Below are positions 1 to 64,000 of a DNA stretch of 64,000 nucleotides, piece after piece. Both the position numbers and the translations under genes were made by a program. The notes under the pieces were generated by a model. The model did not search any database. It was given only the letters and a program-made list of their open reading frames with translations, and was not told the origin of the DNA. Within the stretch, counting starts at the first letter, position 1. Every line of letters starts with the position of its first letter. The stretch spans positions 3,377-67,376 of IMG/VR virus record IMGVR_UViG_3300021083_000196, one strand, 5' to 3'. The stretch is from a virus.

Positions 1-384
1 ATGTCGAAATAGTGCCTTAAGGCATGTTGATTCGGCGATATATATGCGACCCTTTTCCCCTCTGAAGATTCGGCCAACGCGCGACATATTTTTCTAAACG
101 ATTCTCCGTTCCTTCTGCTCATGCTCGTAATCCCGACCATATGCAGGAGATAATCCAAAGCGATAGAACAACCGTGAGTATGGCTTCTTTTGTCATTATA
201 AAACCTTATAAAATTATAAGACTGAGGTCAACGAATTACTTGCCTGTTTTGCAAGATATTTTATAGGACTCGATGATGGCCTTTATAGCCACTTGGCAGG
301 CCTTCGGGACTCGCATGACAACGCTATCCCCATATGGCTCCTCGGGGCGGCCTGCGTGCTTGCGTTTACCGCCGTGTTTCTTCT

Positions 385-663
385 TCATAGTTCACCTTTC
401 TTTGGGGCCAGAACGTATTGGCCATTCTCGCGTATGTAATGAAATCCTTCTGCTTTTATCTCCAACAATTCGGATGCCCTGTAAACGAATTCCAGCCAGT
501 CGTCCTCATCGGCGACACCTTCGTTTGGTATATCGTGTTTGTCCATGATTTTGCAACAGTGATTGATCAGCCCTTCATCGTCTTCCGGATCACCATTCCA
601 TGCTGATATGTTGAACAGCTCATCACATTTATGACGGTAGAAGTTTTGTTTCTCCGTTCTCAT
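385..663 (-). CDS. hypothetical phage protein
   Basis: 92-aa ORF in a tightly packed minus-strand run; overlaps the stop of the upstream ORF. Confidence 0.6.
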   Translation of the reverse strand: MRTEKQNFYRHKCDELFNISAWNGDPEDDEGLINHCCKIMDKHDIPNEGVADEDDWLEFVYRASELLEIKAEGFHYIRENGQYVLAPKKGEL

Positions 664-929
664 AGCGAAGCCTCATATTCCGCTATTGCGTCTTCGGCCA
701 CTCTATCATCCTTTGTCAATACACCGTCTTTTTTAGAAAACGATACGCCAATAGGGTAATGGTTGATGTGGTAAATCCATTCTGCTGGGTATTCATAGCC
801 GATGGCATGGTGAGGCGTAACGCCAATATTTGATTTGGCCTGCTTGGCAGCTTTCGCCGCTTCTGTGTTGTGAGCATATCCAAACGAGCCTTTTCCGTCT
901 GTAACTATAACGAGTGTTTCGCGTGTCAT
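660..929 (-). CDS. hypothetical phage protein
   Basis: Likely start MTRETLV after an AGGGGAG SD-like motif. Confidence 0.6.
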   Translation of the reverse strand: MTRETLVIVTDGKGSFGYAHNTEAAKAAKQAKSNIGVTPHHAIGYEYPAEWIYHINHYPIGVSFSKKDGVLTKDDRVAEDAIAEYEASL

Positions 930-931
930 GA

Positions 932-1648
932 TTATTTCTCCCCTTTCATTAATCTCGTTGGCCACTGGAAGAACAGTTTTCCGAGGCATGACCGGTTGAT
1001 AATCCGTTTTGTTTCCCACTTCTGAACGGTGCCGTCCTTTTTGGTGACTGATAACAGCGAGTGGGTCCAGACTCCCTGCATGGGAGACAGATCAGCGCCT
1101 TTATGTGGCCCGACCTTATCAACCAGCTTATAAACGAAGGATTCGAAGTCCAGCGCGGCTTCTTCCTGCGCCCTAACGACGTATTGCGCGATCTTGTCAG
1201 CGTCTATTTTGACCATGCGCTTCTCGGAGTCGTCACGATAATATTTTTGTGTGTCGATATCGGATGATACCTTGTGGACCTCTCCCCTCCAATTGCAGGC
1301 TGCTTCGTAAGCCTTTTTCTCGTCGTGCGTTTTGGCTTTAAACCAGTCAGGGCGCTTGGCGATGGCGTTGATGTCAAAAGTTTCCTTGAACTTGCCGCCG
1401 ATGGTCTCGATCTTATCCATGATCGCCTTGATCTCGGCGAGGGCTTCGGTCTTAGCCTCCTTCATCGCATCTACCCGCAGCGGCTCTACGGCGATAGCGA
1501 CTGGTGTGGAGAATACAGCTTGGCGGCGGTCCTCTTTTGCCTTTTCCTTTGCCGCAATTTTTTCTGTAATCTGGCGAGCCTTTGCAGCTTTTTTTGTTTC
1601 TTTCTTTTCCATTTTTTCCTCTGTTGACTGGTGCACGGTGTCGATCAC
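932..1648 (-). CDS. hypothetical phage protein
   Basis: 238-aa Lys/Ala-rich ORF; start uncertain. Confidence 0.7.
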   Translation of the reverse strand: MIDTVHQSTEEKMEKKETKKAAKARQITEKIAAKEKAKEDRRQAVFSTPVAIAVEPLRVDAMKEAKTEALAEIKAIMDKIETIGGKFKETFDINAIAKRPDWFKAKTHDEKKAYEAACNWRGEVHKVSSDIDTQKYYRDDSEKRMVKIDADKIAQYVVRAQEEAALDFESFVYKLVDKVGPHKGADLSPMQGVWTHSLLSVTKKDGTVQKWETKRIINRSCLGKLFFQWPTRLMKGEK

Positions 1649-1731
1649 CGAGCTTATAAATTAATTATAAGCTATTAATGTTACTTTTATCAAAATAATA
1701 CTGGGTAACTTTATTGCTAATTTAAGTTACA

Positions 1732-2064
1732 TTATTTCTTAAAAAGAAATTGTGCCTTTATTGTGCTTTTCCCTTGAATATCAACATCGTAGACAACAAC
1801 TTCATATAAATTTAGTTTTTCCCAGTCAAAAACTGGGTTAAATTTCTTAAAACTAATGCACCGCCGCGAGTTCCATCCCTTGTATTTTACCGGCGAGCAC
1901 ATCCACTGCAGATTTATCTTCACGTTATCGATTCGGCGGTACATGACTCCCGCACGATCTTCAAACATAGGTTCGCTCAGTTTATATCTACTGCTGCACC
2001 CATGCGGCATGAATCCACAGAAATGCTTGCCATCAGATTTCCTTCTTATTTGATATAGGCGCAT
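1732..2064 (-). CDS. hypothetical phage protein
   Basis: 110-aa ORF in operon-like packing. Confidence 0.6.
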   Translation of the reverse strand: MRLYQIRRKSDGKHFCGFMPHGCSSRYKLSEPMFEDRAGVMYRRIDNVKINLQWMCSPVKYKGWNSRRCISFKKFNPVFDWEKLNLYEVVVYDVDIQGKSTIKAQFLFKK

Positions 2065-2066
2065 TT

Positions 2067-2240
2067 TTATGTTCCGCTCAAATAAATCTGCGGCCCCTTA
2101 TAATCATCAATCATTTTGTTGATATCATCGATGGCGTTGCAATGCGTGCAGGACCTGCGCTCGCGCGGCAGGCACTGGCCGTGCGTCATCCGCGAATTAA
2201 GAAGAAGGGCCATGATCTTGTGGTATTTATCTTCACTCAT
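2067..2240 (-). CDS. small Cys-containing hypothetical protein
   Basis: MSEDKY start after GAGGGG SD; CxxC motif. Confidence 0.5.
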   Translation of the reverse strand: MSEDKYHKIMALLLNSRMTHGQCLPRERRSCTHCNAIDDINKMIDDYKGPQIYLSGT

Positions 2241-2241
2241 C

Positions 2242-2694
2242 TTATTTCCCCTCCGTGGCGAGTGCTTTAATTTCTTTGATTGCTGCACCAGCTATGTTGC
2301 CAGCAGTACCCATTGATCTATGGTTTATTTTATTGAGTGCATTTATTGCTATCTCCAAAGCCTTCGCATTATCCCCCTGCGCTGGCTGTTGGGCTGCGCG
2401 GATGAGAATGTCTATTTCAGATGAATAGTGATGTAGTGGGGTATGTGCTGAACCGTTAAGACCTTTCTCTAAATCTTCAATAGCATCTGAAACATCATGC
2501 GCTGGCGGCGGGGTTGGGCGGTTGTTCCAGTCTTTGATCGCCATATCCTCGCTCTCATAGGAATAGCACATAGCACTGCATGGGCGACAATTTACTGTAT
2601 ACATAGGTTTCCCCATGTCCCAATAATCTGTTTGCGCTTCACCACCACAAAACGGACAATTCAGCAAAGATTTTTCATTGTGGGTGGTGGTCAT
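2242..2694 (-). CDS. Lar-family (restriction alleviation-like) Zn-finger protein
   Basis: LLNCPFCGGEA...CRPCSA...AIKDWNNR pattern typical of Lar-like domains. Confidence 0.65.
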   Translation of the reverse strand: MTTTHNEKSLLNCPFCGGEAQTDYWDMGKPMYTVNCRPCSAMCYSYESEDMAIKDWNNRPTPPPAHDVSDAIEDLEKGLNGSAHTPLHHYSSEIDILIRAAQQPAQGDNAKALEIAINALNKINHRSMGTAGNIAGAAIKEIKALATEGK

Positions 2695-3044
2695 GAGCCT
2701 ACCCTTTCGTCTGTATCTGACCATATAAATTCATCAAGAGGAAAATGAGCCTTACACTTCGAACCAGTGCAGAAAGTGCCAGAATAGAACTTTGGATCAC
2801 GAGCGTAAGTTTCAGCAATAGCATGACCCATTCTTGTCTCAACCCCGCATCCGCGCCCAGTCAGTTTTGATTCTGTACCGCCGATGCCAACGTGGATATA
2901 TTTGTATCTTAACGGCCTAACATGCCCCTTCGCACGTTCCTCGGCACTTAGAACTACATAGTTTTTCTGTTGACCATCTGGGCGCAATTCTCGGTGGTCT
3001 GGCGTGACAGGACTTCCATCTTGTAGGGTGATTTTATCGGTCAT
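2691..3044 (-). CDS. hypothetical Zn-ribbon protein
   Basis: CG.ETRM...AETYARDPKFYSGTFC...C motif. Confidence 0.7.
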   Translation of the reverse strand: MTDKITLQDGSPVTPDHRELRPDGQQKNYVVLSAEERAKGHVRPLRYKYIHVGIGGTESKLTGRGCGVETRMGHAIAETYARDPKFYSGTFCTGSKCKAHFPLDEFIWSDTDERVGS

Positions 3045-3046
3045 GT

Positions 3047-3292
3047 TTATTCCTTTATATGAAAGTTTCCGTGTTTCAGTGCCATTCTCTTTGCTGCTGC
3101 ACCGTCAAGCAGGCTGATTTCAAGTCCAGAAGAACTCTCATGAGCGACAACCGCGCCGTTAATTTCTGCAATCTTCTGAATGTCATCTGCCGTGATAATA
3201 ACTTTTTCAATGCCGTGTTTTTTCATGATGATGGCAACAACCTTGTGCCATTGGTCATCCATCATTCCTACAACTTGTTTTCCTGTGATCAT
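3047..3292 (-). CDS. hypothetical phage protein
   Basis: 81-aa ORF with GGAGG SD. Confidence 0.6.
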   Translation of the reverse strand: MITGKQVVGMMDDQWHKVVAIIMKKHGIEKVIITADDIQKIAEINGAVVAHESSSGLEISLLDGAAAKRMALKHGNFHIKE

Positions 3293-3475
3293 CTCATTTT
3301 CCTCCGTGATTGGGTTGGTTTATGGTTTTTTCAAGTAAATTAACAGCCTGACAACCAAGACATGGGATATCCTCCTTGCCGCATTCGCACAATGCGCCCA
3401 TACCATGTTGGCGAATAAACTTTATTGCCCATTTTGAGTCTTTCATTTCAATACTTTCTTTTTTCTCATCGTCGG

Positions 3476-3979
3476 TCATGTTTTCACCCGCTTCGGAAGC
3501 GGATAATATTCGTCCCTGATGTCGCCGATCTTCTTGAACATCTGGTCCGAACATTCGATTTCAAGGCCGATGAGTTCGAGGCAGGCATCAGTGGTCAGTG
3601 GGCAGCATCCTTTCTCACCGGCCATGATGTACTCCATCGGGTTATCGAATACGCGCAGCGGTTTGCGGAACGTCCGCGCCTCATAAACGTTCGTCATCCC
3701 CAGTATCGAATCATCACAGACCCGCAGATACCATTTCTTAGGCTTCTGGGGTTCCCATGCTACGACATTGAAGACTTCACCATTGTATGTCACCGGATAG
3801 AGCATGACATCGAAGTTCCCATCTTCTGGAGTGAAGACTCCGCAGCCATTGAAGCCCCCGACGAGGGACACACTGGCAGCCGCTGCCTTGTGGATCACAC
3901 TCGCCGGTGCGTTTTTCTTCTCAAGATACGCCTTGGCGCGATCCTTGGGATATAGAAGATACTCATCGCTGAGGTGCAT
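3476..3979 (-). CDS. hypothetical phage protein
   Basis: Likely start MHLSDEY after GAGGAG SD. Confidence 0.6.
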   Translation of the reverse strand: MHLSDEYLLYPKDRAKAYLEKKNAPASVIHKAAAASVSLVGGFNGCGVFTPEDGNFDVMLYPVTYNGEVFNVVAWEPQKPKKWYLRVCDDSILGMTNVYEARTFRKPLRVFDNPMEYIMAGEKGCCPLTTDACLELIGLEIECSDQMFKKIGDIRDEYYPLPKRVKT

Positions 3980-4251
3980 CAGGTCAAGCTCCTCATATGG
4001 CGGAGTGTGACCTCGGTGAGCAGCTTGCCATCCCTGAATACGGGTTTCAAATCGCTCTCCACATCGATATGGCATTGCTGATCCATTAGTTTACCCTCAC
4101 GGACACAGAGCAGGCCCTTGGCCGACTTCTTGGTTCCGCTATCTGTCAGCGGATCCTTGCAGATTCCTCGCCTACGCACCTCTCCATCGCGGCTTCTGAA
4201 TGTGGCGAAAGAATGATAAGGACCATGTTTTTTGCATTTTGAACAGCGCAT
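3979..4251 (-). pseudogene. chimeric remnant: Zn-finger N-terminus fused to a NAMPT-like C-terminal fragment
   Basis: CSKC...GICK joined to KDPLTDSGTKKSAKGLL...DQQ...VFRDGKL, which resembles the NAMPT C-terminus. Confidence 0.55.
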
Positions 4252-5387
4252 TAGGCAGGCTCCACCATTATCACTTGTTTTTTCCCGCGAGTTAATGCGG
4301 TATACACCCATCTCCTACGCTCGGTCATATCACCACCTATGGGCTGATGATACACCAGAACATTATTGAACTCTGACCCCTGAGATTTGTGACAGGTGAT
4401 CGCATAGGCGTAATCAAAACGCTCAAGCTCTCTTATCGCTTTATTATATCCATCATAGTTTGATGATTCACCGCAGACATCTCCACGCCACACCGAAAGG
4501 TCGGTATAATCATCAAAATCAAGTTTGTAGAGAAGGCCGTTTTCTTCGCACATATTCTTGGCATATCCGATCATGCCATTGAATAGACCGGCCTCGTGAT
4601 TGTTTTTGAGACATATCATCTTGTCGCCCGTGACTGGGAACTTGGAAATAAACTGGTTAATCTTCCTGAATTTCGCGTTCCATGCCTGTCTGGTATTATT
4701 GCGTCCGACGATAATCTGGTCGGCAGCCGTATAAAGATCGGGTGCCGTCTGTCTCTGGCGCATGTATTTGAGATCGCCATGATCGCCGAAGGTAATACTG
4801 CCACCCTCGCGAACGATCTTGGAAAATCTGATGATCGAGCTTTCAAGAGCTTGACGGTGGATTTCCTCGATAAAGAAATCAGGTTTCAGGGTACATTCCC
4901 CACTGACTGGTGGGAGTTGGAACGGATCGCCGAGATATAAAATCTTTTTGCCATCGCGCTCGATATCTTCGATCAGCTTTTCACCAAGCATAGAATATTC
5001 ATCAACGATGATGAGGTCAGCCTCAAGCCACTCAAGTTTAGGTGAATATCCAAATCTCAAGGCTTTGGGGTCAGTATCTTCTTCCGGTTCTTCCTCATCG
5101 TCAAACGGACCCCAGCCATCCTCCTTTATTTTTTTATTGCGTTTCTTCAGCACGTACAAAAACCCGTGAATAGTGCCCGTGCCTTCGCATCCTTTTTCAC
5201 GCAGCACGTTCGCCGCCTTTCCGGTATAGGCGCAGAAAACAGTATTGCCGATGGCTTTGGCGATAACCTGCGCCAATGTCGTCTTACCGGAACCCGCATA
5301 TCCGGCGAGCACGAACCGCTTCTGGCCCGTCTTGTGCCAAGCCATAATTTTATCAAAGGCTTGCTGCTGTTGAGGGCTTAAATTCAT
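4251..5387 (-). CDS. Dda/RecD2-like SF1B helicase
   Basis: GYAGSGKT, AYTGKAA, IIVDEYSM, GDPFQLPPV, YAITCHKSQGSEF, YTALTR motifs. Confidence 0.92.
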   Translation of the reverse strand: MNLSPQQQQAFDKIMAWHKTGQKRFVLAGYAGSGKTTLAQVIAKAIGNTVFCAYTGKAANVLREKGCEGTGTIHGFLYVLKKRNKKIKEDGWGPFDDEEEPEEDTDPKALRFGYSPKLEWLEADLIIVDEYSMLGEKLIEDIERDGKKILYLGDPFQLPPVSGECTLKPDFFIEEIHRQALESSIIRFSKIVREGGSITFGDHGDLKYMRQRQTAPDLYTAADQIIVGRNNTRQAWNAKFRKINQFISKFPVTGDKMICLKNNHEAGLFNGMIGYAKNMCEENGLLYKLDFDDYTDLSVWRGDVCGESSNYDGYNKAIRELERFDYAYAITCHKSQGSEFNNVLVYHQPIGGDMTERRRWVYTALTRGKKQVIMVEPA

Positions 5388-5389
5388 CT

Positions 5390-5602
5390 CTATTCGGCCC
5401 CCATGTCGCGAAGCTCTTTCTTGAAATCGATAATAAGCTGTTTAATAAACGCCTCAGCCTTATCTTGTGGAATGTCTACGCTATACCCCCCATATTTAAT
5501 CGACGTATCCTGATGCACAGACATTGGAGGATTAGAGCATTTATATAATCCCTCTAATGTTTTAATGATTTCTGCCGCTTTTTTTATGTTATCGATTTTC
5601 AT
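5390..5602 (-). CDS. hypothetical protein
   Basis: 70-aa ORF coupled to both neighbours. Confidence 0.55.
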   Translation of the reverse strand: MKIDNIKKAAEIIKTLEGLYKCSNPPMSVHQDTSIKYGGYSVDIPQDKAEAFIKQLIIDFKKELRDMGAE

Positions 5603-7050
5603 TCATGGTCTCCTAATTGCATTTGTTTCTCTTTACGTTCCCAGACCCGTTTTGTTCCCTCACGAACAGAAATAAATCCATTCATTTTCAGGATATCTGC
5701 GATCGCCATTTCATCGCCGCGCTTGATTCGCTCAAGAGGTTTCTCGATTTTCTTTAGTAAAATCTCGTTGCATGTCACGGTATGCCGCCCGATGCAATAT
5801 TCCAGAACTGCCTCTTCCCATGGATGGCTGACCATGCGTTTGCGCTGGACTTCCTTGGTTAAATTGACGAGTTCGTCGTCATCTGAAATCCACCATCTAT
5901 ATCCGTGTTGATAGAGATAAACGGCTTCGGCCCAGAGCTGCTCCTTGTCGGCGTCCAAGGCGTTGAGATCGAGAGCGGGTCCGCACCGCACTGGCCAAAA
6001 ACGCTTATTTCCGGTCGCATCCTTGAGGTACTCGCTGTTATTCGTGGATCCGGCGAGCACGAATTGGCGTGGATAAACCACGGGTTCGCGACCGTATGGT
6101 TTGCGGCCCCTATCCTCTTGTATGGTAATCCATTGTTTGACATCCTCGACTTCACGGTTCTGGAGGGACGATAACTCAGGGAACTCGATGATCATGCTGC
6201 CCTGAATGTTTTGCATGGTATCCTTATCCCCGATCTTCGCGAACGTCATGCCGTCATAAAAATATTCTTCTCCATGAAAAGTGGCCAGACGGCGGAGTGC
6301 CGCCGATTTTCCGATATCAGTCCCCCCCTCAAGGACGAGCATGTGGTCGAATTTGCAGCCGGGCTGATAGATGCGTGCCACTGCGGCGACCATCCACTTC
6401 ATACCGATCTCGGCGAGATATTTCTCGGGTTCCGATGTGGCTCCTAAATAGTAGGTGAGCCATCTCTTGAGACGCTCCTCCCTGTCCCATTTCAGCCCAT
6501 TGAAATAGCGTTGGACCGGATGAAAACTGCGGTCATGGCATATCGCCTCGATGGCACTGACAGCCCTGTCCTTGGTCGGTGCGAGGCCCAACTTCTCCAG
6601 CTCCATGCATACCCGTGCGTAGTCGTCATCGCGGATATCGCGGGGTTTAAATTTGTTCGGCTTCTCCCATGGCGGACACCTGACGACCATCTTGCGGCGA
6701 CTGAATTCGTTGAGGATAAAAATGCCGCGTGTCGTCTCGCTGTATCTGGAAAATAGGTAAATGTTTTGCTGCGATTTCTTCTCCGGTAAAAAGAACTCTT
6801 CCTTGGTGTCTTTCTTGGTGTGTTTAACCATAATCAAATCTTTGCGCCACGCATTTTCATCGACTTCGTTGGGCAACAGATCGGGGGGCACGAGTTCAAG
6901 ATAGGCCCTTTGCTCGGCCAAAAACTCTTCCTCGGAAATAGGTGGCGCGTCCGGATGTTGATCGTAAGGGTTATCGCCTGACGTTCCGGACGCGCCGGTG
7001 CACGCCGAAGCGGCACCATCGTGATTATTCATATCATTATCTTCGGACAT
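5599..7050 (-). CDS. VapE/VirE-family P-loop ATPase (primase-associated helicase)
   Basis: FHPV.RY, PGCKFDHMLVLEG...GKS, RKPYGR...PRQFVLAGSTN...YLKDATGNKRFWPV. Confidence 0.9.
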   Translation of the reverse strand: MSEDNDMNNHDGAASACTGASGTSGDNPYDQHPDAPPISEEEFLAEQRAYLELVPPDLLPNEVDENAWRKDLIMVKHTKKDTKEEFFLPEKKSQQNIYLFSRYSETTRGIFILNEFSRRKMVVRCPPWEKPNKFKPRDIRDDDYARVCMELEKLGLAPTKDRAVSAIEAICHDRSFHPVQRYFNGLKWDREERLKRWLTYYLGATSEPEKYLAEIGMKWMVAAVARIYQPGCKFDHMLVLEGGTDIGKSAALRRLATFHGEEYFYDGMTFAKIGDKDTMQNIQGSMIIEFPELSSLQNREVEDVKQWITIQEDRGRKPYGREPVVYPRQFVLAGSTNNSEYLKDATGNKRFWPVRCGPALDLNALDADKEQLWAEAVYLYQHGYRWWISDDDELVNLTKEVQRKRMVSHPWEEAVLEYCIGRHTVTCNEILLKKIEKPLERIKRGDEMAIADILKMNGFISVREGTKRVWERKEKQMQLGDHE

Positions 7051-7159
7051 TACAACCCTTAATTTTTCTTTGTGCGGGCGCACCGGCGACGATCAACGTG
7101 ATTAACTCTAAATTAATTTTGACTTAGGTCAAGAGTAAGAAAGTTTCAAAATTGCCACT

Positions 7160-7445
7160 GGAAAACCAACCTCACTTTGAGGTTGACATGGGGGGGTCGT
7201 CATTCTTTTCCCCATTAATTCAATGAAGTTAACCAACCTAACCAACCTTTATTAGATAAATAAAGTATAATGAATATATTATATATAGGATAGGATATAT
7301 GTACGCGCGCGCGAGGGTGCCAATATTCTCTTAGGGGTCACAACTTTTTTCGTTTTAGGTTGGCTGGGTTGGTTAACTATTTGTTAACAATAATAAATAT
7401 AACGTCAACACCCCCCTTTTGGGGTTGGTTGGAGGTTGACAATAA
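7160..7445. repeat. non-coding repeat-rich region, putative replication origin or packaging site
   Basis: 22-bp imperfect inverted repeat (7228-7248 / 7357-7378), multiple CCAACC/GGTTGG, two GAGGTTGACA, AT-rich core; lies between the divergent VapE and terS genes. Confidence 0.55.
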
Positions 7446-7528
7446 CATAATAATAAATAAATAGTTCCCTACCCATTGTTAAACGTGAAACATTTGACGA
7501 CCATCAAAAAACATCATAAGCTTAATTT

Positions 7529-7948
7529 ATGGAAGAAGAACCACATAAGGTAGGCCAAAGCGTTCCAGCCGAGATTGACTACAGCAATCCTCGTTCCTAT
7601 GGGGCAGGGCGCAAGGCAGGGACCCCTAATAGAACGAGTGCCGATGCTCGGGCAGCCATCTCCCTCTACGTTGAAAGCAACATGTGGAGGCTACAGGAAT
7701 GGCTGGATATGATTGCTCACGGATACGAGATTACGGAAACGGATGCCGAGGGCAATACTGTAAAGAAGCGCATCACCCCGAACCCCGCGAAAGCCTACGA
7801 GCTATTCATGTCCGTCATCGAATACCATGTCCCGAAGCTCACCCGCTCCGAGTCCAAGGTGACGATCAACAACAACGAAGACTACACGCTGAAAGCCACA
7901 ACTGCTGAGGATGCGGCTCGGGAATACAACGAACTTATAAACGGATAA
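7529..7948 (+). CDS. terS: terminase small subunit (putative)
   Basis: GRKAGTPN motif and EYHVPKLTRSE; upstream of terL. Confidence 0.7.
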   Translation: MEEEPHKVGQSVPAEIDYSNPRSYGAGRKAGTPNRTSADARAAISLYVESNMWRLQEWLDMIAHGYEITETDAEGNTVKKRITPNPAKAYELFMSVIEYHVPKLTRSESKVTINNNEDYTLKATTAEDAAREYNELING

Positions 7949-7951
7949 TCT

Positions 7952-8509
7952 ATGAATTCTGATAAAAGGAAAAAACAGAAAAAAGAATATCGAGAAAAGA
8001 ACAAGGACAAATGCAAACTTGCTATCAAAAAATGGCATGAAAAAAACAAAGAGAAATTCAAGGAATATCAGAGCCAATGGCGAAAAGAGAATGTGGGACA
8101 TATAAAAGAAAAATCACACTCTGATTACATAAAAAATAAAGATAGAATAATAGAGCGCCATAAGAAAAATGAATTGAACAACAAAGAGAAATACGCCGCA
8201 CTACGGGCTGAATGGGCAAAAAGAAACCGGGATAAGGTTAGAGTTACTCGCAATAATAGAAAAAAATCTATTGGAAAATTCGGAACAAGCGATATTAAGA
8301 GATTGAAAACATCTCAAAATGATAAATGCGCTGCTTGTTTATGCTGTATAAAAGAATCTTACCATATCGATCATATTATTCCGCTTTCGAAAGGCGGGAG
8401 TAACTGGCCTGACAATATTCAATTACTTTGCCCACTATGTAATCGCAGAAAGGCTGCAAAAATGCCAGAAGTTTGGGCAGCGGAAATTCGAAATGATTTG
8501 GAATCCTGA
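7952..8509 (+). CDS. HNH homing endonuclease
   Basis: CAAC...YHIDHIIPLSKGGSNWPDNIQLLCPLCNRRK; AT-rich. Confidence 0.9.
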   Translation: MNSDKRKKQKKEYREKNKDKCKLAIKKWHEKNKEKFKEYQSQWRKENVGHIKEKSHSDYIKNKDRIIERHKKNELNNKEKYAALRAEWAKRNRDKVRVTRNNRKKSIGKFGTSDIKRLKTSQNDKCAACLCCIKESYHIDHIIPLSKGGSNWPDNIQLLCPLCNRRKAAKMPEVWAAEIRNDLES

Positions 8510-10097
8510 TTATTTTGAAATATATAAGCTTAGGGTAAAGCTAATAAACATTGCTAGAGACCCAATAAAAGCCGCAAAACTCAAGGAATATTATCGACAT
8601 AATCCTGTGGAATTTATAAACACATGGGTGACCACTTATGATCCCCGCAATGCCCTGATGTCATATATGCCGTTCGCGCTGTTCCAGAAACAGGTCGATT
8701 TCATCGATTTCCTGCAGAGCTGCCTGAACGACAAGCAGGCCGGTCTTGTGGAGAAGTCGCGGGATGTCGGCGCGAGCTGGCTGTGTTGTGCCTTCGCGGT
8801 CTGGATGCTGCTGTTCCGTCCGGGCACTTCAGTTGGCTTCGGTTCACGGGTTGTGGATGACGTGGATAAGATCGGCAAACCGGACTCGCTGTTCCAGAAG
8901 ATGCGGATCATCCTGAAGAACTTGCCGCCGTTCCTGCTACCGGCGAAGAAGATCGATGACGGCTACATGAAGATCATCAACCCGTCGAACAACTCCGTGA
9001 TCACCGGTGGATCCGGCGACAACATCGGGCGCGGTGGCCGTTCCACAATTTTCTTCAAAGACGAATCGGCGCACTACGAACATCCCGAACTTATCGAGGC
9101 CGCGCTGTCCGCGAATACCGATGTCCAGATCGATATCAGCTCGGTGAACGGGACCAATAACGTTTTCTATAACAGGCGCATGGCCGGTATAGTCTGGTCC
9201 CGCGATGCAGAGATACCATTGGGGAAAACCCGCGTATTCATTTTCGACTGGCGCGACAACCCGCTCAAAACTCAGGCTTGGTATGACGAGAAGCGCAAGA
9301 AGTGGGAAGACGACGGCCTGCTCCACATCTTCGCACAGGAAGTTGACCGCGACTACGCCTCATCGGTCGCCGGTGTGATCATCCCCAACGCGTGGGTCAA
9401 GGCGGCCATTGATGCCCACGTCAAGCTGAAGATCAAGGAGGACGGTATCCGCATGGCCGGTCTTGACGTCGCCGACGACAGCATCGATCGCGACAAGAAC
9501 GCAATCTCAGTTCGTTTCGGTATTGTTCTAAAACATTGCAGCTCATGGGGCGGTGTCGATACCGGCGTCACTGCCCGCAATGCGCTGCTGGTCTGCAAAG
9601 AACATGGCGTCACCCTGATGAACTACGACTGCATCGGCGTCGGGGCCGGTGTGAAGGGCGAAACGAATCGCCTCATCGAAGAAGCCAAAGCCGCAGGCAC
9701 TCCACTCACCATCGATATCGAGCCGATAAACGTCGGCCTGCCGCCGGACGGTCCCGAACAACGCCTGATCCCAGGCGATCACCAATCACCGAAGAACGAA
9801 GACTTCTTCGAGAACCTCAAGGCGCAGGCATGGTGGGCATTGCGGACCCGCTTCGAGAAGACGTACAAAACGATCACGCAAGATATTATATTCCCGCACG
9901 AAGACCTGATCAGCATCGACTCGACGATCCCGACGCTTCACGAACTCACCCTTGAGTTATCGCAACCGACGCGCAAGGCCAGCGGTAAAGGTAAACTTAT
10001 GGTTGATAAAAAACCACAGAGCGGAAAGTCCCCGAACTTAGCCGACTCGGTCATGCTCTGTTATATCCAAAAAGTGAGCCGTGGTTGGTTCTCTTAA
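8493..10097 (+). CDS. terL: terminase large subunit
   Basis: EKSRDVGASW (Walker A), GRGGR...FKDESA (Walker B), GLDVAD nuclease motif, KSPNLADS. Confidence 0.93.
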   Translation: MIWNPDYFEIYKLRVKLINIARDPIKAAKLKEYYRHNPVEFINTWVTTYDPRNALMSYMPFALFQKQVDFIDFLQSCLNDKQAGLVEKSRDVGASWLCCAFAVWMLLFRPGTSVGFGSRVVDDVDKIGKPDSLFQKMRIILKNLPPFLLPAKKIDDGYMKIINPSNNSVITGGSGDNIGRGGRSTIFFKDESAHYEHPELIEAALSANTDVQIDISSVNGTNNVFYNRRMAGIVWSRDAEIPLGKTRVFIFDWRDNPLKTQAWYDEKRKKWEDDGLLHIFAQEVDRDYASSVAGVIIPNAWVKAAIDAHVKLKIKEDGIRMAGLDVADDSIDRDKNAISVRFGIVLKHCSSWGGVDTGVTARNALLVCKEHGVTLMNYDCIGVGAGVKGETNRLIEEAKAAGTPLTIDIEPINVGLPPDGPEQRLIPGDHQSPKNEDFFENLKAQAWWALRTRFEKTYKTITQDIIFPHEDLISIDSTIPTLHELTLELSQPTRKASGKGKLMVDKKPQSGKSPNLADSVMLCYIQKVSRGWFS

Positions 10098-10136
10098 ATA
10101 AATTGACCGAATTGTGTTTAGTGATAAACTTCGATC

Positions 10137-10787
10137 ATGGGTATCAAAAAGCCATCACTTCCAAAAACCAGAAAAGAAGCCGTTGCTTGCGGAAGTGAAT
10201 TCTATTTCACAGGCAATCCATGTAAAAACGGGCATCTTGTTCCGAGAAGAACAAACGGATGGGGATGTCAACAGTGCTCTAACATACGGCATCGCAATAT
10301 ACCGCGCGATAAAATATTGGAATATGAGCGAAAGAGACGGCTTAGACATCCTCAACGATTTAAGAAATATTATGAAGCGAATAAAGAGAAATGTAATAGT
10401 GAGAGCAATAAGTGGCACGCGGAGAATCGTCCCCGCATAAATAAAGACCGCAGAGATAGGTACAAAAATGATATTCAATACAAATTGGCTACTCGCTTAC
10501 GCGCTAGAATAAATGCGGCATTGAAGAGGAAAAATAGTCTGCGGAGCGATGGCGTTCTAAAGTTGCTTGGATGTCCTTCTAAGGATGCAATCGCATGGCT
10601 TGAAAAGCAATTTAAAGAAGGAATGACTTGGGATAATTGGAGCCATAAGGGTTGGCATATTGATCACATAAGACCTCTATCATCTTTTAATCTTGCGGAT
10701 AAATATCAGTTGGCGCAAGCTTGCCATTACACAAATCTACAGCCGATGTGGTCTGGGGATAACTGGTCAAAAGGAGCTAAAGTATAA
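10137..10787 (+). CDS. HNH-type homing endonuclease
   Basis: YFTGNPCKNGH N-terminus; GMTWDN...WHIDHIRPLSSF...CHYTNLQPMW. Confidence 0.85.
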   Translation: MGIKKPSLPKTRKEAVACGSEFYFTGNPCKNGHLVPRRTNGWGCQQCSNIRHRNIPRDKILEYERKRRLRHPQRFKKYYEANKEKCNSESNKWHAENRPRINKDRRDRYKNDIQYKLATRLRARINAALKRKNSLRSDGVLKLLGCPSKDAIAWLEKQFKEGMTWDNWSHKGWHIDHIRPLSSFNLADKYQLAQACHYTNLQPMWSGDNWSKGAKV

Positions 10788-10968
10788 TGGTAGGTACTAA
10801 AATGACGCTTCAAATCGGTGCAGAGGTGTTTGCGTTACTGTTAGCTAATCAAAGAGAATTATTTGAAACGTATGTCCCATCTCCAGAGCTGATATATGAG
10901 CCTGATCTAAATTTCTACGCTAAAGAATCACGTCACCATGGCCATCCACTCAACCCGCGAGGACAGAA

Positions 10969-11241
10969 ATGAGACGTCGAGGCGGATGGCGCGGTGTTCA
11001 AGGCATGATCGCCGAGATCATCTCCAAAGAGAAAAATGGGTGCACAGCAGCCGAAGTTTTGTACTCCCTCGAATCGATCGAAGGCTTCATCACGAGTTAC
11101 GAGGTTGTTACCGTCACCCTGAGCCGGATGTCAAAGAACGGATTAATCTACACACAAGGCAAAGAACGCTGCGACCATTGCGCGAGCCTGCGTCTCCGTT
11201 ATTACCTGACCAACGATGGTCTAATTTATCTCAATAGCTGA
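10969..11241 (+). CDS. hypothetical winged-helix-like protein
   Basis: 90 aa, VTVTLSRMSKNGLI and CDHC. Confidence 0.5.
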   Translation: MRRRGGWRGVQGMIAEIISKEKNGCTAAEVLYSLESIEGFITSYEVVTVTLSRMSKNGLIYTQGKERCDHCASLRLRYYLTNDGLIYLNS

Positions 11242-11252
11242 AGGACGAAGAA

Positions 11253-11471
11253 ATGTTTATTTTCTGCTGGATCGGCTGGCATTGGTGGGAGAGCAGAAAG
11301 AAGCAGGCCATGAATCCGAAGAAGGTATGGAATTATAGGAAGTGCACGCGCTGCGGTATCGAGCGTCATCACATAAGCTGGGACATCATCAAGCTATCAG
11401 ATTTACCTTCGCCAACTGGCTCGGGAGATGTTATAAAACTTAAAGCCACCATAGAGGAGAAACAGAAATGA
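11253..11471 (+). CDS. hypothetical protein (DUF1660-like)
   Basis: FCWIGWHWW...RKCTRCG pattern. Confidence 0.5.
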   Translation: MFIFCWIGWHWWESRKKQAMNPKKVWNYRKCTRCGIERHHISWDIIKLSDLPSPTGSGDVIKLKATIEEKQK

Positions 11472-11698
11472 AAAAACAACAACTCATCGTCAAACAACCG
11501 GAAAAAGCCGTGCCCTATGAAGTGATGGCGGACAGCATTGTCAGCATCAGCCGCTTCGCCAAGGAGATCAATAAATCACGCCTGAGTGAAAAGGCCATCC
11601 TCGTACTGGTCTCACATAGCACCGGCGAATCTCAAAAGACAATCAAGAATGTTCTGGCCGGTCTGGAACAACTCGAATCTGAGTTCGTAAGGAGATAA
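11468..11698 (+). CDS. hypothetical protein
   Basis: 76 aa with GAGGAG SD. Confidence 0.65.
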   Translation: MKKQQLIVKQPEKAVPYEVMADSIVSISRFAKEINKSRLSEKAILVLVSHSTGESQKTIKNVLAGLEQLESEFVRR

Positions 11699-11700
11699 CG

Positions 11701-11868
11701 ATGTTCCGAAACAACGCATCGCAAGCCCAGTCAATGATGGTCAAATGTAAAGACTGTCTCGATGTTATGAACGCAGTTTATAGCGATAAATGTCGTAATC
11801 TATGTTGGTCGTGTGGAGGAGAAATTAAATTCTCTGAGGAAATGTATGGTAGAGAGAACAAGAAGTGA
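11701..11868 (+). CDS. small Zn-finger protein
   Basis: 55 aa MFRNN...CKDC...CWSCGGEIK; AAGGAG SD; stop overlaps the GIY-YIG start. Confidence 0.55.
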   Translation: MFRNNASQAQSMMVKCKDCLDVMNAVYSDKCRNLCWSCGGEIKFSEEMYGRENKK

Positions 11869-12653
11869 ACTGCGGTATATATAAAATAACCAATTTAATT
11901 AATAAAAGGATATATATAGGGAGTTCCGTAGATATATACCATAGATATTTAAGCCATAAATCGCACTTAAAAAGACAAATTCACTGTAATATAAAGTTGC
12001 AAAGATCGTGGAACAAATATGGTGAAAATTGTTTCACTTTTGAGACGATATTATTTTGTGAGAAAAAAGATTTATTGTTATATGAACAAATAGCGATTGA
12101 TTTTTATGATTGTGTTAAACATGGTTATAATATAGCTCCGTTCGCTGCAAGCACTCTTGGAAGAAAGCATACGGCAACATCAAAAATTAAAATGTCAAAA
12201 TCACGAAAAGGTGTTACAAAAGGGCCATTGTCGGAGCAGCACAAGAAAAGTTTATCCTTAGCCCTATCTGGGAAGGTTTACTCTGCTGAAAGAATAGAAA
12301 AAATTCGTATAGCAAATACAGGTAGAAAAGCCTCGGAAGAGACAAAGATGAAAATGTCTATTATTAGAAAAGGTAGGAAGCTTTCTCCCGAAGCAAAGGA
12401 AAAGATTGCTCTGAAAAATAAAGAAAGAGGAAAGTTTCAGCGTGGTATAAGGCTATCAGAAGAAACAAAGAAAAGGATGTCTCTTGCGGGAAGGGGGAAA
12501 ACTCAATCTGTTGATCATGTAAGGAAAAGAAGAGAGAGCAATATAATTAGCAGGATGAGAAAATCCCACAGAAACACAAGCGTTGCTCGTGCGAGATATT
12601 GTGGCGGCGAGATCAAGCACGAGAAGGATACCAACAAGCGAGCGTCGAAATGA
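11865..12653 (+). CDS. GIY-YIG homing endonuclease with NUMOD3-like repeats
   Basis: CGIYKITNLINKRIYIGSS; repeated SEETKxKMS motifs. Confidence 0.92.
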   Translation: MNCGIYKITNLINKRIYIGSSVDIYHRYLSHKSHLKRQIHCNIKLQRSWNKYGENCFTFETILFCEKKDLLLYEQIAIDFYDCVKHGYNIAPFAASTLGRKHTATSKIKMSKSRKGVTKGPLSEQHKKSLSLALSGKVYSAERIEKIRIANTGRKASEETKMKMSIIRKGRKLSPEAKEKIALKNKERGKFQRGIRLSEETKKRMSLAGRGKTQSVDHVRKRRESNIISRMRKSHRNTSVARARYCGGEIKHEKDTNKRASK

Positions 12654-12862
12654 CCACCGCTTCTAATACTCTTGCGCTCTCCGATGAGAAATGGATCGCC
12701 TATCTCAACAACCTGAAAAATGATCACCGCAATCATATGCGCCGCGCCTGCGATGCCAACTACGGATCACAGGCCGACCGCATCCAGTCGATGTGTCGGG
12801 CCAACAATATCGCCGATGAATTCTTCCGCCTTACTCATGAAACTATCGAGTCCATGCCCTAA
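12650..12862 (+). CDS. hypothetical protein
   Basis: MTTASN start overlapping the upstream stop. Confidence 0.5.
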   Translation: MTTASNTLALSDEKWIAYLNNLKNDHRNHMRRACDANYGSQADRIQSMCRANNIADEFFRLTHETIESMP

Positions 12863-13120
12863 TATCACCCCCGATCACCCTGCATCACTATCCCCTTGAT
12901 TTCTTTGACTTGTGCGAAATCCCGATCTCATGCAATAGTTGGATAAAGGGAGATCAGACATGACGCCGAAGAAAAAGACGACAAGACGCAAATCTACGAT
13001 TACCCCGCGACCTGATTATCCCGTGAGCCTGATGCCATATTGGTACATCGGCGGCATCGTCTTCATGCTGTTGATGGCCTGCGCCGTTCTAGGCTCGAAA
13101 TAACACAGCATCGAGGCACA

Positions 13121-15061
13121 ATGAAAATCTCATGGCCATTTATTAAAAAAGCTGAGGCCGCTGCCGCACCTGTGGTCGAGGCCATAAAAAATCCCAAGGG
13201 GTTCACATCAGGCGGCGAGGTGGCGGCCTTCTTCGAAGCCGATTACTCGATGCGTCATTCCAAGGCCATGGAGCGCAGCTTCGGTAAAACCGTGAACGCG
13301 CTGGGCTCCCTGAGAACTTTCGATCTGGACACCGGTACCAGTGTCGCCATGGATGCCCAGATGAAGACCGTCATGGATAACTCGATACAGCAGGTCAAGT
13401 CGTTCACGAGTCAGAACCAAGGCTTCTTACCGATTCACATCCTCGAATGGTACAGCTCGCAGGGCTTCATAGGCTGGCAGGTCTGCGCTATCCTCGCCCA
13501 GAACTGGCTGGTCAACAAAGCCTGCAAAATGCCCGGCCAAGATGCGGTTCGTCACGGCTTCGAACGTGCGGTCAACAAAGGCGTCGAACTTGAAGCCGAA
13601 GTCTTCGACGATCTCCGTGCACTGGATAAGCGTTATAAGCTGAAGAACAATCTGATCGAGCACTACAAGTTCGCCCGCGTCTTCGGTATCCGCCATACGC
13701 TGTTCATCGTCGAAGGCATCGACTACGAATTGCCGTTCAACATCGACGGCGTCAAAGAGGGCAGCTACAAGGGCATGACCCAGATCGATCCTTACTGGCT
13801 GGCTCCGATGTTAAGCCTTGAGGATGCCAGCGATCCCTATAGCCAGAACTTCTATAACCCGACATGGTGGATGATCGGTGGCCGCAAGATACACCGCAGC
13901 CACTTCGTGATCAGCCGTAACGGAAACGATGTTGCGGACATCCTGAAACCAACATATTTCTACGGCGGCCTATCAACGGCACAACTGATCTTCGAGCGCG
14001 TCTATGCGGCGGAACGTACCGCCAACGAGGCCCCGCTGCTCGCGATGACTAAACGCCTGCTGACCATCCAGACCGATACCACCAGGGCTATGAGCAATAT
14101 CGATGCCTTCAAGGCCCGCCTCACCGAATGGATGGTGTTCATCAACAACTTCGGCCTCAAGGTCTTGGGACTCGATGAGAAGATCGAACAGATCGACACC
14201 TCGCTCGCAGAATTCAACCAGACGATCATGACGCAATACGAGCTTGTGGCCGCTGAAGCCGAAGTACCGGCTGCGAAATTGCTGGGCACATCACCGAAGG
14301 GTGGACTGGGTACCGAGGGCACCTATGACTCGGACAGCTACCATGAATTCCTTGAAAGCATCCAAGAGCTGGAGATGTCGCCGATCGTTGAACGCCATAC
14401 CCAGTTATGCCAACGCAGCCATAATATTGCACCAGACGTCAACATGGAAATCAACTGGAATTCCACGGACAGCCCGACCGCCAAGGAACTCGCGGAGATC
14501 AACAAGATCAAAGCCGAGACCGATGTCGCCCTGACCACCGCCGGATCCATCGATGGCCTCGACGGTCGTAAACGTCTGATCAACGACAAGGACAGCAATT
14601 ATCACGGCATCGAAGAAAACGTCGAAGGATTTACGCTGGCCGCCGAAGAAGGTGACCCCGAGGGCGGCGGAGAGAATGATAGCGCGGACAGTACCGCCGC
14701 AGATGGCGGCCCGCTCGGTGGATACTTCGATCCCAAGGCTGGGACATTTATGGGTGCACGCCTGATCACACATCAGCGATTCCTCGACGAAAAGAAGGTT
14801 ACTGAAAAGATTGCGGCCAAGGATTTCTTGGTCAACGTCACCCCTGAATTCGAAGATCAGGGCAAGATGTACAGAATGATTATTGATGGCCATCATAGCT
14901 TGATGGCTGCCGTCCGTAGTGGTAACATTCCTGTGTTCACGCAGGACTTGCCTCGTAGTGAAGTATTCAATGCTGCGACAAGACAGGCAACTGATGGAAA
15001 ATATACCGAACGACTTGAAAAAATGAAAAAGAGACGAGACCCAGATAATATTGAAGATTAA
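13121..15061 (+). CDS. portal protein (DUF1073-like) with C-terminal ParB-like extension
   Basis: QGFIGWQ.CAILAQNWLVNKAC, IDPYW, KIHRSH, KLLGTSPKG; tail contains IIDGHHS. Confidence 0.88.
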   Translation: MKISWPFIKKAEAAAAPVVEAIKNPKGFTSGGEVAAFFEADYSMRHSKAMERSFGKTVNALGSLRTFDLDTGTSVAMDAQMKTVMDNSIQQVKSFTSQNQGFLPIHILEWYSSQGFIGWQVCAILAQNWLVNKACKMPGQDAVRHGFERAVNKGVELEAEVFDDLRALDKRYKLKNNLIEHYKFARVFGIRHTLFIVEGIDYELPFNIDGVKEGSYKGMTQIDPYWLAPMLSLEDASDPYSQNFYNPTWWMIGGRKIHRSHFVISRNGNDVADILKPTYFYGGLSTAQLIFERVYAAERTANEAPLLAMTKRLLTIQTDTTRAMSNIDAFKARLTEWMVFINNFGLKVLGLDEKIEQIDTSLAEFNQTIMTQYELVAAEAEVPAAKLLGTSPKGGLGTEGTYDSDSYHEFLESIQELEMSPIVERHTQLCQRSHNIAPDVNMEINWNSTDSPTAKELAEINKIKAETDVALTTAGSIDGLDGRKRLINDKDSNYHGIEENVEGFTLAAEEGDPEGGGENDSADSTAADGGPLGGYFDPKAGTFMGARLITHQRFLDEKKVTEKIAAKDFLVNVTPEFEDQGKMYRMIIDGHHSLMAAVRSGNIPVFTQDLPRSEVFNAATRQATDGKYTERLEKMKKRRDPDNIED

Positions 15062-15064
15062 GTT

Positions 15065-15388
15065 ATGACCTCAGCGGCCCACACTCCGAAACCCCCAAAT
15101 ACCCCCGCTGCTGAGGTCACCCAATCCGTTGATATCACGATCACCCCATGCGAAGCCGTGATCGACGAAGATACTTATAACGAGCTGCTCAAGACGTTTC
15201 AGGCCGAGATATTCAAAGAGCTGATGCTGATCCCCGACGGTAAGCGCACCAAGGAGAACATATTCTTGGCCCTCTATGACTACATGCACAAACAACATCT
15301 TTTCAAGTTCAGCGTGAATGGATATGATATCAAGGTTCGGGTCCCTACACCCAATTGTATAATCCATGGAGTTGATATCATCACATGA
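15065..15388 (+). CDS. hypothetical protein
   Basis: 107-aa ORF directly after the portal. Confidence 0.6.
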   Translation: MTSAAHTPKPPNTPAAEVTQSVDITITPCEAVIDEDTYNELLKTFQAEIFKELMLIPDGKRTKENIFLALYDYMHKQHLFKFSVNGYDIKVRVPTPNCIIHGVDIIT

Positions 15389-15691
15389 ACTTTGACACTG
15401 AAAGAGCTGGCTTCCATCGCACCGAGAACAGAACCGAATGCGGACTGATACCGGCAACGAAACATCTTCTGGAACGCATGGGGCTGCAGAACAATACCAA
15501 GGTCTGCGAGAGCGTCGGTAAAACCGCTGTAGTGTTGAATCTGAGATGATAAAATCAATCATGATGAGGCTGAAATATCAGCGGTGGGTTATCTATGAGA
15601 GAGCGGGACTCATAAGCGTTCTTGTTATCTTTGGGTTTACTGTATACGTCCGCGTGGGCAAGAAGAAAATGCTATTTGGAGTGGTGTTCTG

Positions 15692-16135
15692 ATGACATCC
15701 AAAGATACGAATCCGAAAGATGCTGTAGGCATCAAGAAAGCACCGATGAGCACATTACCGGCACAAGTCGTTCTTGAGATCGGCTGCGCGATGCTGGAGG
15801 GAGCCAGAAAATATGGCCGTCACAATTACAGGGAGTCAGGCGTCCGCGCCTCGGTATATTATGATGCCGCGATGCGACACCTCATGGCATGGTGGGAGGG
15901 TCAAGACATCGATCCCGATAGTGGTCTCAGTCACATCACAAAAGCCATGGCGTCGTTAATGGTTCTGCGTGACTCCATGATCCATGACATGATGACCGAC
16001 GACCGGCCACCGAAGACGTCCGAGATATGGATGTCCGAATGGAACGCGAAATGCGCGGCGATCATCGAGAAATATCCGGATGCAAAACCCTCTGTAACAG
16101 AGATCGGAAAACAATATGGCGAAAAAACGAAATGA
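15692..16135 (+). CDS. dATP/dGTP diphosphohydrolase domain protein
   Basis: NPKDAVGIKK...GARKYGRHNYR...YYDAAMRHL.AWWEGQDIDPDSGLSH. Confidence 0.85.
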   Translation: MTSKDTNPKDAVGIKKAPMSTLPAQVVLEIGCAMLEGARKYGRHNYRESGVRASVYYDAAMRHLMAWWEGQDIDPDSGLSHITKAMASLMVLRDSMIHDMMTDDRPPKTSEIWMSEWNAKCAAIIEKYPDAKPSVTEIGKQYGEKTK

Positions 16136-16973
16136 ACCATGGCAACCTAAAAAGCAAGCCGCTGTCATCACGGGCAACGTCATCGTGCCGCCTGCGGCAG
16201 TATCCAGCCGTTACCAAGCTGATCTCCGTGCACTCATCGACAAGATGTCCACGGAATACCACCGTGAAATTGAGCGACTATTCAAGACCGAAGACGTTCA
16301 GAAGTTCTTCGCACAGGACGACAGCCCTTCTGCTCAGGCGCGTATCTTAACCAATTATCTGTCACGCAAGTTCACGAGCATGTTCGCAAAACGTGCCAAG
16401 CCGATGGCGGAGCGATTCGCTGCACAGTCGAATAAAGCCAATCGTGCACAAGTCGGCGAGAGCCTGAAAAAGATGTCGTCACAGTTCGCTGTTCCACGCA
16501 CGGCCCTGAGTGAACATCTAAACGAGAACTTGAGCGCGATCGTTACGGAGAACGTGAACCTTATTAAATCGATCGGCCAGCAATATTTGTCACAGGTCAA
16601 CGGCAGCGTCATGCGCTCGATCACACAGGGGACTGGATTGGCCCAGTTGAAAAAAGAGATTGATGCCCATAAGCAGGTATCACTACGTCGCGCCGAGATC
16701 ATTGCTCTCGACCAGACCCGCAAGACATCGCAGGCCCTGTCCCGTGCCCGCTATCAGGAAGAAGGCCTTACCCATTACGTATGGAAACATACCAGTGGCT
16801 CCGTGGAACCGCGTGAGCTGCATATCGGATATGATGGCCAGATATTCGAGTACGGCAAGCCTATCCTCGTCCAGAAGGCGACGCGCACGCAGCCCGCTGT
16901 GTATGGGTTCCCCGGCACAGCTATCAATTGCAGATGCCGCGCTGTGGCTGTAATACCGACTACAAAAGCATGA
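16116..16973 (+). CDS. head morphogenesis protein (SPP1 gp7/Mu F family)
   Basis: RAEIIALDQT, PRELH...DGQIF, PGTAINCRC. Confidence 0.9.
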   Translation: MAKKRNEPWQPKKQAAVITGNVIVPPAAVSSRYQADLRALIDKMSTEYHREIERLFKTEDVQKFFAQDDSPSAQARILTNYLSRKFTSMFAKRAKPMAERFAAQSNKANRAQVGESLKKMSSQFAVPRTALSEHLNENLSAIVTENVNLIKSIGQQYLSQVNGSVMRSITQGTGLAQLKKEIDAHKQVSLRRAEIIALDQTRKTSQALSRARYQEEGLTHYVWKHTSGSVEPRELHIGYDGQIFEYGKPILVQKATRTQPAVYGFPGTAINCRCRAVAVIPTTKA

Positions 16974-17060
16974 GGCCGCCACTTGTAATGGCAGCCCCAC
17001 TTTAAAGGAACGGTTGGCAGTCAGAGTTACAAGCTCTCTGCCCCCGCATCTCCCCAGTTC

Positions 17061-17219
17061 TTACCACATCTCTCTTATAACGGCCTCTGCGTATCCGGCT
17101 AAGTTGTAGACTCCGACCATCACGAGCACCCATGATGGAAGATGGAAATATTCTATGATAGCCAATGCGGGCGCAAATATCGCCATCTGCAGGAACCATC
17201 TCTTGAGTATTTTAGTCAT
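17061..17219 (-). CDS. small membrane protein
   Basis: Two hydrophobic segments. Confidence 0.45.
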   Translation of the reverse strand: MTKILKRWFLQMAIFAPALAIIEYFHLPSWVLVMVGVYNLAGYAEAVIREMW

Positions 17220-17723
17220 CAAACGCACTTCCGATGATCGCACCCTCAATCGCTCCTTCGACGCCACCATCTTCGGCACCAATAATAGCTCCGATGATCA
17301 TGCCAGTGTTATCGTCATCATAGTTCCGCGAGCAGTTATCATCCTGATGGGCGAACGATCGTCCATAGTCGCCATATAGCTTTGGCGGCGGACATGCGGG
17401 CGGCAGCGGTTTATCTGGCCTGACATCGACATTCTTGACCCCGAAGGCACCTTTAAGCGTTGACCAAAATCCCATCATCATCTCCTTCTTTTCTGATTTC
17501 AGCGAGCATCCGCGCCTTGAAGGCTTGGTACAACTCTTCCCAAAGTCCACAGTCGAGCCTTGGGTGCTTAATGGCTGCTGTCTTAAACCACTGTTGCGCT
17601 TCTTCTGGAGTGAGTGTCATGCGAGGAGAATTCCTGCAAATATCAACCAACCCCATCCCGCATTACCGCTGGCCGCGACGACAGCCGCACAGATAAAGCA
17701 GACTACAGCGACTTCTCTCTGTG

Positions 17724-18083
17724 TCATTTCGCATTGCTCACATCATCATCGACAACCGTGCTGTGTTTTCCGTGGTGCTCGACATGTGTGGTGTGGGTGC
17801 CGCTGGCGGAGAAGTATATCGGATGATCGTTGCAGCCGAGATTAATAGCGTACAGCTTTAAATCATTGACCTGTGAAACAAGCACAGGTGTTTTACAGGC
17901 TTCTTCTATGGCCTCATCAGCTGCCGCTTCCTTATTCTTCTTGTCTACGCACACCTGATCGCCTTGGCTGCATGTGGTCGCCCAATGAACCACGCATACG
18001 GCGCAGATCACTGATATAGCAATTAAAGCAATTGCTATTAAGAAGACACATACGTTAGATAAAAATTCTTTTATCGTTTCCAT
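17724..18083 (-). CDS. membrane-anchored hypothetical protein
   Basis: N-terminal hydrophobic helix. Confidence 0.55.
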   Translation of the reverse strand: METIKEFLSNVCVFLIAIALIAISVICAVCVVHWATTCSQGDQVCVDKKNKEAAADEAIEEACKTPVLVSQVNDLKLYAINLGCNDHPIYFSASGTHTTHVEHHGKHSTVVDDDVSNAK

Positions 18084-18260
18084 TATTTTATAAATCCCAT
18101 TTTGTTTTGTTGCTTATGAAGCTTATTGCCATGCGCGTCGTATAGACCACTAAATGTATCTGGATCTTGTTCCGCGACCGTTACGCTATTTCTCTGAACA
18201 TCAACAGGCTGCTGCAGCCAGCTATTGTCATGCCATGGGCGCATCGTGCGGTGATACATC

Positions 18261-18500
18261 CTATTTCAACTTCCTGCTGGTGTTAAGCTTGATCTCTTTA
18301 GGGGACACGCCATAGACGAGCTGGTGTTTACGGCGCGGCACCCTCATGACAAGATCAGAACGTAGATTGAATATCGTGAAATCTCCCATAGGGACCGCCT
18401 CGATATTCGTCTTGACTTTGACGCCGCGATCTTTCCAGTATTTCTCGAAGGCTGCCTGATGGCCTTGCTCAGTGACGAGGAAAATCGGGGTATCACTCAT
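18261..18500 (-). CDS. hypothetical protein
   Basis: 79 aa, coupled to the upstream ORF. Confidence 0.55.
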   Translation of the reverse strand: MSDTPIFLVTEQGHQAAFEKYWKDRGVKVKTNIEAVPMGDFTIFNLRSDLVMRVPRRKHQLVYGVSPKEIKLNTSRKLK

Positions 18501-19273
18501 TTACGGGCATCCTTTGCTTTGAGGATTTTGGTGTAGATGTCATGACCCATGCCATAAGGAACTTGCAGATTGAAATCAGACCCATGGAATGCGATGCGGT
18601 CATCAATGGATGGGCGCGGGAAGTTCTTTGTCCCTGTCGGCAAGGGGTTATCACGGCCTGAATATCTGTATGATGTTAAGAGGAAAGGAGCATATAGACC
18701 TTTTTCAGTAATGAAATACGGCCTTACACAAGGCGGCAAATCATTATAAATGGGCTGAACAATACACCGTTTGGTCGAAAATTCTGGCATATTGTGATAT
18801 CCGCGATAATCTCCATGCCACCTTGTATTCGTGAAAGAAAATTTATCGTCGTCCTTCACCGCACTAGGCACCTCCTGAATCTCATATCGCACATCCACGG
18901 TGTTTTCAACCGGAGAGCCTGCAATAAATTCGATTCGGTTTACGGTGTTCAGGTTTATCGCCGCTTCGTATGGATTAGATAAGCTACTGATGTAGTCGGT
19001 GTCCTGTATATTTCCGTTACGCTCAATGTAGAGGTTGAGGAAGTTACCCCATCTCTGCAATTTCAGGACATATCCAAGAGATTGTCGATTGTGCTCGTGC
19101 TTGAAGTCATTATAGATTTTATCCCTAACCGAAAACAGCTCTTGTTCTTTTAGTAGCCGATACTTCTCGACAAGAGCATTATGCTCTGTGATCTCGCATT
19201 TCTTGCACTCTGTCGTCACGTCGGCATCCCCCGCAGATTGTTTTTTCTCATTTCCGCAAAACCAGATTGACAT
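18497..19273 (-). CDS. hypothetical protein
   Basis: 258-aa ORF. Confidence 0.7.
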   Translation of the reverse strand: MSIWFCGNEKKQSAGDADVTTECKKCEITEHNALVEKYRLLKEQELFSVRDKIYNDFKHEHNRQSLGYVLKLQRWGNFLNLYIERNGNIQDTDYISSLSNPYEAAINLNTVNRIEFIAGSPVENTVDVRYEIQEVPSAVKDDDKFSFTNTRWHGDYRGYHNMPEFSTKRCIVQPIYNDLPPCVRPYFITEKGLYAPFLLTSYRYSGRDNPLPTGTKNFPRPSIDDRIAFHGSDFNLQVPYGMGHDIYTKILKAKDARK

Positions 19274-19274
19274 C

Positions 19275-19463
19275 TTATTTTTCTACTTTGTTGGACTCAA
19301 TCCATGCGGAGAGGTCTGACCCTTTGTAACGGACACCTCCTCCTAATTTGCAGTATGGGGGATTGAATTTTTTGATGTGACGCCATTTTTTTAGAGTGGA
19401 AGTCTTGATGTTGAGGATGGCTGCAACCTCTGCAGTAGTGTGGTATTTGTCGGCTTCGATCAT
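19275..19463 (-). CDS. excisionase-like HTH DNA-binding protein
   Basis: TTAEVAAILNIKTSTLKKWR...PPYCKLGGGVRY...DL.AWI. Confidence 0.85.
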   Translation of the reverse strand: MIEADKYHTTAEVAAILNIKTSTLKKWRHIKKFNPPYCKLGGGVRYKGSDLSAWIESNKVEK

Positions 19464-19580
19464 ATTTATATTACCTTCTGTTGCCCTACATATACTTAAA
19501 TCACCCTACCTATTCTTTGTCAACTTGAAAACATTTTGACGTATTTTTCATCTCGTGTCCTTGATAGGGAAGGAGCACGA

Positions 19581-20903
19581 ATGTCATCACAGAACTCGCA
19601 GCAGTTGAGAGATGAAAACGGATTTATTACCGTTGAGCGTAATCCTATTTCCCGCGTTGGCGTATTCCCCTATTACGGACGTAACATCTCCGAAGAATGC
19701 GAACCGGACAGAATTTATAACGTGCTGCGCCCAGCCGAAGAACTGGCTGATCCTGAAGCTATGAAAAGCTTCGAGTTGATTCCTCTGGTAGACGATCACA
19801 CCATGCTCGGCGGCAGCTTTACCCCCGCCGAAGAAAAAGGTGTCCAAGGCACAACCGGTGAACGCCTCGCATTCGAAGACGGGATTCTTTACGCGCCACT
19901 CAAAATTTTCTCCGAAACACTGAAACGCCTGATCGCTAAGGGAAAGAAAGAATTGTCCCTCGGATACCGTGTCGGGCAATGGGAAAAGAAAAGCGGCATT
20001 TTTAATGGTCAAGCTTATGAATTTATTCAACGCCAACTTCGTGGCAACCACATCGCATTAGTCGATCAGGGCCGTATGGGCCCCGCAATAGCAGTGCTCG
20101 ATCACGCCTATGCCTGCGATGCTTTTGATTTAAATATCACCGATAAAATGATCTCAGAGAACGTAAGCGCAAGCAAAACGGAAAGCCAATCCGATGCTGC
20201 GGAAGACAACAAGGCAACTGATTCAACCGACAAAAAAGGAGCAAATGATATGGCTGAAGAAAAAGTCGAAGAAAAGAAAGGTGCAAGTCTCGATGACATG
20301 CACAAGTTTATGAAAGACAACCTCCCGATGCTGAAAAAGATCGGCGACATGCTGGAAGAACACAGCAAAAAAGATGGTGAAACAGAAGTCGAAGGCAACA
20401 AAGCCGAAGACGCTGACACCAAGGAAAAAACAGGCGAGCAAGAAGATGCCGCTGAGGAAAAAGAAGATAAGGCTAAGGACTCGGCTGAAGAAAAAGAAAA
20501 AGCCAAGGACGCCTCCGAAGAGAAGAAGGACAAGGAAGCCATGGACTCAATCAACAAACGCCTCGCTGCTATGGATAGCATGGAAAAACGCCTCGCTGCT
20601 GTTGAAGGCCGTGGCACCAAAGAAATCCTCGCTGACCTCTCTAATCGCGACAAGCTTGTCGCTAAAGTAACCCCGCACATCGGTACATTCGATCACTCAC
20701 TGATGGCTGGTGCAGATGAGGTCGCATCTTATGCCCTCGAAAAGCTTGGCAAGAAAGCTGCAAAAGGTACCGAGAGCGTAGTTCTTGATGCCTATCTTGA
20801 CGGACTGAACGCGGCTAAACCCCGCATCGGTTTCGCTATCGACTCAAAGAAATCAACGAGTGGCAGCGATCTTCTCGCTAAAACTCTCGCAGACAGCAAG
20901 TAA
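19581..20903 (+). CDS. DUF2213 prohead protease/scaffold protein
   Basis: [29 protein letters not shown]; charged C-terminal scaffold. Confidence 0.88.
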
Positions 20904-20914
20904 GGGGAAATAAT

Positions 20915-21907
20915 ATGAGCGGTTTTCAACAAGTAGTAAACATCTATAACGCAATGGGTATCGTCGGTGACGTTGCATTCACCGATGGTGGAGAACGTGC
21001 ACAGGGGTTCAACCTGTTCTCGAACGGCGTGCCGAACCTGTTCGGTAATTACTTCACCCTGACATCAGGCGCAACTGCCGAACCGGCTGGAGCTGCTCCT
21101 AACGGCGCAACTGCACAAGTCGGCGGCACCGGCCAACTTGGCGGTATCCTGACTGGTATCAAGCAGAATGCACTGTACGGTACCGCAGTGGTCGGCGGTC
21201 AACTCAATGCTTCATTGGCACTTCCCGATAATACGGTTGGCCAACTGATGTCTCGCGGTTTCCCGTTCGTAAGCCTGCCGGGTCCTGCTAATCCGGGCGA
21301 CCTTGTAACGTATGACCCGCTGACTGGTAACCTGAACAGCATCACCCCGACGACAACCTTCACGGGCTCTATCGCTCCCGGCGGTTCTGCTGGTACACCG
21401 GACGTTCTGACCGTATCGGCTATCACAGCCGGTTCAATTCAGGTCGGCGCGGTTATCTCCGGTGCTGGTGTAGATGGCGGTACGACTGTTATCTCAGTCG
21501 GTACAGGCCTTGACGGCACAGGTACTTACAACCTGAGCACGATCAATCTGCAAACGGTTGCTTCCGAAGCAATGACTTGCAACAACCTTCCAGCACCTGC
21601 ATTCGCGGTATCGTCTGGTTACATCTCAGGTACGACACTGACTGTAACAACCGTTACCTCGGGTGAACTGGCAATCGGCCAACAAGTATTTGGCACCGGT
21701 GTTCTTCCGAACACTGTCATCACCGCGATCCTTACCGGTCACGGCGGAGCTGGTACTTACACAGTAAACAACAGCCAAACGGTATTTAGCTCCGGTACAC
21801 CCGGTGCTTTCACCGGGCCTAAAAACCTCTTCGTACCGCGCACGACCGTATACCTGTATCAGTCCGATACAGCCGGTGGTGTTGCAGTCATTAAAATGGA
21901 CAATTAA
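20915..21907 (+). CDS. head decoration/cement protein with duplicated insertion domain
   Basis: Lies between scaffold and MCP; two LTV...G...GTG..GTY repeats. Confidence 0.7.
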   Translation: MSGFQQVVNIYNAMGIVGDVAFTDGGERAQGFNLFSNGVPNLFGNYFTLTSGATAEPAGAAPNGATAQVGGTGQLGGILTGIKQNALYGTAVVGGQLNASLALPDNTVGQLMSRGFPFVSLPGPANPGDLVTYDPLTGNLNSITPTTTFTGSIAPGGSAGTPDVLTVSAITAGSIQVGAVISGAGVDGGTTVISVGTGLDGTGTYNLSTINLQTVASEAMTCNNLPAPAFAVSSGYISGTTLTVTTVTSGELAIGQQVFGTGVLPNTVITAILTGHGGAGTYTVNNSQTVFSSGTPGAFTGPKNLFVPRTTVYLYQSDTAGGVAVIKMDN

Positions 21908-21915
21908 GGAGAATT

Positions 21916-23079
21916 ATGATGCAAAAAGAAATCTCTCAAGTACGCGCTAGTTTCAGCCCGCAAAGCTTCTCTAAGGTTGGACAATGGGAAGTCGGCAAGC
22001 ACTACGCAATGGACGCAACTCTTGATCAAACGCTTGATGCTCTTGGCATCGGCTTCGCTCCGGGCGTTCTCGATGAAATGAACCGCGCCTATCAATCGCG
22101 CATGTTCAATCTCGCGATGGATGCTGGCACGATCCAGCAACCTCTGACTGCACCATCTCTCGCGGCACCGATCCAGTTCCTCCAGAACTGGCTGCCCGGT
22201 ATCGTAACTATCTTCACCGCCGCTCGCAAGATCGATGAAATAATCGGCATTGATTCGATCGGTACATGGGAAGATGTAGAGATCGTTCAACAGATCCTCG
22301 AAATGACTGGCTCACCGGTTCCTTATTCCGACGCTGGTAACATCCCGCTCACCGATTGGAACCAAAACTTCCAAACCCGTACCGTTGTTCGTAACGAACT
22401 CGGTATGCATGTCGGCAAGCTGGAGCAAGCTACATCAGCCCGCGTCCGCGTTGATAGCGGCGATCAGAAACGTACATCTTGCGCTATCCAGCTTGAGATC
22501 GCACGTAACCAGATCGGCTTCTACGGTTACAACGCTGGCAACAACCAGACATATGGCTTCTTGACCGATCCTAACCTGTCGGCATATGTCACTGTCGCTA
22601 CCGGCGCAGTTTCTGGATCAAAACTTTGGTCAGCTAAGACGTTCCTCGAAATCCAGTCTGACTTGCTGACTGCTTTCGCTACGCTCCGCACGCAGACCCA
22701 AGGTGTTGTTGACCCGCGCAAAACTCCTTGCACTCTGACAGTTCCGACGAACAGCATCGATTACCTGATGAGAACGTCTGACTTCAACATCTCGCCTATG
22801 CAATGGCTCAAGGAAAACTACCCTAACACCCGTGTTGTCGACGCCGTTCAATTCGACAATGCCAACTCAGGTGCCAACGTCTTCAACATCCATGCTGATG
22901 TTATCGACGATGGTCAATCAACCGATAACCGCAAGACATGGATGCAGATCGTTCCTGCAAAATTGCAATTCCTCGGTGTTGCAATCCAAGCCAAGGGTTA
23001 TGAGGAAGATTACGTGAGCGTTTCTGCTGGTGCGCTGTGTAAGCGTCCAGTGGCGATGGTTCGCTTCACCGGTATCTAA
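21916..23079 (+). CDS. major capsid protein (DUF2184-like)
   Basis: PIQFLQNWLPG, ARKIDE, RNQIGFYG...YGFLTDPNL. Confidence 0.9.
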   Translation: MMQKEISQVRASFSPQSFSKVGQWEVGKHYAMDATLDQTLDALGIGFAPGVLDEMNRAYQSRMFNLAMDAGTIQQPLTAPSLAAPIQFLQNWLPGIVTIFTAARKIDEIIGIDSIGTWEDVEIVQQILEMTGSPVPYSDAGNIPLTDWNQNFQTRTVVRNELGMHVGKLEQATSARVRVDSGDQKRTSCAIQLEIARNQIGFYGYNAGNNQTYGFLTDPNLSAYVTVATGAVSGSKLWSAKTFLEIQSDLLTAFATLRTQTQGVVDPRKTPCTLTVPTNSIDYLMRTSDFNISPMQWLKENYPNTRVVDAVQFDNANSGANVFNIHADVIDDGQSTDNRKTWMQIVPAKLQFLGVAIQAKGYEEDYVSVSAGALCKRPVAMVRFTGI

Positions 23080-23111
23080 TTCTAAAACCTAACAACTGAA
23101 AGGAGACTAAT

Positions 23112-23528
23112 ATGCCTTATATCGTAAGCACCCACTCTTCCGATGTCGAGTATGTTAACTGGATTACCAATAAAGACGGCGGTGTTAATGTTAGAAAAGA
23201 GATTTCTAACGGTAAAACCGGTGTTGTTGTTCTCGGAGGCCACGGTGTCGCACAAAAAAGCGGTACTCGTGGCATCTACACCCCAGATGGTGTCATTACT
23301 AAAGTAACCGATGATGAACTAGCGTTCCTCGAATCCGACGAAACATTTAAGAGACATAAGGCAGCTGGCGGCGTAAAAGTCGTTCGTAGCAAGCCTGATG
23401 CTTCTGAAGTGGCAAAGGACATGGCCGTAAGCAAGGATACCCCGCTGACCGCCAAGGACTTTGAAAAAGGTGGTCGAGTTTCTACGCAAGATCGCATCAA
23501 GGTTAATGGTGGAAGAGCTCTGCAGTGA
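23112..23528 (+). CDS. virion-associated hypothetical protein
   Basis: Directly after the MCP gene; strong SD. Confidence 0.7.
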   Translation: MPYIVSTHSSDVEYVNWITNKDGGVNVRKEISNGKTGVVVLGGHGVAQKSGTRGIYTPDGVITKVTDDELAFLESDETFKRHKAAGGVKVVRSKPDASEVAKDMAVSKDTPLTAKDFEKGGRVSTQDRIKVNGGRALQ

Positions 23529-23947
23529 CATGCATACAGTTCAATTACGCAACGTTTGTTCAATACTACCAACAGTTTAAAAACTCTGTTGCGTGGCCTG
23601 AACAAACGTTGCAATTGTACTGGGACGATGCCACCACAATTGTTTCAAATAACACTTGCTCTCAGGGTCTGACAGTTAAACAGCGTACACGTGCCCTGAA
23701 CCTGATGACAGCCCATCTTGCGGTCCTGAATGGTCAAGCCATTTCAGGAGAACAGACGGGTCTCGTTCAGGGAGCGACGATCGATAAGATATCTGTACAG
23801 CTCACCCCGCCTCCAGAAACTAATCAATGGCAATGGTGGCTGAACCAGACTCCTTACGGTCAACAGTATCTGGCTCTGATGCAAGTCGTTTCCGTTGGAG
23901 GCTTCTACATCAACGGTTTCCCAACAACTTATACTTTAAGGAGATGA
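23525..23947 (+). CDS. DUF4054 head-tail adaptor
   Basis: LMTAHL...WLNQTPYGQQYLAL. Confidence 0.85.
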   Translation: MTCIQFNYATFVQYYQQFKNSVAWPEQTLQLYWDDATTIVSNNTCSQGLTVKQRTRALNLMTAHLAVLNGQAISGEQTGLVQGATIDKISVQLTPPPETNQWQWWLNQTPYGQQYLALMQVVSVGGFYINGFPTTYTLRR

Positions 23948-23950
23948 GCA

Positions 23951-24502
23951 ATGGTCGATATCCATCGCAGCAATCCGCGAGTATTCGAACAGATGGATGT
24001 TCGCTTTAAAGAGTTGCAGGAATGGGACGGCATCACAGGCTGGCCCGAAGATAACCGCTATCCCGCTGGTCAACAGGTCGCTTATATCGCGCAAATCCAA
24101 GAGTTTGGACACGGCAAAATTCCGCCGCGTCCTTTCATGAGACCCGCTGTAGACAAGAACAAGTCGAAGTGGTTTGACTATGCAGCATTTCAGGCCCAGC
24201 GCATTATCGATGGCCACACAGACGGCAAGACTGCGATGACGAAGCTCGCCAAACTGGCTGCTGAAGATGTTCAGGAATCCATGAATGCCGTCAAGTCTCC
24301 GCCACTGAGCGACATCACGCTTTGGGCACGCTACTATCGCAAGGTCCTGAAGCGTCCGGTGACCGGCGCGACAATCGGTGAAATTGCGGGCAAGCTTAAA
24401 TCCGGTGAATTAAAGGGTATGCCTCCAAGCATCAGCGACAAGCCATTGATCGACACCGAGCAGATGTTCCTCGGCATCGTCGGAGAGGCGGTGCAGTCAT
24501 GA
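23951..24502 (+). CDS. neck/tail completion protein
   Basis: IQEFG..KIPPRPFMRP...KPLIDT. Confidence 0.8.
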   Translation: MVDIHRSNPRVFEQMDVRFKELQEWDGITGWPEDNRYPAGQQVAYIAQIQEFGHGKIPPRPFMRPAVDKNKSKWFDYAAFQAQRIIDGHTDGKTAMTKLAKLAAEDVQESMNAVKSPPLSDITLWARYYRKVLKRPVTGATIGEIAGKLKSGELKGMPPSISDKPLIDTEQMFLGIVGEAVQS

Positions 24503-24867
24503 TCCCCGGTGGAAATCTCTTAGCCGTTGCTGCACGTGTCATCGCACAACAGTCATTCCTGTATTTCCCTTACGTGACAAGAAATCTAATGCCGAACGGT
24601 CTGTGGTCAACTACATACGCGACCGGCCAACAGATTAAGGGCAGTGCACAACCAGTCGCAAGAAATCTCTATGCCAATTTAGGCCTAGATTTTCAGAAGC
24701 TTTACTACAATTTCTATGTCCAACAAAACGTCTTCGACATCACAAGAGATATCGCAGGCGATCAGTTTGAGTTTCAAGGCAAAAACTTCCAGATCATCTC
24801 GAAGACGCCTTGGCACGGAATTGATGGATGGGATCAAGTTCTATGTATTCATGTACCGAAATATTAA
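24499..24867 (+). CDS. head-tail connector/closure protein
   Basis: MIPGGNLL..A...GS.QPV...W..IDGW; synteny. Confidence 0.7.
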   Translation: MIPGGNLLAVAARVIAQQSFLYFPYVTRNLMPNGLWSTTYATGQQIKGSAQPVARNLYANLGLDFQKLYYNFYVQQNVFDITRDIAGDQFEFQGKNFQIISKTPWHGIDGWDQVLCIHVPKY

Positions 24868-24878
24868 GGGAGATTTAA

Positions 24879-25175
24879 ATGGCTTATAATCAAGCAAGCG
24901 ATATCTACGCACAGAGATCAACAGAAGTAATCTCTCAGGCTCGCAATGCGGCTCTGCTCGTTCCAAGCGATATCGCAGACCTTACACCATACGCAAAAGG
25001 TCTGCTCGTCACAGCTACCGGCACATTGACCGTTTTGCCGATCCTTGCCTATGCAGGCGGCAGCACGACGCCGGTATCTCTGGGTACCATCGCAGCAGGC
25101 ACCTTCGTTCCAGTTCAAGTCGCTCGCGTTTTCGCGACCGGCACATCGGCAACAGTAGTGGGGTTATTTAACTAA
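24879..25175 (+). CDS. head spike base protein, RcGTA Rcc01079-like
   Basis: PSD..DL....KGL.V...G.L.V...G..VPVQV.RV.ATGT.A. Confidence 0.75.
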   Translation: MAYNQASDIYAQRSTEVISQARNAALLVPSDIADLTPYAKGLLVTATGTLTVLPILAYAGGSTTPVSLGTIAAGTFVPVQVARVFATGTSATVVGLFN

Positions 25176-25876
25176 TGGCTAATACAAAACTCAGTCAGAT
25201 CACAAGCGGTGGCGCAACCGCAGGGGCAACAGATACGGTTGTAGCGGTCCGCACCATTTCAGGAACTCCTTCGGATGTTCTCGTTACTCCGGTGGCTCTC
25301 GATACCGCGCAATCATGGGCGGCCATCCAGACGTTCATCAACAGCGGCATCAGACTCACTGGATCATCAACAGGTTACACAACCTTCACATCGCAGAACG
25401 CAAGCGCGACGAACTACACTTACACCCTTCCAGCTATAACAGGCGTTGTCAGCGTATTAACGGCACCTGTGTCCGTTGGTTCCGCTACAACAGCGGTTCT
25501 TGGTGGAAAATATGCCCTTAATACCGCTGCGGGATCAGTGCTGACACTTCCAGCAGCCACCGGTAGCGGGCGCACCATTGAGGTTGGAGTCACAGTTGCG
25601 ACAACGAGCGGTGCTCACAAAATTCTTTCTAACTCGTCATCCGATTTCATGATCGGAACATCTCTTGGCCAGCACAGCAATACGCCACTGATGTTCCAAT
25701 CACCGTCGGCGACAAACCACTCGATACAGATGCCATTTACCGGCACTCAACCGAGTGGCGGACTTGTCGGCGACCTCTACACACTGATCGACTTCGCTGC
25801 CAACCTCTGGCTGGTTAGCGGATTCTTCAGCGCAGGCACTACACCAACAACTCCATTCTCGGCAGCTAATACGTAA
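25175..25876 (+). CDS. head fibre/spike protein (putative)
   Basis: Thr/Ser/Gly-rich, LTLPAATGSG; follows the spike base. Confidence 0.55.
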   Translation: MANTKLSQITSGGATAGATDTVVAVRTISGTPSDVLVTPVALDTAQSWAAIQTFINSGIRLTGSSTGYTTFTSQNASATNYTYTLPAITGVVSVLTAPVSVGSATTAVLGGKYALNTAAGSVLTLPAATGSGRTIEVGVTVATTSGAHKILSNSSSDFMIGTSLGQHSNTPLMFQSPSATNHSIQMPFTGTQPSGGLVGDLYTLIDFAANLWLVSGFFSAGTTPTTPFSAANT

Positions 25877-26415
25877 TGTTAGATAACCCGCTCATCACTC
25901 TCCTGATCGCCACTATCATCGCAGGTGAAGCCGTAGCGGGTATTGCAGGCACGCCTATACAACAGGCGTTCCAGCCGACGCAGCAAGGTGTCCCGTTCGA
26001 GCCGTATGCGTTCATGTATAAAGTAGATGACAAGCCGCTGGGTCACACCGAAAGAAGTGACAAATACAATTCTGATACCGGCATCATTGTCCATACAGAG
26101 ACTCAAGATTACGAGACAAGAATGCAGATCAGTGCCCTTTCTATACAGGACCCTGATAACCAAACCCAATACACGGCAAGCGATATCCTCAACTTGATCC
26201 GTTCAATATTGCAGTCCGACGCGACAATCCAGACCCTTGAACAACAAGGAGTCGGGATGCTTAGAGTCGAGCAAGTCCGTAATGCTTCGTTTAACAATGA
26301 CTTCGGACGCAATGAATACAGTCCATCTCTGGATTTTATTGTCCAACACAAACAGATAATCACCTCAGCGGCCCCGATAGTCGAGTCCGTCGAAATTCAA
26401 CTTGATAGAGTTTAA
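25876..26415 (+). CDS. tail terminator/neck protein
   Basis: QPTQQG motif; immediately upstream of the sheath. Confidence 0.7.
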   Translation: MLDNPLITLLIATIIAGEAVAGIAGTPIQQAFQPTQQGVPFEPYAFMYKVDDKPLGHTERSDKYNSDTGIIVHTETQDYETRMQISALSIQDPDNQTQYTASDILNLIRSILQSDATIQTLEQQGVGMLRVEQVRNASFNNDFGRNEYSPSLDFIVQHKQIITSAAPIVESVEIQLDRV

Positions 26416-26427
26416 AGGAGAAAATAA

Positions 26428-27942
26428 ATGCCTATCTCAATTCAAAAATACGTAGACATCACAAGCGGCGTTGGTGCCGCGAACAATGTCGGTACCCGTC
26501 AACTCATCGGTCGTCTTTTTGATGACAATGCGCTGATCCCGTCAAACGCTCAGGTGACGTTCAATAACGCTGCCGAAGTTCTTTCATACTTCGGTGCCGG
26601 TTCTGAATATAGCCGCGCTCTGCAATACTTCGGATGGGTGAGCAAAAACATCACTTCTCCGGAAGCCCTTTCTTTCGCCCGCTGGAACAGCGTCGCCTGC
26701 GCTCCAGTAATCTTTGGTGCTAAAGGTGCTCAAACGCTGGCGAGCTGGACATCGATTACTAGCGGTGCCTTCCATCTTACAATGGGGTCTGAAACGAACA
26801 GCTTTACTGGCCTCAACTTCAGCAGTGCCGGTTCCCTCTCTGGTGTTGCCTCTGTTATCCAAACGGCAATCAACGCCATTTCAGCAGGTGGTGCCCTGTG
26901 GACGGGCGCAACCGTAACATGGGATGCGACTAACCAACGCTTTGATCTCGTCGGCGGCACAACTGGAACGGCTGCTATTAGCGTTGCTGCCGGTACTTCT
27001 CCGAATGATATTGCCAGCCAGCTTGGCTGGTTATCAGCCTCAACGATCCTTGGCCCAGGTGCTCCTGTCCAAACACTGACACAGTGCTTGACACAATCTG
27101 CGGCGGCTAACAACAACTTCGGCAGCTTTGAGTTCATCGGCGGTTCTTCGTTCACACTTTCACAAGCAGAAGAAATTGCGAATTGGAACGTGGCACAGAA
27201 CGTCATGTACATTTATTGCTTGCCTGTCATTGCAGCTAATGCTTCGGCATGGGAAGCTGCTCTAGGTACAACAGGCGGCATTGCCCCGACTCTTGATCCG
27301 CAAATCAGTGGTCAATATCACTCCATGATTCCGATGATGATCTTGGCAGCCACGGATTATGCTGCTGCGAATTCGACACAAAACTACATGTATCAGGTCA
27401 TTCCCAGCCTGACAGCATCAGTTACCGATGATGCAGACTCAAACACCTATGATGCTCTGAGCATCAACTACTACGGTAATACCCAAACCGCAGGACAAAT
27501 CATCAGCTTCTATCAACGCGGCGTCATGTGGGGTGCTTCGACTGATCCTCTTGATCAGAATACCTACGCCAACGAAATCTGGCTCAAGGATGCTCTGGGC
27601 GCGGCCCTGATGACCCTTCTGCTGGCTCTCGGTAAAGTCTCGGCGAACACAGCAGGACAGGCGCAAATCCTGAACATCATGCAGGGTGTTGTCAATCAGG
27701 CCCTGTTCAATGGCACCATCAGCGTCGGCAAGGTTCTGACTCCTGTTCAGCAACTTTACATCACCCAGATCACGGATGATGTCAACGCATGGAAACAAGT
27801 TCAGAACATTGGTTACTGGCTGGGCATCAATTTTGTCCCGACTGTTGTCAATGGTCAAAACGAGTTCACAGCAGTTTACACACTGCTTTACAGCAAAGAC
27901 GATGTTATCCGTCAAATCACTGGCAGCGACATCTTAATTTAA
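26428..27942 (+). CDS. contractile tail sheath (DUF3383-like)
   Basis: YV.ITSGVG, YFGWVSK, NYYGNTQTAG..FYQRG, YANEIWLK, YSKDD.IR. Confidence 0.9.
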   Translation: MPISIQKYVDITSGVGAANNVGTRQLIGRLFDDNALIPSNAQVTFNNAAEVLSYFGAGSEYSRALQYFGWVSKNITSPEALSFARWNSVACAPVIFGAKGAQTLASWTSITSGAFHLTMGSETNSFTGLNFSSAGSLSGVASVIQTAINAISAGGALWTGATVTWDATNQRFDLVGGTTGTAAISVAAGTSPNDIASQLGWLSASTILGPGAPVQTLTQCLTQSAAANNNFGSFEFIGGSSFTLSQAEEIANWNVAQNVMYIYCLPVIAANASAWEAALGTTGGIAPTLDPQISGQYHSMIPMMILAATDYAAANSTQNYMYQVIPSLTASVTDDADSNTYDALSINYYGNTQTAGQIISFYQRGVMWGASTDPLDQNTYANEIWLKDALGAALMTLLLALGKVSANTAGQAQILNIMQGVVNQALFNGTISVGKVLTPVQQLYITQITDDVNAWKQVQNIGYWLGINFVPTVVNGQNEFTAVYTLLYSKDDVIRQITGSDILI

Positions 27943-27956
27943 CGGAGGAATAAAAA

Positions 27957-28397
27957 ATGGCTAATAATGTAACAGGCTTTGGCTTCGTACTCTCCCTGAT
28001 CGCGAGCGTCACGTTTCCAGTTGGTTTTACCGTCACCCAAGCATCAGATGATGCTGATGCCGTTGACTTTCCGAGCGTAAAGTTCGGGGACGCGGCAATG
28101 GGTGTGAACGGCGATGCCATCGTATGGTCACGCGCAACCATGATCCCGATGACGGTAACTGTAATCCCAGGCAGCGATGACGATCTGAACTTGCAGGCTC
28201 TTGCCAAGGCAAATCGCGTCTCTCAAGGGAAAAACGGTGCCAACGATATCATCACCGCCAACCTTGTCTATCCAGACAAGAGCGTTGCAAGCCTCGGAAA
28301 TGGCGTCATCACTGATGCTCAGTTCGGCAAGGGTATCGGCAGCAATGGTCGTCTGAAAACCCACACTTACAACTTTATGTTCGGAACTGTGAACTAA
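27957..28397 (+). CDS. tail tube protein
   Basis: Follows the sheath; ASVTFPVGF...MGVNGD...GRLKT..Y.F. Confidence 0.8.
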   Translation: MANNVTGFGFVLSLIASVTFPVGFTVTQASDDADAVDFPSVKFGDAAMGVNGDAIVWSRATMIPMTVTVIPGSDDDLNLQALAKANRVSQGKNGANDIITANLVYPDKSVASLGNGVITDAQFGKGIGSNGRLKTHTYNFMFGTVN

Positions 28398-28426
28398 TCT
28401 ACGGCACTAACTGAAAGGCGAAAATA

Positions 28427-28870
28427 ATGTCAGACGATATAAAACTTATCAAACCGGAGCCATTCATCCTGCAGGACGAGAACGGAAAGGATATTAAATT
28501 TATCCTTTCCAACTTTCCGGCAGTTGAAGGTGTCGAAATCGTGAGCACGTTCCCGATGTCGGCACTTCCAAAGATTGGCGATCTTGCGATGTTCCAAGGC
28601 GTAATGCTGAAGATCATGGGATATGTTGCCGTCGAAAGTAATGGTGTCCAGATCAGATTATCGACCAAGGATCTGGTCAACAACCACTGCCAAGACTGGG
28701 AAACGTATATCAAAGTGATATGGAAGATGATGGAAAAAAATTGCAGTTTTTTTCGAGATGGGAGGGGTTGCGATTTCTTCGAAAGTCTAACACAGATGAT
28801 TCTGCGGAAGATTTCAGAAACGTTAATCCGCTTATCGGAACAATCATCTCCCACGGAAAAGCAACCTTAA
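28427..28870 (+). CDS. tail assembly chaperone
   Basis: Between tube and tape measure; contains slippery heptamers. Confidence 0.75.
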   Translation: MSDDIKLIKPEPFILQDENGKDIKFILSNFPAVEGVEIVSTFPMSALPKIGDLAMFQGVMLKIMGYVAVESNGVQIRLSTKDLVNNHCQDWETYIKVIWKMMEKNCSFFRDGRGCDFFESLTQMILRKISETLIRLSEQSSPTEKQP

Positions 28871-28980
28871 AAGAGCTTCGAATCGATTACGATATGGAGG
28901 ATGCCTTGGTGCTGTGGGAAACGATCGTTATACCGCAATATAACCAAGCCATGGCAGCCAAAAGGGCGGCGAATAAATGA
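28720..28980 (+). CDS. tail assembly chaperone extension (-1 frame)
   Basis: Overlapping -1 frame ORF ending at the tape-measure start; ATLKEL..Y..EDA..LWE. Confidence 0.6.
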   Translation: MEDDGKKLQFFSRWEGLRFLRKSNTDDSAEDFRNVNPLIGTIISHGKATLKELRIDYDMEDALVLWETIVIPQYNQAMAAKRAANK

Positions 28981-30617
28981 GTTATTTTGATGTCTTTTAT
29001 CTTCTCTTTAAGTCCAATGCTGATGATGTAATCAAAGGCAATAAGGCTGTTGAGAAATCGACAAAAGATACCGAACAGGCACTGAAGAACACAAGGGATA
29101 CCACTCAGGAAGTTGGTGCCAATTTCGTGAAGATGGCAGAGTCGGTGGGTACTGCCATCGGCGCAATCGGCGGTCTTGAGATATTAAAGACCGGTGTCAA
29201 GAACGCGATCGATCTCAATACGAATCTGAAGGTCACTGCCGAGAATTTAGGCATGACCGCGCAGCAATTGAGAACCGCGCAGGAGGCCGCCAAACAGTTC
29301 GGTGGTACCGCAGAAGAAGGTCGCGCCGACGCCATAAGAATGGCGCAGGCCAACCTGATGACCAGACAAAAAGAACGTGATCCGGCGAAGATGATGTCCA
29401 CTCTCCGTGCCTATGTCATGGGTATGCCCGAAGAAAATAGAGTGCCATTTTTGCAACAATTCGGCATTAGCTCGGCGGGTATTAGACAGTTGACTAAGGT
29501 CGGTAACGGCGAATTTAATGCCGGATGGTCCACAGCCGCTGATATCGCCAAGGGCACAAACTCGGCTGGTGATACCGCATATGCTGCAAATAAGCTTGCC
29601 AATAAAGTCGGCGGCGAACAGGACAGTTTCTTCAATAGGCTCCTGATCTCGATCTCATCACCTCTTGATGGTTTCCTTAAAAGGTTTGGCGATCTTATAA
29701 GCGGCACTGGTGCCGGTGCCGGTGCGGCTGAGGTTATTGGCGGCACCACTCTTGCCGGATGGGGCGCATCTAAGGTCATTAAAGGCCTTTTCAAAGGGGG
29801 TAAAGCTGTCAAGGCGGCAACGATAGCCGCTCGCGGTGCATCGGCTGGGGATATCATGTATGGCGGTGCTACGGCGATTGCAGAAGGTGCCACGGCTGTT
29901 GCTGGTGGCCTCGCGTTTCTCGGGGGCGGAGAAATTTTATACGGGGCCAAGAAATTATCAGATTTATGGAGTCCTTTCATCGAGGCTCAACTGGTTAAGA
30001 ATATGACCAAAGATTTAAAGATGCCCGCGAAGCCGGTCAAAACGGGAAGCGGCGGCGATCTCGGCTTCTGGATGTCGCAGGGCTACACCAAAGAACAGGC
30101 GGCAGGTATCATGGCCAACATGCAGGCGGAGAGCGGCGGCAATGCCGGATCCGTGGGCGATGGCGGCGCGGCTCATGGCCTGTTCCAGTGGCATGAAAAG
30201 CGCAGACAGGCGATCAAGGCTGGGACAGGTATCGATATCAATACGGCGAGCAAGGCTGATCAGATGAAGGCCGCCGCATGGGAAATGAAAAACGGTCATA
30301 CCGGTTTCAATGATGCTTATTTCAGAACACTTGGCGGGGCCGATCAGGCCGGTGCTTACTTCGCGACGAACTTCGAGCATCCCGCGAATGCTTTGGCAAA
30401 ATCAATTTCACGCGGCAAGAGTGCGCTCTCGATCGCTTCCAGCCTTTCGTCGGCCTCCAGCGGCCCTGTGAATGTCAAGATCGATAAAATCGAGGTCGTT
30501 ACCCAAGCGACGGATGCCAATGCTATCGCTACCGGCATCAGCGGTGCCCTTGAGAATAAAATGTATACGGCCCTCGGATTTATTGCCAGCAACGTAGACA
30601 ATGGACAAAGCAGATGA
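28977..30617 (+). CDS. tape measure protein with phage tail lysozyme domain
   Basis: Ala/Gly-rich helical; AAGIMANMQAESG...GDGGAAHGLFQW. Confidence 0.85.
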   Translation: MSYFDVFYLLFKSNADDVIKGNKAVEKSTKDTEQALKNTRDTTQEVGANFVKMAESVGTAIGAIGGLEILKTGVKNAIDLNTNLKVTAENLGMTAQQLRTAQEAAKQFGGTAEEGRADAIRMAQANLMTRQKERDPAKMMSTLRAYVMGMPEENRVPFLQQFGISSAGIRQLTKVGNGEFNAGWSTAADIAKGTNSAGDTAYAANKLANKVGGEQDSFFNRLLISISSPLDGFLKRFGDLISGTGAGAGAAEVIGGTTLAGWGASKVIKGLFKGGKAVKAATIAARGASAGDIMYGGATAIAEGATAVAGGLAFLGGGEILYGAKKLSDLWSPFIEAQLVKNMTKDLKMPAKPVKTGSGGDLGFWMSQGYTKEQAAGIMANMQAESGGNAGSVGDGGAAHGLFQWHEKRRQAIKAGTGIDINTASKADQMKAAAWEMKNGHTGFNDAYFRTLGGADQAGAYFATNFEHPANALAKSISRGKSALSIASSLSSASSGPVNVKIDKIEVVTQATDANAIATGISGALENKMYTALGFIASNVDNGQSR

Positions 30618-31228
30618 CGCTACCATTTAATCTCACTCCGGCCTCAATTATCAGCGATGCGTCACTCGTCGCCGGACTACTAACGACGCTGACAAAAACA
30701 GATGTTGTTCAAGTCATCGATCAGCAGACTCTGACTCAAGTGTTCAGCGGTGCCCGCCCTCTTAAAGCTGAGGTCAAAGAATACGCAAAGGTCATGGACT
30801 ATCCGGTCGAGACGGGTGTCACTCTTTCCGATCACCGCATTAGTTTGCCGACAGAGATCACGCTGCCCTGTATCATCCCGTCAAGCCAGTATTCAACGGC
30901 ATATGTGGCGATCAGGAACGCTTGGCAGTCCGCAAAGCTTTTGTCGGTACAGACCCGCACCGGCACCTATAAGAATATGATCATCGCGGAACTTCCGCAT
31001 GAAGAAGATGCCGAACTCTACACGGCAATCACAATCTTCATAAAAATGCGCGAAGTCATTATGGTAGCACCGTCATCAACGGCACCTGCTGGAACGACAT
31101 CAAACTTCTCACCGGCTAATCCTAAGAATAGCACGAACGTCAACAGCGGTCTGATCTCGGCGATCAACTTGGCAACATCAGGACTCAGCTACCTTCATGC
31201 CGCTACAGTTTTTGGGATTAAAGTATAA
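30614..31228 (+). CDS. baseplate/tail initiator protein
   Basis: YPVETG...SDH, TGTY.NM.I. Confidence 0.75.
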   Translation: MTLPFNLTPASIISDASLVAGLLTTLTKTDVVQVIDQQTLTQVFSGARPLKAEVKEYAKVMDYPVETGVTLSDHRISLPTEITLPCIIPSSQYSTAYVAIRNAWQSAKLLSVQTRTGTYKNMIIAELPHEEDAELYTAITIFIKMREVIMVAPSSTAPAGTTSNFSPANPKNSTNVNSGLISAINLATSGLSYLHAATVFGIKV

Positions 31229-31776
31229 TGCAGCAAATTCCCTTACAGGCACTCCCGAACCAAAGCTTCACAGTCCAGCTTGATGGAAATCAATGGGACT
31301 GGACGATCGAGCTTGTCAATGATGCTATCGCCGTATCGCTGACTCTCAACGGGAGCGTCGTTATATCAGGTCTGAATATTGTTGGCGGGATGAGAATCAT
31401 CCCTTCTGAATATGAAGAAGCCGGTAATTTCGTGTTGGTCACCATGAATCAGCAAGTTCCTGATTACACACAATTCGGGACCGGCCAGCAGCTCATATAT
31501 CTCAGTGCCACAGAACTGGCGGCCATCCGCGTACCGCCGCCGCCGATCATTACTGCCGCCTACTTTGATCCGAATGCCGCGCTGCCACTTCGTATATTCC
31601 CTCAAGGATATATTGCGGCATCGAACTATCAGACCGAAACATCGGCCAACTATACCGACGAGAGCGGATCGAACAACTATGTCGATGAGACAGCGACTAA
31701 CCAGTACATAACAGAAACAAATCCTCTGTATGTCACGGAAGATGGTCTGAGCTATTACTTCACGGAGAATGGCTGA
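31228..31776 (+). CDS. baseplate plug protein
   Basis: IPLQALPNQSFTVQL...P.Y.QFG..Q.L.Y. Confidence 0.7.
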   Translation: MQQIPLQALPNQSFTVQLDGNQWDWTIELVNDAIAVSLTLNGSVVISGLNIVGGMRIIPSEYEEAGNFVLVTMNQQVPDYTQFGTGQQLIYLSATELAAIRVPPPPIITAAYFDPNAALPLRIFPQGYIAASNYQTETSANYTDESGSNNYVDETATNQYITETNPLYVTEDGLSYYFTENG

Positions 31777-32651
31777 TGACCAACGCTTTTGATAGCCTTG
31801 GAGGTCTGAGAGTTGTCAAGGTCGGGATCACGATCAATGGCCAGACATGGAATTTTCAGGACCTAGACTTCAGAATTCAGGGCCAAAGATTTTTTAGCCC
31901 GACATCGGCGTTCTGCACGATTAAAATATCAAACCTGACAAGAGATTTGAGAAACCTCCTTCTGACCACCGCGACTCCGGTCCTTGCCAATTTTAAAAAG
32001 CCTGCGTATCTGACAGTCGATGTCGGCAGGCAGTCATATACACCATTCCGCCTATTCCAAGGAACCTGTTATACAAGCACCGTCACACAGCCGCCTGATA
32101 TCGGTATCACATTCCGCAGCCTAGACAGCAGCGGTTTGGCATCAGCACTGAACCCGACGAGCTTTGGCCCGCTGACAAAACTCAGTGTCCTTGCAAAATT
32201 CGTGGCAGAGAATTCTAATCCACCACTGAACCTTGACTTCAATGTGACGACCGATATTCAGGTAGCAAATTTTGGATCAACGACGAACACTAACGACCTT
32301 CTCTATCAGCTTGCTGAGATAGGCGGTGTTTCTGTATGCGTCAATAACGGCACGCTGATTGTTCGAGATTCCAGTGGGTATAATAAAGATCGCGGATTTA
32401 TTTTAAGCCAAGAGACAGGCATGGTCGGAATGCCACAGGCGACAGAATCGGGCGTCACGGCGCAGATGTTAGTGCAGCCGAATGTACAAATCGGAGATCT
32501 GGTTCAGGTTAAGAGTATCGTGAATCCATCAGTCAATGGTTCTTATAGAGTGAGCCAGATAGCGTTCGATATCGCTAACCGCGATCAGCCGTTCTTTTAT
32601 ACTTTGACGCTGACCACACTCACAACATCCTTACAAGGAGTTGTTCAATGA
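31776..32651 (+). CDS. baseplate hub protein
   Basis: I.NL, LFQG, PPDI, TGMVG.P...GV. Confidence 0.75.
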   Translation: MTNAFDSLGGLRVVKVGITINGQTWNFQDLDFRIQGQRFFSPTSAFCTIKISNLTRDLRNLLLTTATPVLANFKKPAYLTVDVGRQSYTPFRLFQGTCYTSTVTQPPDIGITFRSLDSSGLASALNPTSFGPLTKLSVLAKFVAENSNPPLNLDFNVTTDIQVANFGSTTNTNDLLYQLAEIGGVSVCVNNGTLIVRDSSGYNKDRGFILSQETGMVGMPQATESGVTAQMLVQPNVQIGDLVQVKSIVNPSVNGSYRVSQIAFDIANRDQPFFYTLTLTTLTTSLQGVVQ

Positions 32652-33412
32652 CGGACAGTACAGATAACTTTTTCCCACCTTCAATCAATCCGGCAAGCCG
32701 TGGCGATTATTCAGGGATGATCCGTTTTGTGCTTACAAAATGGTTACAAAAGACTGATGACATGTTGCCCGCCGTTGTCGTTTCTTATAACAGACAGACG
32801 AATAGAGCGACTGTTCAGCCGCTGATATCGATCGTGGATACTAACAATAACCTCATCCAGCGTGGTGTTATTGCTTCTGTTCCGGTCCTTCAAATAGGTG
32901 GCGGCGGCTTCGTTTTATCATGCCCGCTTAATGCCGGTGATCTGGGATGGATAAAAGCAAGCGACAGAGATATTTCTCTGTTCATTCAATCATTCCAAAA
33001 TTCTCCGCCGAATACAGCACGCCTTCACAGCTTCGAAGATGGAATGTTTATTCCCGACACGATGTTTAAAAACGTTGTTATCAATTCAGAAGACGAAGGA
33101 AATATCGTTCTTCAAACAACAGACGGAACGGTGAGAGTCGCTATCTGGCCAAACAAAGTGAAGGTCACTGCACCGGAAGTTGATATCGTTGCACCGGTCG
33201 TAGATATCAAGGCATCAACTTCTATCACCTTAGATACACCAATAGTTACGTTCACTGGCAACTTAACACAGAGCGGCGGTTCTGGTGCAACTGCGACATT
33301 CAGTGGTAGTATAGTGGCTACGGGCGAAGTAACTGGTTCCGGCAAGGTTCTTGGGACTCACGTCCATAGTGGAGTACAAACGGGTTCAGGAGATACGGGG
33401 CCGCCGGTATGA
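32648..33412 (+). CDS. baseplate central spike (gp138-like)
   Basis: LPA.VVSY...ATVQP, R.HSF.D..FIP, C-terminal HxH (THVHSGV). Confidence 0.85.
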   Translation: MTDSTDNFFPPSINPASRGDYSGMIRFVLTKWLQKTDDMLPAVVVSYNRQTNRATVQPLISIVDTNNNLIQRGVIASVPVLQIGGGGFVLSCPLNAGDLGWIKASDRDISLFIQSFQNSPPNTARLHSFEDGMFIPDTMFKNVVINSEDEGNIVLQTTDGTVRVAIWPNKVKVTAPEVDIVAPVVDIKASTSITLDTPIVTFTGNLTQSGGSGATATFSGSIVATGEVTGSGKVLGTHVHSGVQTGSGDTGPPV

Positions 33413-33771
33413 CGACAACATTCGCGCTCTCAGAAGATACGCACGATTTATATCTCGATGCCTCGGGTAACATCGCAATATTGACCGGACTTCCCGCTGT
33501 TGAGCAGTGCTGTGAAACAGCGAGCCTTGCACAGCTTGGAGAGATGCTGCTTGAAACTGTACTTGGCATCCCGAACTTTGAATCGATATGGATCGGCTCG
33601 CCGAACTATTCTTTGTGGCAGTCATATCTGGTCACCAACCTGAGCAATGTCATCGGCGTGAACGAAGTGACATCAGTAACATTCAGCTCTGAACAGGGCA
33701 TCCTTTCATATACCGCAACGATAGCCAGCCAGTTCGGTCCGGCTGAAATTCAGGGAGCATTGTCGCAATGA
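33409..33771 (+). CDS. baseplate wedge/sheath initiator (gp25-like)
   Basis: DLYLD..GNI...GE.....GIP; synteny. Confidence 0.7.
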   Translation: MTTTFALSEDTHDLYLDASGNIAILTGLPAVEQCCETASLAQLGEMLLETVLGIPNFESIWIGSPNYSLWQSYLVTNLSNVIGVNEVTSVTFSSEQGILSYTATIASQFGPAEIQGALSQ

Positions 33772-34952
33772 GCGATCCATATGAGTATATAAACAGCACT
33801 GGAACGATCATTCCAGACACAAGCGAAATCTTGACCGGCGTAAATGTGGAATATCAGACCGCATTCGGCGCAGATATACAGCTATCTCCTGATACGCCGC
33901 AGGGCGTTCTTATCGCTGCGGAGACCACAGCGCGTGCCGAAGTCGTTCAAAACAATGCAGCTCTTGCCAATCAGATCAACCCAAATATCGCGGCGGGTGT
34001 GTTCCTTGATGCAATTCTTGCATTGACGGGTATGCAACGAACTCCTGCTACACAGACACAGGTAGCCAATGTTTCATTATCAGGAGTCGCGGGCACCGTT
34101 ATCCCAGAAGGAACACAGGCACAAACGGCTGCCGGTGATATCTTCTATACGTTGTCTCCTGTTACGCTTGCTGCGAACGGGCAGGCGACTGTCAACTTTG
34201 CATCTGTGGCATATGGACCAATTCCGTGTGCGATCGGTGCACTCAGCACTCCAGTCACTAACGTTCTCGGTTGGGAACTTGTAAACAATAGCGTCGCCGG
34301 TGTGGTAGGGCAGACTACACAGTCTGACATCGGTGCACGCGCTCTCCGCAGCAACACGTTGGCCTTTCAGGGCGTGTCGCTTGCGGAGAGTATAACTTCC
34401 GCTCTGTACAACGTCGCCGGTGTGCAGAGCTTGTTCTTCCAAGAGAACATTCAAAGCAGCACACAAAATATAAACGGGATTTCTATGGTCGCTAATTCCA
34501 TTTATGTTTGCGTGAACGGAGGCGCGAATACCGATGTCGCATCGGCTTTGCTTGAAAATAAATCATCTGGCTGTGCATGGAACGGGAATACAAGTGTCAG
34601 TATTATCGAACCGACAAGTGGACAAATTTATACCGTTCTGTTCGACCGTCCGACTCCGATAGAAATCGTTATACAAGTTACATCTGCGAATGCTGCCCTA
34701 TCTGATATCCAGACCGGTGTTGCAAATTATATTGCGGGTAATGTCGCCAACTATCCAGCATGGTCGGTTGGGGGTGACATCTCAGCTTTCGAAATCGCCG
34801 GTGCGCTTCTCTCACAATATCCTTACATGATTATCAATCAAGTTCAGATTTCTTATGCGGCCAGCATAGAATTTGGAACCGCAATTTTACCGATCGGCGT
34901 CAACCAGATCGCGTTCTCTAATGCCAGCGATATAACACTGGTGACTCCGTGA
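33768..34952 (+). CDS. baseplate J/gp47-like protein
   Basis: TPQG.LI, NPN.A.GVFLDAI. Confidence 0.88.
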   Translation: MSDPYEYINSTGTIIPDTSEILTGVNVEYQTAFGADIQLSPDTPQGVLIAAETTARAEVVQNNAALANQINPNIAAGVFLDAILALTGMQRTPATQTQVANVSLSGVAGTVIPEGTQAQTAAGDIFYTLSPVTLAANGQATVNFASVAYGPIPCAIGALSTPVTNVLGWELVNNSVAGVVGQTTQSDIGARALRSNTLAFQGVSLAESITSALYNVAGVQSLFFQENIQSSTQNINGISMVANSIYVCVNGGANTDVASALLENKSSGCAWNGNTSVSIIEPTSGQIYTVLFDRPTPIEIVIQVTSANAALSDIQTGVANYIAGNVANYPAWSVGGDISAFEIAGALLSQYPYMIINQVQISYAASIEFGTAILPIGVNQIAFSNASDITLVTP

Positions 34953-35560
34953 CCGTACCTATAATTGAAAATAATACGATACAGCAATTTGATTTCACGG
35001 TGAATGTCCTTGAACCGTTGATCTGGCAATATCAAAATTCTCCGAATATAAAATCTCTACTTCAAAGCAAGCAAAACTGGTACGACACAAATCAAGCCGG
35101 ATACTGGAATGACTGGTATACCGATGTTTTCGACATGCAGACCGCAAATATATTTGGCTTGTCCGTCTGGGCGATCATTCTCGGACAGCCTATCGTTTTC
35201 AACAACGTCAATGATCCAAGCCAGATTCCTTGGGGTTTCGGGACAAATAATGAAAACTTCACGAATGGCAACTTCGCCGGTGGTGGTGGCAGCACGTATG
35301 CGCTTCCGATATCGGCAGCCAGAATACTGCTCCAGCTCCGCGCCTTCCAGCTTATAAGCAGCGGTACTGTGCCAGAGACTAATCGCATGTTGGCCTATGT
35401 TTTCGCTGACTATGGTCCAGCATGGCTGCTTGATAACGGCGATATGACACAGACCTACGTATTCAATTTCACACTGACTTCTGATCTGGTTTACATCTTT
35501 AACAACATCGACATCTTGCCAAGACCGGCGGGTGTCCTCTCAACATACGAGGAGGTCTGA
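34949..35560 (+). CDS. DUF2612 baseplate wedge protein
   Basis: WQY...TAN.FGLSVW.IILG...ILPRPAGV. Confidence 0.85.
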   Translation: MTVPIIENNTIQQFDFTVNVLEPLIWQYQNSPNIKSLLQSKQNWYDTNQAGYWNDWYTDVFDMQTANIFGLSVWAIILGQPIVFNNVNDPSQIPWGFGTNNENFTNGNFAGGGGSTYALPISAARILLQLRAFQLISSGTVPETNRMLAYVFADYGPAWLLDNGDMTQTYVFNFTLTSDLVYIFNNIDILPRPAGVLSTYEEV

Positions 35561-35561
35561 T

Positions 35562-36647
35562 ATGGCCGAACATTATTTCCTTTATCCTTTTGGCATTAAC
35601 GGGACACTTGCAGCGGTACCGAACCCGACACAGGTTAGCGGCACTGTAAGCTATCAGTCCGGTTTCCCGATAGGATATCAGCTATCCAATACGGCACCTG
35701 GATATCTATCGATTCCACGTGACCAGTTTAATCAACTGATGTTCGATGTCACCGGAGCTATTCAGCAAATTCAGCAAACTGGCTTTGCTTCGTTCATCAC
35801 GGCATCAGCCAACGGCGGCACTGCGTTCTCTTACGCTCTTGGTGCACAGGTCTGGTCCGGAGGTGTGCCATATCGCTCACTGATCGCCAACAACACTGAC
35901 ACACCGCCGACATCAAACTGGGCGGTTGTAGGATCGATTCAATCACTTTATTACAACTGGGCCGCAGATACCGGATTCACAAACAACTATGCCATCGCTC
36001 CGAACCCGCCGATCACATCTCTTGCGGCTGGTCAAGTTGTTCAGATGCAGCCCGCGTTCGCCAATACTGGAGCCTGCAGGCTGAACGTGAACGGCACTGG
36101 CGCACTACCAATCAAGACGCTTCAAAATCAGGATCCGGCGGCGGCCATGCTTATTCCTTCTGGTATGCACCAGTTCGAATACAATGCGGTGAATAATACT
36201 TGGGTTCTTCAAAATCCAGCACTTGGCTCGGCTGCCTATCAAGATGCCGGAACAGGGGCGGGAAACATGCTCCAGCTCAACGGCAGTGCACAAATTCCGG
36301 CGGTCAGTGGCGCTCTACTGACCAATCTTCCGGCGCAATATACTGCCACAAATTCATCGAGCGGTAAGCTGGTATTTGGCCCGATAACTATGCAGTGGGG
36401 TAGCCAAGCTGTTACTTCCGGTAACTTTGGCGGCAACACTATAGCCTTCGGAACATCGTTCAGCGGCACTCCTTATCACGTCAATGCCATGTTGAACACA
36501 GGTTCGCTGTCGTCAACCTATACGACGGGTGTAGGTGGTACTCCAAATGTGAGCAGCATCACGAATAATGGGTTCCTCTACCAACCGCCAACCGAGACAA
36601 CAGCCACAGTTAGAAATGTTCTGTGGTTCGCTATTGGCCCGACATAA
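35562..36647 (+). CDS. tail fibre protein
   Basis: PF...G.VSY.SGF...R..FNQL N-terminus; C-terminal QWG...W.AIG. Confidence 0.8.
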
Positions 36648-36658
36648 GGAGAATAAAA

Positions 36659-36841
36659 ATGACAACGACGCTTGATGTAATGAACATACTCGACAAATCT
36701 GACCGAACCGTTCTCCGTTGTATAGAGAACGGAATCTCTATTCCAAGTGCATGGATAACTTATCGTCAAGAGCTGAGAGAAATCATCAGCTCGGGAACCG
36801 GAGAACCCCCAGAGGCACCTCCGTATCCCGCAGGAACTTAA
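36659..36841 (+). CDS. tail fibre assembly chaperone
   Basis: L..SD...LR...W..YRQ.LR...P..P. Confidence 0.7.
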
Positions 36842-36897
36842 TCAATTAGACAGCCTATCAATATCGTGTAATCTTAAAATATAAAAGGGAGATCGAA

Positions 36898-37386
36898 ATG
36901 GACAACAGATTTTTAGAGACAACAGCAGCACCGAGCATGACATTCAACATCGTCTGTCATGACAAGGACGGCCTGTTCAAGTGGGAAGAAAATATCCACA
37001 ATACCGTCATGACCGCAGGTAAAAATGACCTGTTGAGCAAATATTTCACTGGTTCTGCATATACGGCAGCATGGTTCATGCTTCTGGTGGGTGCTGGAAC
37101 GATTTCAGCATCCGATACGCTGGCATCGCACGCTGGTTGGCTGGAAGTTACGGCCTACACCGGTAACCGACCATCCATTTCATTCGGTTCCGCATCGGCT
37201 GGCAGCATCACATCAACGGCTGTTGTATTTACGATGAATGCGGCGTATACAGTAGCCGGTGCTGGTTGCTGTACAGTAGCGACCGGTACAAGCGGTATCC
37301 TTTACGATGCCGCTGATTTTGGTTCTGCAAGAACGGGGTCTTCCGGTGACACGCTTACAATTACTCCTACTCTGTCTGTTTCTTAA
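36898..37386 (+). CDS. virion structural protein (putative)
   Basis: N.V...GKN..L..YF...W.E...Y...R...GDTL.I pattern. Confidence 0.65.
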   Translation: MDNRFLETTAAPSMTFNIVCHDKDGLFKWEENIHNTVMTAGKNDLLSKYFTGSAYTAAWFMLLVGAGTISASDTLASHAGWLEVTAYTGNRPSISFGSASAGSITSTAVVFTMNAAYTVAGAGCCTVATGTSGILYDAADFGSARTGSSGDTLTITPTLSVS

Positions 37387-37554
37387 CGGAACAACGACAT
37401 TCGCTGCTGATGTTCGGGGGAGCATCAGCGCGAATGTCGTTTCCATGACAAGTATTGGCCAGTCTGAAAATGGCATCGAGTTAAGCGGTCCTGAACCCCC
37501 ACTCTATTGCGATCAAACAGCGGATACGATTATCTGCTACTACTGAGGTGAAAA

Positions 37555-39309
37555 ATGGCTACATATCTAGGTACGAGCGCTGTATTTGAAGTAAGGTCGG
37601 GCGCGACAGCCGGAAACCTTGGCGGTGGTGGATTTAACCCTTTAAATGCGAACTTCATTTCAAATTGGACAGCCACTAACGCTAATACAGCATCTCCCGT
37701 TCTTTCGTCTGCATCATATTCATTCGTTGCCGGTGATGTCGGTGCGTGGGTGTACGTCAAATCTGGAACAAACTGGACACCAGGATGGTATCAAATCGCA
37801 TCAGTGGGCGGTGGTAACGCAACACTTAGCGCGGCAATAGGCGCGGCCATTCAAGTTTCAAACAATAGATATCAACTAAGCACAGTTGCTGGCTGCGCTA
37901 CCGTGGCAAGCCCGACAGCGGGTACCGTGGGTATTGATTACAGCCAACAGAACGCCGCGCAATTTACAGCAACAGATTTAACCGGCACGACAACGACCTG
38001 TACTTCGGCGACGAATCCTTTTGGACCACAACATGCGGGTAACTTCCTTTGCCTCGCAAGCGGCACAGGTGTAACTGCCGGATGGTATGAAATTGTTTCC
38101 GTTTCTGGTATCACGGCGACCATTGACCGCACTGCTGGAACGACATATTCAGCCGTAACCTATTACCTCGGCGGCGCGGTATCGCTTGGCGGATCGACGA
38201 CCGGTATAACAGATGCTATTTTCTTTGCTCTTGGTTCAAATGCAACAACATCAGGAAGCAGAACATTTATAAAGGGTCCTGCTACTTATAATATTTCTGG
38301 CGCGATAACTACGCTCAACGGAAACGCTGCTTGGCCAGCTATGTTTACCGGATATAATTTACAAAGAAGCGATAGCCCATCAATCGCTTCGGGAAATCAA
38401 CCCACATTAAATATGAGCACTAATATTTTTACCAGCGCGTCGAATGTGTACTTATCGTTTATCACATTGCTTGGTACAGCATCCCCCCTTTGCTCATTAG
38501 GATTGTCTAACAATTATAGAAGTTGCAAAGTTATAAATTCATCATCAACGGCAACAAGAGCAGCTATCAATGATCAAGGCGGGGGAGCTTATCTTATAGG
38601 ATGCGAGATAGTTTCTTATTTAGGCACTGCTGTTTTGGGAGCAACGAATGGAGAACCTACTAGTGTATTTGGATGTTATATTCATGATTCTAGCATAGGA
38701 GTATCACTCGAATCTTTTAGTACGGCGATTAATAACCTTTTTGTTAGTTGCACAACAGAGGCAATAAACAACACGCAGGGTGTTGCTATTATAATAGGCA
38801 ATACTTTCTACGGGACAGAAAATAAATCTGGGATAGGTATTGTTGTTGCTGGCCCGAATTCAAACTCAATAAATAATATTTTCTATGGGCTTGTGTCCGG
38901 CTATGGTGGAACTGCGACAAGCTACGGCGGATATTCAGATTATAATTGCTTTTTTAACAATACAAATAATATCGCTGCCGCTTTAACGGGTGCGGTGAGC
39001 GGTGCTAACGACACAACTGCAACGAATCCGGCATTTACGTCTATATCACAAGTAACGGGTACGACTGCAACATCAGCAACTAACGTTCTCACAGATAGTG
39101 GTAAAAACTTTACAACTGCTGGTGTTGTTGCAGGTCGGGACTATCTGCATGTAACATCAGGAACTGGCGCAACAATTGCAATATACGGCATCACAGCCGT
39201 TGGCACGACAACGCTAACCACTGACAACGCTATAGGAACAAGTTCCGGCGGAAATCTCAATTACTATATTACAATTAATAGAAATCTATTACCTACGGGG
39301 CTTATATGA
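37555..39309 (+). CDS. beta-helix tailspike/receptor-binding protein (putative)
   Basis: 584 aa Thr/Gly/Asn-rich; IxNNxF and DYNCF beta-helix-like repeats. Confidence 0.65.
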   Translation: MATYLGTSAVFEVRSGATAGNLGGGGFNPLNANFISNWTATNANTASPVLSSASYSFVAGDVGAWVYVKSGTNWTPGWYQIASVGGGNATLSAAIGAAIQVSNNRYQLSTVAGCATVASPTAGTVGIDYSQQNAAQFTATDLTGTTTTCTSATNPFGPQHAGNFLCLASGTGVTAGWYEIVSVSGITATIDRTAGTTYSAVTYYLGGAVSLGGSTTGITDAIFFALGSNATTSGSRTFIKGPATYNISGAITTLNGNAAWPAMFTGYNLQRSDSPSIASGNQPTLNMSTNIFTSASNVYLSFITLLGTASPLCSLGLSNNYRSCKVINSSSTATRAAINDQGGGAYLIGCEIVSYLGTAVLGATNGEPTSVFGCYIHDSSIGVSLESFSTAINNLFVSCTTEAINNTQGVAIIIGNTFYGTENKSGIGIVVAGPNSNSINNIFYGLVSGYGGTATSYGGYSDYNCFFNNTNNIAAALTGAVSGANDTTATNPAFTSISQVTGTTATSATNVLTDSGKNFTTAGVVAGRDYLHVTSGTGATIAIYGITAVGTTTLTTDNAIGTSSGGNLNYYITINRNLLPTGLI

Positions 39310-40370
39310 GTTTAGGTTGGCTTGGTCCATTTCCTGCTGGTTTAACTACGGGTTTTCAAAGCATCGGTGCGGCATCGAGAAATGCTAATCGTGGCTATGG
39401 CGCTCCACAATCATTTCCTGCGGGTCTAACACAAAGCTATATAAATATCGGTGCTGTTCAGAAAAATCCGAACAATGCATGGGTTGACACATTTTCTGAC
39501 AGCGTTACAGCTTCTGATTCTCTCACGAGTAGTGCTGGATATACTAACACCTTCTCGGACAGCGTAACTGCCAATGATACACAGGCTGCTGTAGTAAACT
39601 ACCATCAAACCTTCTTGGACAGCGTAACCGCTGCCGACTCCGTCACCGCATCTCTAGCGGCGGTTCCCACGTTCTCAGATGCTGTGACCGCCTTGGATAC
39701 CTTCGGGGCTGCGATGGCGACATCGGCGACGTTCTCCGAATCCGTAACGCTCTCCGATTCATTCGTCGGCGGTATCGGCTATACCTTTACGTTCTCGGAC
39801 ACCGTGACAGCTTCCGATACCATGAACGGAAAAATGGGGGTTACTGCAACGATCGCCGACGGCATCTCCGTATCCGACTCCGTAATCGGCGGTATCGGGT
39901 ATATGGACTTCTTCAGCGATAATGTTACCGCCTCGGATTCATTCTCGGCCACGGTATCCCCGTCCCCAAACATCATTCTCTCCGGCACCCTTGACTTCGG
40001 ATACTCATATCGCATCCGCCACCAGATATCGACCTTCCTGAACTTCTCGATCTTCAATACTGATGACAACTTTATCAAGATCAACTTGACCAACATCGTG
40101 ACATCGCAGCCGATCTCTATCGTATCCGGTGTTCTCTCGATATATGCGCCAAACTCGATATCATCATCCGCGCCTGTCCTTTCACCGGCTGTCGTCCCCT
40201 TGAGCAGCGGATTCCAGTTCACGATCCCCCATACTGATGCGATTAACCTCGTGCCAGGGCTTTACTCATGGATAGCCATTGTGACGACCATAGATGGAAC
40301 CATCCATACTGTCACCTGTGGTGACATCAATCTTTCGACCGGTATAATCAAGGTAATGGAGAGACCGTAA
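39306..40370 (+). CDS. virion fibre protein with 20-aa repeats
   Basis: Eight TFSDSVTASD-type units at a 60-nt period. Confidence 0.65.
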   Translation: MSLGWLGPFPAGLTTGFQSIGAASRNANRGYGAPQSFPAGLTQSYINIGAVQKNPNNAWVDTFSDSVTASDSLTSSAGYTNTFSDSVTANDTQAAVVNYHQTFLDSVTAADSVTASLAAVPTFSDAVTALDTFGAAMATSATFSESVTLSDSFVGGIGYTFTFSDTVTASDTMNGKMGVTATIADGISVSDSVIGGIGYMDFFSDNVTASDSFSATVSPSPNIILSGTLDFGYSYRIRHQISTFLNFSIFNTDDNFIKINLTNIVTSQPISIVSGVLSIYAPNSISSSAPVLSPAVVPLSSGFQFTIPHTDAINLVPGLYSWIAIVTTIDGTIHTVTCGDINLSTGIIKVMERP

Positions 40371-40627
40371 TGGATGCAGGGGCTATTATTGACGCTATTG
40401 GACTTATCGCACTCCCAATTTTCGGCGGAATACTTTTCTTCTATTGGGACCAGATATCGAATCTGCATGAAAAATGTTCAGGGCTTGAGGAGAAACTTAA
40501 CAGCTTAAAGTTGCATGTCGCCGAAGAATATTTGAACCGCGACGACTTTAAGGACTCGATCAAAGAAATAAAAGATACTATCTTAGCAATGAATAGCAAG
40601 CTTGACCGCTTAGTGGAGAAACAATAA
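40370..40627 (+). CDS. holin-like membrane protein
   Basis: N-terminal TM, coiled coil, VAEEY..R.D; precedes the putative lysin. Confidence 0.5.
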   Translation: MDAGAIIDAIGLIALPIFGGILFFYWDQISNLHEKCSGLEEKLNSLKLHVAEEYLNRDDFKDSIKEIKDTILAMNSKLDRLVEKQ

Positions 40628-41052
40628 TGCCTCGTGGAATTAATCTGAACAACCCGATGAATCTGGAACGTAATTCGATCTCATGGCAGGGCGCATCGAC
40701 GCTACAAGATGATCCGCGATTTGTGAGATTCGAAACACCAGAAATGGGTGTTCGCGCGGGTATGAAAGTCCTCTTGACCTATCAGAACAAAGACGATCTC
40801 CAGAACATCTCGGCGATCATCACTAAATATGCACCACCCGCTGAAAACGATACTGCCGCATATATCAGCGATGTTAGCGCCCATTGCGGTGTCTCCCCCA
40901 CGGACTTCTTTGATGTCGAGGTGCCCGATAACATGATTCGTTTGGCGCAGGCGATCATAATTCATGAGCAAGGGCATTGCCCAGACGACAGCACTCCATT
41001 TTGGTATGAAAATGATGTATATGAATCTGCGGCCAAAGATGCATTAGGATAA
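40627..41052 (+). CDS. putative endolysin/lysozyme-like protein
   Basis: RG...NNP.N, F.TPE.G.RA, I..YAPP.ENDT.AY, I..HE.G. Confidence 0.7.
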   Translation: MPRGINLNNPMNLERNSISWQGASTLQDDPRFVRFETPEMGVRAGMKVLLTYQNKDDLQNISAIITKYAPPAENDTAAYISDVSAHCGVSPTDFFDVEVPDNMIRLAQAIIIHEQGHCPDDSTPFWYENDVYESAAKDALG

Positions 41053-41514
41053 GATATTGAGCTTGGAGAAATCTCCAAAATATTTTACAGCGGCTTTATT
41101 ATATGCGATAGCAGCTTCGACTTCAGAATCAAAATATCCAAGATGATTTTGTTTGATTCGTGCGTGCCACTTATTCCCTCTTTTACAAACCCCTTTATAC
41201 CTACTTGATGGATTTATTAATGTGGGCTTATTTTTATTCATCATGTTTTGCGATTTAGTAGCAAGTCGAAGATTGTACTTCTGATTATTAAGGCGATTTC
41301 CATCCTTGTGGTCGACTGACTTTCTTTTCATTATTTCGCAATGCATGAAAATGGTTTTTTTCTTATAAGATTTTTTAGTAGCGGTTTTTATAGGTAAGGT
41401 TTCACTTCGGATGGCATATCCATGAGAAATTTGCCATTTCCATTGCATAAGGAATTTGTAATCATCCTCATCAACCTGAACAAATTTTCCACCGGTTATT
41501 GTGATTATCTTCAT
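41044..41514 (-). CDS. HNH-AP2 homing endonuclease
   Basis: VDH.DGN.LNN...NLR; S.YKGV...W.A.I...LG.F..E.EAA.AYN. Confidence 0.9.
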   Translation of the reverse strand: MKIITITGGKFVQVDEDDYKFLMQWKWQISHGYAIRSETLPIKTATKKSYKKKTIFMHCEIMKRKSVDHKDGNRLNNQKYNLRLATKSQNMMNKNKPTLINPSSRYKGVCKRGNKWHARIKQNHLGYFDSEVEAAIAYNKAAVKYFGDFSKLNILS

Positions 41515-41564
41515 TTTTTTAACCTATAATTAACGTAAATAAATATTACCCGACAAAGCAATCC

Positions 41565-41593
41565 TTGAAAACATCTAAAATATAATATATGGT
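41565..41593 (+). promoter_or_regulatory. sigma70-like promoter for the tRNA locus
   Basis: TTGAAA-17nt-TATGGT; predicted +1 near 41600, the first tRNA base. Confidence 0.5.
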
Positions 41594-41599
41594 GATTCT

Positions 41600-41676
41600 A
41601 GCAGGATAGAGGAGCGTTCGTCCTCATCGGCCTCATAAGTCGAAGATCGGTGGTTAGAATCCATCTCCTGCAACCA
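41600..41676 (+). tRNA. tRNA-Met(CAT), initiator-like
   Basis: Cloverleaf TCGGC-CT CAT AA-GTCGA; unpaired 1:72; CCA; T-loop TTAGAAT. Confidence 0.85.
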
Positions 41677-41701
41677 AATTCTAAGATGGCCAACTCAGTA
41701 T

Positions 41702-41777
41702 GAGGCTGTCGACAAGAGGTAAAGTCAGCAGATTTTCATTCTGCGATTCGTGGGTTCAAATCCCATCAGCCTCACCA
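41702..41777 (+). tRNA. tRNA-Glu(TTC)
   Basis: GAGGCTG/CAGCCTC, GCAGA-TT TTC AT-TCTGC, CCA. Confidence 0.92.
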
Positions 41778-41793
41778 CTGGAGAAAGAACGAG

Positions 41794-41847
41794 ATGTTAC
41801 GAGAGACAAACAAGATTGTGGCGAAAGCGATTAAACCCATCAAATAG
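41794..41847 (+). CDS. attenuator leader peptide 1 (MLRETNKIVAKAIKPIK)
   Basis: GGAG SD at 41780; 10 of the last 11 codons are K/I/V/A, matching the next four tRNAs. Confidence 0.75.
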   Translation: MLRETNKIVAKAIKPIK

Positions 41848-41900
41848 GGCTGGTCAAATTCGTCTTGAATTATAACCCGCCCTCAACAGGCGGGTTTTTT
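41846..41900 (+). terminator. antiterminator/intrinsic terminator 1
   Basis: AACCCGCC-ctcaaca-GGCGGGTT plus T-run; upstream AGGGCtGGT can pair with ACCcGCCCT. Confidence 0.85.
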
Positions 41901-41923
41901 ATTACGTGGAGGAAACAGATTAT

Positions 41924-41997
41924 TGACGATTGGCCGAGGGGTTAGGCATACGCTTGATAAGCGTACTACAGTGGTTCAAGTCCACTATCGTCAACCA
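41924..41997 (+). tRNA. tRNA-Ile(GAT)
   Basis: TACGC-TT GAT AA-GCGTA; CCA. Confidence 0.92.
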
Positions 41998-42003
41998 AAA
42001 TAA

Positions 42004-42076
42004 TGGTGCGGAGTCGGATGGTTAGACAGCAGATTTTTAATCTGTACCAAAGTGGGTTCAATTCCCACCGCACCAA
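42004..42076 (+). tRNA. tRNA-Lys(TTT)
   Basis: TGGTGCG/CGCACCA, GCAGA-TT TTT AA-TCTGT; no encoded CCA. Confidence 0.88.
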
Positions 42077-42077
42077 C

Positions 42078-42156
42078 GGGGAATGGGACTGCTTAGGGTG
42101 GTCGCCTCACTTGCAATGAGGATCGCAGATCGGGGCAGAACCGATATTCTCCACCA
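42078..42156 (+). tRNA. tRNA-Ala(TGC)
   Basis: G3:U70 pair; CCTCA-CT TGC AA-TGAGG; T-loop GGCAGAA; CCA. Confidence 0.9.
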
Positions 42157-42162
42157 AATTAT

Positions 42163-42237
42163 AGGGGGTTAGCTCAGAGGCAGAGCGTCCGGCTTACATC
42201 CGGAAGGACGAGATTTCGAAATTCTCACTCTCTACCA
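42163..42237 (+). tRNA. tRNA-Val(TAC)
   Basis: TCCGG-CT TAC AT-CCGGA; CCA. Confidence 0.92.
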
Positions 42238-42238
42238 T

Positions 42239-42268
42239 TTGACATCAGGACCCGAATCGTGTCATCGT
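42239..42268 (+). promoter_or_regulatory. promoter for leader 2 (predicted leaderless mRNA)
   Basis: TTGACA-18nt-(TGn)CATCGT-6nt-ATG; no SD. Confidence 0.5.
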
Positions 42269-42274
42269 TATAAG

Positions 42275-42352
42275 ATGAAAACGATATCAACATCGATGTA
42301 TTCCAGTGATCGCACCTTCAATAGAGGTTGCGGCGCGGGGCATTTGGTGTAA
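42275..42352 (+). CDS. attenuator leader peptide 2 (MKTISTSMYSSDRTFNRGCGAGHLV)
   Basis: Codons 3-20 correspond to the downstream 12-tRNA array. Confidence 0.8.
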   Translation: MKTISTSMYSSDRTFNRGCGAGHLV

Positions 42353-42414
42353 GTTTTCTTAGATTTTTATACATCAAAACCCCACCCAAAGTGATTTAGG
42401 TGGGGTTTTTGTTT
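42337..42414 (+). terminator. antiterminator/intrinsic terminator 2
   Basis: AAAACCCCACC...GGTGGGGTTTTT; leader end GGGGcaTTTGGTGTA pairs with TACATCAAAaCCCC. Confidence 0.85.
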
Positions 42415-42451
42415 ATACGGTTATTGAACATTGTTGAGATATGATGATTTT

Positions 42452-42528
42452 TTCCGAGTAGCACAGACGGTAGTTGCGCCTGACTGTTAATCAGGATGTC
42501 CGTGGTTCGATTCCACGCTCGGGAACCA
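42452..42528 (+). tRNA. tRNA-Asn(GTT)
   Basis: CCTGA-CT GTT AA-TCAGG; CCA. Confidence 0.92.
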
Positions 42529-42532
42529 ATTC

Positions 42533-42608
42533 GTCTCTCTGGCGTAGCTGGTGCGCGCGTCTGTCTGAAGAACAGAAGGATGCCGTTCGATTCGGCGGGG
42601 AGACACCA
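42533..42608 (+). tRNA. tRNA-Phe(GAA)
   Basis: TCTGT-CT GAA GA-ACAGA; CCA. Confidence 0.9.
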
Positions 42609-42613
42609 AATAC

Positions 42614-42688
42614 GCGCTGGAGATGTTGGCGGGTGCATGCGAGTCTTCCAAACTTGATGATGGGGTTCGACTCCCCACCGGCGCACCA
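42614..42688 (+). tRNA. tRNA-Gly(TCC)
   Basis: CGAGT-CT TCC AA-ACTTG; CCA. Confidence 0.9.
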
Positions 42689-42694
42689 AATTGA

Positions 42695-42770
42695 CGCAGC
42701 ATAGCTTAGTGGCTAAAGCTCGTTCCTCATAAGAACGCTATCATGGGTTCGAGTCCCATTGCTGCTACCA
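42695..42770 (+). tRNA. tRNA(CAT): Ile2 or Met
   Basis: CGTTC-CT CAT AA-GAACG; C1/U72 mismatch; identity not resolvable by eye. Confidence 0.85.
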
Positions 42771-42774
42771 CTTC

Positions 42775-42849
42775 GCCTCTAAAGCATTGTTAGTGATGCA
42801 GTTGCCTTGTAAGCATCAGAAGTCGGCGCAACTCCGGCATGAGGCACCA
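42775..42849 (+). tRNA. tRNA-Thr(TGT)
   Basis: CT TGT AA loop; T-loop CGCAACT; CCA. Confidence 0.85.
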
Positions 42850-42855
42850 ATTCAT

Positions 42856-42930
42856 GGACACATAGCTCAACGGTAGAGCACCGCACTGTCACTGCGGAGG
42901 TCGTGGGGTCAGCACCCATTGTGTTCGCCA
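42856..42930 (+). tRNA. tRNA-Asp(GTC)
   Basis: CCGCA-CT GTC AC-TGCGG; G73; CCA. Confidence 0.9.
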
Positions 42931-42994
42931 ATTATGTGTGGATATGAACATTTTTTATTAGGTTCATATCCACATTTGTGTTACTTTCTTTTCT

Positions 42995-43429
42995 ATGAAA
43001 AAATGCATTAAATGTGAAAAAATAAAACAGTTAGATTCCTTTTATAAAAGAAATGACAGAAAAGATCGTTATTCTTCGTCATGTATTGAGTGCCAAAGAA
43101 AATATCTAAAAGAGCACTATCACAAAAATATCAAATATTATAAGGCGAAAGCCAGAAAAAATGATATTAACGCAATAGAACAAAGATTCCATTTTTTAGT
43201 GGATTATTTAAAAAATAACCCATGTGTTGACTGTGGAGAAGGCGACATTGTAGTCCTTCAGTTTGATCACGTTCGAGGAAAGAAATTTCGCAACATTTCT
43301 ATGATGCTACACAGAAAAATGTCATGGGAAAAAATACTTTTAGAAATAAAAAAGTGTGAGGTTAGGTGTTCAAATTGCCATGTTAGAAAAACGGCAAGGC
43401 AATTTAATTGGAAAAAATTGCATGTATAG
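42995..43429 (+). CDS. HNH endonuclease inserted in tRNA array 2
   Basis: CIKC...PCVDCGE.D...LQFDHVRG...KCEVRCSNCH. Confidence 0.88.
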   Translation: MKKCIKCEKIKQLDSFYKRNDRKDRYSSSCIECQRKYLKEHYHKNIKYYKAKARKNDINAIEQRFHFLVDYLKNNPCVDCGEGDIVVLQFDHVRGKKFRNISMMLHRKMSWEKILLEIKKCEVRCSNCHVRKTARQFNWKKLHV

Positions 43430-43496
43430 CTCAATGGAGTAGAGCACCAAGCTACGAACTTGGGGGTTAAGGGTTCGAGTCCTTTTACATGCGCCA
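43420..43496 (+). tRNA. tRNA-Arg(ACG)
   Basis: CCAAG-CT ACG AA-CTTGG; CCA. Confidence 0.92.
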
Positions 43497-43501
43497 ATTT
43501 T

Positions 43502-43575
43502 CTCGTAGTGACGGAATGGTTACGTGACGGTCTGCAAAACCGTTTATGGCAGTTCGATTCTGCCCTATGAGTCCA
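43502..43575 (+). tRNA. tRNA-Cys(GCA)
   Basis: ACGGT-CT GCA AA-ACCGT; U73; CCA. Confidence 0.92.
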
Positions 43576-43576
43576 C

Positions 43577-43668
43577 GGAAAGTTTAGTGCAGCGGCCTGC
43601 ACCCCGATCTTGAAAATCGGTGATAGTCAGCGATGGCTATGGGGATCGACACCACCAGCTTTCCTCCA
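43577..43668 (+). tRNA. tRNA-Ser(TGA)
   Basis: CCGAT-CT TGA AA-ATCGG; long variable arm; CCA. Confidence 0.85.
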
Positions 43669-43675
43669 ATTCTTC

Positions 43676-43764
43676 GGTGAGTTAACTTGGCAAGTGCCAA
43701 GCACGGTTTGCTAAACCGTTGGTGCCTTTACCGGCATGTGGATCAGGACCACATCTCTCCGCCA
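43676..43764 (+). tRNA. tRNA-Ser(GCT)
   Basis: ACGGT-TT GCT AA-ACCGT; long variable arm; G73; CCA. Confidence 0.85.
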
Positions 43765-43765
43765 T

Positions 43766-43842
43766 CGGTGTCGGCACAGGTTGGATTCTGGTCTCGACTG
43801 TAAATCGACGTAAATGTGGTTCGACTCCACAGGCACCGACCA
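43766..43842 (+). tRNA. tRNA-Tyr(GTA)
   Basis: TCGA-CT GTA AA-TCGA; C1:G72; short variable loop; CCA. Confidence 0.85.
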
Positions 43843-43849
43843 ATTTTAT

Positions 43850-43929
43850 AGGCATGTATCTCCTTTGTCTTCTAAACAAGTGAAAGAGTAATTGGACTCA
43901 TGTAGGTTCGAATCCTATCATGCCTGCCA
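43850..43929 (+). tRNA. atypical tRNA-Arg(TCT) lacking a canonical D-arm
   Basis: AGGCATG/CATGCCT-G-CCA, TTTGT-CT TCT AA-ACAAG, GTAGG-TTCGAAT-CCTAT; only 7 nt between acceptor and anticodon stems. Confidence 0.75.
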
Positions 43930-44037
43930 AAATATCCATTGCATTCTCTGGAGAACATCCGTTAGAGTCTTTTCTTGGGCATGTGCTCATGAGGAAACAA
44001 AATGTCAATCAGAAAAATCATAAGAGGAATCATCATA

Positions 44038-44253
44038 ATGTCAGATATCGCAGACAATGTTATCGCACTCCAAGGCGCAGTAAACTCGCTTACAACAGAA
44101 ATCGCTTCACTCACGGCAGCCGTTGGTGCTCTCCAAGCTCCTGCAGCTCCTACCGTAGACCTTTCTCCCGTGCTTGCGGCTATTGCTGACATCAAGGCTC
44201 AACTCGTTCCGACACCTGCTCCGGCAGCACCGGCGACGACTACAGGCTCATAA
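44038..44253 (+). CDS. small Ala-rich coiled-coil protein
   Basis: MSDIADNV after GAGGA; followed by a terminator. Confidence 0.7.
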   Translation: MSDIADNVIALQGAVNSLTTEIASLTAAVGALQAPAAPTVDLSPVLAAIADIKAQLVPTPAPAAPATTTGS

Positions 44254-44280
44254 CTTTATAAAAGCTATGATATATTAAAA

Positions 44281-44312
44281 AAAGCTGGGGGATAACACCC
44301 TCAGCTTTTTTT
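44281..44312 (+). terminator. intrinsic terminator
   Basis: AAAGCTGGGGG-ataacac-CCTCAGCTTT plus T-run. Confidence 0.8.
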
Positions 44313-44313
44313 G

Positions 44314-44342
44314 TTGCTTTAAAAACAGAATCATCATATCGT
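44314..44342 (+). promoter_or_regulatory. promoter for leader 3 (predicted leaderless mRNA)
   Basis: TTGCTT-17nt-TATCGT-6nt-ATG; no SD. Confidence 0.55.
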
Positions 44343-44348
44343 AGAACA

Positions 44349-44423
44349 ATGAAAACGAATTTGTTACAGCTCTGGCATCAACCGCTCCCACAACTGGGAG
44401 TTTTTGTGCTTGGGCGAATGTAG
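44349..44423 (+). CDS. attenuator leader peptide 3 (MKTNLLQLWHQPLPQLGVFVLGRM)
   Basis: Codons 5-16 are exclusively L/Q/W/H/P, matching the next six tRNAs. Confidence 0.8.
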   Translation: MKTNLLQLWHQPLPQLGVFVLGRM

Positions 44424-44475
44424 GCAATAACTCATAAAGTTATTAACCAACCCGCCCTAACAAGGCGGGTTTTTT
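44412..44475 (+). terminator. antiterminator/intrinsic terminator 3
   Basis: AACCCGCC-ctaacaa-GGCGGGTT plus T-run; GGGCG in the leader pairs with CGCCC around the AATAACT/AGTTATT stem. Confidence 0.85.
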
Positions 44476-44496
44476 GTTATTGAAGGAGAAATTAAA

Positions 44497-44579
44497 GGGG
44501 ATGTGATGAAATTGGTAGACTTCCCTGACTTAAAATCAGGGGCTTCGGCGTGTGAGTTCAAGTCTCACCATCCCCACCA
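44497..44579 (+). tRNA. tRNA-Leu(TAA)
   Basis: CCTGA-CT TAA AA-TCAGG; CCA. Confidence 0.92.
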
Positions 44580-44581
44580 AT

Positions 44582-44659
44582 GCCGGTGTAGCAGAATGGC
44601 AAATGCGGCGGTCTTAGGAACCGCGTCATCTGGAGGTTCGAGTCCTCTCACCGGCACCA
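44582..44659 (+). tRNA. tRNA-Leu(TAG)
   Basis: GCGGT-CT TAG GA-ACCGC; short variable region; CCA. Confidence 0.9.
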
Positions 44660-44665
44660 AATTAA

Positions 44666-44742
44666 CGGCATGTAGCGAAGTCTGGTATCGCGCTCCCCTT
44701 GGGAGGGAGAGATCGAAGGTTCAAATCCTTCTATGCCGACCA
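44666..44742 (+). tRNA. tRNA-Pro(TGG)
   Basis: CTCCC-CT TGG GA-GGGAG; C1:G72; CCA. Confidence 0.92.
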
Positions 44743-44746
44743 TTTT

Positions 44747-44820
44747 ACAGGGATCGTCTAGTGGCAAGACAAGGGCCTCCAAAACCTTTGACCGGTGTTC
44801 GATTCATCGTCCCTGTGCCA
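44747..44820 (+). tRNA. tRNA-Trp(CCA)
   Basis: CT CCA AA loop; G73; CCA. Confidence 0.88.
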
Positions 44821-44826
44821 GTCTGT

Positions 44827-44901
44827 GGTGTGTATAGCTCAAGGGTCGAGCGCGGGATTGTGGCTCCTGATATACGGGTTCGAGTCCCGTTACGCACCCC
44901 A
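44827..44901 (+). tRNA. tRNA-His(GTG)
   Basis: CGGGA-TT GTG GC-TCCTG; encoded G-1 and C73. Confidence 0.92.
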
Positions 44902-44904
44902 TAT

Positions 44905-44980
44905 TCCGAGGTCGTCTAAATGGCAAGGACATGTGATTTTGGCTCATATAATGTTGGTTCGAACCCAGCCCTCGGAACCA
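44905..44980 (+). tRNA. tRNA-Gln(TTG)
   Basis: TGTGA-TT TTG GC-TCATA; U1:A72; CCA. Confidence 0.9.
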
Positions 44981-45057
44981 CCCTTTACTTTGATAGAAAA
45001 ATGCTGTTAGATTTCTGAGCCGCAATGTCGCGGCTTCTCTGAAAGGAAATCTAAAAT

Positions 45058-45471
45058 ATGTCTAACCAACTTTTCGAAAAAGCTTCACCACTCTTTGCTG
45101 CTCCGGTTCCTGCGCTGCCGACCCTGATGCAAGCGCAAGTCGATATGCTCACCAATCTCGTTGCAAAGTTCTCTGGCCTTGACCTGACCAAAGCGACCAC
45201 CACCGCGCTGGCTATCATCATCGGCGGCCAACAACCGAACACCGCGATTGCTGCAGCATCTGTTCTCGTCAAAGCACAGGCTAAAGAACAGGGCGTAGAG
45301 ATCGAAGATCAAGATGCTAACGTCATTGCTCAGGCGGTGACCAACGGCGTTCTGGCATCGATCCAGCTCTCGATTACGGCACAGGTGGCAGCCAGTCCAG
45401 CCGCTAATCAAGGAGGCGTTGAAGCAGGTGCGACAGCTCCCGCCGCATCAGCAGAAGCAGGCACTAACTAA
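45058..45471 (+). CDS. Ala-rich hypothetical protein
   Basis: 137 aa; GAAAGGA SD. Confidence 0.7.
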   Translation: MSNQLFEKASPLFAAPVPALPTLMQAQVDMLTNLVAKFSGLDLTKATTTALAIIIGGQQPNTAIAAASVLVKAQAKEQGVEIEDQDANVIAQAVTNGVLASIQLSITAQVAASPAANQGGVEAGATAPAASAEAGTN

Positions 45472-45513
45472 TATCCAAAATCAGGTCCTTAATATTAAAA
45501 AGGCCTGACTGAT

Positions 45514-45544
45514 ACGGCAGCTCCTTAGATGGGGCTGCCGTTTT
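45514..45544 (+). terminator. intrinsic terminator
   Basis: CGGCAGCTCC-ttagat-GGGGCTGCCG-TTTT. Confidence 0.75.
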
Positions 45545-45619
45545 CATTGCGGGTTCCCAGATTTTGCAATACAATTAAGATATTCTCTAATTGTAGAGGG
45601 CAACTGAAAGGAAACTAAA

Positions 45620-45874
45620 ATGAGCACATTTATCGCAACTGCAGAAAAGGTGGCCTCCGAGGCCGAACACTTCACCGTTGAACTCGCTGAAAAGGTCGAG
45701 GCTGTGGCCAAGAAGGGTTACGAAGAAGTTGTGGCCCTTATCGAAGGTCACAAGGCGGCTGTAGCGGGAAACGCGCCTGCTGCTCCTGTGGCTGCTGCTG
45801 CGGCCTCTGGAGCTGTCGAGGCTGCTCCTGCTGCCGCCCCGACTGCTGAAGCTGCTACAACAACGACTGCTTAA
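45620..45874 (+). CDS. Ala/Glu-rich hypothetical protein
   Basis: 84 aa; GAAAGGA SD. Confidence 0.7.
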   Translation: MSTFIATAEKVASEAEHFTVELAEKVEAVAKKGYEEVVALIEGHKAAVAGNAPAAPVAAAAASGAVEAAPAAAPTAEAATTTTA

Positions 45875-45877
45875 AAG

Positions 45878-46066
45878 ATGACGGCGCGGGAACGACTATT
45901 CTTCATGATCTGGGGTCTAGTAATGTTCCCGCTCCTCATTCTATGGGTGGCCGTCGATTTCAAAATGGGTGCCGAGGTTGTTATCGCCCTGTTGACTTAC
46001 ATGGGCGGCGTGAAATTTCTTTTAACAAAAGATGCGGATTGCCAAGGAGCACACGATGGGAATTAA
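45878..46066 (+). CDS. two-TM membrane protein (holin candidate)
   Basis: Two hydrophobic helices; precedes the spanin pair. Confidence 0.5.
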   Translation: MTARERLFFMIWGLVMFPLLILWVAVDFKMGAEVVIALLTYMGGVKFLLTKDADCQGAHDGN

Positions 46067-46280
46067 ATTTTATTGTATTATCGGACTGATCGCGATTGCG
46101 CTGGTCCTCGGATATTACTTCCGCCACGACATCATCAAGGCTGAGGATGATAAGGTCACCGTGCAGACTCAAGCGACTGTTTTGAAAATCGAGGAGAAGA
46201 AAAGTGAAATACGCAATACCCCTGTTTCTGATAAGCGTACTGCTAACCGCCTGCTCAACGGGACCTTCTTCAATCACTAA
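46056..46280 (+). CDS. Rz-like inner-membrane spanin (putative)
   Basis: N-terminal TM plus helical domain; overlapped by a lipoprotein ORF. Confidence 0.55.
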   Translation: MGIKFYCIIGLIAIALVLGYYFRHDIIKAEDDKVTVQTQATVLKIEEKKSEIRNTPVSDKRTANRLLNGTFFNH

Positions 46281-46437
46281 AGAAGATTTCTCGGATGCCG
46301 CGCCGGATGTCATGTCGATGCCGGTGGCTCAACAAAAGGCTGCCGGTCAAGAGATGTTGAAAGGGCAATGCCCTAACCTCAATGCCGTGGCCAACCTTTG
46401 TCTGGTGACTTTAGACGAAGCACGTGCAGAGAAATAA
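46204..46437 (+). CDS. Rz1-like outer-membrane lipoprotein spanin (putative)
   Basis: Lipobox LLTAC; overlaps the 3' end of the Rz-like gene in another frame. Confidence 0.6.
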   Translation: MKYAIPLFLISVLLTACSTGPSSITKEDFSDAAPDVMSMPVAQQKAAGQEMLKGQCPNLNAVANLCLVTLDEARAEK

Positions 46438-46803
46438 AGCCGTACCGTAAAGCGCACCGGACAGGTATTCGCAGGTCGATGCCGTCCAGCTTTTATTCGC
46501 GTAGGCCAGCGGCAACAGCGCGGCCCCGAGCGGCGGGAACGTGATCAGACCCTTCAACCATAGCGGATGGTTATCAAACCCCATATTGGTGCCCGCAAAG
46601 GCCAGCCAGAAGGCAGTAAAGGCGCATCCTGAATCGATATAGATGTTTGTCGAGACCATGCCGTGCGCGGCCATGTAGGCGACGGCGGCAAAGGGAATGG
46701 CGCATAGGACGTTCCTGACTTGGCGGTTGATCCCCGTTGCGAGTTCTCCGCCATGTATGGCATAAGCTGCTGCACAGTACGGGATAAGAAGTAACCAGAT
46801 CAT
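46411..46803 (-). CDS. multi-TM membrane protein
   Basis: Several hydrophobic segments. Confidence 0.6.
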   Translation of the reverse strand: MIWLLLIPYCAAAYAIHGGELATGINRQVRNVLCAIPFAAVAYMAAHGMVSTNIYIDSGCAFTAFWLAFAGTNMGFDNHPLWLKGLITFPPLGAALLPLAYANKSWTASTCEYLSGALYGTALFLCTCFV

Positions 46804-47284
46804 TGAATGCTCCATAATTGTTATTTTGTCTACGGTATATCATACACAAAAATCGTTGTGTATTGTGAATGAAGTTTTATCGTACACAAATTATTGGTTA
46901 CTGAGAAAGATAAAGTATTTCATGTGTGGCAGATGGACGTGACGTTCTTTTCCATCTTCCCAGAGGACAAAAACAGCCTCCCGATTTATGAAAGTATCGG
47001 TCTTTTTGGCGTTATTGATTTCGAGACGCATCAGTGCGGCCTCACGGTCGGCACGGCTCATTCCCCATGCCTTTTAATTTCTTTTTTACAGTATAATTCA
47101 ATAATACCTTCCGGTACTTCCTTAACGATAAGGCCAACCGGTAAAATATTTTTTATATCCTGTAGGGATATAACTCTAGGCATCCCAAGTGATAATCTAT
47201 GTAAGTTTATATGGAGATCGGGACATATAAACCGCGACAAGTTGTATCTGAAAACGTAACTATAATAACGAAATCTCTTACCCA

Positions 47285-48019
47285 TCATAGCAGCCTCTCC
47301 TGAAAGTTCTCGACGGCCGACAATATCCGCTGGACCGCCATGTTGAAATATTTCTCATCCTTCTCGATGCCGATAAAGGCGCGTCCGGCGTGGACGGCGG
47401 CGACACCGGTGGTTCCGGATCCCATGAATGGGTCCAGAACAATCTGTCCGCGTTCTGTACTTTGCTCGATATAATGTCGCATCAGCGGGACCGGTTTTTC
47501 TGTAGGATGGTCTGATACATCCACCTGTGGACAACTAATGAGCTGTTTAGCTCCGCAATTAGTAACGTATTTTGCAGGAGTTTTATAGAACATCCCCGTG
47601 AATTCGCAGTTCTTCATGTACCATCGATTAGGAGTGGCAGTCACCTTGTCCCATACCAGTAAGTTGTGAAATCCGAAACCGGCCGCCTCTGCTTCATTCA
47701 TCATATTCGCGACATGCCTATTGTTGCACATAACGTATGCATGATTTCCGCTTATTAGGGCCTCATATAGCAACGGCATGAAGTCTGACCAGTCAATATC
47801 GCATGGAACAATTGAACCGCTGTTGTTGTACTCTCCATACCCAAAACATCCACCCATTTTTTTGGACTTGTCTTTTGGATTATTTCCCCCCGATGTCAGT
47901 TTATACGGCGGATCGACGAGAACTAGGTCCGCGCACTGGCCCAGCGTTGGCAGGATTTCTATGGTATCTCCGTGATAGAGGCGGCAGTTACCGATCTGAA
48001 TGAATTTATTAACGTCCAT
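47285..48019 (-). CDS. N6-adenine/N4-cytosine DNA methyltransferase (beta class)
   Basis: DPPY, HPTEKP, VLDPFMGSGTT. Confidence 0.92.
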   Translation of the reverse strand: MDVNKFIQIGNCRLYHGDTIEILPTLGQCADLVLVDPPYKLTSGGNNPKDKSKKMGGCFGYGEYNNSGSIVPCDIDWSDFMPLLYEALISGNHAYVMCNNRHVANMMNEAEAAGFGFHNLLVWDKVTATPNRWYMKNCEFTGMFYKTPAKYVTNCGAKQLISCPQVDVSDHPTEKPVPLMRHYIEQSTERGQIVLDPFMGSGTTGVAAVHAGRAFIGIEKDEKYFNMAVQRILSAVENFQERLL

Positions 48020-48195
48020 TTTTTTCCGTCCAGAGAGATGCATATGTTTCATGGGAAAGGAGAACACAGGCCGTTGACCTGTCAGCCTGCTTGTTACGGA
48101 CGATTATCACTGGCCCAGATTTTGCTAAATTCATGTACTTTGCCGGTTCTTTTCTGAAATCGTATCTAGTTACAATCGTTATCATTTCTCTCCCC

Positions 48196-48507
48196 TTATT
48201 TAAAAACAAGCACGCGCGGCCGGTTCTTTATTCTGAATCCCTGCCTGCGATTGGCCTCAATCTCTATCTCGAATGGTTTTAACAATTCTCTGGCTTTCAT
48301 CATTAACGTGGTGAGTATGGTATCGTAAGGCGGGTTTGATGTATATTCGGCCGGATAAAGCCAATCATAGATTTCATGGCGCGTAACCCAGTCATGTCTC
48401 AGCATAAGAATTTCTATTACCTTGCAGTGCTTCGCGAACTTGTAAGTGTAGGAAAGGTTTTCCCCATTGATGGCTATGCCGTATCTGTCAATGGTGCAGG
48501 TGTTCAA
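48196..48507 (-). CDS. winged-HTH (OmpR C-terminal-like) protein
   Basis: VTR.EI...LY...R..L......I.....GFRI. Confidence 0.6.
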   Translation of the reverse strand: MNTCTIDRYGIAINGENLSYTYKFAKHCKVIEILMLRHDWVTRHEIYDWLYPAEYTSNPPYDTILTTLMMKARELLKPFEIEIEANRRQGFRIKNRPRVLVFK

Positions 48508-49199
48508 GATATTCCCTTGGTCGGTGTAGTCACTTATTATTATTCTGCGCCTCTAAAATTATAAACGCAAGAGTATCCATGGGAATTATAACCTTATCTC
48601 CAATAAAACGAGCATCGCATTTTAATATTTCAAGGTAATCAGATATTACGGTCATTTGTGCGATTTGAGTTCTTACCTGAACCAGTGTTTTTTCAATCAT
48701 TTCTTCCTCCGTCTTTTATTCACCATCTCCCTGCATCGACCGCATCTATAATACCCGCATGATGGCTCTGAACAATTTACACATCCACCTGTGGCGACAC
48801 GATCTGCCCTATATTTTCTGTGCTGCGTTGTTTTTGGCATGGATGTCATTTAAATTCCTTACTAATCTTTTCTATTTTAACGTAATGAATTAACTGGTTT
48901 AAATGGTTGGTTGGGCTAACGCTTATGTGCGTATGAACACCTATCGATTCGCCTTGCGCCATTGATTCATTAAGCTCGGCCACCGCTCGTTTTATACGTA
49001 GTGCCATTTCTGTGTCCGCGTCTGTCATTTCAATTCTTCCTAAACATTATTGTTAAAATCGCGCCTTTTACATGTCCCAGCGCATTAGATATTTCTTCCT
49101 CGTTAAACTCAGCATCTGCGGCAATAAGAGCATCAACTATTATATTGCATAGCTCACGTTCTTTATCGGTTGCTGTGCGGAAACGGACGGAATCACTCA

Positions 49200-49526
49200 T
49201 CATATTTTCTCCGGTGGCTCTGGAAGTGGTATAAAGTGACTGACATTCATGTTATTGGCAAAATTGTTTCCCCATCCTATTTGTTCATTACCAGACCACC
49301 AACCAACTGAAACTTTATTGCCATCTCGATATAGGAGAATTACTGGGGTTCCATCCCTCGGAGCCGTATCAATCGTCTGCCACTTCTGCTCTGGTTGGAG
49401 GGCTTTTAATTCATCTTCTACAATCCATGATGCGTCATACATTACAGTTGTGCCGTAATTTTTCTCCACGCGCTTGGCAATATTATTGGCTATATCAGAT
49501 AAAGCTATTTTCTTCTCATCACTCAT
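49200..49526 (-). CDS. DUF551-like protein
   Basis: WQTIDTAPRDGT...SHFIPLPEPP. Confidence 0.8.
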   Translation of the reverse strand: MSDEKKIALSDIANNIAKRVEKNYGTTVMYDASWIVEDELKALQPEQKWQTIDTAPRDGTPVILLYRDGNKVSVGWWSGNEQIGWGNNFANNMNVSHFIPLPEPPEKI

Positions 49527-49527
49527 C

Positions 49528-49689
49528 TTATTTTTTCTCCGTTGTAAGCTTACCTGTTTTTTCAAATTTATTCACAGCCTCTGTTACATTACCATGGCGA
49601 GGACACACATTATCCTTCAATGAAAACCAGCATCTTCCTACTAAAATACCATCTCCTGTTCTTTCATTGATCGGGCAGTTACGTGTCAT
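49528..49689 (-). CDS. small Cys/His protein, paralog of 50234-50419
   Basis: CPINERTGDG..VGRCW...CPRHG. Confidence 0.6.
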   Translation of the reverse strand: MTRNCPINERTGDGILVGRCWFSLKDNVCPRHGNVTEAVNKFEKTGKLTTEKK

Positions 49690-49690
49690 C

Positions 49691-50005
49691 TTATTTCCCT
49701 TCCGTGGCGATGGCTTCGGTGATTGTTGCAACATCTGCTGCGCGTTCTTTATGTGCTTTTTGTCTCGGCCTTCCCCTCGTTCCGTAATTATAGTCATTGG
49801 TTGACAGACGTTTTAAAGCTATCAAAGCCTTCGCATTATCCCCCTGCGCTGGCTGTTGGGCTGCGCGGATATGGTTGATGAGGGTTTCTTTCGCCTGTTT
49901 TATTTCAGAAAATTGCATACAGTCAGCCGTTGAGATAAAAGACATTAAAGTATCAACAGCTTCCTCAACATCATCCGGCACACGCGGTATCTTATCTGCG
50001 GTCAT
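49691..50005 (-). CDS. hypothetical protein sharing a C-terminal module with 2242-2694
   Basis: IRAAQQPAQGDNAKAL...ATEGK. Confidence 0.6.
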   Translation of the reverse strand: MTADKIPRVPDDVEEAVDTLMSFISTADCMQFSEIKQAKETLINHIRAAQQPAQGDNAKALIALKRLSTNDYNYGTRGRPRQKAHKERAADVATITEAIATEGK

Positions 50006-50233
50006 TTTTAATTCACCCTCTGAAAATCGTTAATAGCATCTTCCATGTACTTTGCAGCCGCCAGAGCCATTCTATAAAATGATGCACCAGCGTCTTTGTC
50101 TTGCAGTGATATTGCCTGCCAGCGAGCCTCTCAATACCCATAGCGGCCTCTGCCAGACGACAGGCCATTTCGTGAGCGTCCATCTGGGCGATATATTTAT
50201 CGTACTGTTTCATCTCATCCTTGCGCTTATCGG

Positions 50234-50419
50234 TCATTTTAAACGCTCCTTTGTCAGTTCGCCCGTTTTCTTGAAGTGTTTTATTGCATCAGATATATCG
50301 CCATGTATAGGGCAGACTTTTGCCTGATAAAGCGTATGCCAACATCTTCCGACCAATACCCCGCCACCCGTGCGTTGATTGATAACACAATTATTTATGA
50401 TGCCGACTTGCTTGCTCAT
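50234..50419 (-). CDS. small Cys/His protein, paralog of 49528-49689
   Basis: C.INQRTG.G..VGRCW...CPIHG. Confidence 0.6.
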   Translation of the reverse strand: MSKQVGIINNCVINQRTGGGVLVGRCWHTLYQAKVCPIHGDISDAIKHFKKTGELTKERLK

Positions 50420-51061
50420 CTACTTCCCCTTCGCCAAAACTGCATCGAGGCTGGCGATGGCTTCACCAATTTTATTGTAAGATATTTCGTGTTTGTTTAT
50501 GTCGTGTTCGTGCCAGTATTGGTAATACTGCATTGCATCCCTCACCCCCTGCAACACCTCCCTCGGCACTGCAATGGTGTCGGCTGGTACGGGCGGGGTG
50601 CCCTGTTTTTTATATGCCTCAGTCTTGTGAAAGACTATATCGTTGGTATCAAACCCGTTATCAATATCTTCCTCTGTTGCCTCTACGCCTTCGATAATGC
50701 CGAGGTCAAGCATTTTATCCTGAACATCCTGCATGTCGATGCTTCGGCTTTCGCAAAATAGCTCGTAAAGCCATTCTGTGAGATCAACAGCCATAGAACA
50801 AGTAACTGGCGGTTTGCGGGTTGCAGCTTCTTGTATTTCAAGCTTTTCACGCAGCGCGGCATTTTCATCTTCAAGCCTGCCATGAGCAGAAACCTCTTCA
50901 TCAAAGCACCGTTTTAGCTCCACGCATTCGGTGGCGGCTTGGATAACAGTATTAAACGCTGACTTGAATGCAAAATCTCCGTCATTCTCAAGTATGCGTT
51001 TTAAATCTACGCGTAAATATTCGATAGCCTCTTTCAAAACATCGTCTTTATCTGGGGTCAT
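50420..51061 (-). CDS. hypothetical protein
   Basis: 213-aa acidic ORF. Confidence 0.65.
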   Translation of the reverse strand: MTPDKDDVLKEAIEYLRVDLKRILENDGDFAFKSAFNTVIQAATECVELKRCFDEEVSAHGRLEDENAALREKLEIQEAATRKPPVTCSMAVDLTEWLYELFCESRSIDMQDVQDKMLDLGIIEGVEATEEDIDNGFDTNDIVFHKTEAYKKQGTPPVPADTIAVPREVLQGVRDAMQYYQYWHEHDINKHEISYNKIGEAIASLDAVLAKGK

Positions 51062-51590
51062 TTCTTCTTACTCATACAATCACAATAACACTTGCGTTTC
51101 CAGCACCATTTCATGAATTTACCGCATAACGAACATATGGGTGGCATTATTCGATCACCCTTATGCCGTTGGGATAATTCCACATGATATAGGCAGCATG
51201 GGAAAACTCTAACGGCGAAGGCTCTTTTGTAATTTGGTCAACCGTCACCACTTCCGGCACATTGTTGAGATAATCGCCTACAAGATGAAAACACTTATTA
51301 ACGTGACTATCTGACATTCCCCATTTTGCCTGTGTCATAGTTCCAATATCGTTCCAAGCCTCAATCGCCGCTTTTTTATCGGTCATAACTTCTCCAATGC
51401 CTCAATAACAGAATCGATTGCTTCTTCTTGTGTCTGCCATCCATCAGGAGTGAAATAGTGCTTCTCATTCCAAGCCTTGACGCGCACACGCCTGAACCTT
51501 ACGCAGATACGCTTTATAAATCTGGTCATCTTTTCCAGATGCTCCATCCCAGCAGGAACATTAGGAATCCGTATGACCATAGTTCTAATG

Positions 51591-51974
51591 TCATTTTGGC
51601 AACTCGATAAACGCGAATCCGCCTGCACCGATATCGACCATGCTCTGGATCATCTTCATGAGTTTCAGATCACCGGTGACGAATGCACATACAGGTTTAG
51701 TCGCATTGACTTTAGCGATCTCTCCGTAAGTGGTCTGCCAGATCAATTCACAGGCCATCTCGACGACTTTGCGGCAGTCGCCATCACCGTTGAGGATCGA
51801 TGATACACCGCTTGGGGTATAGCCGATAGCCTCGGCGATTTCGTTGGCCTTCATTCGTGTGGCCAGCTTACGCAGGTATACCGGTTCAACTTTGGTGAAG
51901 TTCTTGGATGGCTCGATAATTTCTTCTTCGAGATCGGACAGGGGACGGCTTTTCAGTTCAGTTACTTTAGACAT
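51591..51974 (-). CDS. HTH transcriptional regulator
   Basis: ANEIAEAIGYTPSGVSSILNG. Confidence 0.7.
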   Translation of the reverse strand: MSKVTELKSRPLSDLEEEIIEPSKNFTKVEPVYLRKLATRMKANEIAEAIGYTPSGVSSILNGDGDCRKVVEMACELIWQTTYGEIAKVNATKPVCAFVTGDLKLMKMIQSMVDIGAGGFAFIELPK

Positions 51975-52206
51975 GTTGTTCTCCTTGTGTTGTACGTTGG
52001 TTCCATTTTTCGCGGGTAGTTTTTAGTTCGTAGGCCGGACACTGAGTGATACCGCAACCGTATAAGTTCTCACCCAGCCACTCAATTTTCTTTTGTGCTG
52101 GTTTACCACAGAACGGGCATGATTTCAGTTCAGTGTCTGACATTACGTTATCTCTCTTGTTGGGTGGCCCGAGAGGATCTACTAATTTTCCCTCGGGCCA
52201 TAGTTG

Positions 52207-53139
52207 TTATCCGGCGGCCTTCTGTGCATCGGCTACCTTGGCTACGTTCTTCCACGTCTCCCAGTATGACCGGATCGATTCTTTAACTTCAGGTGCCAGT
52301 GCATCCTTCCATGCCGTCAATGCGGCCAGACCTTTTTCGGAAGCCTGATTACCTGCATTGATAGTCTCTTGGGAGGCCGCTACAGCGGTCGTAGCAGGTG
52401 CCGCTCCACCACGCGCCCATTCTGCGAGAGTACGGCCAGATTCCTCTGTAATGGGCTTATCTAGGGCAAAAAACTTCTTATGCTGCTGTTGGAGCTTAAT
52501 CGGTTTCGGAATACCAGGCGCATCGGCGGTCAGCAAGAAGCTGGTCGTCAACTCGAAGGGGAGGTTTTTCTCACAGACCGGTATCCAGCCGTCAAGGCCG
52601 GTTAAGCTTTGCTTGGGCACGATCTTCATCTTTCCGTCTTCCTTGATCATCTCGATCTTGGGTTCGGCGCGGAAGCACAGGATGACGTGGGCATTGACCC
52701 TCAGAAGTCTTTGGACGAACCCTTTATGGGCCATCTTCGGTTTAATCCATGCCGCCATTTTGCAGGCTTCACGTTTTTTGTAATCGCTTCCGGCCATGCG
52801 GGTGAGTTCTTCTTCCTGCCAGTCAAGGATTGATGACCAGATATGCGAGGTGCTATCGACGACGATCACCGGAAACTTTGCCTTATCCAGCGTCTCGATG
52901 GCATCGATGTACTGGTCGGGACGGAAAGGTTCCTTGATTTCTCCGTGCTCGAATTTGAACTCGTCGGCGTAGTGCTTGGCGCGTCCGTTCTCGGTATCGA
53001 TAACCGCGAAGGCTTTACCGCCCGACATGCCAGAGGCAAGGCGCATGGCGGTATAAGTTTTCCCAGAGCCTGTCCCACCGGCCAGACCGATGAGTAGGGG
53101 GATTTGTTCGCGGACGGCTGGTTTGTATTTGAAGGTCAT
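52207..53139 (-). CDS. Sak4-like AAA ATPase (ssDNA annealing recombinase)
   Basis: GGTGSGKTYTA, VIDTENG, VIVVDS.SH.W. Confidence 0.85.
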   Translation of the reverse strand: MTFKYKPAVREQIPLLIGLAGGTGSGKTYTAMRLASGMSGGKAFAVIDTENGRAKHYADEFKFEHGEIKEPFRPDQYIDAIETLDKAKFPVIVVDSTSHIWSSILDWQEEELTRMAGSDYKKREACKMAAWIKPKMAHKGFVQRLLRVNAHVILCFRAEPKIEMIKEDGKMKIVPKQSLTGLDGWIPVCEKNLPFELTTSFLLTADAPGIPKPIKLQQQHKKFFALDKPITEESGRTLAEWARGGAAPATTAVAASQETINAGNQASEKGLAALTAWKDALAPEVKESIRSYWETWKNVAKVADAQKAAG

Positions 53140-53627
53140 TTTATTTTCCTTTTAAAATTTGTTCTCGAAAACTTTCCGTGAAACTTTAACGATGCTGTAT
53201 CATATGCGATAGCAGCATCTTTCTCTTTTTTGTAAAAACCAAGATGTATTAGTTTCTTTCTACATGAGATTCTTGCTTGCCATTTATCGTGATGAATATG
53301 CCAAGATACACCTTTGTATTTGCTGGTTTTATTTTTTCTAGGTTTTCTATTCATCCCGTTTTGTGACTTAGATGAAATTCTAAGATTTGACCTAGTATTG
53401 TTAAATCCATTCATATCTATATGGTCTACCTCTTTATCGCTTGGAGCTTTTGTTATTATCCTGTGCATCATAACTAATTTTCTTTTTCTGTTTTTGCACT
53501 CCAAAATCTTTTCATTGCGGCAAGCATATCCATCGGCATGTGTATGCCAATTCCACTGTGCAAGAAAATCATAGTCTTGGTCATCGACTATCGCGAATTT
53601 ACCTTTAGTTAGGGATATTAACTTCAT
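53136..53627 (-). CDS. HNH-AP2 homing endonuclease
   Basis: MHR.I...VDHI..N..NN.RSNLR; SKYKGVSW...AA.AYD. Confidence 0.9.
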   Translation of the reverse strand: MKLISLTKGKFAIVDDQDYDFLAQWNWHTHADGYACRNEKILECKNRKRKLVMMHRIITKAPSDKEVDHIDMNGFNNTRSNLRISSKSQNGMNRKPRKNKTSKYKGVSWHIHHDKWQARISCRKKLIHLGFYKKEKDAAIAYDTASLKFHGKFSRTNFKRKIK

Positions 53628-54517
53628 GCAGCGTTTTTCATTTCTTCCGCTTCTTTCTCCATGGCTATGTGTTCCTCCCATTGAGTGAGTTCCCATGTTG
53701 GAGGCTCCGCATAAATGACTCTACCGTTGGCGTACCCTGCCCATTTTCCGGTCTCAAGTCCACGTTTCCATGTGTCTAGTGCCCAATCGACTTTACGGTT
53801 AGCTAGGTCCATGCCGGTCTCTCCGAGGATTACCGGATAGACATCATGGGGCTGCTTCTGTTCGATGACCGCGAGAATGAAACGTTTATCTTCATCTGCC
53901 AGAGCCTTCCAGACGCGCTTGTAAAATGCGACGCTGATATCCATGCCCAGCCCGTAAAGCTGGTTCTTGATCCACTTGCTGGGCGCGTATTCGGTGCCCG
54001 TGGATTTGATATCCCAGAGGCTTTTGGCCAAGCTATCGATTCTGATCTTGCACCATACCCCGTTGATCTGGGCCACGATGGTCTTCTCCACCTGTTCGGT
54101 GCTGAACTTCTCGCCCAGCTCATCGGCGAAGGACGCCATCTTTGGTTCGAAGGCTTGAGCCATGAGAACCGCCGAATCATAATCAGGCTGCTTGACCACG
54201 ACTTTACCGGCGCGAAGGTTGGCATCGCGCCATGCCTTGGCCTCGTTGGTCCTGAATTCAGCATGGGGGCTGACCGCGATACGCTTGTCGGCTTGCTTGA
54301 GAATCAGGGCGTGGGCAACGGTGCCGATGCTTGATACCGTTGACTCTTCATCCTCTTCATCCTGCGCTCCGATATCGCGATGGGCACAGGCAGCGTGCCA
54401 TGGAGATTTCGTGATCATCGTTTTGATCGTCGATGCCGATAGAGGCGGGGTAGGTGTCAGTCCTTTGCCAAGGTACTGTTCGAATGAAATATCATAAACT
54501 CCGGCGGTTGTTAGCAT
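53624..54517 (-). CDS. RecE/ExoVIII-like PD-(D/E)XK exonuclease
   Basis: LSAS......SP.H, G...H..IL, CK.R.D....D.K; next to Sak4. Confidence 0.8.
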   Translation of the reverse strand: MLTTAGVYDISFEQYLGKGLTPTPPLSASTIKTMITKSPWHAACAHRDIGAQDEEDEESTVSSIGTVAHALILKQADKRIAVSPHAEFRTNEAKAWRDANLRAGKVVVKQPDYDSAVLMAQAFEPKMASFADELGEKFSTEQVEKTIVAQINGVWCKIRIDSLAKSLWDIKSTGTEYAPSKWIKNQLYGLGMDISVAFYKRVWKALADEDKRFILAVIEQKQPHDVYPVILGETGMDLANRKVDWALDTWKRGLETGKWAGYANGRVIYAEPPTWELTQWEEHIAMEKEAEEMKNAA

Positions 54518-54682
54518 TATACTTTCCTTTTAAAGTTTGGGTGAATTACTGCTGTTATGTGGATAGTGACAGGCGGTGTCGCTTCAGGAGTAACGGAATG
54601 GAAATGATCCCATCCCCGTTCTTTCATCACGACAACAAAATCTCTGCCGCGAAACGCTACACGGCGGTCCGAAGGTTTTTCT

Positions 54683-55834
54683 TCAATAATTAATTTTAAC
54701 ATGTGGTATTTCTCCCTTTGCGATCGCTGTGATGATAAACTTGGCAACATGATCTTTCATGTATGATTCTCCGACCTCACCTTCTTGTGAAAGGTTTATA
54801 TTCCCCAAGGCGGAAAGAATTTCATTATTGATTTTCTTTTTGTGTGCCTGATCAGCCTCACGTTTTCGAGTGGCTGCTTCTTCGTCCGCCTTGGCCTGTG
54901 CAGCGGCATCTTGCTGTTTTTTTAAGGCGGCAGCCTTATCCTTTTCCGCTTTCTCTGCTGCGGCCGCGAGATCGGCAACACGCTTGTTCTCAGCATCCAC
55001 CAGAGCCTTATCCGCAGTTGCTTTGTCTGCGGCCGCCTTATCTGCTGCAGCCTTAGCATCGTCGATGATCTTCTGCTTTTCCTTGGCCGCTTTCTCTGCA
55101 GCGATACGGGCATCATCGGCGGCCTTCTTCTCGGCGGCCACACGGGCATTGAAGGCCACGTTCTCTTCATGGGCTTCCTGATACATGTCTTGGAATATCT
55201 TAGTCAGGCGTTCTTCCTCGGCGCGGAATGCTGCAAGTTCTGCCGCATCCTTCTCAGCCTTAATCGTTGCTTCGAGCTGGGCATGAAGGAATTTTTCTAC
55301 ATCCTCTGATTCCTTAACGGCCCGCTGTGCGAATTCTTCCCATTCACGGTTAACACGATTCGGGAATCCATCGATATATCCCCTGATAAATTCAGCAGGT
55401 TTAGGCTCCCTGAACAGCTCCTTGATGTTCACGATCTCGGCAAGTGCCAGTTCGTGGGCGGCGATCCGTGCCTTGTCCTTGTTCTCCCAGTCAGTGACCG
55501 GCTGCCGGATTTCCTTTTGTAATTTTTCGAGCTCATCCCATGCGCGACCCGCTTCTTCATCGACGAGGGTTAAAGCTCTCTTTTTCTCCGCCACCAGATT
55601 AACGCGTATTTTTTCCAGTGCCGTCTTCTCGTCCCTGACCTCAACGGAAAGACTTATGATCGCTTGGCGACCCTTCGGTGTCGAGATATCAAGTTCCGCT
55701 GCACGCTTGCGAGTGTTCTCCTTGATCTTTTCCAGTATCGGGTCAAGACCGTTTGGAACGAAAGTCAGTGCATGGTTTTTATTTTCTGTGACAACCAGTG
55801 CTGTTGACGGCTCGATGATTTCCTGTTCAGACAT
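54683..55834 (-). CDS. coiled-coil phage protein
   Basis: D.ST.KGR..I.SL...IRQPVTDWE...I.AIAKG.IPHV.I.Y. Confidence 0.75.
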   Translation of the reverse strand: MSEQEIIEPSTALVVTENKNHALTFVPNGLDPILEKIKENTRKRAAELDISTPKGRQAIISLSVEVRDEKTALEKIRVNLVAEKKRALTLVDEEAGRAWDELEKLQKEIRQPVTDWENKDKARIAAHELALAEIVNIKELFREPKPAEFIRGYIDGFPNRVNREWEEFAQRAVKESEDVEKFLHAQLEATIKAEKDAAELAAFRAEEERLTKIFQDMYQEAHEENVAFNARVAAEKKAADDARIAAEKAAKEKQKIIDDAKAAADKAAADKATADKALVDAENKRVADLAAAAEKAEKDKAAALKKQQDAAAQAKADEEAATRKREADQAHKKKINNEILSALGNINLSQEGEVGESYMKDHVAKFIITAIAKGEIPHVKINY

Positions 55835-56090
55835 TAGAAATCTCCTTCACAGGCTGAGTGATTTCCATCAGGCTGTGATTCATAGCCTCAGCAACTTTTT
55901 TTGTCGCATCGATTAATGTATCTCCGATGAGGTGGACAATCCCTGAGATTTGTTCTGGACTGAGCAATATCTCAATATTGCCCGTTGCCTGCTGGAATTT
56001 TACCGTACCTACATATACTTTGATAGGCGCAGAGCCATATCCATTGACGTATTTGTCCTCGGCCCTTATATCTAAACGTTCTAATTTCAT
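55827..56090 (-). CDS. hypothetical protein
   Basis: 87 aa; AAGGAGG SD. Confidence 0.65.
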   Translation of the reverse strand: MKLERLDIRAEDKYVNGYGSAPIKVYVGTVKFQQATGNIEILLSPEQISGIVHLIGDTLIDATKKVAEAMNHSLMEITQPVKEISNV

Positions 56091-56489
56091 CCGAAAAACC
56101 CTCCTTTGTATAGAATGAATAAGGTAAAAACACTTGAGATAAATGATGTAAAGAAATCAAACTTAGAATCTCTTTTTTGTCCTTGAAACGCTGCGTTGAT
56201 TCCGAGAACAAGTATTATCATCATAAGATATGTGATCTGCGGCCAGTGAAGAGTGAATGTCATATGCTCACCCCCCGTGCAATACTGCGTGCCATGCCCT
56301 CAACGAACCGTTTACCACGATAGTTTGATGGCGGTGACGGTTGTCTCTCAGGAACTGGACGGCCCCAGAGATCGAGGTTATACCAGTTCGGGCCGTGCAT
56401 TTCACGGCGAATCTTATTCATTGCTTCGTCTGCTTTATCCAAGGCGGTGTGCCGGTTACACCATCCATTAGGGGAAAAATACATGTAGG

Positions 56490-56951
56490 TCATGTTCGTA
56501 TCCTATTAATTTTTGAAAAACATTTAAAATATTTTATAGCCGCATTGTTATAGGCAATAGCTGCATCTTTTTCTTTATTATATAGTCCGAGATATTTTAA
56601 CTTTTTATTGATTCCTATATATGCCATCCATTTCCCTCCGCCCTTATGCCAGCAAACCCCTTTATATTTGCTAGATGTTTTATTTCTTTTTGGGAGATTC
56701 ATCTTATTTTGTGATGATGTTACACATCTTAGATTACGTCTTTGATTATTAAGCTTATTTCCATCTACATGATCAACTTCTTTTCCTTTTGGCGGATCAA
56801 CAATTGAACTGTGCATCAAAATAAACGATTTTTTATGCTTCCTAACCGCATATCCACCGCTATGAATGCACCACTTCCATTTCCTCAAGATTAGGTAATC
56901 AGAATTATCTACTAGGGCAAACATTCCTTTTGTTAATGGCAACTTTTTCAC
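56490..56951 (-). CDS. HNH-AP2 homing endonuclease
   Basis: VDHVDGNKLNNQRRNLR; SKYKGVCW...AA.AYN. Confidence 0.9.
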   Translation of the reverse strand: MKKLPLTKGMFALVDNSDYLILRKWKWCIHSGGYAVRKHKKSFILMHSSIVDPPKGKEVDHVDGNKLNNQRRNLRCVTSSQNKMNLPKRNKTSSKYKGVCWHKGGGKWMAYIGINKKLKYLGLYNKEKDAAIAYNNAAIKYFKCFSKINRIRT

Positions 56952-57127
56952 TGCTTTGATCCCCTATTAAAACAATTTTTGAAGTTTACCCTGATGGCCT
57001 CCATAGCGATCATGGCGGCGAATACACGGCGGCAATCTTTGACTGGGAATTGTGCGATCATTTTGTTTTCCTTTCGCGTAACTGGTAGGCGGGGCTGCTT
57101 CACCCCGCCACCTCCAGTCACAGAGCC

Positions 57128-57280
57128 TTATTTAACATCGTTGGAAAGTTTATCGAGTGCTGCTTGGCATGACGGGCTGGCATGGCACTTGGCCGCCATA
57201 GTCATGTCTTTGGTCTGCTGCGTAACTGGGCAGCACGCGGCAAGGTTAATGACCGCGAGAATCGCTATTACTTTTTTCAT
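57128..57280 (-). CDS. small lipoprotein
   Basis: MKKVIAILAVINLAAC lipobox; AGGAGA SD. Confidence 0.6.
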   Translation of the reverse strand: MKKVIAILAVINLAACCPVTQQTKDMTMAAKCHASPSCQAALDKLSNDVK

Positions 57281-57402
57281 GATTATCTCCTGTGACTGTG
57301 GGTATAAAGCAGAATTGCTCTATACCCACAGAATAGGCGAATCGATGATTTCGATCAAGCTTTATTTATAAGATTTATAAACTATTTTCAATTTCATAAA
57401 TA

Positions 57403-57861
57403 TTAATACACTTCTCCGCGTTGTATCCGAGATATAGTTGATTGAGAAACCCCATATTCTTCTGCTAAGTCGTACTGATTCTCATGCCTTGATCGTATTA
57501 TTTTTACTTCCTTGGCAGTAAATTTTGCCCTTGGATTGTTCACGCCATTCCGGTCATATCCCCTGCCTTTAGAGAACATATCCTTGTTATTATCAGCTTG
57601 AGTACCTAAGAAAAGATGGTTCGGATTCACACAGGGAGGATTGTCACATTTATGTAATACGTGCATATCTTTTGGAATTTCCCCCACATAAATTTCCCAA
57701 GAAATTCTATGTGCCTTTTTATGTTTTCCATCTATAGACATTTTGCCGTAGCTGTTTTTACCTTTAGCCCCTTTCCAGAGCCAACAGCTACTAGCTACGG
57801 CAAAAATTACCTTTTCTTCAAATCTTTTTTTAAAGATTTTCTTCAAGCTTTTCGACTTCAT
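57403..57861 (-). CDS. HNH endonuclease with C-terminal HTH
   Basis: CWLWKG...AHR.SW...VLHKCDNPPCVNPNHL.LGT..DN. Confidence 0.9.
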   Translation of the reverse strand: MKSKSLKKIFKKRFEEKVIFAVASSCWLWKGAKGKNSYGKMSIDGKHKKAHRISWEIYVGEIPKDMHVLHKCDNPPCVNPNHLFLGTQADNNKDMFSKGRGYDRNGVNNPRAKFTAKEVKIIRSRHENQYDLAEEYGVSQSTISRIQRGEVY

Positions 57862-59146
57862 AGATGAATCTTATTACGTTCTCGGAAAACCCATCAATAT
57901 GTTTCCATCGGCCATAGCCAACACCGTTCTTATTAGATGCCACATTAATCATGTAGGCATTCTTAAAATCAGGATCAGACACGCTGTCATGGCTCTGCTC
58001 ATCCGTGATGACGATGATACGATCAGCCTTGACGTTGGCGTTTAGCCATCTGAGAGCCTCTCCAAGATGAGTGCCGCCATGGGGTTGAGAGTTCTGGATG
58101 GCATCTACTCCAGCCATGCCCAAGCGCGGCGGGCATTCCTTGAGTGCCGTGGAGAAGCTGAACACGCGGCGGTCACCGTGAATGATAGAACCAAGTGCCG
58201 CAGCAGCATCAAGACGAGTCATGTCAGACTTCGCTGACAGCTTCGCGTCCATGCTTCCAGACACATCGACGAGCACAACAGTAGTCCCTGACAATTTCGG
58301 CAGCCCTTCGATGGACTTCAAAAGCATCTGGTCAAGCTCTGGTTCATATTTCTTGACGATTCGTGCGGCTGCCACATAACGGAACGGCAGAACTCTGTCG
58401 GCACCCTTACCGGCAAGAATAGCCTCGCGGATCAGAGAATCATCAACACCTGATTCGGACATGTTACGCAGGTTGCGAAGCAATGCCAGATATCCGAGGT
58501 TGCCTTCCTTCAGAAGACGGGTGAAGGTTTCCTTCTTATCCGCGCCTGCCGACAGGGCGACTTCCCAAGTATCAGGAACCTCTAGTTGCTTCGACACCAG
58601 CCGCTTCCACATATCGGATTGATCGGTATCCTTTGGCTTGCCGTGTGCTAAGAAAAGAACATCACGAAGCTTGATCGTGTTGTCTCGGTTATACTTAGCG
58701 ATCGAATACTCGTTGAACTTCGTGAATGCACGTGCAAGACCCTTTTTCAACTGAGCGGACAGCGGCTTCTTGCCATCTTTCCAGTAGATGGTCAGCAACT
58801 CGGCAAGCTCATCCGGACGCTGGATGACCTCGTAAATCGTATCCGACACGAGACGTGATCCGGAACCGGTCTTGCAAAGAACGGACAGAAGCAGCAGTGG
58901 GATATGGCGCAGCTTTCCAGCGGTGCGGACTTCTATAGCCAATGCGGCCAATCTTTGTGCGGAAACCTGCGTTGCCAATTCTTCTACGCGCTTGGCAATC
59001 TCTTGACCTTCTTCGTAGGCATCTTTTTCCCACAACATGCAGGACATCACCGAACGGCGCAGAGCCTGTTCAGGATTGATATGTTTTGCCGGTGCACCTT
59101 CGTGGGTGAACTCGGTCGTTTTAGTTCTGGTATTTAGTCTAGCCAT
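57830..59146 (-). CDS. rsr: Ro60/Rsr (TROVE plus vWA) RNA-binding protein
   Basis: THEGA, RPDEL, QLKKGLA.AF..F.EY..AKY, P.TWE..LS, ALLRNLRN, LPFR, DVSGSM, ITDEQ. Confidence 0.93.
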   Translation of the reverse strand: MARLNTRTKTTEFTHEGAPAKHINPEQALRRSVMSCMLWEKDAYEEGQEIAKRVEELATQVSAQRLAALAIEVRTAGKLRHIPLLLLSVLCKTGSGSRLVSDTIYEVIQRPDELAELLTIYWKDGKKPLSAQLKKGLARAFTKFNEYSIAKYNRDNTIKLRDVLFLAHGKPKDTDQSDMWKRLVSKQLEVPDTWEVALSAGADKKETFTRLLKEGNLGYLALLRNLRNMSESGVDDSLIREAILAGKGADRVLPFRYVAAARIVKKYEPELDQMLLKSIEGLPKLSGTTVVLVDVSGSMDAKLSAKSDMTRLDAAAALGSIIHGDRRVFSFSTALKECPPRLGMAGVDAIQNSQPHGGTHLGEALRWLNANVKADRIIVITDEQSHDSVSDPDFKNAYMINVASNKNGVGYGRWKHIDGFSENVIRFIYEVEKLEENL

Positions 59147-59164
59147 TTTAGTCTCCTTAAAAAA

Positions 59165-59264
59165 TAGAGGAACATGCGATAAAAGAAATGCCGATTTGAA
59201 CGGCTATGCAGCTTTTTTAAAGCTGTGTTCAACCAATGAAGTATCTCTTATCTATCGCCATCTA
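59165..59264 (-). ncRNA. Y RNA-like 4 (Ro-binding stem plus T-arm hairpin)
   Basis: TAGA-TGGCG...TACTTCA...GCATGTTCC-TCTA; internal GCCG-TTCAAAT-CGGC. Confidence 0.75.
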
Positions 59265-59274
59265 CAAAAGTACA

Positions 59275-59407
59275 GTGAGGGAACAAGCACCGAAAGTAAC
59301 GTATGCGCTCTACCACTAAGCTACAACAACCATAAATGGGTTGCTGACCGGATTCGAACCGATGCCTCATCCTCCAAATGGAAGTAACTCTCGATTACAC
59401 CACTCAC
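59275..59407 (-). ncRNA. yrlA: YrlA-type Y RNA 3
   Basis: GTGAG-TGGTG...TACTTC...GCTTGTTCC-CTCAC enclosing a permuted tRNA (T-arm, closed acceptor stem, D-arm). Confidence 0.85.
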
Positions 59408-59417
59408 CTTATCAAGC

Positions 59418-59550
59418 AACAGGGGAATAAGCGGAAAGACGTTTTTTACGTGCTCTACCAATTGAGCTACCCACCCCGAAGGGCAGGGATGGACTCGAAC
59501 CACCAACCCCGTCATTACAAATGAAGAACTTCTTTCCTACGCCACCTGTT
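59418..59550 (-). ncRNA. yrlA: YrlA-type Y RNA 2
   Basis: AACAGG-TGGCG...TTCTTCA...GCTTATTCC-CCTGTT; GGTTCGAGTCC then TAGCTCAATTGGTAGAGC. Confidence 0.85.
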
Positions 59551-59561
59551 TTATCTATACA

Positions 59562-59628
59562 CCGAAGGAATAAGCGAACGGTCTTTTGTTTTCAAAGGCA
59601 TGAAGTAAGACCGTTCAACGCCATCCGG
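59562..59628 (-). ncRNA. minimal Y RNA 1 (Ro-binding module only)
   Basis: CCGGA-TGGCG-TT-GAACGGTCT-TACTTCA...AGACCGTTC-GCTTATTCC-TTCGG, 67 nt. Confidence 0.75.
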
Positions 59629-59644
59629 CTAATCGAATAAACCC

Positions 59645-59673
59645 ACACTATAAACATTTTATAACATCGTCAA
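59645..59673 (-). promoter_or_regulatory. sigma70-like promoter of the Y RNA-Ro60 operon
   Basis: TTGACG-17nt-TAGTGT on the minus strand. Confidence 0.55.
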
Positions 59674-59730
59674 GCAGTATGTTGCATTATTTTAAAAATT
59701 GTTTATAACGATTAATGAAAGGATTTCGGA

Positions 59731-59901
59731 ATGAAAGAAGAAAAAGCCGTTCAGGCCTATAACTTATCCACAAAAAATCATGAGTGGTTAAAAAAGCAGG
59801 CAGAATCAGTGGGCCGTTCTGTCAGCCAGTTCTTGGATATGCTCATAACGTCTAATAGGGAGAAGGATAAAAAAAATGTCAGAGTACAGAGAGATCGCTA
59901 A
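59731..59901 (+). CDS. ribbon-helix-helix-like small regulator
   Basis: YNLS...HEWLKKQA...GRSVSQFLD.LI; AAAGGA SD. Confidence 0.55.
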   Translation: MKEEKAVQAYNLSTKNHEWLKKQAESVGRSVSQFLDMLITSNREKDKKNVRVQRDR

Positions 59902-60238
59902 AAAGCACGGAATACCTGAATCAGTGGCCGATGCCGTTGAAAAAGATGATGCTGCGGCTGGCGTAGGTCACAACAGCGGAGATACACAGGATATTGGTGG
60001 TGTTTCCGGAGCACGCCTGAAGGCATTCATTGAGCGCATCGAGCGGCTGGAAGAAGAAAAAGCTGCAATCGCCGAAGATGTCCGTGATGTCTACGGAGAA
60101 GCCAAGGCAACCGGCTTCGACCCCAAGATTATTCGTAAACTGGTTTCCCTCCGGAAACAGAATTTGGAAAAACGGCGCGAAGAACAGGAATTGCTTGAGC
60201 TTTATGCCGCCGCGATTCAGATGGAATTAGCACTATAA
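59876..60238 (+). CDS. gapR: GapR (DUF2312) nucleoid-associated protein
   Basis: RLKAFIERIERLEEEK..I..D..DVY.EAK..GFD.KI.R....LRK. Confidence 0.9.
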   Translation: MSEYREIAKKHGIPESVADAVEKDDAAAGVGHNSGDTQDIGGVSGARLKAFIERIERLEEEKAAIAEDVRDVYGEAKATGFDPKIIRKLVSLRKQNLEKRREEQELLELYAAAIQMELAL

Positions 60239-60287
60239 TCTGATATAATGACATCGAGGTTTTGGTTCACCTCCATGTTGTTGACTT

Positions 60288-60323
60288 GGCCGCCGGTCTT
60301 TTGCGAGACCGGCGGCTCTTTTA
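60288..60323. terminator. terminator between convergent genes
   Basis: GCCGCCGGTCT-tttgcg-AGACCGGCGGC hairpin. Confidence 0.7.
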
Positions 60324-60881
60324 TAGCTGGAGTGTCGGCGTGCCCTTCGACATGAAGGCCGCATGTTTCTCGATAAGCTCTTTGTGGAGGCTGCTACGCG
60401 GCGTCTCCAGTAGCGGGATAAGGTATCCCACCTCTTTCAAGAACACCTTGGAGAAGTCTGGATCACAGGCGACGATACTGTGCATGTTGTCGATGATGTC
60501 AGCACACTTTATGACTTTCGCCGCGTTGCTAGCCGTCTTCAACCGCTCACGCGTGATCTCTTTCCGCTTCGCACGGTTGCCCGCTGACAGTGGTGGATCA
60601 GTCAGTTCAGCGACGAATCGTCCGACATCTGATCCAAACCATCCATAAACCTCATCGATAAGAATCGGAGTATCTTCGACGACATCGTGAAGCAGGGCCG
60701 CGATGATCATTTTTTCCCGCATGTCTTCAAGTTCTTTTTCGAAGACCGCGCAGGACACCATCTTGGCCACCGACAGGAGATGGACCAGATAAGGCTCGCC
60801 AGAGTATTTCCTGAATTGTGGACGGTGCTCTTTTTCCACGAACTGGACGGCGTGGATGATATCGTGACCTGCGAACATCAT
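60321..60881 (-). CDS. HD-domain hydrolase, RelA/SpoT-Mesh1 type
   Basis: H..Q.RK.SGEPY..H, AALLHDVVEDT, V.ELTD, IK.AD..DN. Confidence 0.85.
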   Translation of the reverse strand: MMFAGHDIIHAVQFVEKEHRPQFRKYSGEPYLVHLLSVAKMVSCAVFEKELEDMREKMIIAALLHDVVEDTPILIDEVYGWFGSDVGRFVAELTDPPLSAGNRAKRKEITRERLKTASNAAKVIKCADIIDNMHSIVACDPDFSKVFLKEVGYLIPLLETPRSSLHKELIEKHAAFMSKGTPTLQL

Positions 60882-61663
60882 TGTGGGTCCGCTATGATTT
60901 TCCGGTACAGAGTATTAATCCTGTCCTCGGAATATGGCGTCTCGTCGATGTTCTCATCAATCCATTTAAACGTATGCGTATCGAGCATTTCCTTGATCCA
61001 TGCGGTGAAGAATTCATGGAGTTCCTGTGGCGCGTCGGTCTGCTCGATAGCCTTGACCTTCAAGTCGATGAGCTGATTGATTTTATAGATGAACTCATCG
61101 CCGATTATCTTTTCTGCGGCCACCGTTTTTTGCAGCAGGGTACTGAATGGCACCGGCGGTAGAGTTTTGTTCTGATGGATGTAAAGTACACACAACATCG
61201 GACGGATGATGTAGAACCATTTCTTCATCGTCGGTTCACCACTGCCAACGATATGCTGCTTGTAAGTAGATTGTGATATCCCGCGATAGTGATGGGCAGC
61301 GCGGCGGAGACAGAAGTGATCGGTTGTGTAATTTTTCAACAGCGCATGGGCCACATCTTTGTAATAGATCACTGGAGACAATAGATGCTCGTAAAGGGCG
61401 GCGTTACTTTGTGATGCCAACTTCATCACCTTCTTGATGTCCCACCCCGAGTAATCGTGCAGTCCCTCCATAAATCCGAAGTGTTCGACGTTCTCGAATA
61501 CGCTCGTGTATTTCGAACGATCCTTGTACATGAACATGAAGCGGACATCATAATCCGAATCGGGACTCGCAAATCCCCATGCCCGCGAACCGGCCTCTAC
61601 AATGGACAGAAATTCGAGGTCTGGAAATTGTTCTTCGAGACGTGCTTTGAAATCGTAAGTCAT
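60878..61663 (-). CDS. RlaP-like Pol-beta superfamily nucleotidyltransferase
   Basis: E.GSRAWGFASPDSDYDVRF, GWD..K...L...SN....E.L.SP..Y, KK.FY..RP. Confidence 0.85.
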   Translation of the reverse strand: MTYDFKARLEEQFPDLEFLSIVEAGSRAWGFASPDSDYDVRFMFMYKDRSKYTSVFENVEHFGFMEGLHDYSGWDIKKVMKLASQSNAALYEHLLSPVIYYKDVAHALLKNYTTDHFCLRRAAHHYRGISQSTYKQHIVGSGEPTMKKWFYIIRPMLCVLYIHQNKTLPPVPFSTLLQKTVAAEKIIGDEFIYKINQLIDLKVKAIEQTDAPQELHEFFTAWIKEMLDTHTFKWIDENIDETPYSEDRINTLYRKIIADPQ

Positions 61664-62022
61664 TTTTTAGGGAACTCCCATTTTTTTGGATCTGGTACAT
61701 CTTCTGCTTTACGTGCCACTAACGCGATACATCCATCTTCTAATCTATTTTCCAGCCATTCTTTTTGTTTACCATCCTTAGACATGCGCCCAATATCTGT
61801 TTTTGTTTCTATACTAAAAAATGCACCTATTATGCAACCCACATGTCTTTGCTCAATCACCATTGGCACGACACCTATCCAGTCTGCGCTTCCTACTTTT
61901 AAGCCATAGTGAGTCTTTGTTAACTTATCAAATCCAGTATTATTTCTCCAAAGCTTTATGCCGTATTTTTCCCAAGCTGCGATTCTTACTTTATCGCTGA
62001 TACTAGTTTCCTGTTTTCCCAT
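61660..62022 (-). CDS. VRR-NUC nuclease
   Basis: LWRNNTG...GL..GSAD.IG...IE.K...G.....Q..W. Confidence 0.85.
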   Translation of the reverse strand: MGKQETSISDKVRIAAWEKYGIKLWRNNTGFDKLTKTHYGLKVGSADWIGVVPMVIEQRHVGCIIGAFFSIETKTDIGRMSKDGKQKEWLENRLEDGCIALVARKAEDVPDPKKWEFPKK

Positions 62023-63436
62023 TTTTCTTCCTATTTTTAAAAGTCATTTCTGCCCATCCTTTTTTATACCCGCGTTGAGTTTCAATAGTTTTCAACTCGG
62101 AAAATGTTTTTGCCATGCCAACCTCACGGCGAAGTCTAATCCTCTCATCTTCTTTTAACTTTTTACGAGCGGCTAATTCTTCGCGGGTTATCTCTTTTAA
62201 TTGTCCCTCAGTATAGCGAAGCTTTCTCTCTTGCACTGGTGACTCATATCCACAGTAGGGACATTTCTTTGATGGAGGGTAAACAGCATCGCATCTTTTA
62301 CATTGCTGTATGGCTGATTTACCTTGCCGTGTTAGGTTTTTTGGAGGATCCGTTAGAGACCATTCCATCTCATCGTCTGGAAGTCCAAATATTTCAACGT
62401 TATTTACGCAATCTATAAGATAGGAACATGGTTTTATACTATCAGCGATAGCCGTCTTACGCTGTTCTGCCGTGTCTAATGGGTATCCATCAGCATAAAA
62501 TGGCCTGCTTAATCGTCCAGGTTGTTGAATGGCTAGAATTTGAGATCGATATGGGCGAAGCTGTATCCCCACGGTAGCACGTGGAAGATCGGTTCCCTCG
62601 TTAACAATATCGCAAGAAACTATTCCTTGTATTTTTCCAGAATTATAATTATCAAATATTTCTTTCCTCTGTCCTTCCTTCATTGTTCCATCCACAGCAA
62701 AAAAGCCATATCCGGCCTTCTGGAACTGGTCGGCAACTTCCATGGTGTGTTTGATGCGGATGGTATATACAATCGCTGGGAGGCCATCAGCAATGCGTTT
62801 ATAGTGGTCAATCGCGTTTCCGGTGACGACCCGTTTATTCATGGCCGTTTCAACCTGATCTAAGTTATCATAATCTATACCGCGTAAGAGTGCGGCCGGA
62901 GCTGGTGCGAATACACGATATGGAACCAGATACCCATCATCTATAAGTTCTCTCACGCTGGGGCCGATTATCATTTCATCGTAGTATTCTCCAAGGTCAA
63001 TCGGACTCGCAGTAACACCTAGTAATATAGCGTCTGGATATCGAGCAAGTATTTCTTGCGCGGATGGCGATATAGAGTGGTGACATTCATCATAAATGAA
63101 CATATGTGGTGAAGGGATTCCTTCACGCCTATAGAGCGTCTGGATGCTCGCTACTTGAATGTTCTTCTCATATTCTTCAGGGTAATCAGCTTTAATAATC
63201 CCATGATCAACTTCGAAAGCGGTCAGCTTGTTCGATATCTGTTTTATAAGTTCACGACGATGAGCTGCAGCAGTAACTCTTTTATTTTTTCTTGATGCAC
63301 CTTGACCTATCACGGTGAAAACTATTGTCTTACCCCCCCCGCAAGGGAGCACGTAAACTACACGGCGTTTTTTGCGTCGATAAGCGTCCTTGATCATTGC
63401 TACAGCATTTTCCTGATATGGACGTAAGTTGATCAT
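62003..63436 (-). CDS. SF2 DEAD/DEAH-box helicase with C-terminal Zn finger
   Basis: LRPYQ, PCGGGKT, DECHH, TASP, EGTD.P, Q..GR..R. Confidence 0.9.
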   Translation of the reverse strand: MINLRPYQENAVAMIKDAYRRKKRRVVYVLPCGGGKTIVFTVIGQGASRKNKRVTAAAHRRELIKQISNKLTAFEVDHGIIKADYPEEYEKNIQVASIQTLYRREGIPSPHMFIYDECHHSISPSAQEILARYPDAILLGVTASPIDLGEYYDEMIIGPSVRELIDDGYLVPYRVFAPAPAALLRGIDYDNLDQVETAMNKRVVTGNAIDHYKRIADGLPAIVYTIRIKHTMEVADQFQKAGYGFFAVDGTMKEGQRKEIFDNYNSGKIQGIVSCDIVNEGTDLPRATVGIQLRPYRSQILAIQQPGRLSRPFYADGYPLDTAEQRKTAIADSIKPCSYLIDCVNNVEIFGLPDDEMEWSLTDPPKNLTRQGKSAIQQCKRCDAVYPPSKKCPYCGYESPVQERKLRYTEGQLKEITREELAARKKLKEDERIRLRREVGMAKTFSELKTIETQRGYKKGWAEMTFKNRKKNGKTGN

Positions 63437-64000
63437 AGGTTAACAAACATATCAGGTTGTCGATATGCATCCTCGATGCGCTTACATGCGGTATCGAAAT
63501 ATTTTTCATTAATTTCAACACCGATAAATTTGCGAGCCATTTTAGCGCAGGCAACGCCTGTAGTACCGCTGCCCATGAAAGGATCAATGACAGTTCCCGA
63601 TGTCCATTCAATGATATTACGCATCAAATCCACAGGCTTTTCTGTGGGATGAAAAATATTTCCAGACCGTCTACAATCTAAAACATCAGTAGGCCGACCA
63701 GAAGGGAAAAAATGCTTTTCTCCGGCGTAGAATAAACAGACTTCAGTCTGGCGAGCATGTTCATGCTCAAGGTCTCCCATAGACCAGTTATTCTTAACCC
63801 ACGTTATACATGATTTAGGTTTTGGAACTTCTGATAAATTATCCCATCGGCAGAAGATATATTTGCTGTGATCTGCGGGAAGATTGCATGTCCAGAGTAA
63901 ATGCTCAGCACTTTTATCGTTGGCAATCTTTTCATGTTGTTCTTGCCGATAGTTACTTTGAAAGTCCATGCCATAAGGAGGGTCGCTGACCCTAGAGGAC
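63433..64000 (-). CDS. DNA methyltransferase (N-terminus outside the window)
   Basis: DPPYG near 63970-63986, HPTEKP, DPFMGSGTT. Confidence 0.88.
   Translation of the reverse strand, partial: SSRVSDPPYGMDFQSNYRQEQHEKIANDKSAEHLLWTCNLPADHSKYIFCRWDNLSEVPKPKSCITWVKNNWSMGDLEHEHARQTEVCLFYAGEKHFFPSGRPTDVLDCRRSGNIFHPTEKPVDLMRNIIEWTSGTVIDPFMGSGTTGVACAKMARKFIGVEINEKYFDTACKRIEDAYRQPDMFVNL

Follow-up and report, generated by a model that had tools for sequence, protein, structure and literature searches.

The window, the whole stretch analyzed here, covers 64 kb of an IMG/VR virus record that is 67,376 bp long and has a completeness rating of 96%. The DNA at its positions 43850 to 43929 probably specifies a functional tRNA-Arg(UCU) that belongs to a family of phage-borne tRNAs in which the core is re-wired; from sequence comparison, we put the probability of this reading at about 0.8. 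The family is widespread, topologically re-wired, and apparently undescribed. In its members, a helix that we call D-prime encloses the anticodon arm. One strand of this helix, CTC in the window copy, follows U8-A9 and one unpaired T, and the other strand, GAG, follows a short spacer on the 3' side of the anticodon arm. Beyond the D-prime helix, the chain continues into a D-loop-like segment, then a short tail and a base resembling Y48, and finally the T stem. A preliminary description, made from the sequence of the window alone, had proposed a rearranged tRNA-Arg(UCU) without a D arm at this site, and on comparison with the family, a tRNA-Arg(UCU) lacking the D hairpin looks real and selected.

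Layout of the gene at 43850 to 43929

The window holds one copy of the re-wired tRNA gene, on the + strand. The acceptor stem is made by AGGCATG (43850 to 43856) and CATGCCT (43919 to 43925), with Watson-Crick pairs at 7 of 7 positions, and the 3' strand is followed by the discriminator G (43926) and an encoded CCA (43927 to 43929); the perfect 7-bp stem with GCCA had been read correctly at the outset. Across the family, all seven acceptor pairs covaried and 98.9% of the cells were paired. Between the acceptor stem and the anticodon stem there are only 7 nt, TATCTCC (43857 to 43863), again as first described, and the D hairpin between positions 9 and 26 is absent. This connector comprises U8 and A9 (TA at 43857 and 43858) with one unpaired T (43859), the 5' strand of the D-prime helix (CTC, 43860 to 43862), and a single nucleotide resembling position 26 (C, 43863) that separates the D-prime helix from the anticodon stem. 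Of 168 members, 153 have a 7-nt connector and 15 have an 8-nt connector. T8 and A9 were invariant in 100 of 100 aligned members, and neither letter was part of the search pattern. The third connector base lies opposite the T that follows GAG, and these two bases were T/T in 140 of 168 members.

The anticodon arm (43864 to 43880) of the window copy has a 5-bp stem (TTTGT/ACAAG), the first pair of which is T-G, and a 7-nt loop (CTTCTAA) with U33, A37, and the anticodon TCT (43871 to 43873), which reads AGA. In the family, pairs 2 to 5 of this stem covaried, and the first pair was unpaired in 48 of 100 members. The spacer TGAAA (43881 to 43885) leads from the anticodon stem to the 3' strand of the D-prime helix (GAG, 43886 to 43888, the partner of 43860 to 43862), and its length across the family was 3, 4, 5, 8, or 11 nt. 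A single T (43889) and the D-loop-like AATTGGA (43890 to 43896) come next, the latter corresponding by analogy to A14 A15 U16 U17 G18 G19 A20, and a tail, CTCAT (43897 to 43901), ends in a T that resembles position 48. The string GAGT-AATTGG-ACTC, which had been placed between the anticodon and T arms, is indeed present at 43886 to 43899, and the full stretch between these two arms is 21 nt long in the window copy. The T arm (43902 to 43918) consists of a 5-bp stem (GTAGG/CCTAT) and a 7-nt loop (TTCGAAT); like the anticodon arm with its TCT, it matched the earlier account of a canonical arm. The T stem was paired in 99.4% of the family cells, part of its letters being fixed by the search pattern. 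The predicted RNA is 77 nt plus CCA.

Detection by tRNA finders and covariance models

Standard scanners miss the re-wired family, as had been anticipated for this type of gene. ARAGORN in default mode reported 21 tRNAs in the window, and the gene at 43850 to 43929 was not among these; the mitochondrial mode, which allows missing arms, likewise skipped it. When 99 members were supplied with 40-nt flanks, ARAGORN detected 3. The Rfam tRNA model RF00005 did match 43850 to 43926 at 33.6 bits (gathering score, 29; E value, 0.0032 over the whole window), a marginal score given that the canonical tRNAs of the window reached 47 to 66 bits. In that alignment, the D arm was deleted (4 nt against 15 model positions) and 18 nt were inserted in the variable region. 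Among 23 members in 20 loci, 10 reached the RF00005 gathering score, at 29 to 39 bits, compared with 40 to 73 bits for most canonical tRNAs in the same 20 loci. If the re-wired RNAs are charged and used, gene sets of phages and of tRNA arrays systematically lack or mislabel their Arg and Ile(AUA) decoders, which biases analyses of codon usage and of the question why phages carry tRNAs.

A family covariance model (R1) was built from 100 relatives, the window copy included. R1 gave the window copy, itself a training member, 84.6 bits, and the best canonical tRNA in the window 26.6 bits. The search for homologs by covariance model, which the preliminary description had named as a check, was carried out on 100 of about 440 collected loci and returned 111 family matches at 50 to 91 bits versus at most 36 bits for canonical tRNAs, with 2 matches in between at 41 to 44 bits. 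Independent members that were detected by R1 alone scored 50 to 76 bits.

Carriers and size of the family

A blastn search with 1.1 kb around the gene gave two short matches only, both covering the gene core and both lying in unannotated gaps of tRNA clusters, one in a crAss-like Bacteroides phage and one in Microbacterium phage Zooman. With an 80-nt query, near-full-length relatives were found in phi92-like coliphages, an Erwinia phage, and Streptomyces phages; at the matching positions, the phage records carried no annotation or one of the labels tRNA-OTHER, tRNA-Undet, and, for Mildred21, tRNA-Phe(gaa). When a sequence of the Ile branch served as query, 77 Streptomyces phage records matched, and among the best 40 of the 77 the site was unannotated except in two records of phage EGole, where it was labeled tRNA-Leu. 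Since the cultured carriers include phi92-like coliphages, Streptomyces BE-cluster phages, and Microbacterium phage Zooman, bench testing is directly possible.

Pattern scans of IMG/VR extended the family. The A/T form of the pattern (see below) was found in at least 119 stretches, and the architecture was shared by 111 of 125 parsed matches (the listed loci, earlier loci, and the window), representing 100 unique sequences. Among the 14 matches that failed the architecture test, 5 (L001, L037, L097, L070, and L089) appear to be members with imperfect stems, and R1 scored L001, L037, L097, and L089 at 64 to 77 bits. Four IMG/VR pattern scans, parsed directly, yielded 168 unique members that share the architecture, so that homologs without a D arm do exist, with a D-prime helix in place of the hairpin that had been described; these and the other family counts are numbers of sequences, not of independent events. 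The search patterns fixed GTA-R-Y-TGG, A-Y-G, and GGTTCRA, and conservation of those letters is by construction; only the connector and acceptor, the pairing partners, the anticodon, and the base that follows GG were left free. A scan that took one genome for each prokaryote species gave 120 loci, of which 27 held members and 93 were chance matches. Ten of the prokaryote member loci were inspected, and all were in dense tRNA arrays except one, in Mesorhizobium.

A conserved helix between the connector and the strand 3' of the anticodon arm

One hundred members were aligned with MAFFT; the helix counts on 168 members were taken from the direct parse instead. With no structure supplied, RNAalifold returned the three stems of the acceptor, anticodon, and T arms and, in addition, a 3-bp helix that paired columns 12 to 14 with columns 44 to 46, that is, the connector with the strand just 3' of the anticodon arm. 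On the 100 sequences, this structure left 95.6% of the cells paired, compared with 61.3% for shuffled sequences and at most 47.6% when the partners were slid. The first D-prime pair was C-G in 168 of 168 members, the G being fixed by the pattern and the C being free, and in members found by R1 alone, this pair was switched to A-T or G-C. The second pair was Watson-Crick in 167 of 168 members (CG in 77, GC in 49, UA in 34, and AU in 7), against a shuffle mean of 74.6 and a maximum of 93. The third was paired in 141 members and unpaired in 27 (shuffle mean, 86.2; maximum, 99). By this covariation, the conserved third helix of the family is the one predicted between connector C-N-N and N-N-G just 3' of the anticodon arm.

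Covariation in the D-loop-like segment

Following the D-prime helix, members have a T and then A-R-Y-T-G-G-N, the spacing of which is that of A14 R15 Y16 Y17 G18 G19 N20 by analogy. IMG/VR was scanned for the four combinations of the second base of this segment with the base that precedes the T stem. The combination of A with T gave at least 111 family members among the 125 matches listed, and G with C gave at least 109 among the 118 matches listed. Complete scans for the two mismatched combinations found 2 family members in 47 matches for G with T and 9 in 27 matches for A with C. From these counts, the two bases covary in the manner of a Levitt pair, and the window copy, with A at 43891 and T at 43901, has a matched pair of the R15-Y48 type. 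Both matched forms (A/T and G/C) occurred in several subtypes, with different spacers and with 7- or 8-nt connectors, and with many anticodons, which makes several independent switches between A/T and G/C likely.

Anticodons, identity positions, and predicted decoding role

The anticodons of the 168 members were TAT (79 members), TCT (44), ACG (22), GAT (8), CAT (7), TCG (3), CCT (3), and GCG (2), and members found with R1 alone added CCG. Anticodons of the Arg branch overall are thus UCU, CCU, ACG, UCG, CCG, and GCG. All 74 Arg members have A as the base after GG, and all 94 Ile-type members have T; the window copy has A together with TCT. The discriminator was A in all 94 Ile-type members and G in 34, T in 21, A in 18, and C in 1 of the 74 Arg members. 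CCA was encoded in 54 of the 74 Arg members and in 10 of the 94 Ile-type members. According to the accessible portion of a published account, bacterial Arg identity resides in A20, C35, U/G36, and A/G73, with A20 the "main determinant" for Escherichia coli ArgRS, and the elements given there for bacterial Ile include A73 and U20 (PMC9976931). In the sequences compared, the base after GG matches these synthetase identity rules, and the A/U rule at that site offers an experiment of nature on the reading of position 20 by ArgRS and IleRS when the scaffold is different.

A motif-free search for a 7-bp acceptor stem, a 6- to 8-nt connector, an anticodon arm, 12 to 33 nt, and a T arm was run on 3.79 Mb and gave 202 unique hits. 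Of these, 176 had the family motif, all with Arg or Ile-type anticodons, a restriction that applies to the tRNA clusters of the loci searched, which had been chosen for holding a member. The other 26 hits included four or five family variants with slightly different motifs (TCG and GAT), and the remainder appear to be canonical tRNAs in which the D arm was misread as an anticodon arm. Seventy-one loci had five or more canonical tRNAs, and 9 of the 72 re-wired members in them duplicated the anticodon of a canonical tRNA within the sequence analyzed, 5 of the 9 being CAT members, against a baseline of 166 duplicates among 1,006 canonical tRNAs of the same 71 loci (ARAGORN). By this comparison of gene content, the predicted role of the re-wired genes is to fill anticodon slots that are missing from the surrounding tRNA sets.

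Alternative readings of the locus

The first of the alternatives concerns the fold. In the preliminary description, GAGT (43886 to 43889) paired with ACTC (43896 to 43899) to form a D-like hairpin, the loop of which offered its GG to the T loop, and the connector was single stranded. This hairpin is a perfect 4-bp helix in the window copy and belongs to its minimum-free-energy fold; by nearest-neighbor rules, the energies were -16.6 kcal/mol with the hairpin, -12.2 kcal/mol with the D-prime helix, and -12.4 kcal/mol with neither, which puts the hairpin about 4.4 kcal/mol ahead of the D-prime helix. The single-sequence fold of the window copy was not better than that of shuffled sequences (z = -1.2). 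Against the hairpin, all four of its pairs were present in 1 of 168 members, the window copy itself, and three of the four in 23; of the 74 rows that could be aligned there, 2 had the second pair, and 35% of the cells of the outer helix were paired. It would also consume the same GAG that covaries family-wide with the connector, and both RNAalifold and the covariation identify CTC of the 5' connector as the conserved partner of that GAG. The window tail is one base away from the common tail ACACAT, and for this reason the hairpin looks like an incidental by-product of the window sequence. It is possible that the hairpin and the D-prime helix compete in the window RNA; as the fold of the gene, we consider the hairpin very unlikely. 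Of the proposal that the variable side serves to rebuild the elbow, the conserved D-loop-like GG segment at that place stands, and the hairpin that was to present it falls away.

With the D-prime fold retained, the RNA might still serve outside translation, as a decoy for a synthetase or for defense nucleases that cleave tRNA, or as a processing or regulatory element of the tRNA operon. Phage tRNAs are known to counter tRNA-targeting defenses, according to those parts of the reports that were available (PMC10264068, PMC11555353, and PMC11464382), an odd core might impair use by the ribosome, and the small proportion of Ile-type members with an encoded CCA (10 of 94) would be in keeping with such a role. 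However, the anticodon loops retain U33 and a purine at 37, and both the discriminator and the base that follows GG agree exactly with the amino acid of the anticodon, which points to recognition by synthetases. Moreover, members occupy anticodon slots that are otherwise empty in the surrounding sets, and the acceptor and T arms, the surfaces for EF-Tu and RNase P, are canonical and covary, which together leave a nontranslational role unlikely. A decayed pseudogene, with the D arm of a former tRNA deleted and meaningless sequence added to its variable region, is extremely improbable. The silence of ARAGORN, the marginal RF00005 score (33.6 bits against a gathering score of 29), and the presence of three substandard tRNA-like genes in the same cluster would be expected of decay; against it, the architecture recurs in more than 160 distinct sequences from unrelated phages, every helix shows compensatory changes, the synthetase identity positions are kept, and in the window copy both the acceptor stem and the T stem are perfect and CCA is encoded.

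Two other arrangements were considered and rejected. An alternative cloverleaf would take TTTGT...ACAAG as the D arm and GAGT...ACTC as the anticodon arm; its second loop has 6 nt and its helix is unconserved, and its first loop has a canonical U33, anticodon, and A37, matched by the identity positions. A permuted gene was dismissed because the ends already make a normal acceptor stem with CCA.

Proposed structure and mechanism of the re-wired tRNA

For a functional tRNA-Arg(UCU) with a re-wired core, we propose the following model, the three-dimensional picture of which is drawn by analogy with the textbook tRNA core. The D-prime helix would occupy the site of the D stem, stacked on the anticodon stem. 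It would be joined to the 5' anticodon strand by one nucleotide and to the 3' strand by the 3- to 11-nt spacer, an arrangement that makes stacking there possible. The GG would dock on the T loop, and R15 would pair with Y48, by which the usual L shape would be rebuilt from a differently threaded chain. The topology would be as if segment 10 to 21 had been relocated to the variable region. In the core of yeast tRNA-Phe, nucleotides 9, 45, and 46 lie against the D-stem pairs 12-23, 10-25, and 13-22, respectively, and nucleotide 21 lies on 8-14. Given this placement, the three new joints of the model (from 9 to one D-stem strand, from 45 to the other strand, and from the end of the D loop to 46 to 48) would link existing neighbors. 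Two numberings fit the model: by geometry, the connector strand would replace 22 to 25, and if residues are counted along the chain, the invariant C-G would correspond to the conserved pair Y11-R24.

In this model, the host ArgRS would recognize A20, C35, and U36 and charge the RNA; to RNase P, EF-Tu, and the ribosome, the acceptor, T, and anticodon arms would look ordinary; and the tRNA would read AGA, a frequent codon in the window phage. If the RNA is charged and used, the tRNA core tolerates a changed chain topology in free-living systems, and the re-wired fold is a candidate scaffold for engineered tRNAs. A broader proposal, which we regard as doubtful, is that the family constitutes a third natural tRNA architecture, next to the cloverleaf and the truncated forms of mitochondria, in which the 5' half of the D arm, comprising a stem strand and the D loop, has moved to the variable region while the L-shaped core and the identity for the synthetase are preserved. 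It would be retained by phages and mobile tRNA arrays for Arg and Ile because the re-threaded core evades host factors that read or cut the D arm or elbow (defense nucleases, toxins, or modification-dependent checks), with charging by ArgRS and IleRS and use by the ribosome retained.

Comparison with known tRNA types

With canonical tRNA-Arg (RF00005), the window RNA shares the 7-bp acceptor stem with discriminator and CCA, the anticodon arm of 5 bp and 7 nt with U33 and A37, the 5-bp T arm with TTCGAAT, and U8, A9, GG, an A20-like base, C35, and U36. It differs in that the D-stem-like helix is formed by the connector and the strand 3' of the anticodon arm, which it encloses, and in the location of the D-loop-like segment, which follows the D-prime helix and precedes the T stem. 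The D-armless mitochondrial tRNAs, such as animal tRNA-Ser(AGY) and those of nematodes, resemble the re-wired tRNAs in having no D hairpin, a short connector (7 nt here), and an extra helix that effectively extends the anticodon arm. An extended-stem model applies to these mitochondrial tRNAs, and their elbow contacts are weakened or lost. Unlike the shrunken mitochondrial RNAs, however, the window RNA is of full size, with 21 nt between the anticodon and T arms, and comes from a virus record; the A14/R15/G18G19/N20-like and T-loop elements are kept, with covariation of the Levitt type; and the re-wired family occurs in phages and bacterial tRNA arrays, with Arg and Ile-type anticodons only.

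The class II tRNAs for Leu, Ser, and Tyr also have a long stretch between the anticodon and T arms. They have, however, a normal D arm and a self-contained variable hairpin, whereas the corresponding stretch of the re-wired tRNAs pairs with the 5' connector. No covarying self-contained variable-arm hairpin was conserved among the 168 members, and there is no D arm, which sets the family apart from class II. Long-armed tRNA-Ile(UAU) genes of 88 to 95 nt were present in the same arrays as re-wired members, and an origin of the family from long-variable-arm tRNA-Ile was considered; these long tRNA-Ile(UAU) genes have a normal D arm, and their variable-arm loops were unrelated to the AAYTGG segment except in one case (locus L152, 2562 to 2649).

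A segment order that departs from the textbook is shared with certain tRNA genes of some algae and archaea, circularly permuted or split, which are processed into canonical tRNA. Here, however, no simple cut-and-join restores the canonical order, and the acceptor ends are normal, from which it would follow that the mature RNA itself carries the new order.

No description of a D-armless or re-wired phage tRNA was found in the full-text literature searched, which lies outside the subscription journals. In the accessible text of a 2020 review of noncanonical tRNAs, D-armless tRNAs are mitochondrial and are described as structurally flexible, and phages or viruses are never mentioned (PMC7609411). 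The portion available from a 2023 survey of structured RNAs in IMG/VR lists a candidate, DNAVirus_2961, that overlaps ARAGORN tRNA-Arg calls only sometimes (PMC10690425), and this candidate might be the re-wired family and hence a prior sighting of it.

Gene surroundings and use of AGA in the window

The window phage carries a canonical tRNA-Arg(ACG) and no second tRNA-Arg(UCU), as found by ARAGORN. AGA accounted for 148 of 717 Arg codons (21%) in 64 crude open reading frames of the window. An AGA codon in a downstream leader had been cited as independent support for a functional tRNA, and this could not be confirmed: the AGA codons at 44011 to 44027 precede a second ATG, located at 44038, and a Shine-Dalgarno-like AAGAGGA (44022 to 44028) includes the second of these codons, for which reasons these codons may be untranslated. 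A consensus scan found no terminator-like site on the + strand from 41896 to 44276, which makes it probable that the gene at 43850 to 43929 is cotranscribed with its neighbors. Three further substandard tRNA-like genes lie in the same cluster. A search of public sequencing runs for the stretch from 43000 to 45000 of the window listed no RNA run; the stretch was contained in two DNA runs only, which are labeled as peat metagenome and may be the source sample.

tRNA-like genes and a small ORF in the window

Three tRNA-like genes of the window cluster are sub-standard in one respect or another. Directly 3' of tRNA-Ser(UGA) lies a tRNA-Ser(GCU)-like gene (43676-43765, plus strand) with a 6-bp D stem, a 4-nt D loop, a long variable arm, an unusual T loop (ATCAGGA) and an acceptor stem that contains two T-T mismatches. 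ARAGORN called this gene in mitochondrial mode only (43676-43757), relaxed thresholds gave a wrong call, and no Rfam match was obtained even at E values of up to 10. A tRNA-Tyr(GUA)-like gene (43766-43842, plus strand), likewise called by ARAGORN in mitochondrial mode only, possesses a 7-bp acceptor stem followed by A and CCA, and it scored 19 bits with R1, the covariance model of the re-wired, D-armless tRNA family. Its variable region is short, whereas bacterial tRNA-Tyr normally has a long variable arm. The third gene, a weak tRNA-Thr(UGU) (42775-42849, plus strand), scored 31.5 bits with Rfam and was called by ARAGORN at 90% thresholds only; both its acceptor stem and its anticodon stem contain mismatches.

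A short distance downstream of the re-wired tRNA-Arg(UCU) is a small ORF (44002-44253, plus strand) that begins ATG TCA ATC AGA AAA ATC ATA AGA GGA and in which AGA and ATA each occur twice among 12 codons. Since AAGAGGA (44022-28) is found 9 nt ahead of a second in-frame ATG at 44038, this ATG may be the true start, and the "leader" with its rare codons may not be translated. Remote from the main tRNA cluster, ARAGORN also called a 68-nt tRNA-Phe(AAA) (59182-59249, minus strand); because this call was without Rfam support at the gathering score, it may be false or represent a degenerate tRNA.

Other tRNA designs and clusters in the compared loci

Genes for tRNA-Ile(UAU) of 90 to 95 nt were observed in tRNA arrays that also hold re-wired members (L130 4827-4918, L190 5589-5680, L209 5450-5544, L212 6013-6105 and L180 6336-6425; L numbers denote loci compared with the window). 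These genes combine a normal D arm with a long variable-arm hairpin and represent a second nonstandard design in such arrays. A single phage, represented by a 185-kb IMG/VR contig, carries four re-wired Arg tRNAs with the anticodons CCT, TCT, TCG and GCG inside 1.9 kb (L095 954-2851). A 72-nt tRNA-like sequence present at two loci (L058 7359-7430 and L086 1409-1481) scored 35 bits with R1; the acceptor arm, the T arm and an AACTGGT segment are present, and an anticodon arm was not recognizable in either copy.

In Microbacterium phage Zooman, a 221-nt stretch between tRNA-Arg(ccg) and tRNA-Arg(cct) (L002 1645-1865) resembles bacterial RNase P RNA class A. The match spanned the whole model (1-367) at 53 bits (E value = 1.9e-13), a score under the gathering score of 100, and the stretch may be a miniaturized RNase P-like RNA within a phage tRNA cluster.

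Annotation of cultured-phage copies

Two deposited names are probably misannotations. The re-wired copy of Streptomyces phage Mildred21 (L004 1195-1270) was deposited as tRNA-Phe(gaa); its 7-nt loop, CTTCGAA, gives the anticodon TCG (Arg), and an A follows the GG of the D-loop-like segment. Similarly, Streptomyces phage EGole contains an Ile-branch re-wired gene (75271-75334) under the deposited name tRNA-Leu.

Follow-up and report, generated by a model that had tools for sequence, protein, structure and literature searches.

A candidate trp-type attenuator with a codon register matched to six downstream tRNA genes in a phage tRNA array

A short ORF located just upstream of six tRNA genes in the genome of an uncultured phage, designated leader 3, is likely to be the sensor of a ribosome-mediated attenuator of the trp type, through which decoding capacity would feed back onto transcription of the phage's own tRNA genes, and the phage probably transcribes these six tRNAs mainly when ribosomes run short of them. 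This reading is based on the ORF itself, the match between its codons and the tRNAs encoded downstream, an intrinsic terminator between the two, predicted alternative RNA pairings and conservation in one related virus, designated G001. The initial annotation had proposed a leader-peptide attenuator matched to the six tRNAs, and the present analysis supports that proposal: folds computed with a ribosome footprint masked reproduce the switch, and the same layout recurs at the other two leaders of the array and at each of the three in G001.

The DNA analysed, a stretch of 64,000 nucleotides (the window), constitutes most of a 67-kb virus record (G000) that includes genes for tail-sheath, portal, tape-measure and helicase proteins. 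The tRNA array extends from 41600 to 44980 on the + strand and contains three leader units within 3.4 kb. The leader 3 ORF (MKTNLLQLWHQPLPQLGVFVLGRM; 44349-44423, + strand) has 24 codons followed by TAG. Codons 5-16 (44361-44396, + strand) read TTG TTA CAG CTC TGG CAT CAA CCG CTC CCA CAA CTG, and so specify only Leu, Gln, Trp, His and Pro. This block, the putative sensor, is thus 12 consecutive codons all of which are read by the six tRNAs encoded downstream, tRNA-Leu(TAA), Leu(TAG), Pro(TGG), Trp(CCA), His(GTG) and Gln(TTG) (44497-44980, + strand), which were identified by ARAGORN and scored 49.7-66 bits with the Rfam tRNA model. The two Leu tRNAs are represented by 2 (TAA) and 3 (TAG) codons, Gln by 3, Pro by 2, and Trp and His by 1 each. 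Both the ORF and codon block and the six matching tRNA genes are therefore exactly as first annotated. With all 12 codons of the block drawn from the downstream set, the regulatory codons are tied to the function of the putatively regulated genes, as is characteristic of the attenuator class, and the short ORF is located just 5′ of those genes and remains open in the relative, as do the other two leader ORFs. The first tRNA gene, Leu(TAA), begins ~20 bases past the leader 3 terminator.

A codon match of this length is not readily explained by chance. Across the six frames of the window, no other run of L/P/W/H/Q codons is as long as this one of 12, the next being runs of 11 at 17900 and 10 at 29907 on the minus strand, and none of 200 first-order Markov simulations of the window yielded a run of at least 12. 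Given the frequency of the set in the 25 long ORFs of the phage (0.185), the probability that 12 of 12 codons belong to the set is 1.6e-9 per position and, among the 15 small ORFs positioned ≤140 nt 5′ of the heads of tRNA groups (40001-46000 in the window), the p value for leader 3 is ~2.5e-7. The block covers all six tRNA species (conditional P = 0.20).

The other two leaders have the same organization. The leader 1 unit (41794-41901, + strand) has an ORF (MLRETNKIVAKAIKPIK) at 41794-41847 with the block KIVAKAIK at 41812-41835 and a terminator at 41874-41896, downstream of which are tRNA-Ile, tRNA-Lys, an Ala-like sequence and tRNA-Val; all 8 codons of the block are in this set. The leader 2 unit (42275-42410, + strand) has an ORF (MKTISTSMYSSDRTFNRGCGAGHLV) at 42275-42352 and terminator arms at 42378-42386 and 42399-42407. 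Codons 3-20 of leader 2 all belong to the set read by the 12 tRNA species that follow (18/18), with each species represented by at least one codon, and the two Ser tRNAs are matched by TCA/TCG and AGT and the two Arg tRNAs by CGC and AGA. The blocks of the three leaders are disjoint, each fitting only its own downstream tRNA group. Considered alone, the runs in leaders 1 and 2 are ordinary in six-frame space, with 3 runs of at least 8 codons for the leader 1 set and four other runs of 17-18 codons for the leader 2 set in the window, and their weight therefore rests on position and on coverage, which for leader 2, with all 12 tRNA species represented, has a probability of P = 0.0033. Four of the tRNAs in the window (Ala, Ser-GCT, Tyr and Arg-TCT) are atypical and were assigned from the anticodon loop, fold and synteny; Arg-TCT scored 33.6 bits in Rfam, and the Ala, Ser-GCT and Tyr sequences were called by neither ARAGORN nor Rfam.

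Upstream of leader 3, a weak sigma-70-like promoter can be read from the sequence at 44314-44342 (+ strand), with TTGCTT (44314-44319) and TATCGT (44337-44342) separated by a 17-nt spacer and the -10 element ending 6 nt 5′ of the ATG. The same geometry is present at leader 3 of G001 (TTGCAA, 17 nt, TATTGT, 6 nt, ATG) and at both copies of leader 2, so that leaders 2 and 3 in both phages are preceded by TTGnnn, a spacer of 17-18 nt and nATnnT ending exactly 6 nt before the ATG. The leader 3 promoter falls below the threshold of the promoter scan (9-of-12) and so was not listed; of the four leader 2 and leader 3 promoters only the G001 copy of leader 2 passed. The initial annotation had predicted that the unit has its own promoter, and the recurring hexamers uphold this only in part, the match being weak and not called by the scan. 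No Shine-Dalgarno sequence precedes leader 2 or leader 3 in either phage (4/4 copies). With the -10-like hexamer placed 6 nt 5′ of the start codon, transcription would be expected to begin at the A of the ATG, which suggests, from the hexamer positions, that the mRNAs of leaders 2 and 3 are leaderless, an implication of the promoter position missed in the earlier annotation. Leader 1 has instead GGAG/GAGG 5′ of the ORF, with GGAG 10 nt upstream of the ATG, is directly 3′ of tRNA-Glu and is probably read from the array transcript. The preceding 83-aa ORF (44002-44253) ends in an intrinsic terminator at 44276-44313 (+ strand; a 16-pair stem followed by a T run). This terminator, thought initially to insulate the leader 3 unit, is recovered by the scan and is real in the window, but neither it nor the 83-aa ORF is present at the corresponding place in G001, placing it outside the conserved unit.

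Leaderless short ORFs with polycysteine tracts are described in a mycobacterial preprint as Cys-responsive attenuators (bioRxiv 10.1101/834739). As portrayed there, they share with leaders 2 and 3 a sensor ORF at the 5′-end of the transcript and the lack of a Shine-Dalgarno sequence, an arrangement that the promoter geometry suggests for the phage leaders. They differ in being cellular, with protein-coding targets and a single amino acid as the signal, whereas the candidate targets here are viral tRNA genes.

The RNA of leader 3 as a whole folds better than its shuffled versions (z = -3.98; none of 200 shuffles was as good), and its minimum free energy (MFE) fold has three parts: a long 1:2 helix, a hairpin with the stem AATAACT/AGTTATT and the terminator. 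In this fold, region 1, the 5′ strand of the 1:2 helix (44365-44390, + strand), lies inside the sensor block and includes CTCCCA (44385-44390), and region 2, the 3′ strand (44395-44422, + strand), contains TGGGAG (44395-44400), a U run and GGGCG (44412-44416), the predicted antiterminator strand. The middle hairpin (44426-44444, + strand) would be enclosed by the antiterminator helix. The terminator (44450-44475, + strand) has the arms ACCCGCC (44450-44456) and GGCGGGT (44464-44470), the loop CTAACAA and a terminal TTTTTT; a terminator scan places it at 44449-44471, with an 8-pair stem that has 6 G-C pairs, followed by a T run. Leader 3 therefore has the intrinsic terminator that attenuators have between the leader ORF and the regulated genes. 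An inner hairpin CTCCCA/TGGGAG was among the features annotated initially and is present (44385-44400); together with the T run that follows, it was flagged as terminator-like in both phages, and the hairpin and U run could possibly serve as a pause site.

The consequences of translation were predicted by masking a ribosome footprint, codon by codon, on a transcript that stops before the 3′ arm of the terminator. When the ribosomal A-site is on any of codons 2-17 of leader 3, GGGCG is predicted to pair with CGCCC (44453-44457) in the 5′ arm of the terminator; from codon 21 to the stop codon, the arm is predicted to be free. The GGGCG/CGCCC pairing across the AATAACT/AGTTATT stem that had been proposed from inspection is thus reproduced in constrained, ribosome-masked folds. 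The same holds for all six leaders of the two phages: with the A-site on the matched codons, the 5′ arm of the terminator is paired to a G-rich segment, and with the A-site on the last few codons or the stop codon the arm is freed (0-3 nt paired). The stop codon is located 4-11 nt from the antiterminator strand in 6/6 leaders. Masking of the antiterminator by a ribosome at the end of the ORF, a further feature of the attenuator class, is accordingly predicted for all six, with the leader 3 duplex only 5 bp in length. The antiterminator structure of leader 3 is predicted at -15.6 versus -12.4 kcal/mol for the terminator, and that of its G001 copy at -19.3 versus -15.3 kcal/mol.

The 5-bp duplex is statistically ordinary, equalled or bettered in 174 of 1000 dinucleotide shuffles; the corresponding numbers for the other five leaders are 16, 29, 65, 40 and 71 per 1000, and the three leaders in the window, pooled by Fisher's method (by hand), give ~0.01. 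The full-length MFE fold of leader 3 retains the terminator whichever codon is masked and, as this fold always holds the terminator, any switch must be kinetic. With neither a ribosome nor the 3′ arm present, the antiterminator is predicted to form already in 4/6 leaders, leader 3 among them. A 1:2 helix over the regulatory codons is seen in the full-length MFE folds of both leader 3 copies; on transcripts that lack the 3′ arm, the 1:2 helix beats the antiterminator in 2/6 leaders, and leader 3 is not one of these. On these models, the 1:2 helix of leader 3 may not act as an anti-antiterminator.

G001 is a 70-kb, syntenic viral contig with blastn matches to the window at 64-77% identity (~70% at the nucleotide level) and with sheath and baseplate proteins that are 76% and 82% identical, respectively, to those encoded in the window. 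It has the same tRNA array, and all three leader ORFs and terminators are kept. Its blocks are wholly in-set, with 9, 17 and 12 codons in leaders 1, 2 and 3, respectively. The two phages share the leader 1 block base for base, whereas leaders 2 and 3 differ in order and in composition: leader 2 is reshuffled within its own set, and leader 3 (MKKNLLQPWHLQQLPLGAFMLGR) has 12/12 in-set codons in another order. Reshuffling within the set is the pattern expected if codon identity, rather than the peptide, is under selection. This reading is tempered by the few independent events that two genomes provide and by the neighbourhood of the codons themselves: CTN, CCN and CAN (Leu, Pro, His and Gln) are separated by single bases, so that a naive estimate of 0.2 per change overstates how surprising the in-set turnover in leader 3 is. 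The C-terminal tails encoded by leader 3 are also alike as peptides (GVFVLGR in the window, GAFMLGR in G001).

From the ATG to the T tract, leaders 1, 2 and 3 are 87%, 68% and 74% identical in the two phages, as compared with 68% pooled over 17 tRNA pairs; these pairs comprise the tRNAs to which ARAGORN gave a name in both phages and, matched by eye, the Ala-like sequence of the window, with the Thr, Asp, Arg, Ser and Tyr pairs excluded. Leader 3 is thus conserved about as well as the tRNAs and not strikingly better. Its helices were compared from separate folds, as a two-sequence MAFFT alignment places the inner and middle hairpins and the terminator out of register. In this comparison, no structurally disruptive changes were seen between the two copies. 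One pair in the 1:2 helix is changed in a compensatory manner (C31:G58 to U31:A58), the segment TGCTTGGGCG in region 2 is identical, the middle hairpin is still formed in the same place in G001 from a wholly different sequence (AGAGU/GCUCU), and the terminator has gained one C-G pair, through changes in both arms (-15.3 kcal/mol).

Searches of viral contigs with the baseplate and downstream proteins and with a leader 3 DNA pattern returned no further relatives beyond G001; the tail sheath had 5 matches in viral contigs, one of them close, and a DNA pattern derived from the terminator had 0 matches. One search of the viral contigs with proteins encoded next to the array likewise gave no match. 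The 141-aa protein encoded nearby has 106 distant relatives; 60 of the 80 loci kept were scanned and no tRNA array was found. No relatives were recovered from metagenome contigs with the leader 1 pattern or the baseplate protein, nor from genome contigs. Among GenBank phages there was no near DNA match, distant searches returned single tRNAs only, and the best baseplate protein was 47.7% identical. The sequencing runs listed as containing the stretch are two DNA runs, which may be its source, with no RNA run among them.

In the trp leader, a short ORF has its regulatory codons in the 5′ strand of a 1:2 helix, a 2:3 pairing acts as antiterminator and a 3:4 pairing as intrinsic terminator, and a ribosome that reaches the stop codon masks region 2. 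Leader 3 has the same predicted layout of short ORF, 1:2 helix, antiterminator and terminator as trpL of E. coli and Salmonella (RF00513), but trpL precedes genes for amino-acid biosynthesis and has codons for one amino acid, whereas leader 3 precedes tRNA genes and has codons for five amino acids read by six tRNA species. The Rfam Trp_leader model (RF00513) scores leader 3 at 22.4 bits, below the gathering threshold of 41 (E = 0.31), and leader 3 is not a member of that family; similarly, Thr_leader has a weak match to leader 2 of G001 (22 bits versus a threshold of 55). At gathering thresholds, Rfam finds only tRNAs in the whole window and no T-box or other leader family. Multivalent leaders are familiar, as the ilvGMEDA leader has Leu, Val and Ile codons and the thr leader has Thr and Ile codons. 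The phage leaders resemble these in that one leader mixes the codons of several amino acids, such that a shortage of any would result in read-through, and differ in that ilv and thr control the enzymes of shared pathways with 2-3 amino acids, whereas here 4, 12 and 6 tRNA species are matched by leaders 1, 2 and 3, respectively, and the tRNAs themselves would be regulated.

Another known system is pheST, which encodes phenylalanyl-tRNA synthetase and has a leader-peptide attenuator (pheM). As proposed for leader 3, the target belongs to the decoding machinery and not to a biosynthetic pathway, but the operon is protein-coding and a single amino acid is sensed. T-box riboswitches likewise couple tRNA status to the choice between terminator and antiterminator 5′ of translation-related genes; they bind the uncharged tRNA directly, with neither a ribosome nor an ORF, and no T-box match was found in 41000-45500 at E ≤ 1. 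An attenuator-like Phe-rich leader at the tRNA-Phe genes of E. coli was considered as a precedent and rejected, as pheV and pheU of K-12 have no such leader and their promoters abut the tRNA. Among other phages, the tRNA regions of T5, RSP15 and Marzo have no candidate leader below p ~3e-3, the small ORFs annotated in the T5 tRNA region are not leader-like, and none of the ORFs inspected 5′ of 10 tRNA groups in Aswh_1 matched. The GAP32 region has 4 scattered tRNAs only. No published description of leader-peptide attenuation of tRNA genes was found in a search that covered literature other than old subscription papers and supplementary files. The proposed mechanism is of the known trp type, multivalent as in ilv and thr, and it differs from these in that the putative targets are tRNAs and that each sub-operon has its own register of tRNA species.

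The attenuator that we consider likely would function as follows. RNA polymerase would start at, or immediately beside, the A of the start codon, as the promoter-like hexamers suggest, and a ribosome would translate the 24 codons of leader 3. If codons 5-16 are decoded rapidly, the ribosome would move on to the last codons or the stop codon and cover GGGCG, the terminator hairpin would form and transcription would end before the tRNA genes. Scarcity of any one of the six tRNA species would instead stall the ribosome within the block, melting the 1:2 helix and leaving GGGCG free to pair with the 5′ arm of the terminator around the middle hairpin, and the polymerase would then read through into the tRNA genes. 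As the products of read-through are the tRNAs that would relieve the stall, such a leader would be a negative-feedback controller of supply. Leaders 1 and 2 would work likewise on their own tRNA groups.

Leader 3 might also be translated and sense decoding by a route other than a hairpin switch, for example if ribosome occupancy governs the access of Rho, the stability of the tRNA precursor or its processing by RNases, or if it releases a polymerase paused at the CTCCCA/TGGGAG hairpin and U run. Such a route would accommodate a strong codon match alongside an antiterminator helix that is short and statistically ordinary, and an internal hairpin and T run flagged as terminator-like in both phages, but a canonical intrinsic terminator is located between each leader and its tRNAs, and a pairing that excludes this terminator is predicted in 6/6 leaders with the stop codon placed to mask it. 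We regard such a route as unlikely. If the attenuator itself is accepted, the signal could still be amino-acid starvation, that is, uncharged tRNA, rather than the amount of tRNA, given that a stalled ribosome cannot distinguish a missing tRNA from an uncharged one and that the multivalent ilv and thr leaders are known. Extra tRNA is, however, no remedy for a missing amino acid, and a register that extends to isoacceptors, with both Leu boxes in leader 3 and both Ser and both Arg boxes in leader 2, fits tRNA species better, so that starvation seems an improbable signal.

The small ORFs could, alternatively, not be sensors at all, and be functional peptides or chance frames in an array that the promoters and terminators merely punctuate. 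Consistent with this, leaders 2 and 3 lack a Shine-Dalgarno sequence, the two phages encode similar C-terminal tails (GVFVLGR and GAFMLGR), and the tRNA regions of T5, RSP15, Marzo and Aswh_1 have no such leaders, from which it follows that phage tRNA arrays do not need them. Against it, there are three separate ORFs, each with a contiguous block drawn only from its own tRNA set, leader 2 covers all 12 of its species (P = 0.0033), the 12/12 match of leader 3 has a chance of 1.6e-9, and the residues have been reshuffled within the set between the phages rather than kept as a peptide. Taken together, these observations make a non-sensor origin very improbable, and a trp-type attenuator responsive to tRNA supply remains the preferred explanation for leader 3.

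A more far-reaching reading, which we offer only tentatively, is that the array has three independent closed-loop controllers, with each leader a codon register of the tRNAs in its own sub-operon, down to isoacceptors. Each would replenish exactly those species that become depleted in the infected host, for example through anticodon nucleases or host shut-off, and spare the cost of the others. If true, the virus would encode its own sensor for the state of the host tRNA pool.

The roles of phage tRNA genes are debated, with compensation for codon usage, loss of host tRNAs and escape from tRNA-cleaving defences all under consideration. A leader that reads decoding capacity for the tRNAs that it gates would provide a missing regulatory logic, namely supply on demand with negative feedback, and would carry classical attenuation beyond amino-acid metabolism, into control of the tRNA pool itself. 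The array provides a clean case, with three leaders that have disjoint codon sets within 3.4 kb and a diverged relative that keeps the logic and reshuffles the codons, and such leaders could be compact, programmable sensors of tRNA availability.

The tRNA array begins with a promoter-like site (TTGAAA-17-TATGGT, 41565-41593) recognized in the promoter scan, and the first base of tRNA-Met (41600) lies 6 nt past its end. The -10-to-start spacing at this site equals that of leaders 2 and 3, two of the three putative attenuators, each a short ORF plus intrinsic terminator ahead of its own tRNA group, and the scan revealed that the site is kept in G001, the related 70-kb viral contig. Directly ahead of the first tRNA that follows leader 1 and leader 3, a GGAGG/GGAG motif is positioned 8-15 nt 3' of the terminator (41908-41912 and 44485-44488, respectively). 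G001 retains both motifs by sequence comparison, inside GGAGGAAACAGATT and AAGGAGAA on the minus strand of L111, its array-bearing stretch, and comparison of the window with G001 identified no conserved start codon 3' of them. The leader 2 terminator is separated from the first tRNA by ~30 nt (42419-42452; GGTTATTGAACATTGTTGA..ATATGATGATTTTT), near-identical in G001, and this conserved spacer could be another type of promoter or a processing signal.

Four tRNA-like genes within the array are atypical. The Ala-TGC-like gene (42079-42156) has a G3:U70 pair and a non-canonical T loop, the Ser-GCT-like gene (43669-43764) an odd T loop and the Arg-TCT-like gene (43850-43926) an odd D arm, and the Tyr-GTA-like gene (43765-43838) lacks a long variable arm. 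With default settings ARAGORN called none of the four, and the Ala-, Ser- and Tyr-like genes were all missed by Rfam. They may be degenerate, or unusual yet functional. G001 has an extra tRNA-like gene 3' of its leader 2 terminator (L111 4140-4225, minus strand), with no counterpart in the window; ~9 bases are inserted in its anticodon arm, ARAGORN reports the anticodon as '??? (gc)', and its Rfam tRNA score is 58.4 bits. Outside the array, ARAGORN predicted a minus-strand pair, listed as tRNA-Phe(AAA) and then tRNA-Thr(TGT), at 59182-59249 and 59478-59552. Both score below the Rfam tRNA gathering score and are probably false calls.

Leader 3 and its tRNAs are flanked by three small Ala/Pro-rich ORFs (44002-44253, 45058-45471 and 45620-45874). 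A PHROGs search returned no match for either of the first two; the first is absent from G001, and the second has 59% identity to its G001 counterpart, including the invariant stretch DQDANVIAQAVTNGVL. PHROGs matches to HNH endonuclease families were obtained for two other ORFs, at 41044-41514 on the minus strand and 42995-43429 on the plus strand. The G001 array is interrupted by ORFs at L111 ~3385-3715 and ~1745-2135 (both minus strand), in the Met-Thr and Pro-Trp intervals, points that differ from those occupied by the HNH ORFs of the window. From their location between tRNAs, the only basis for this assignment, we suspect that these G001 ORFs encode homing endonucleases.
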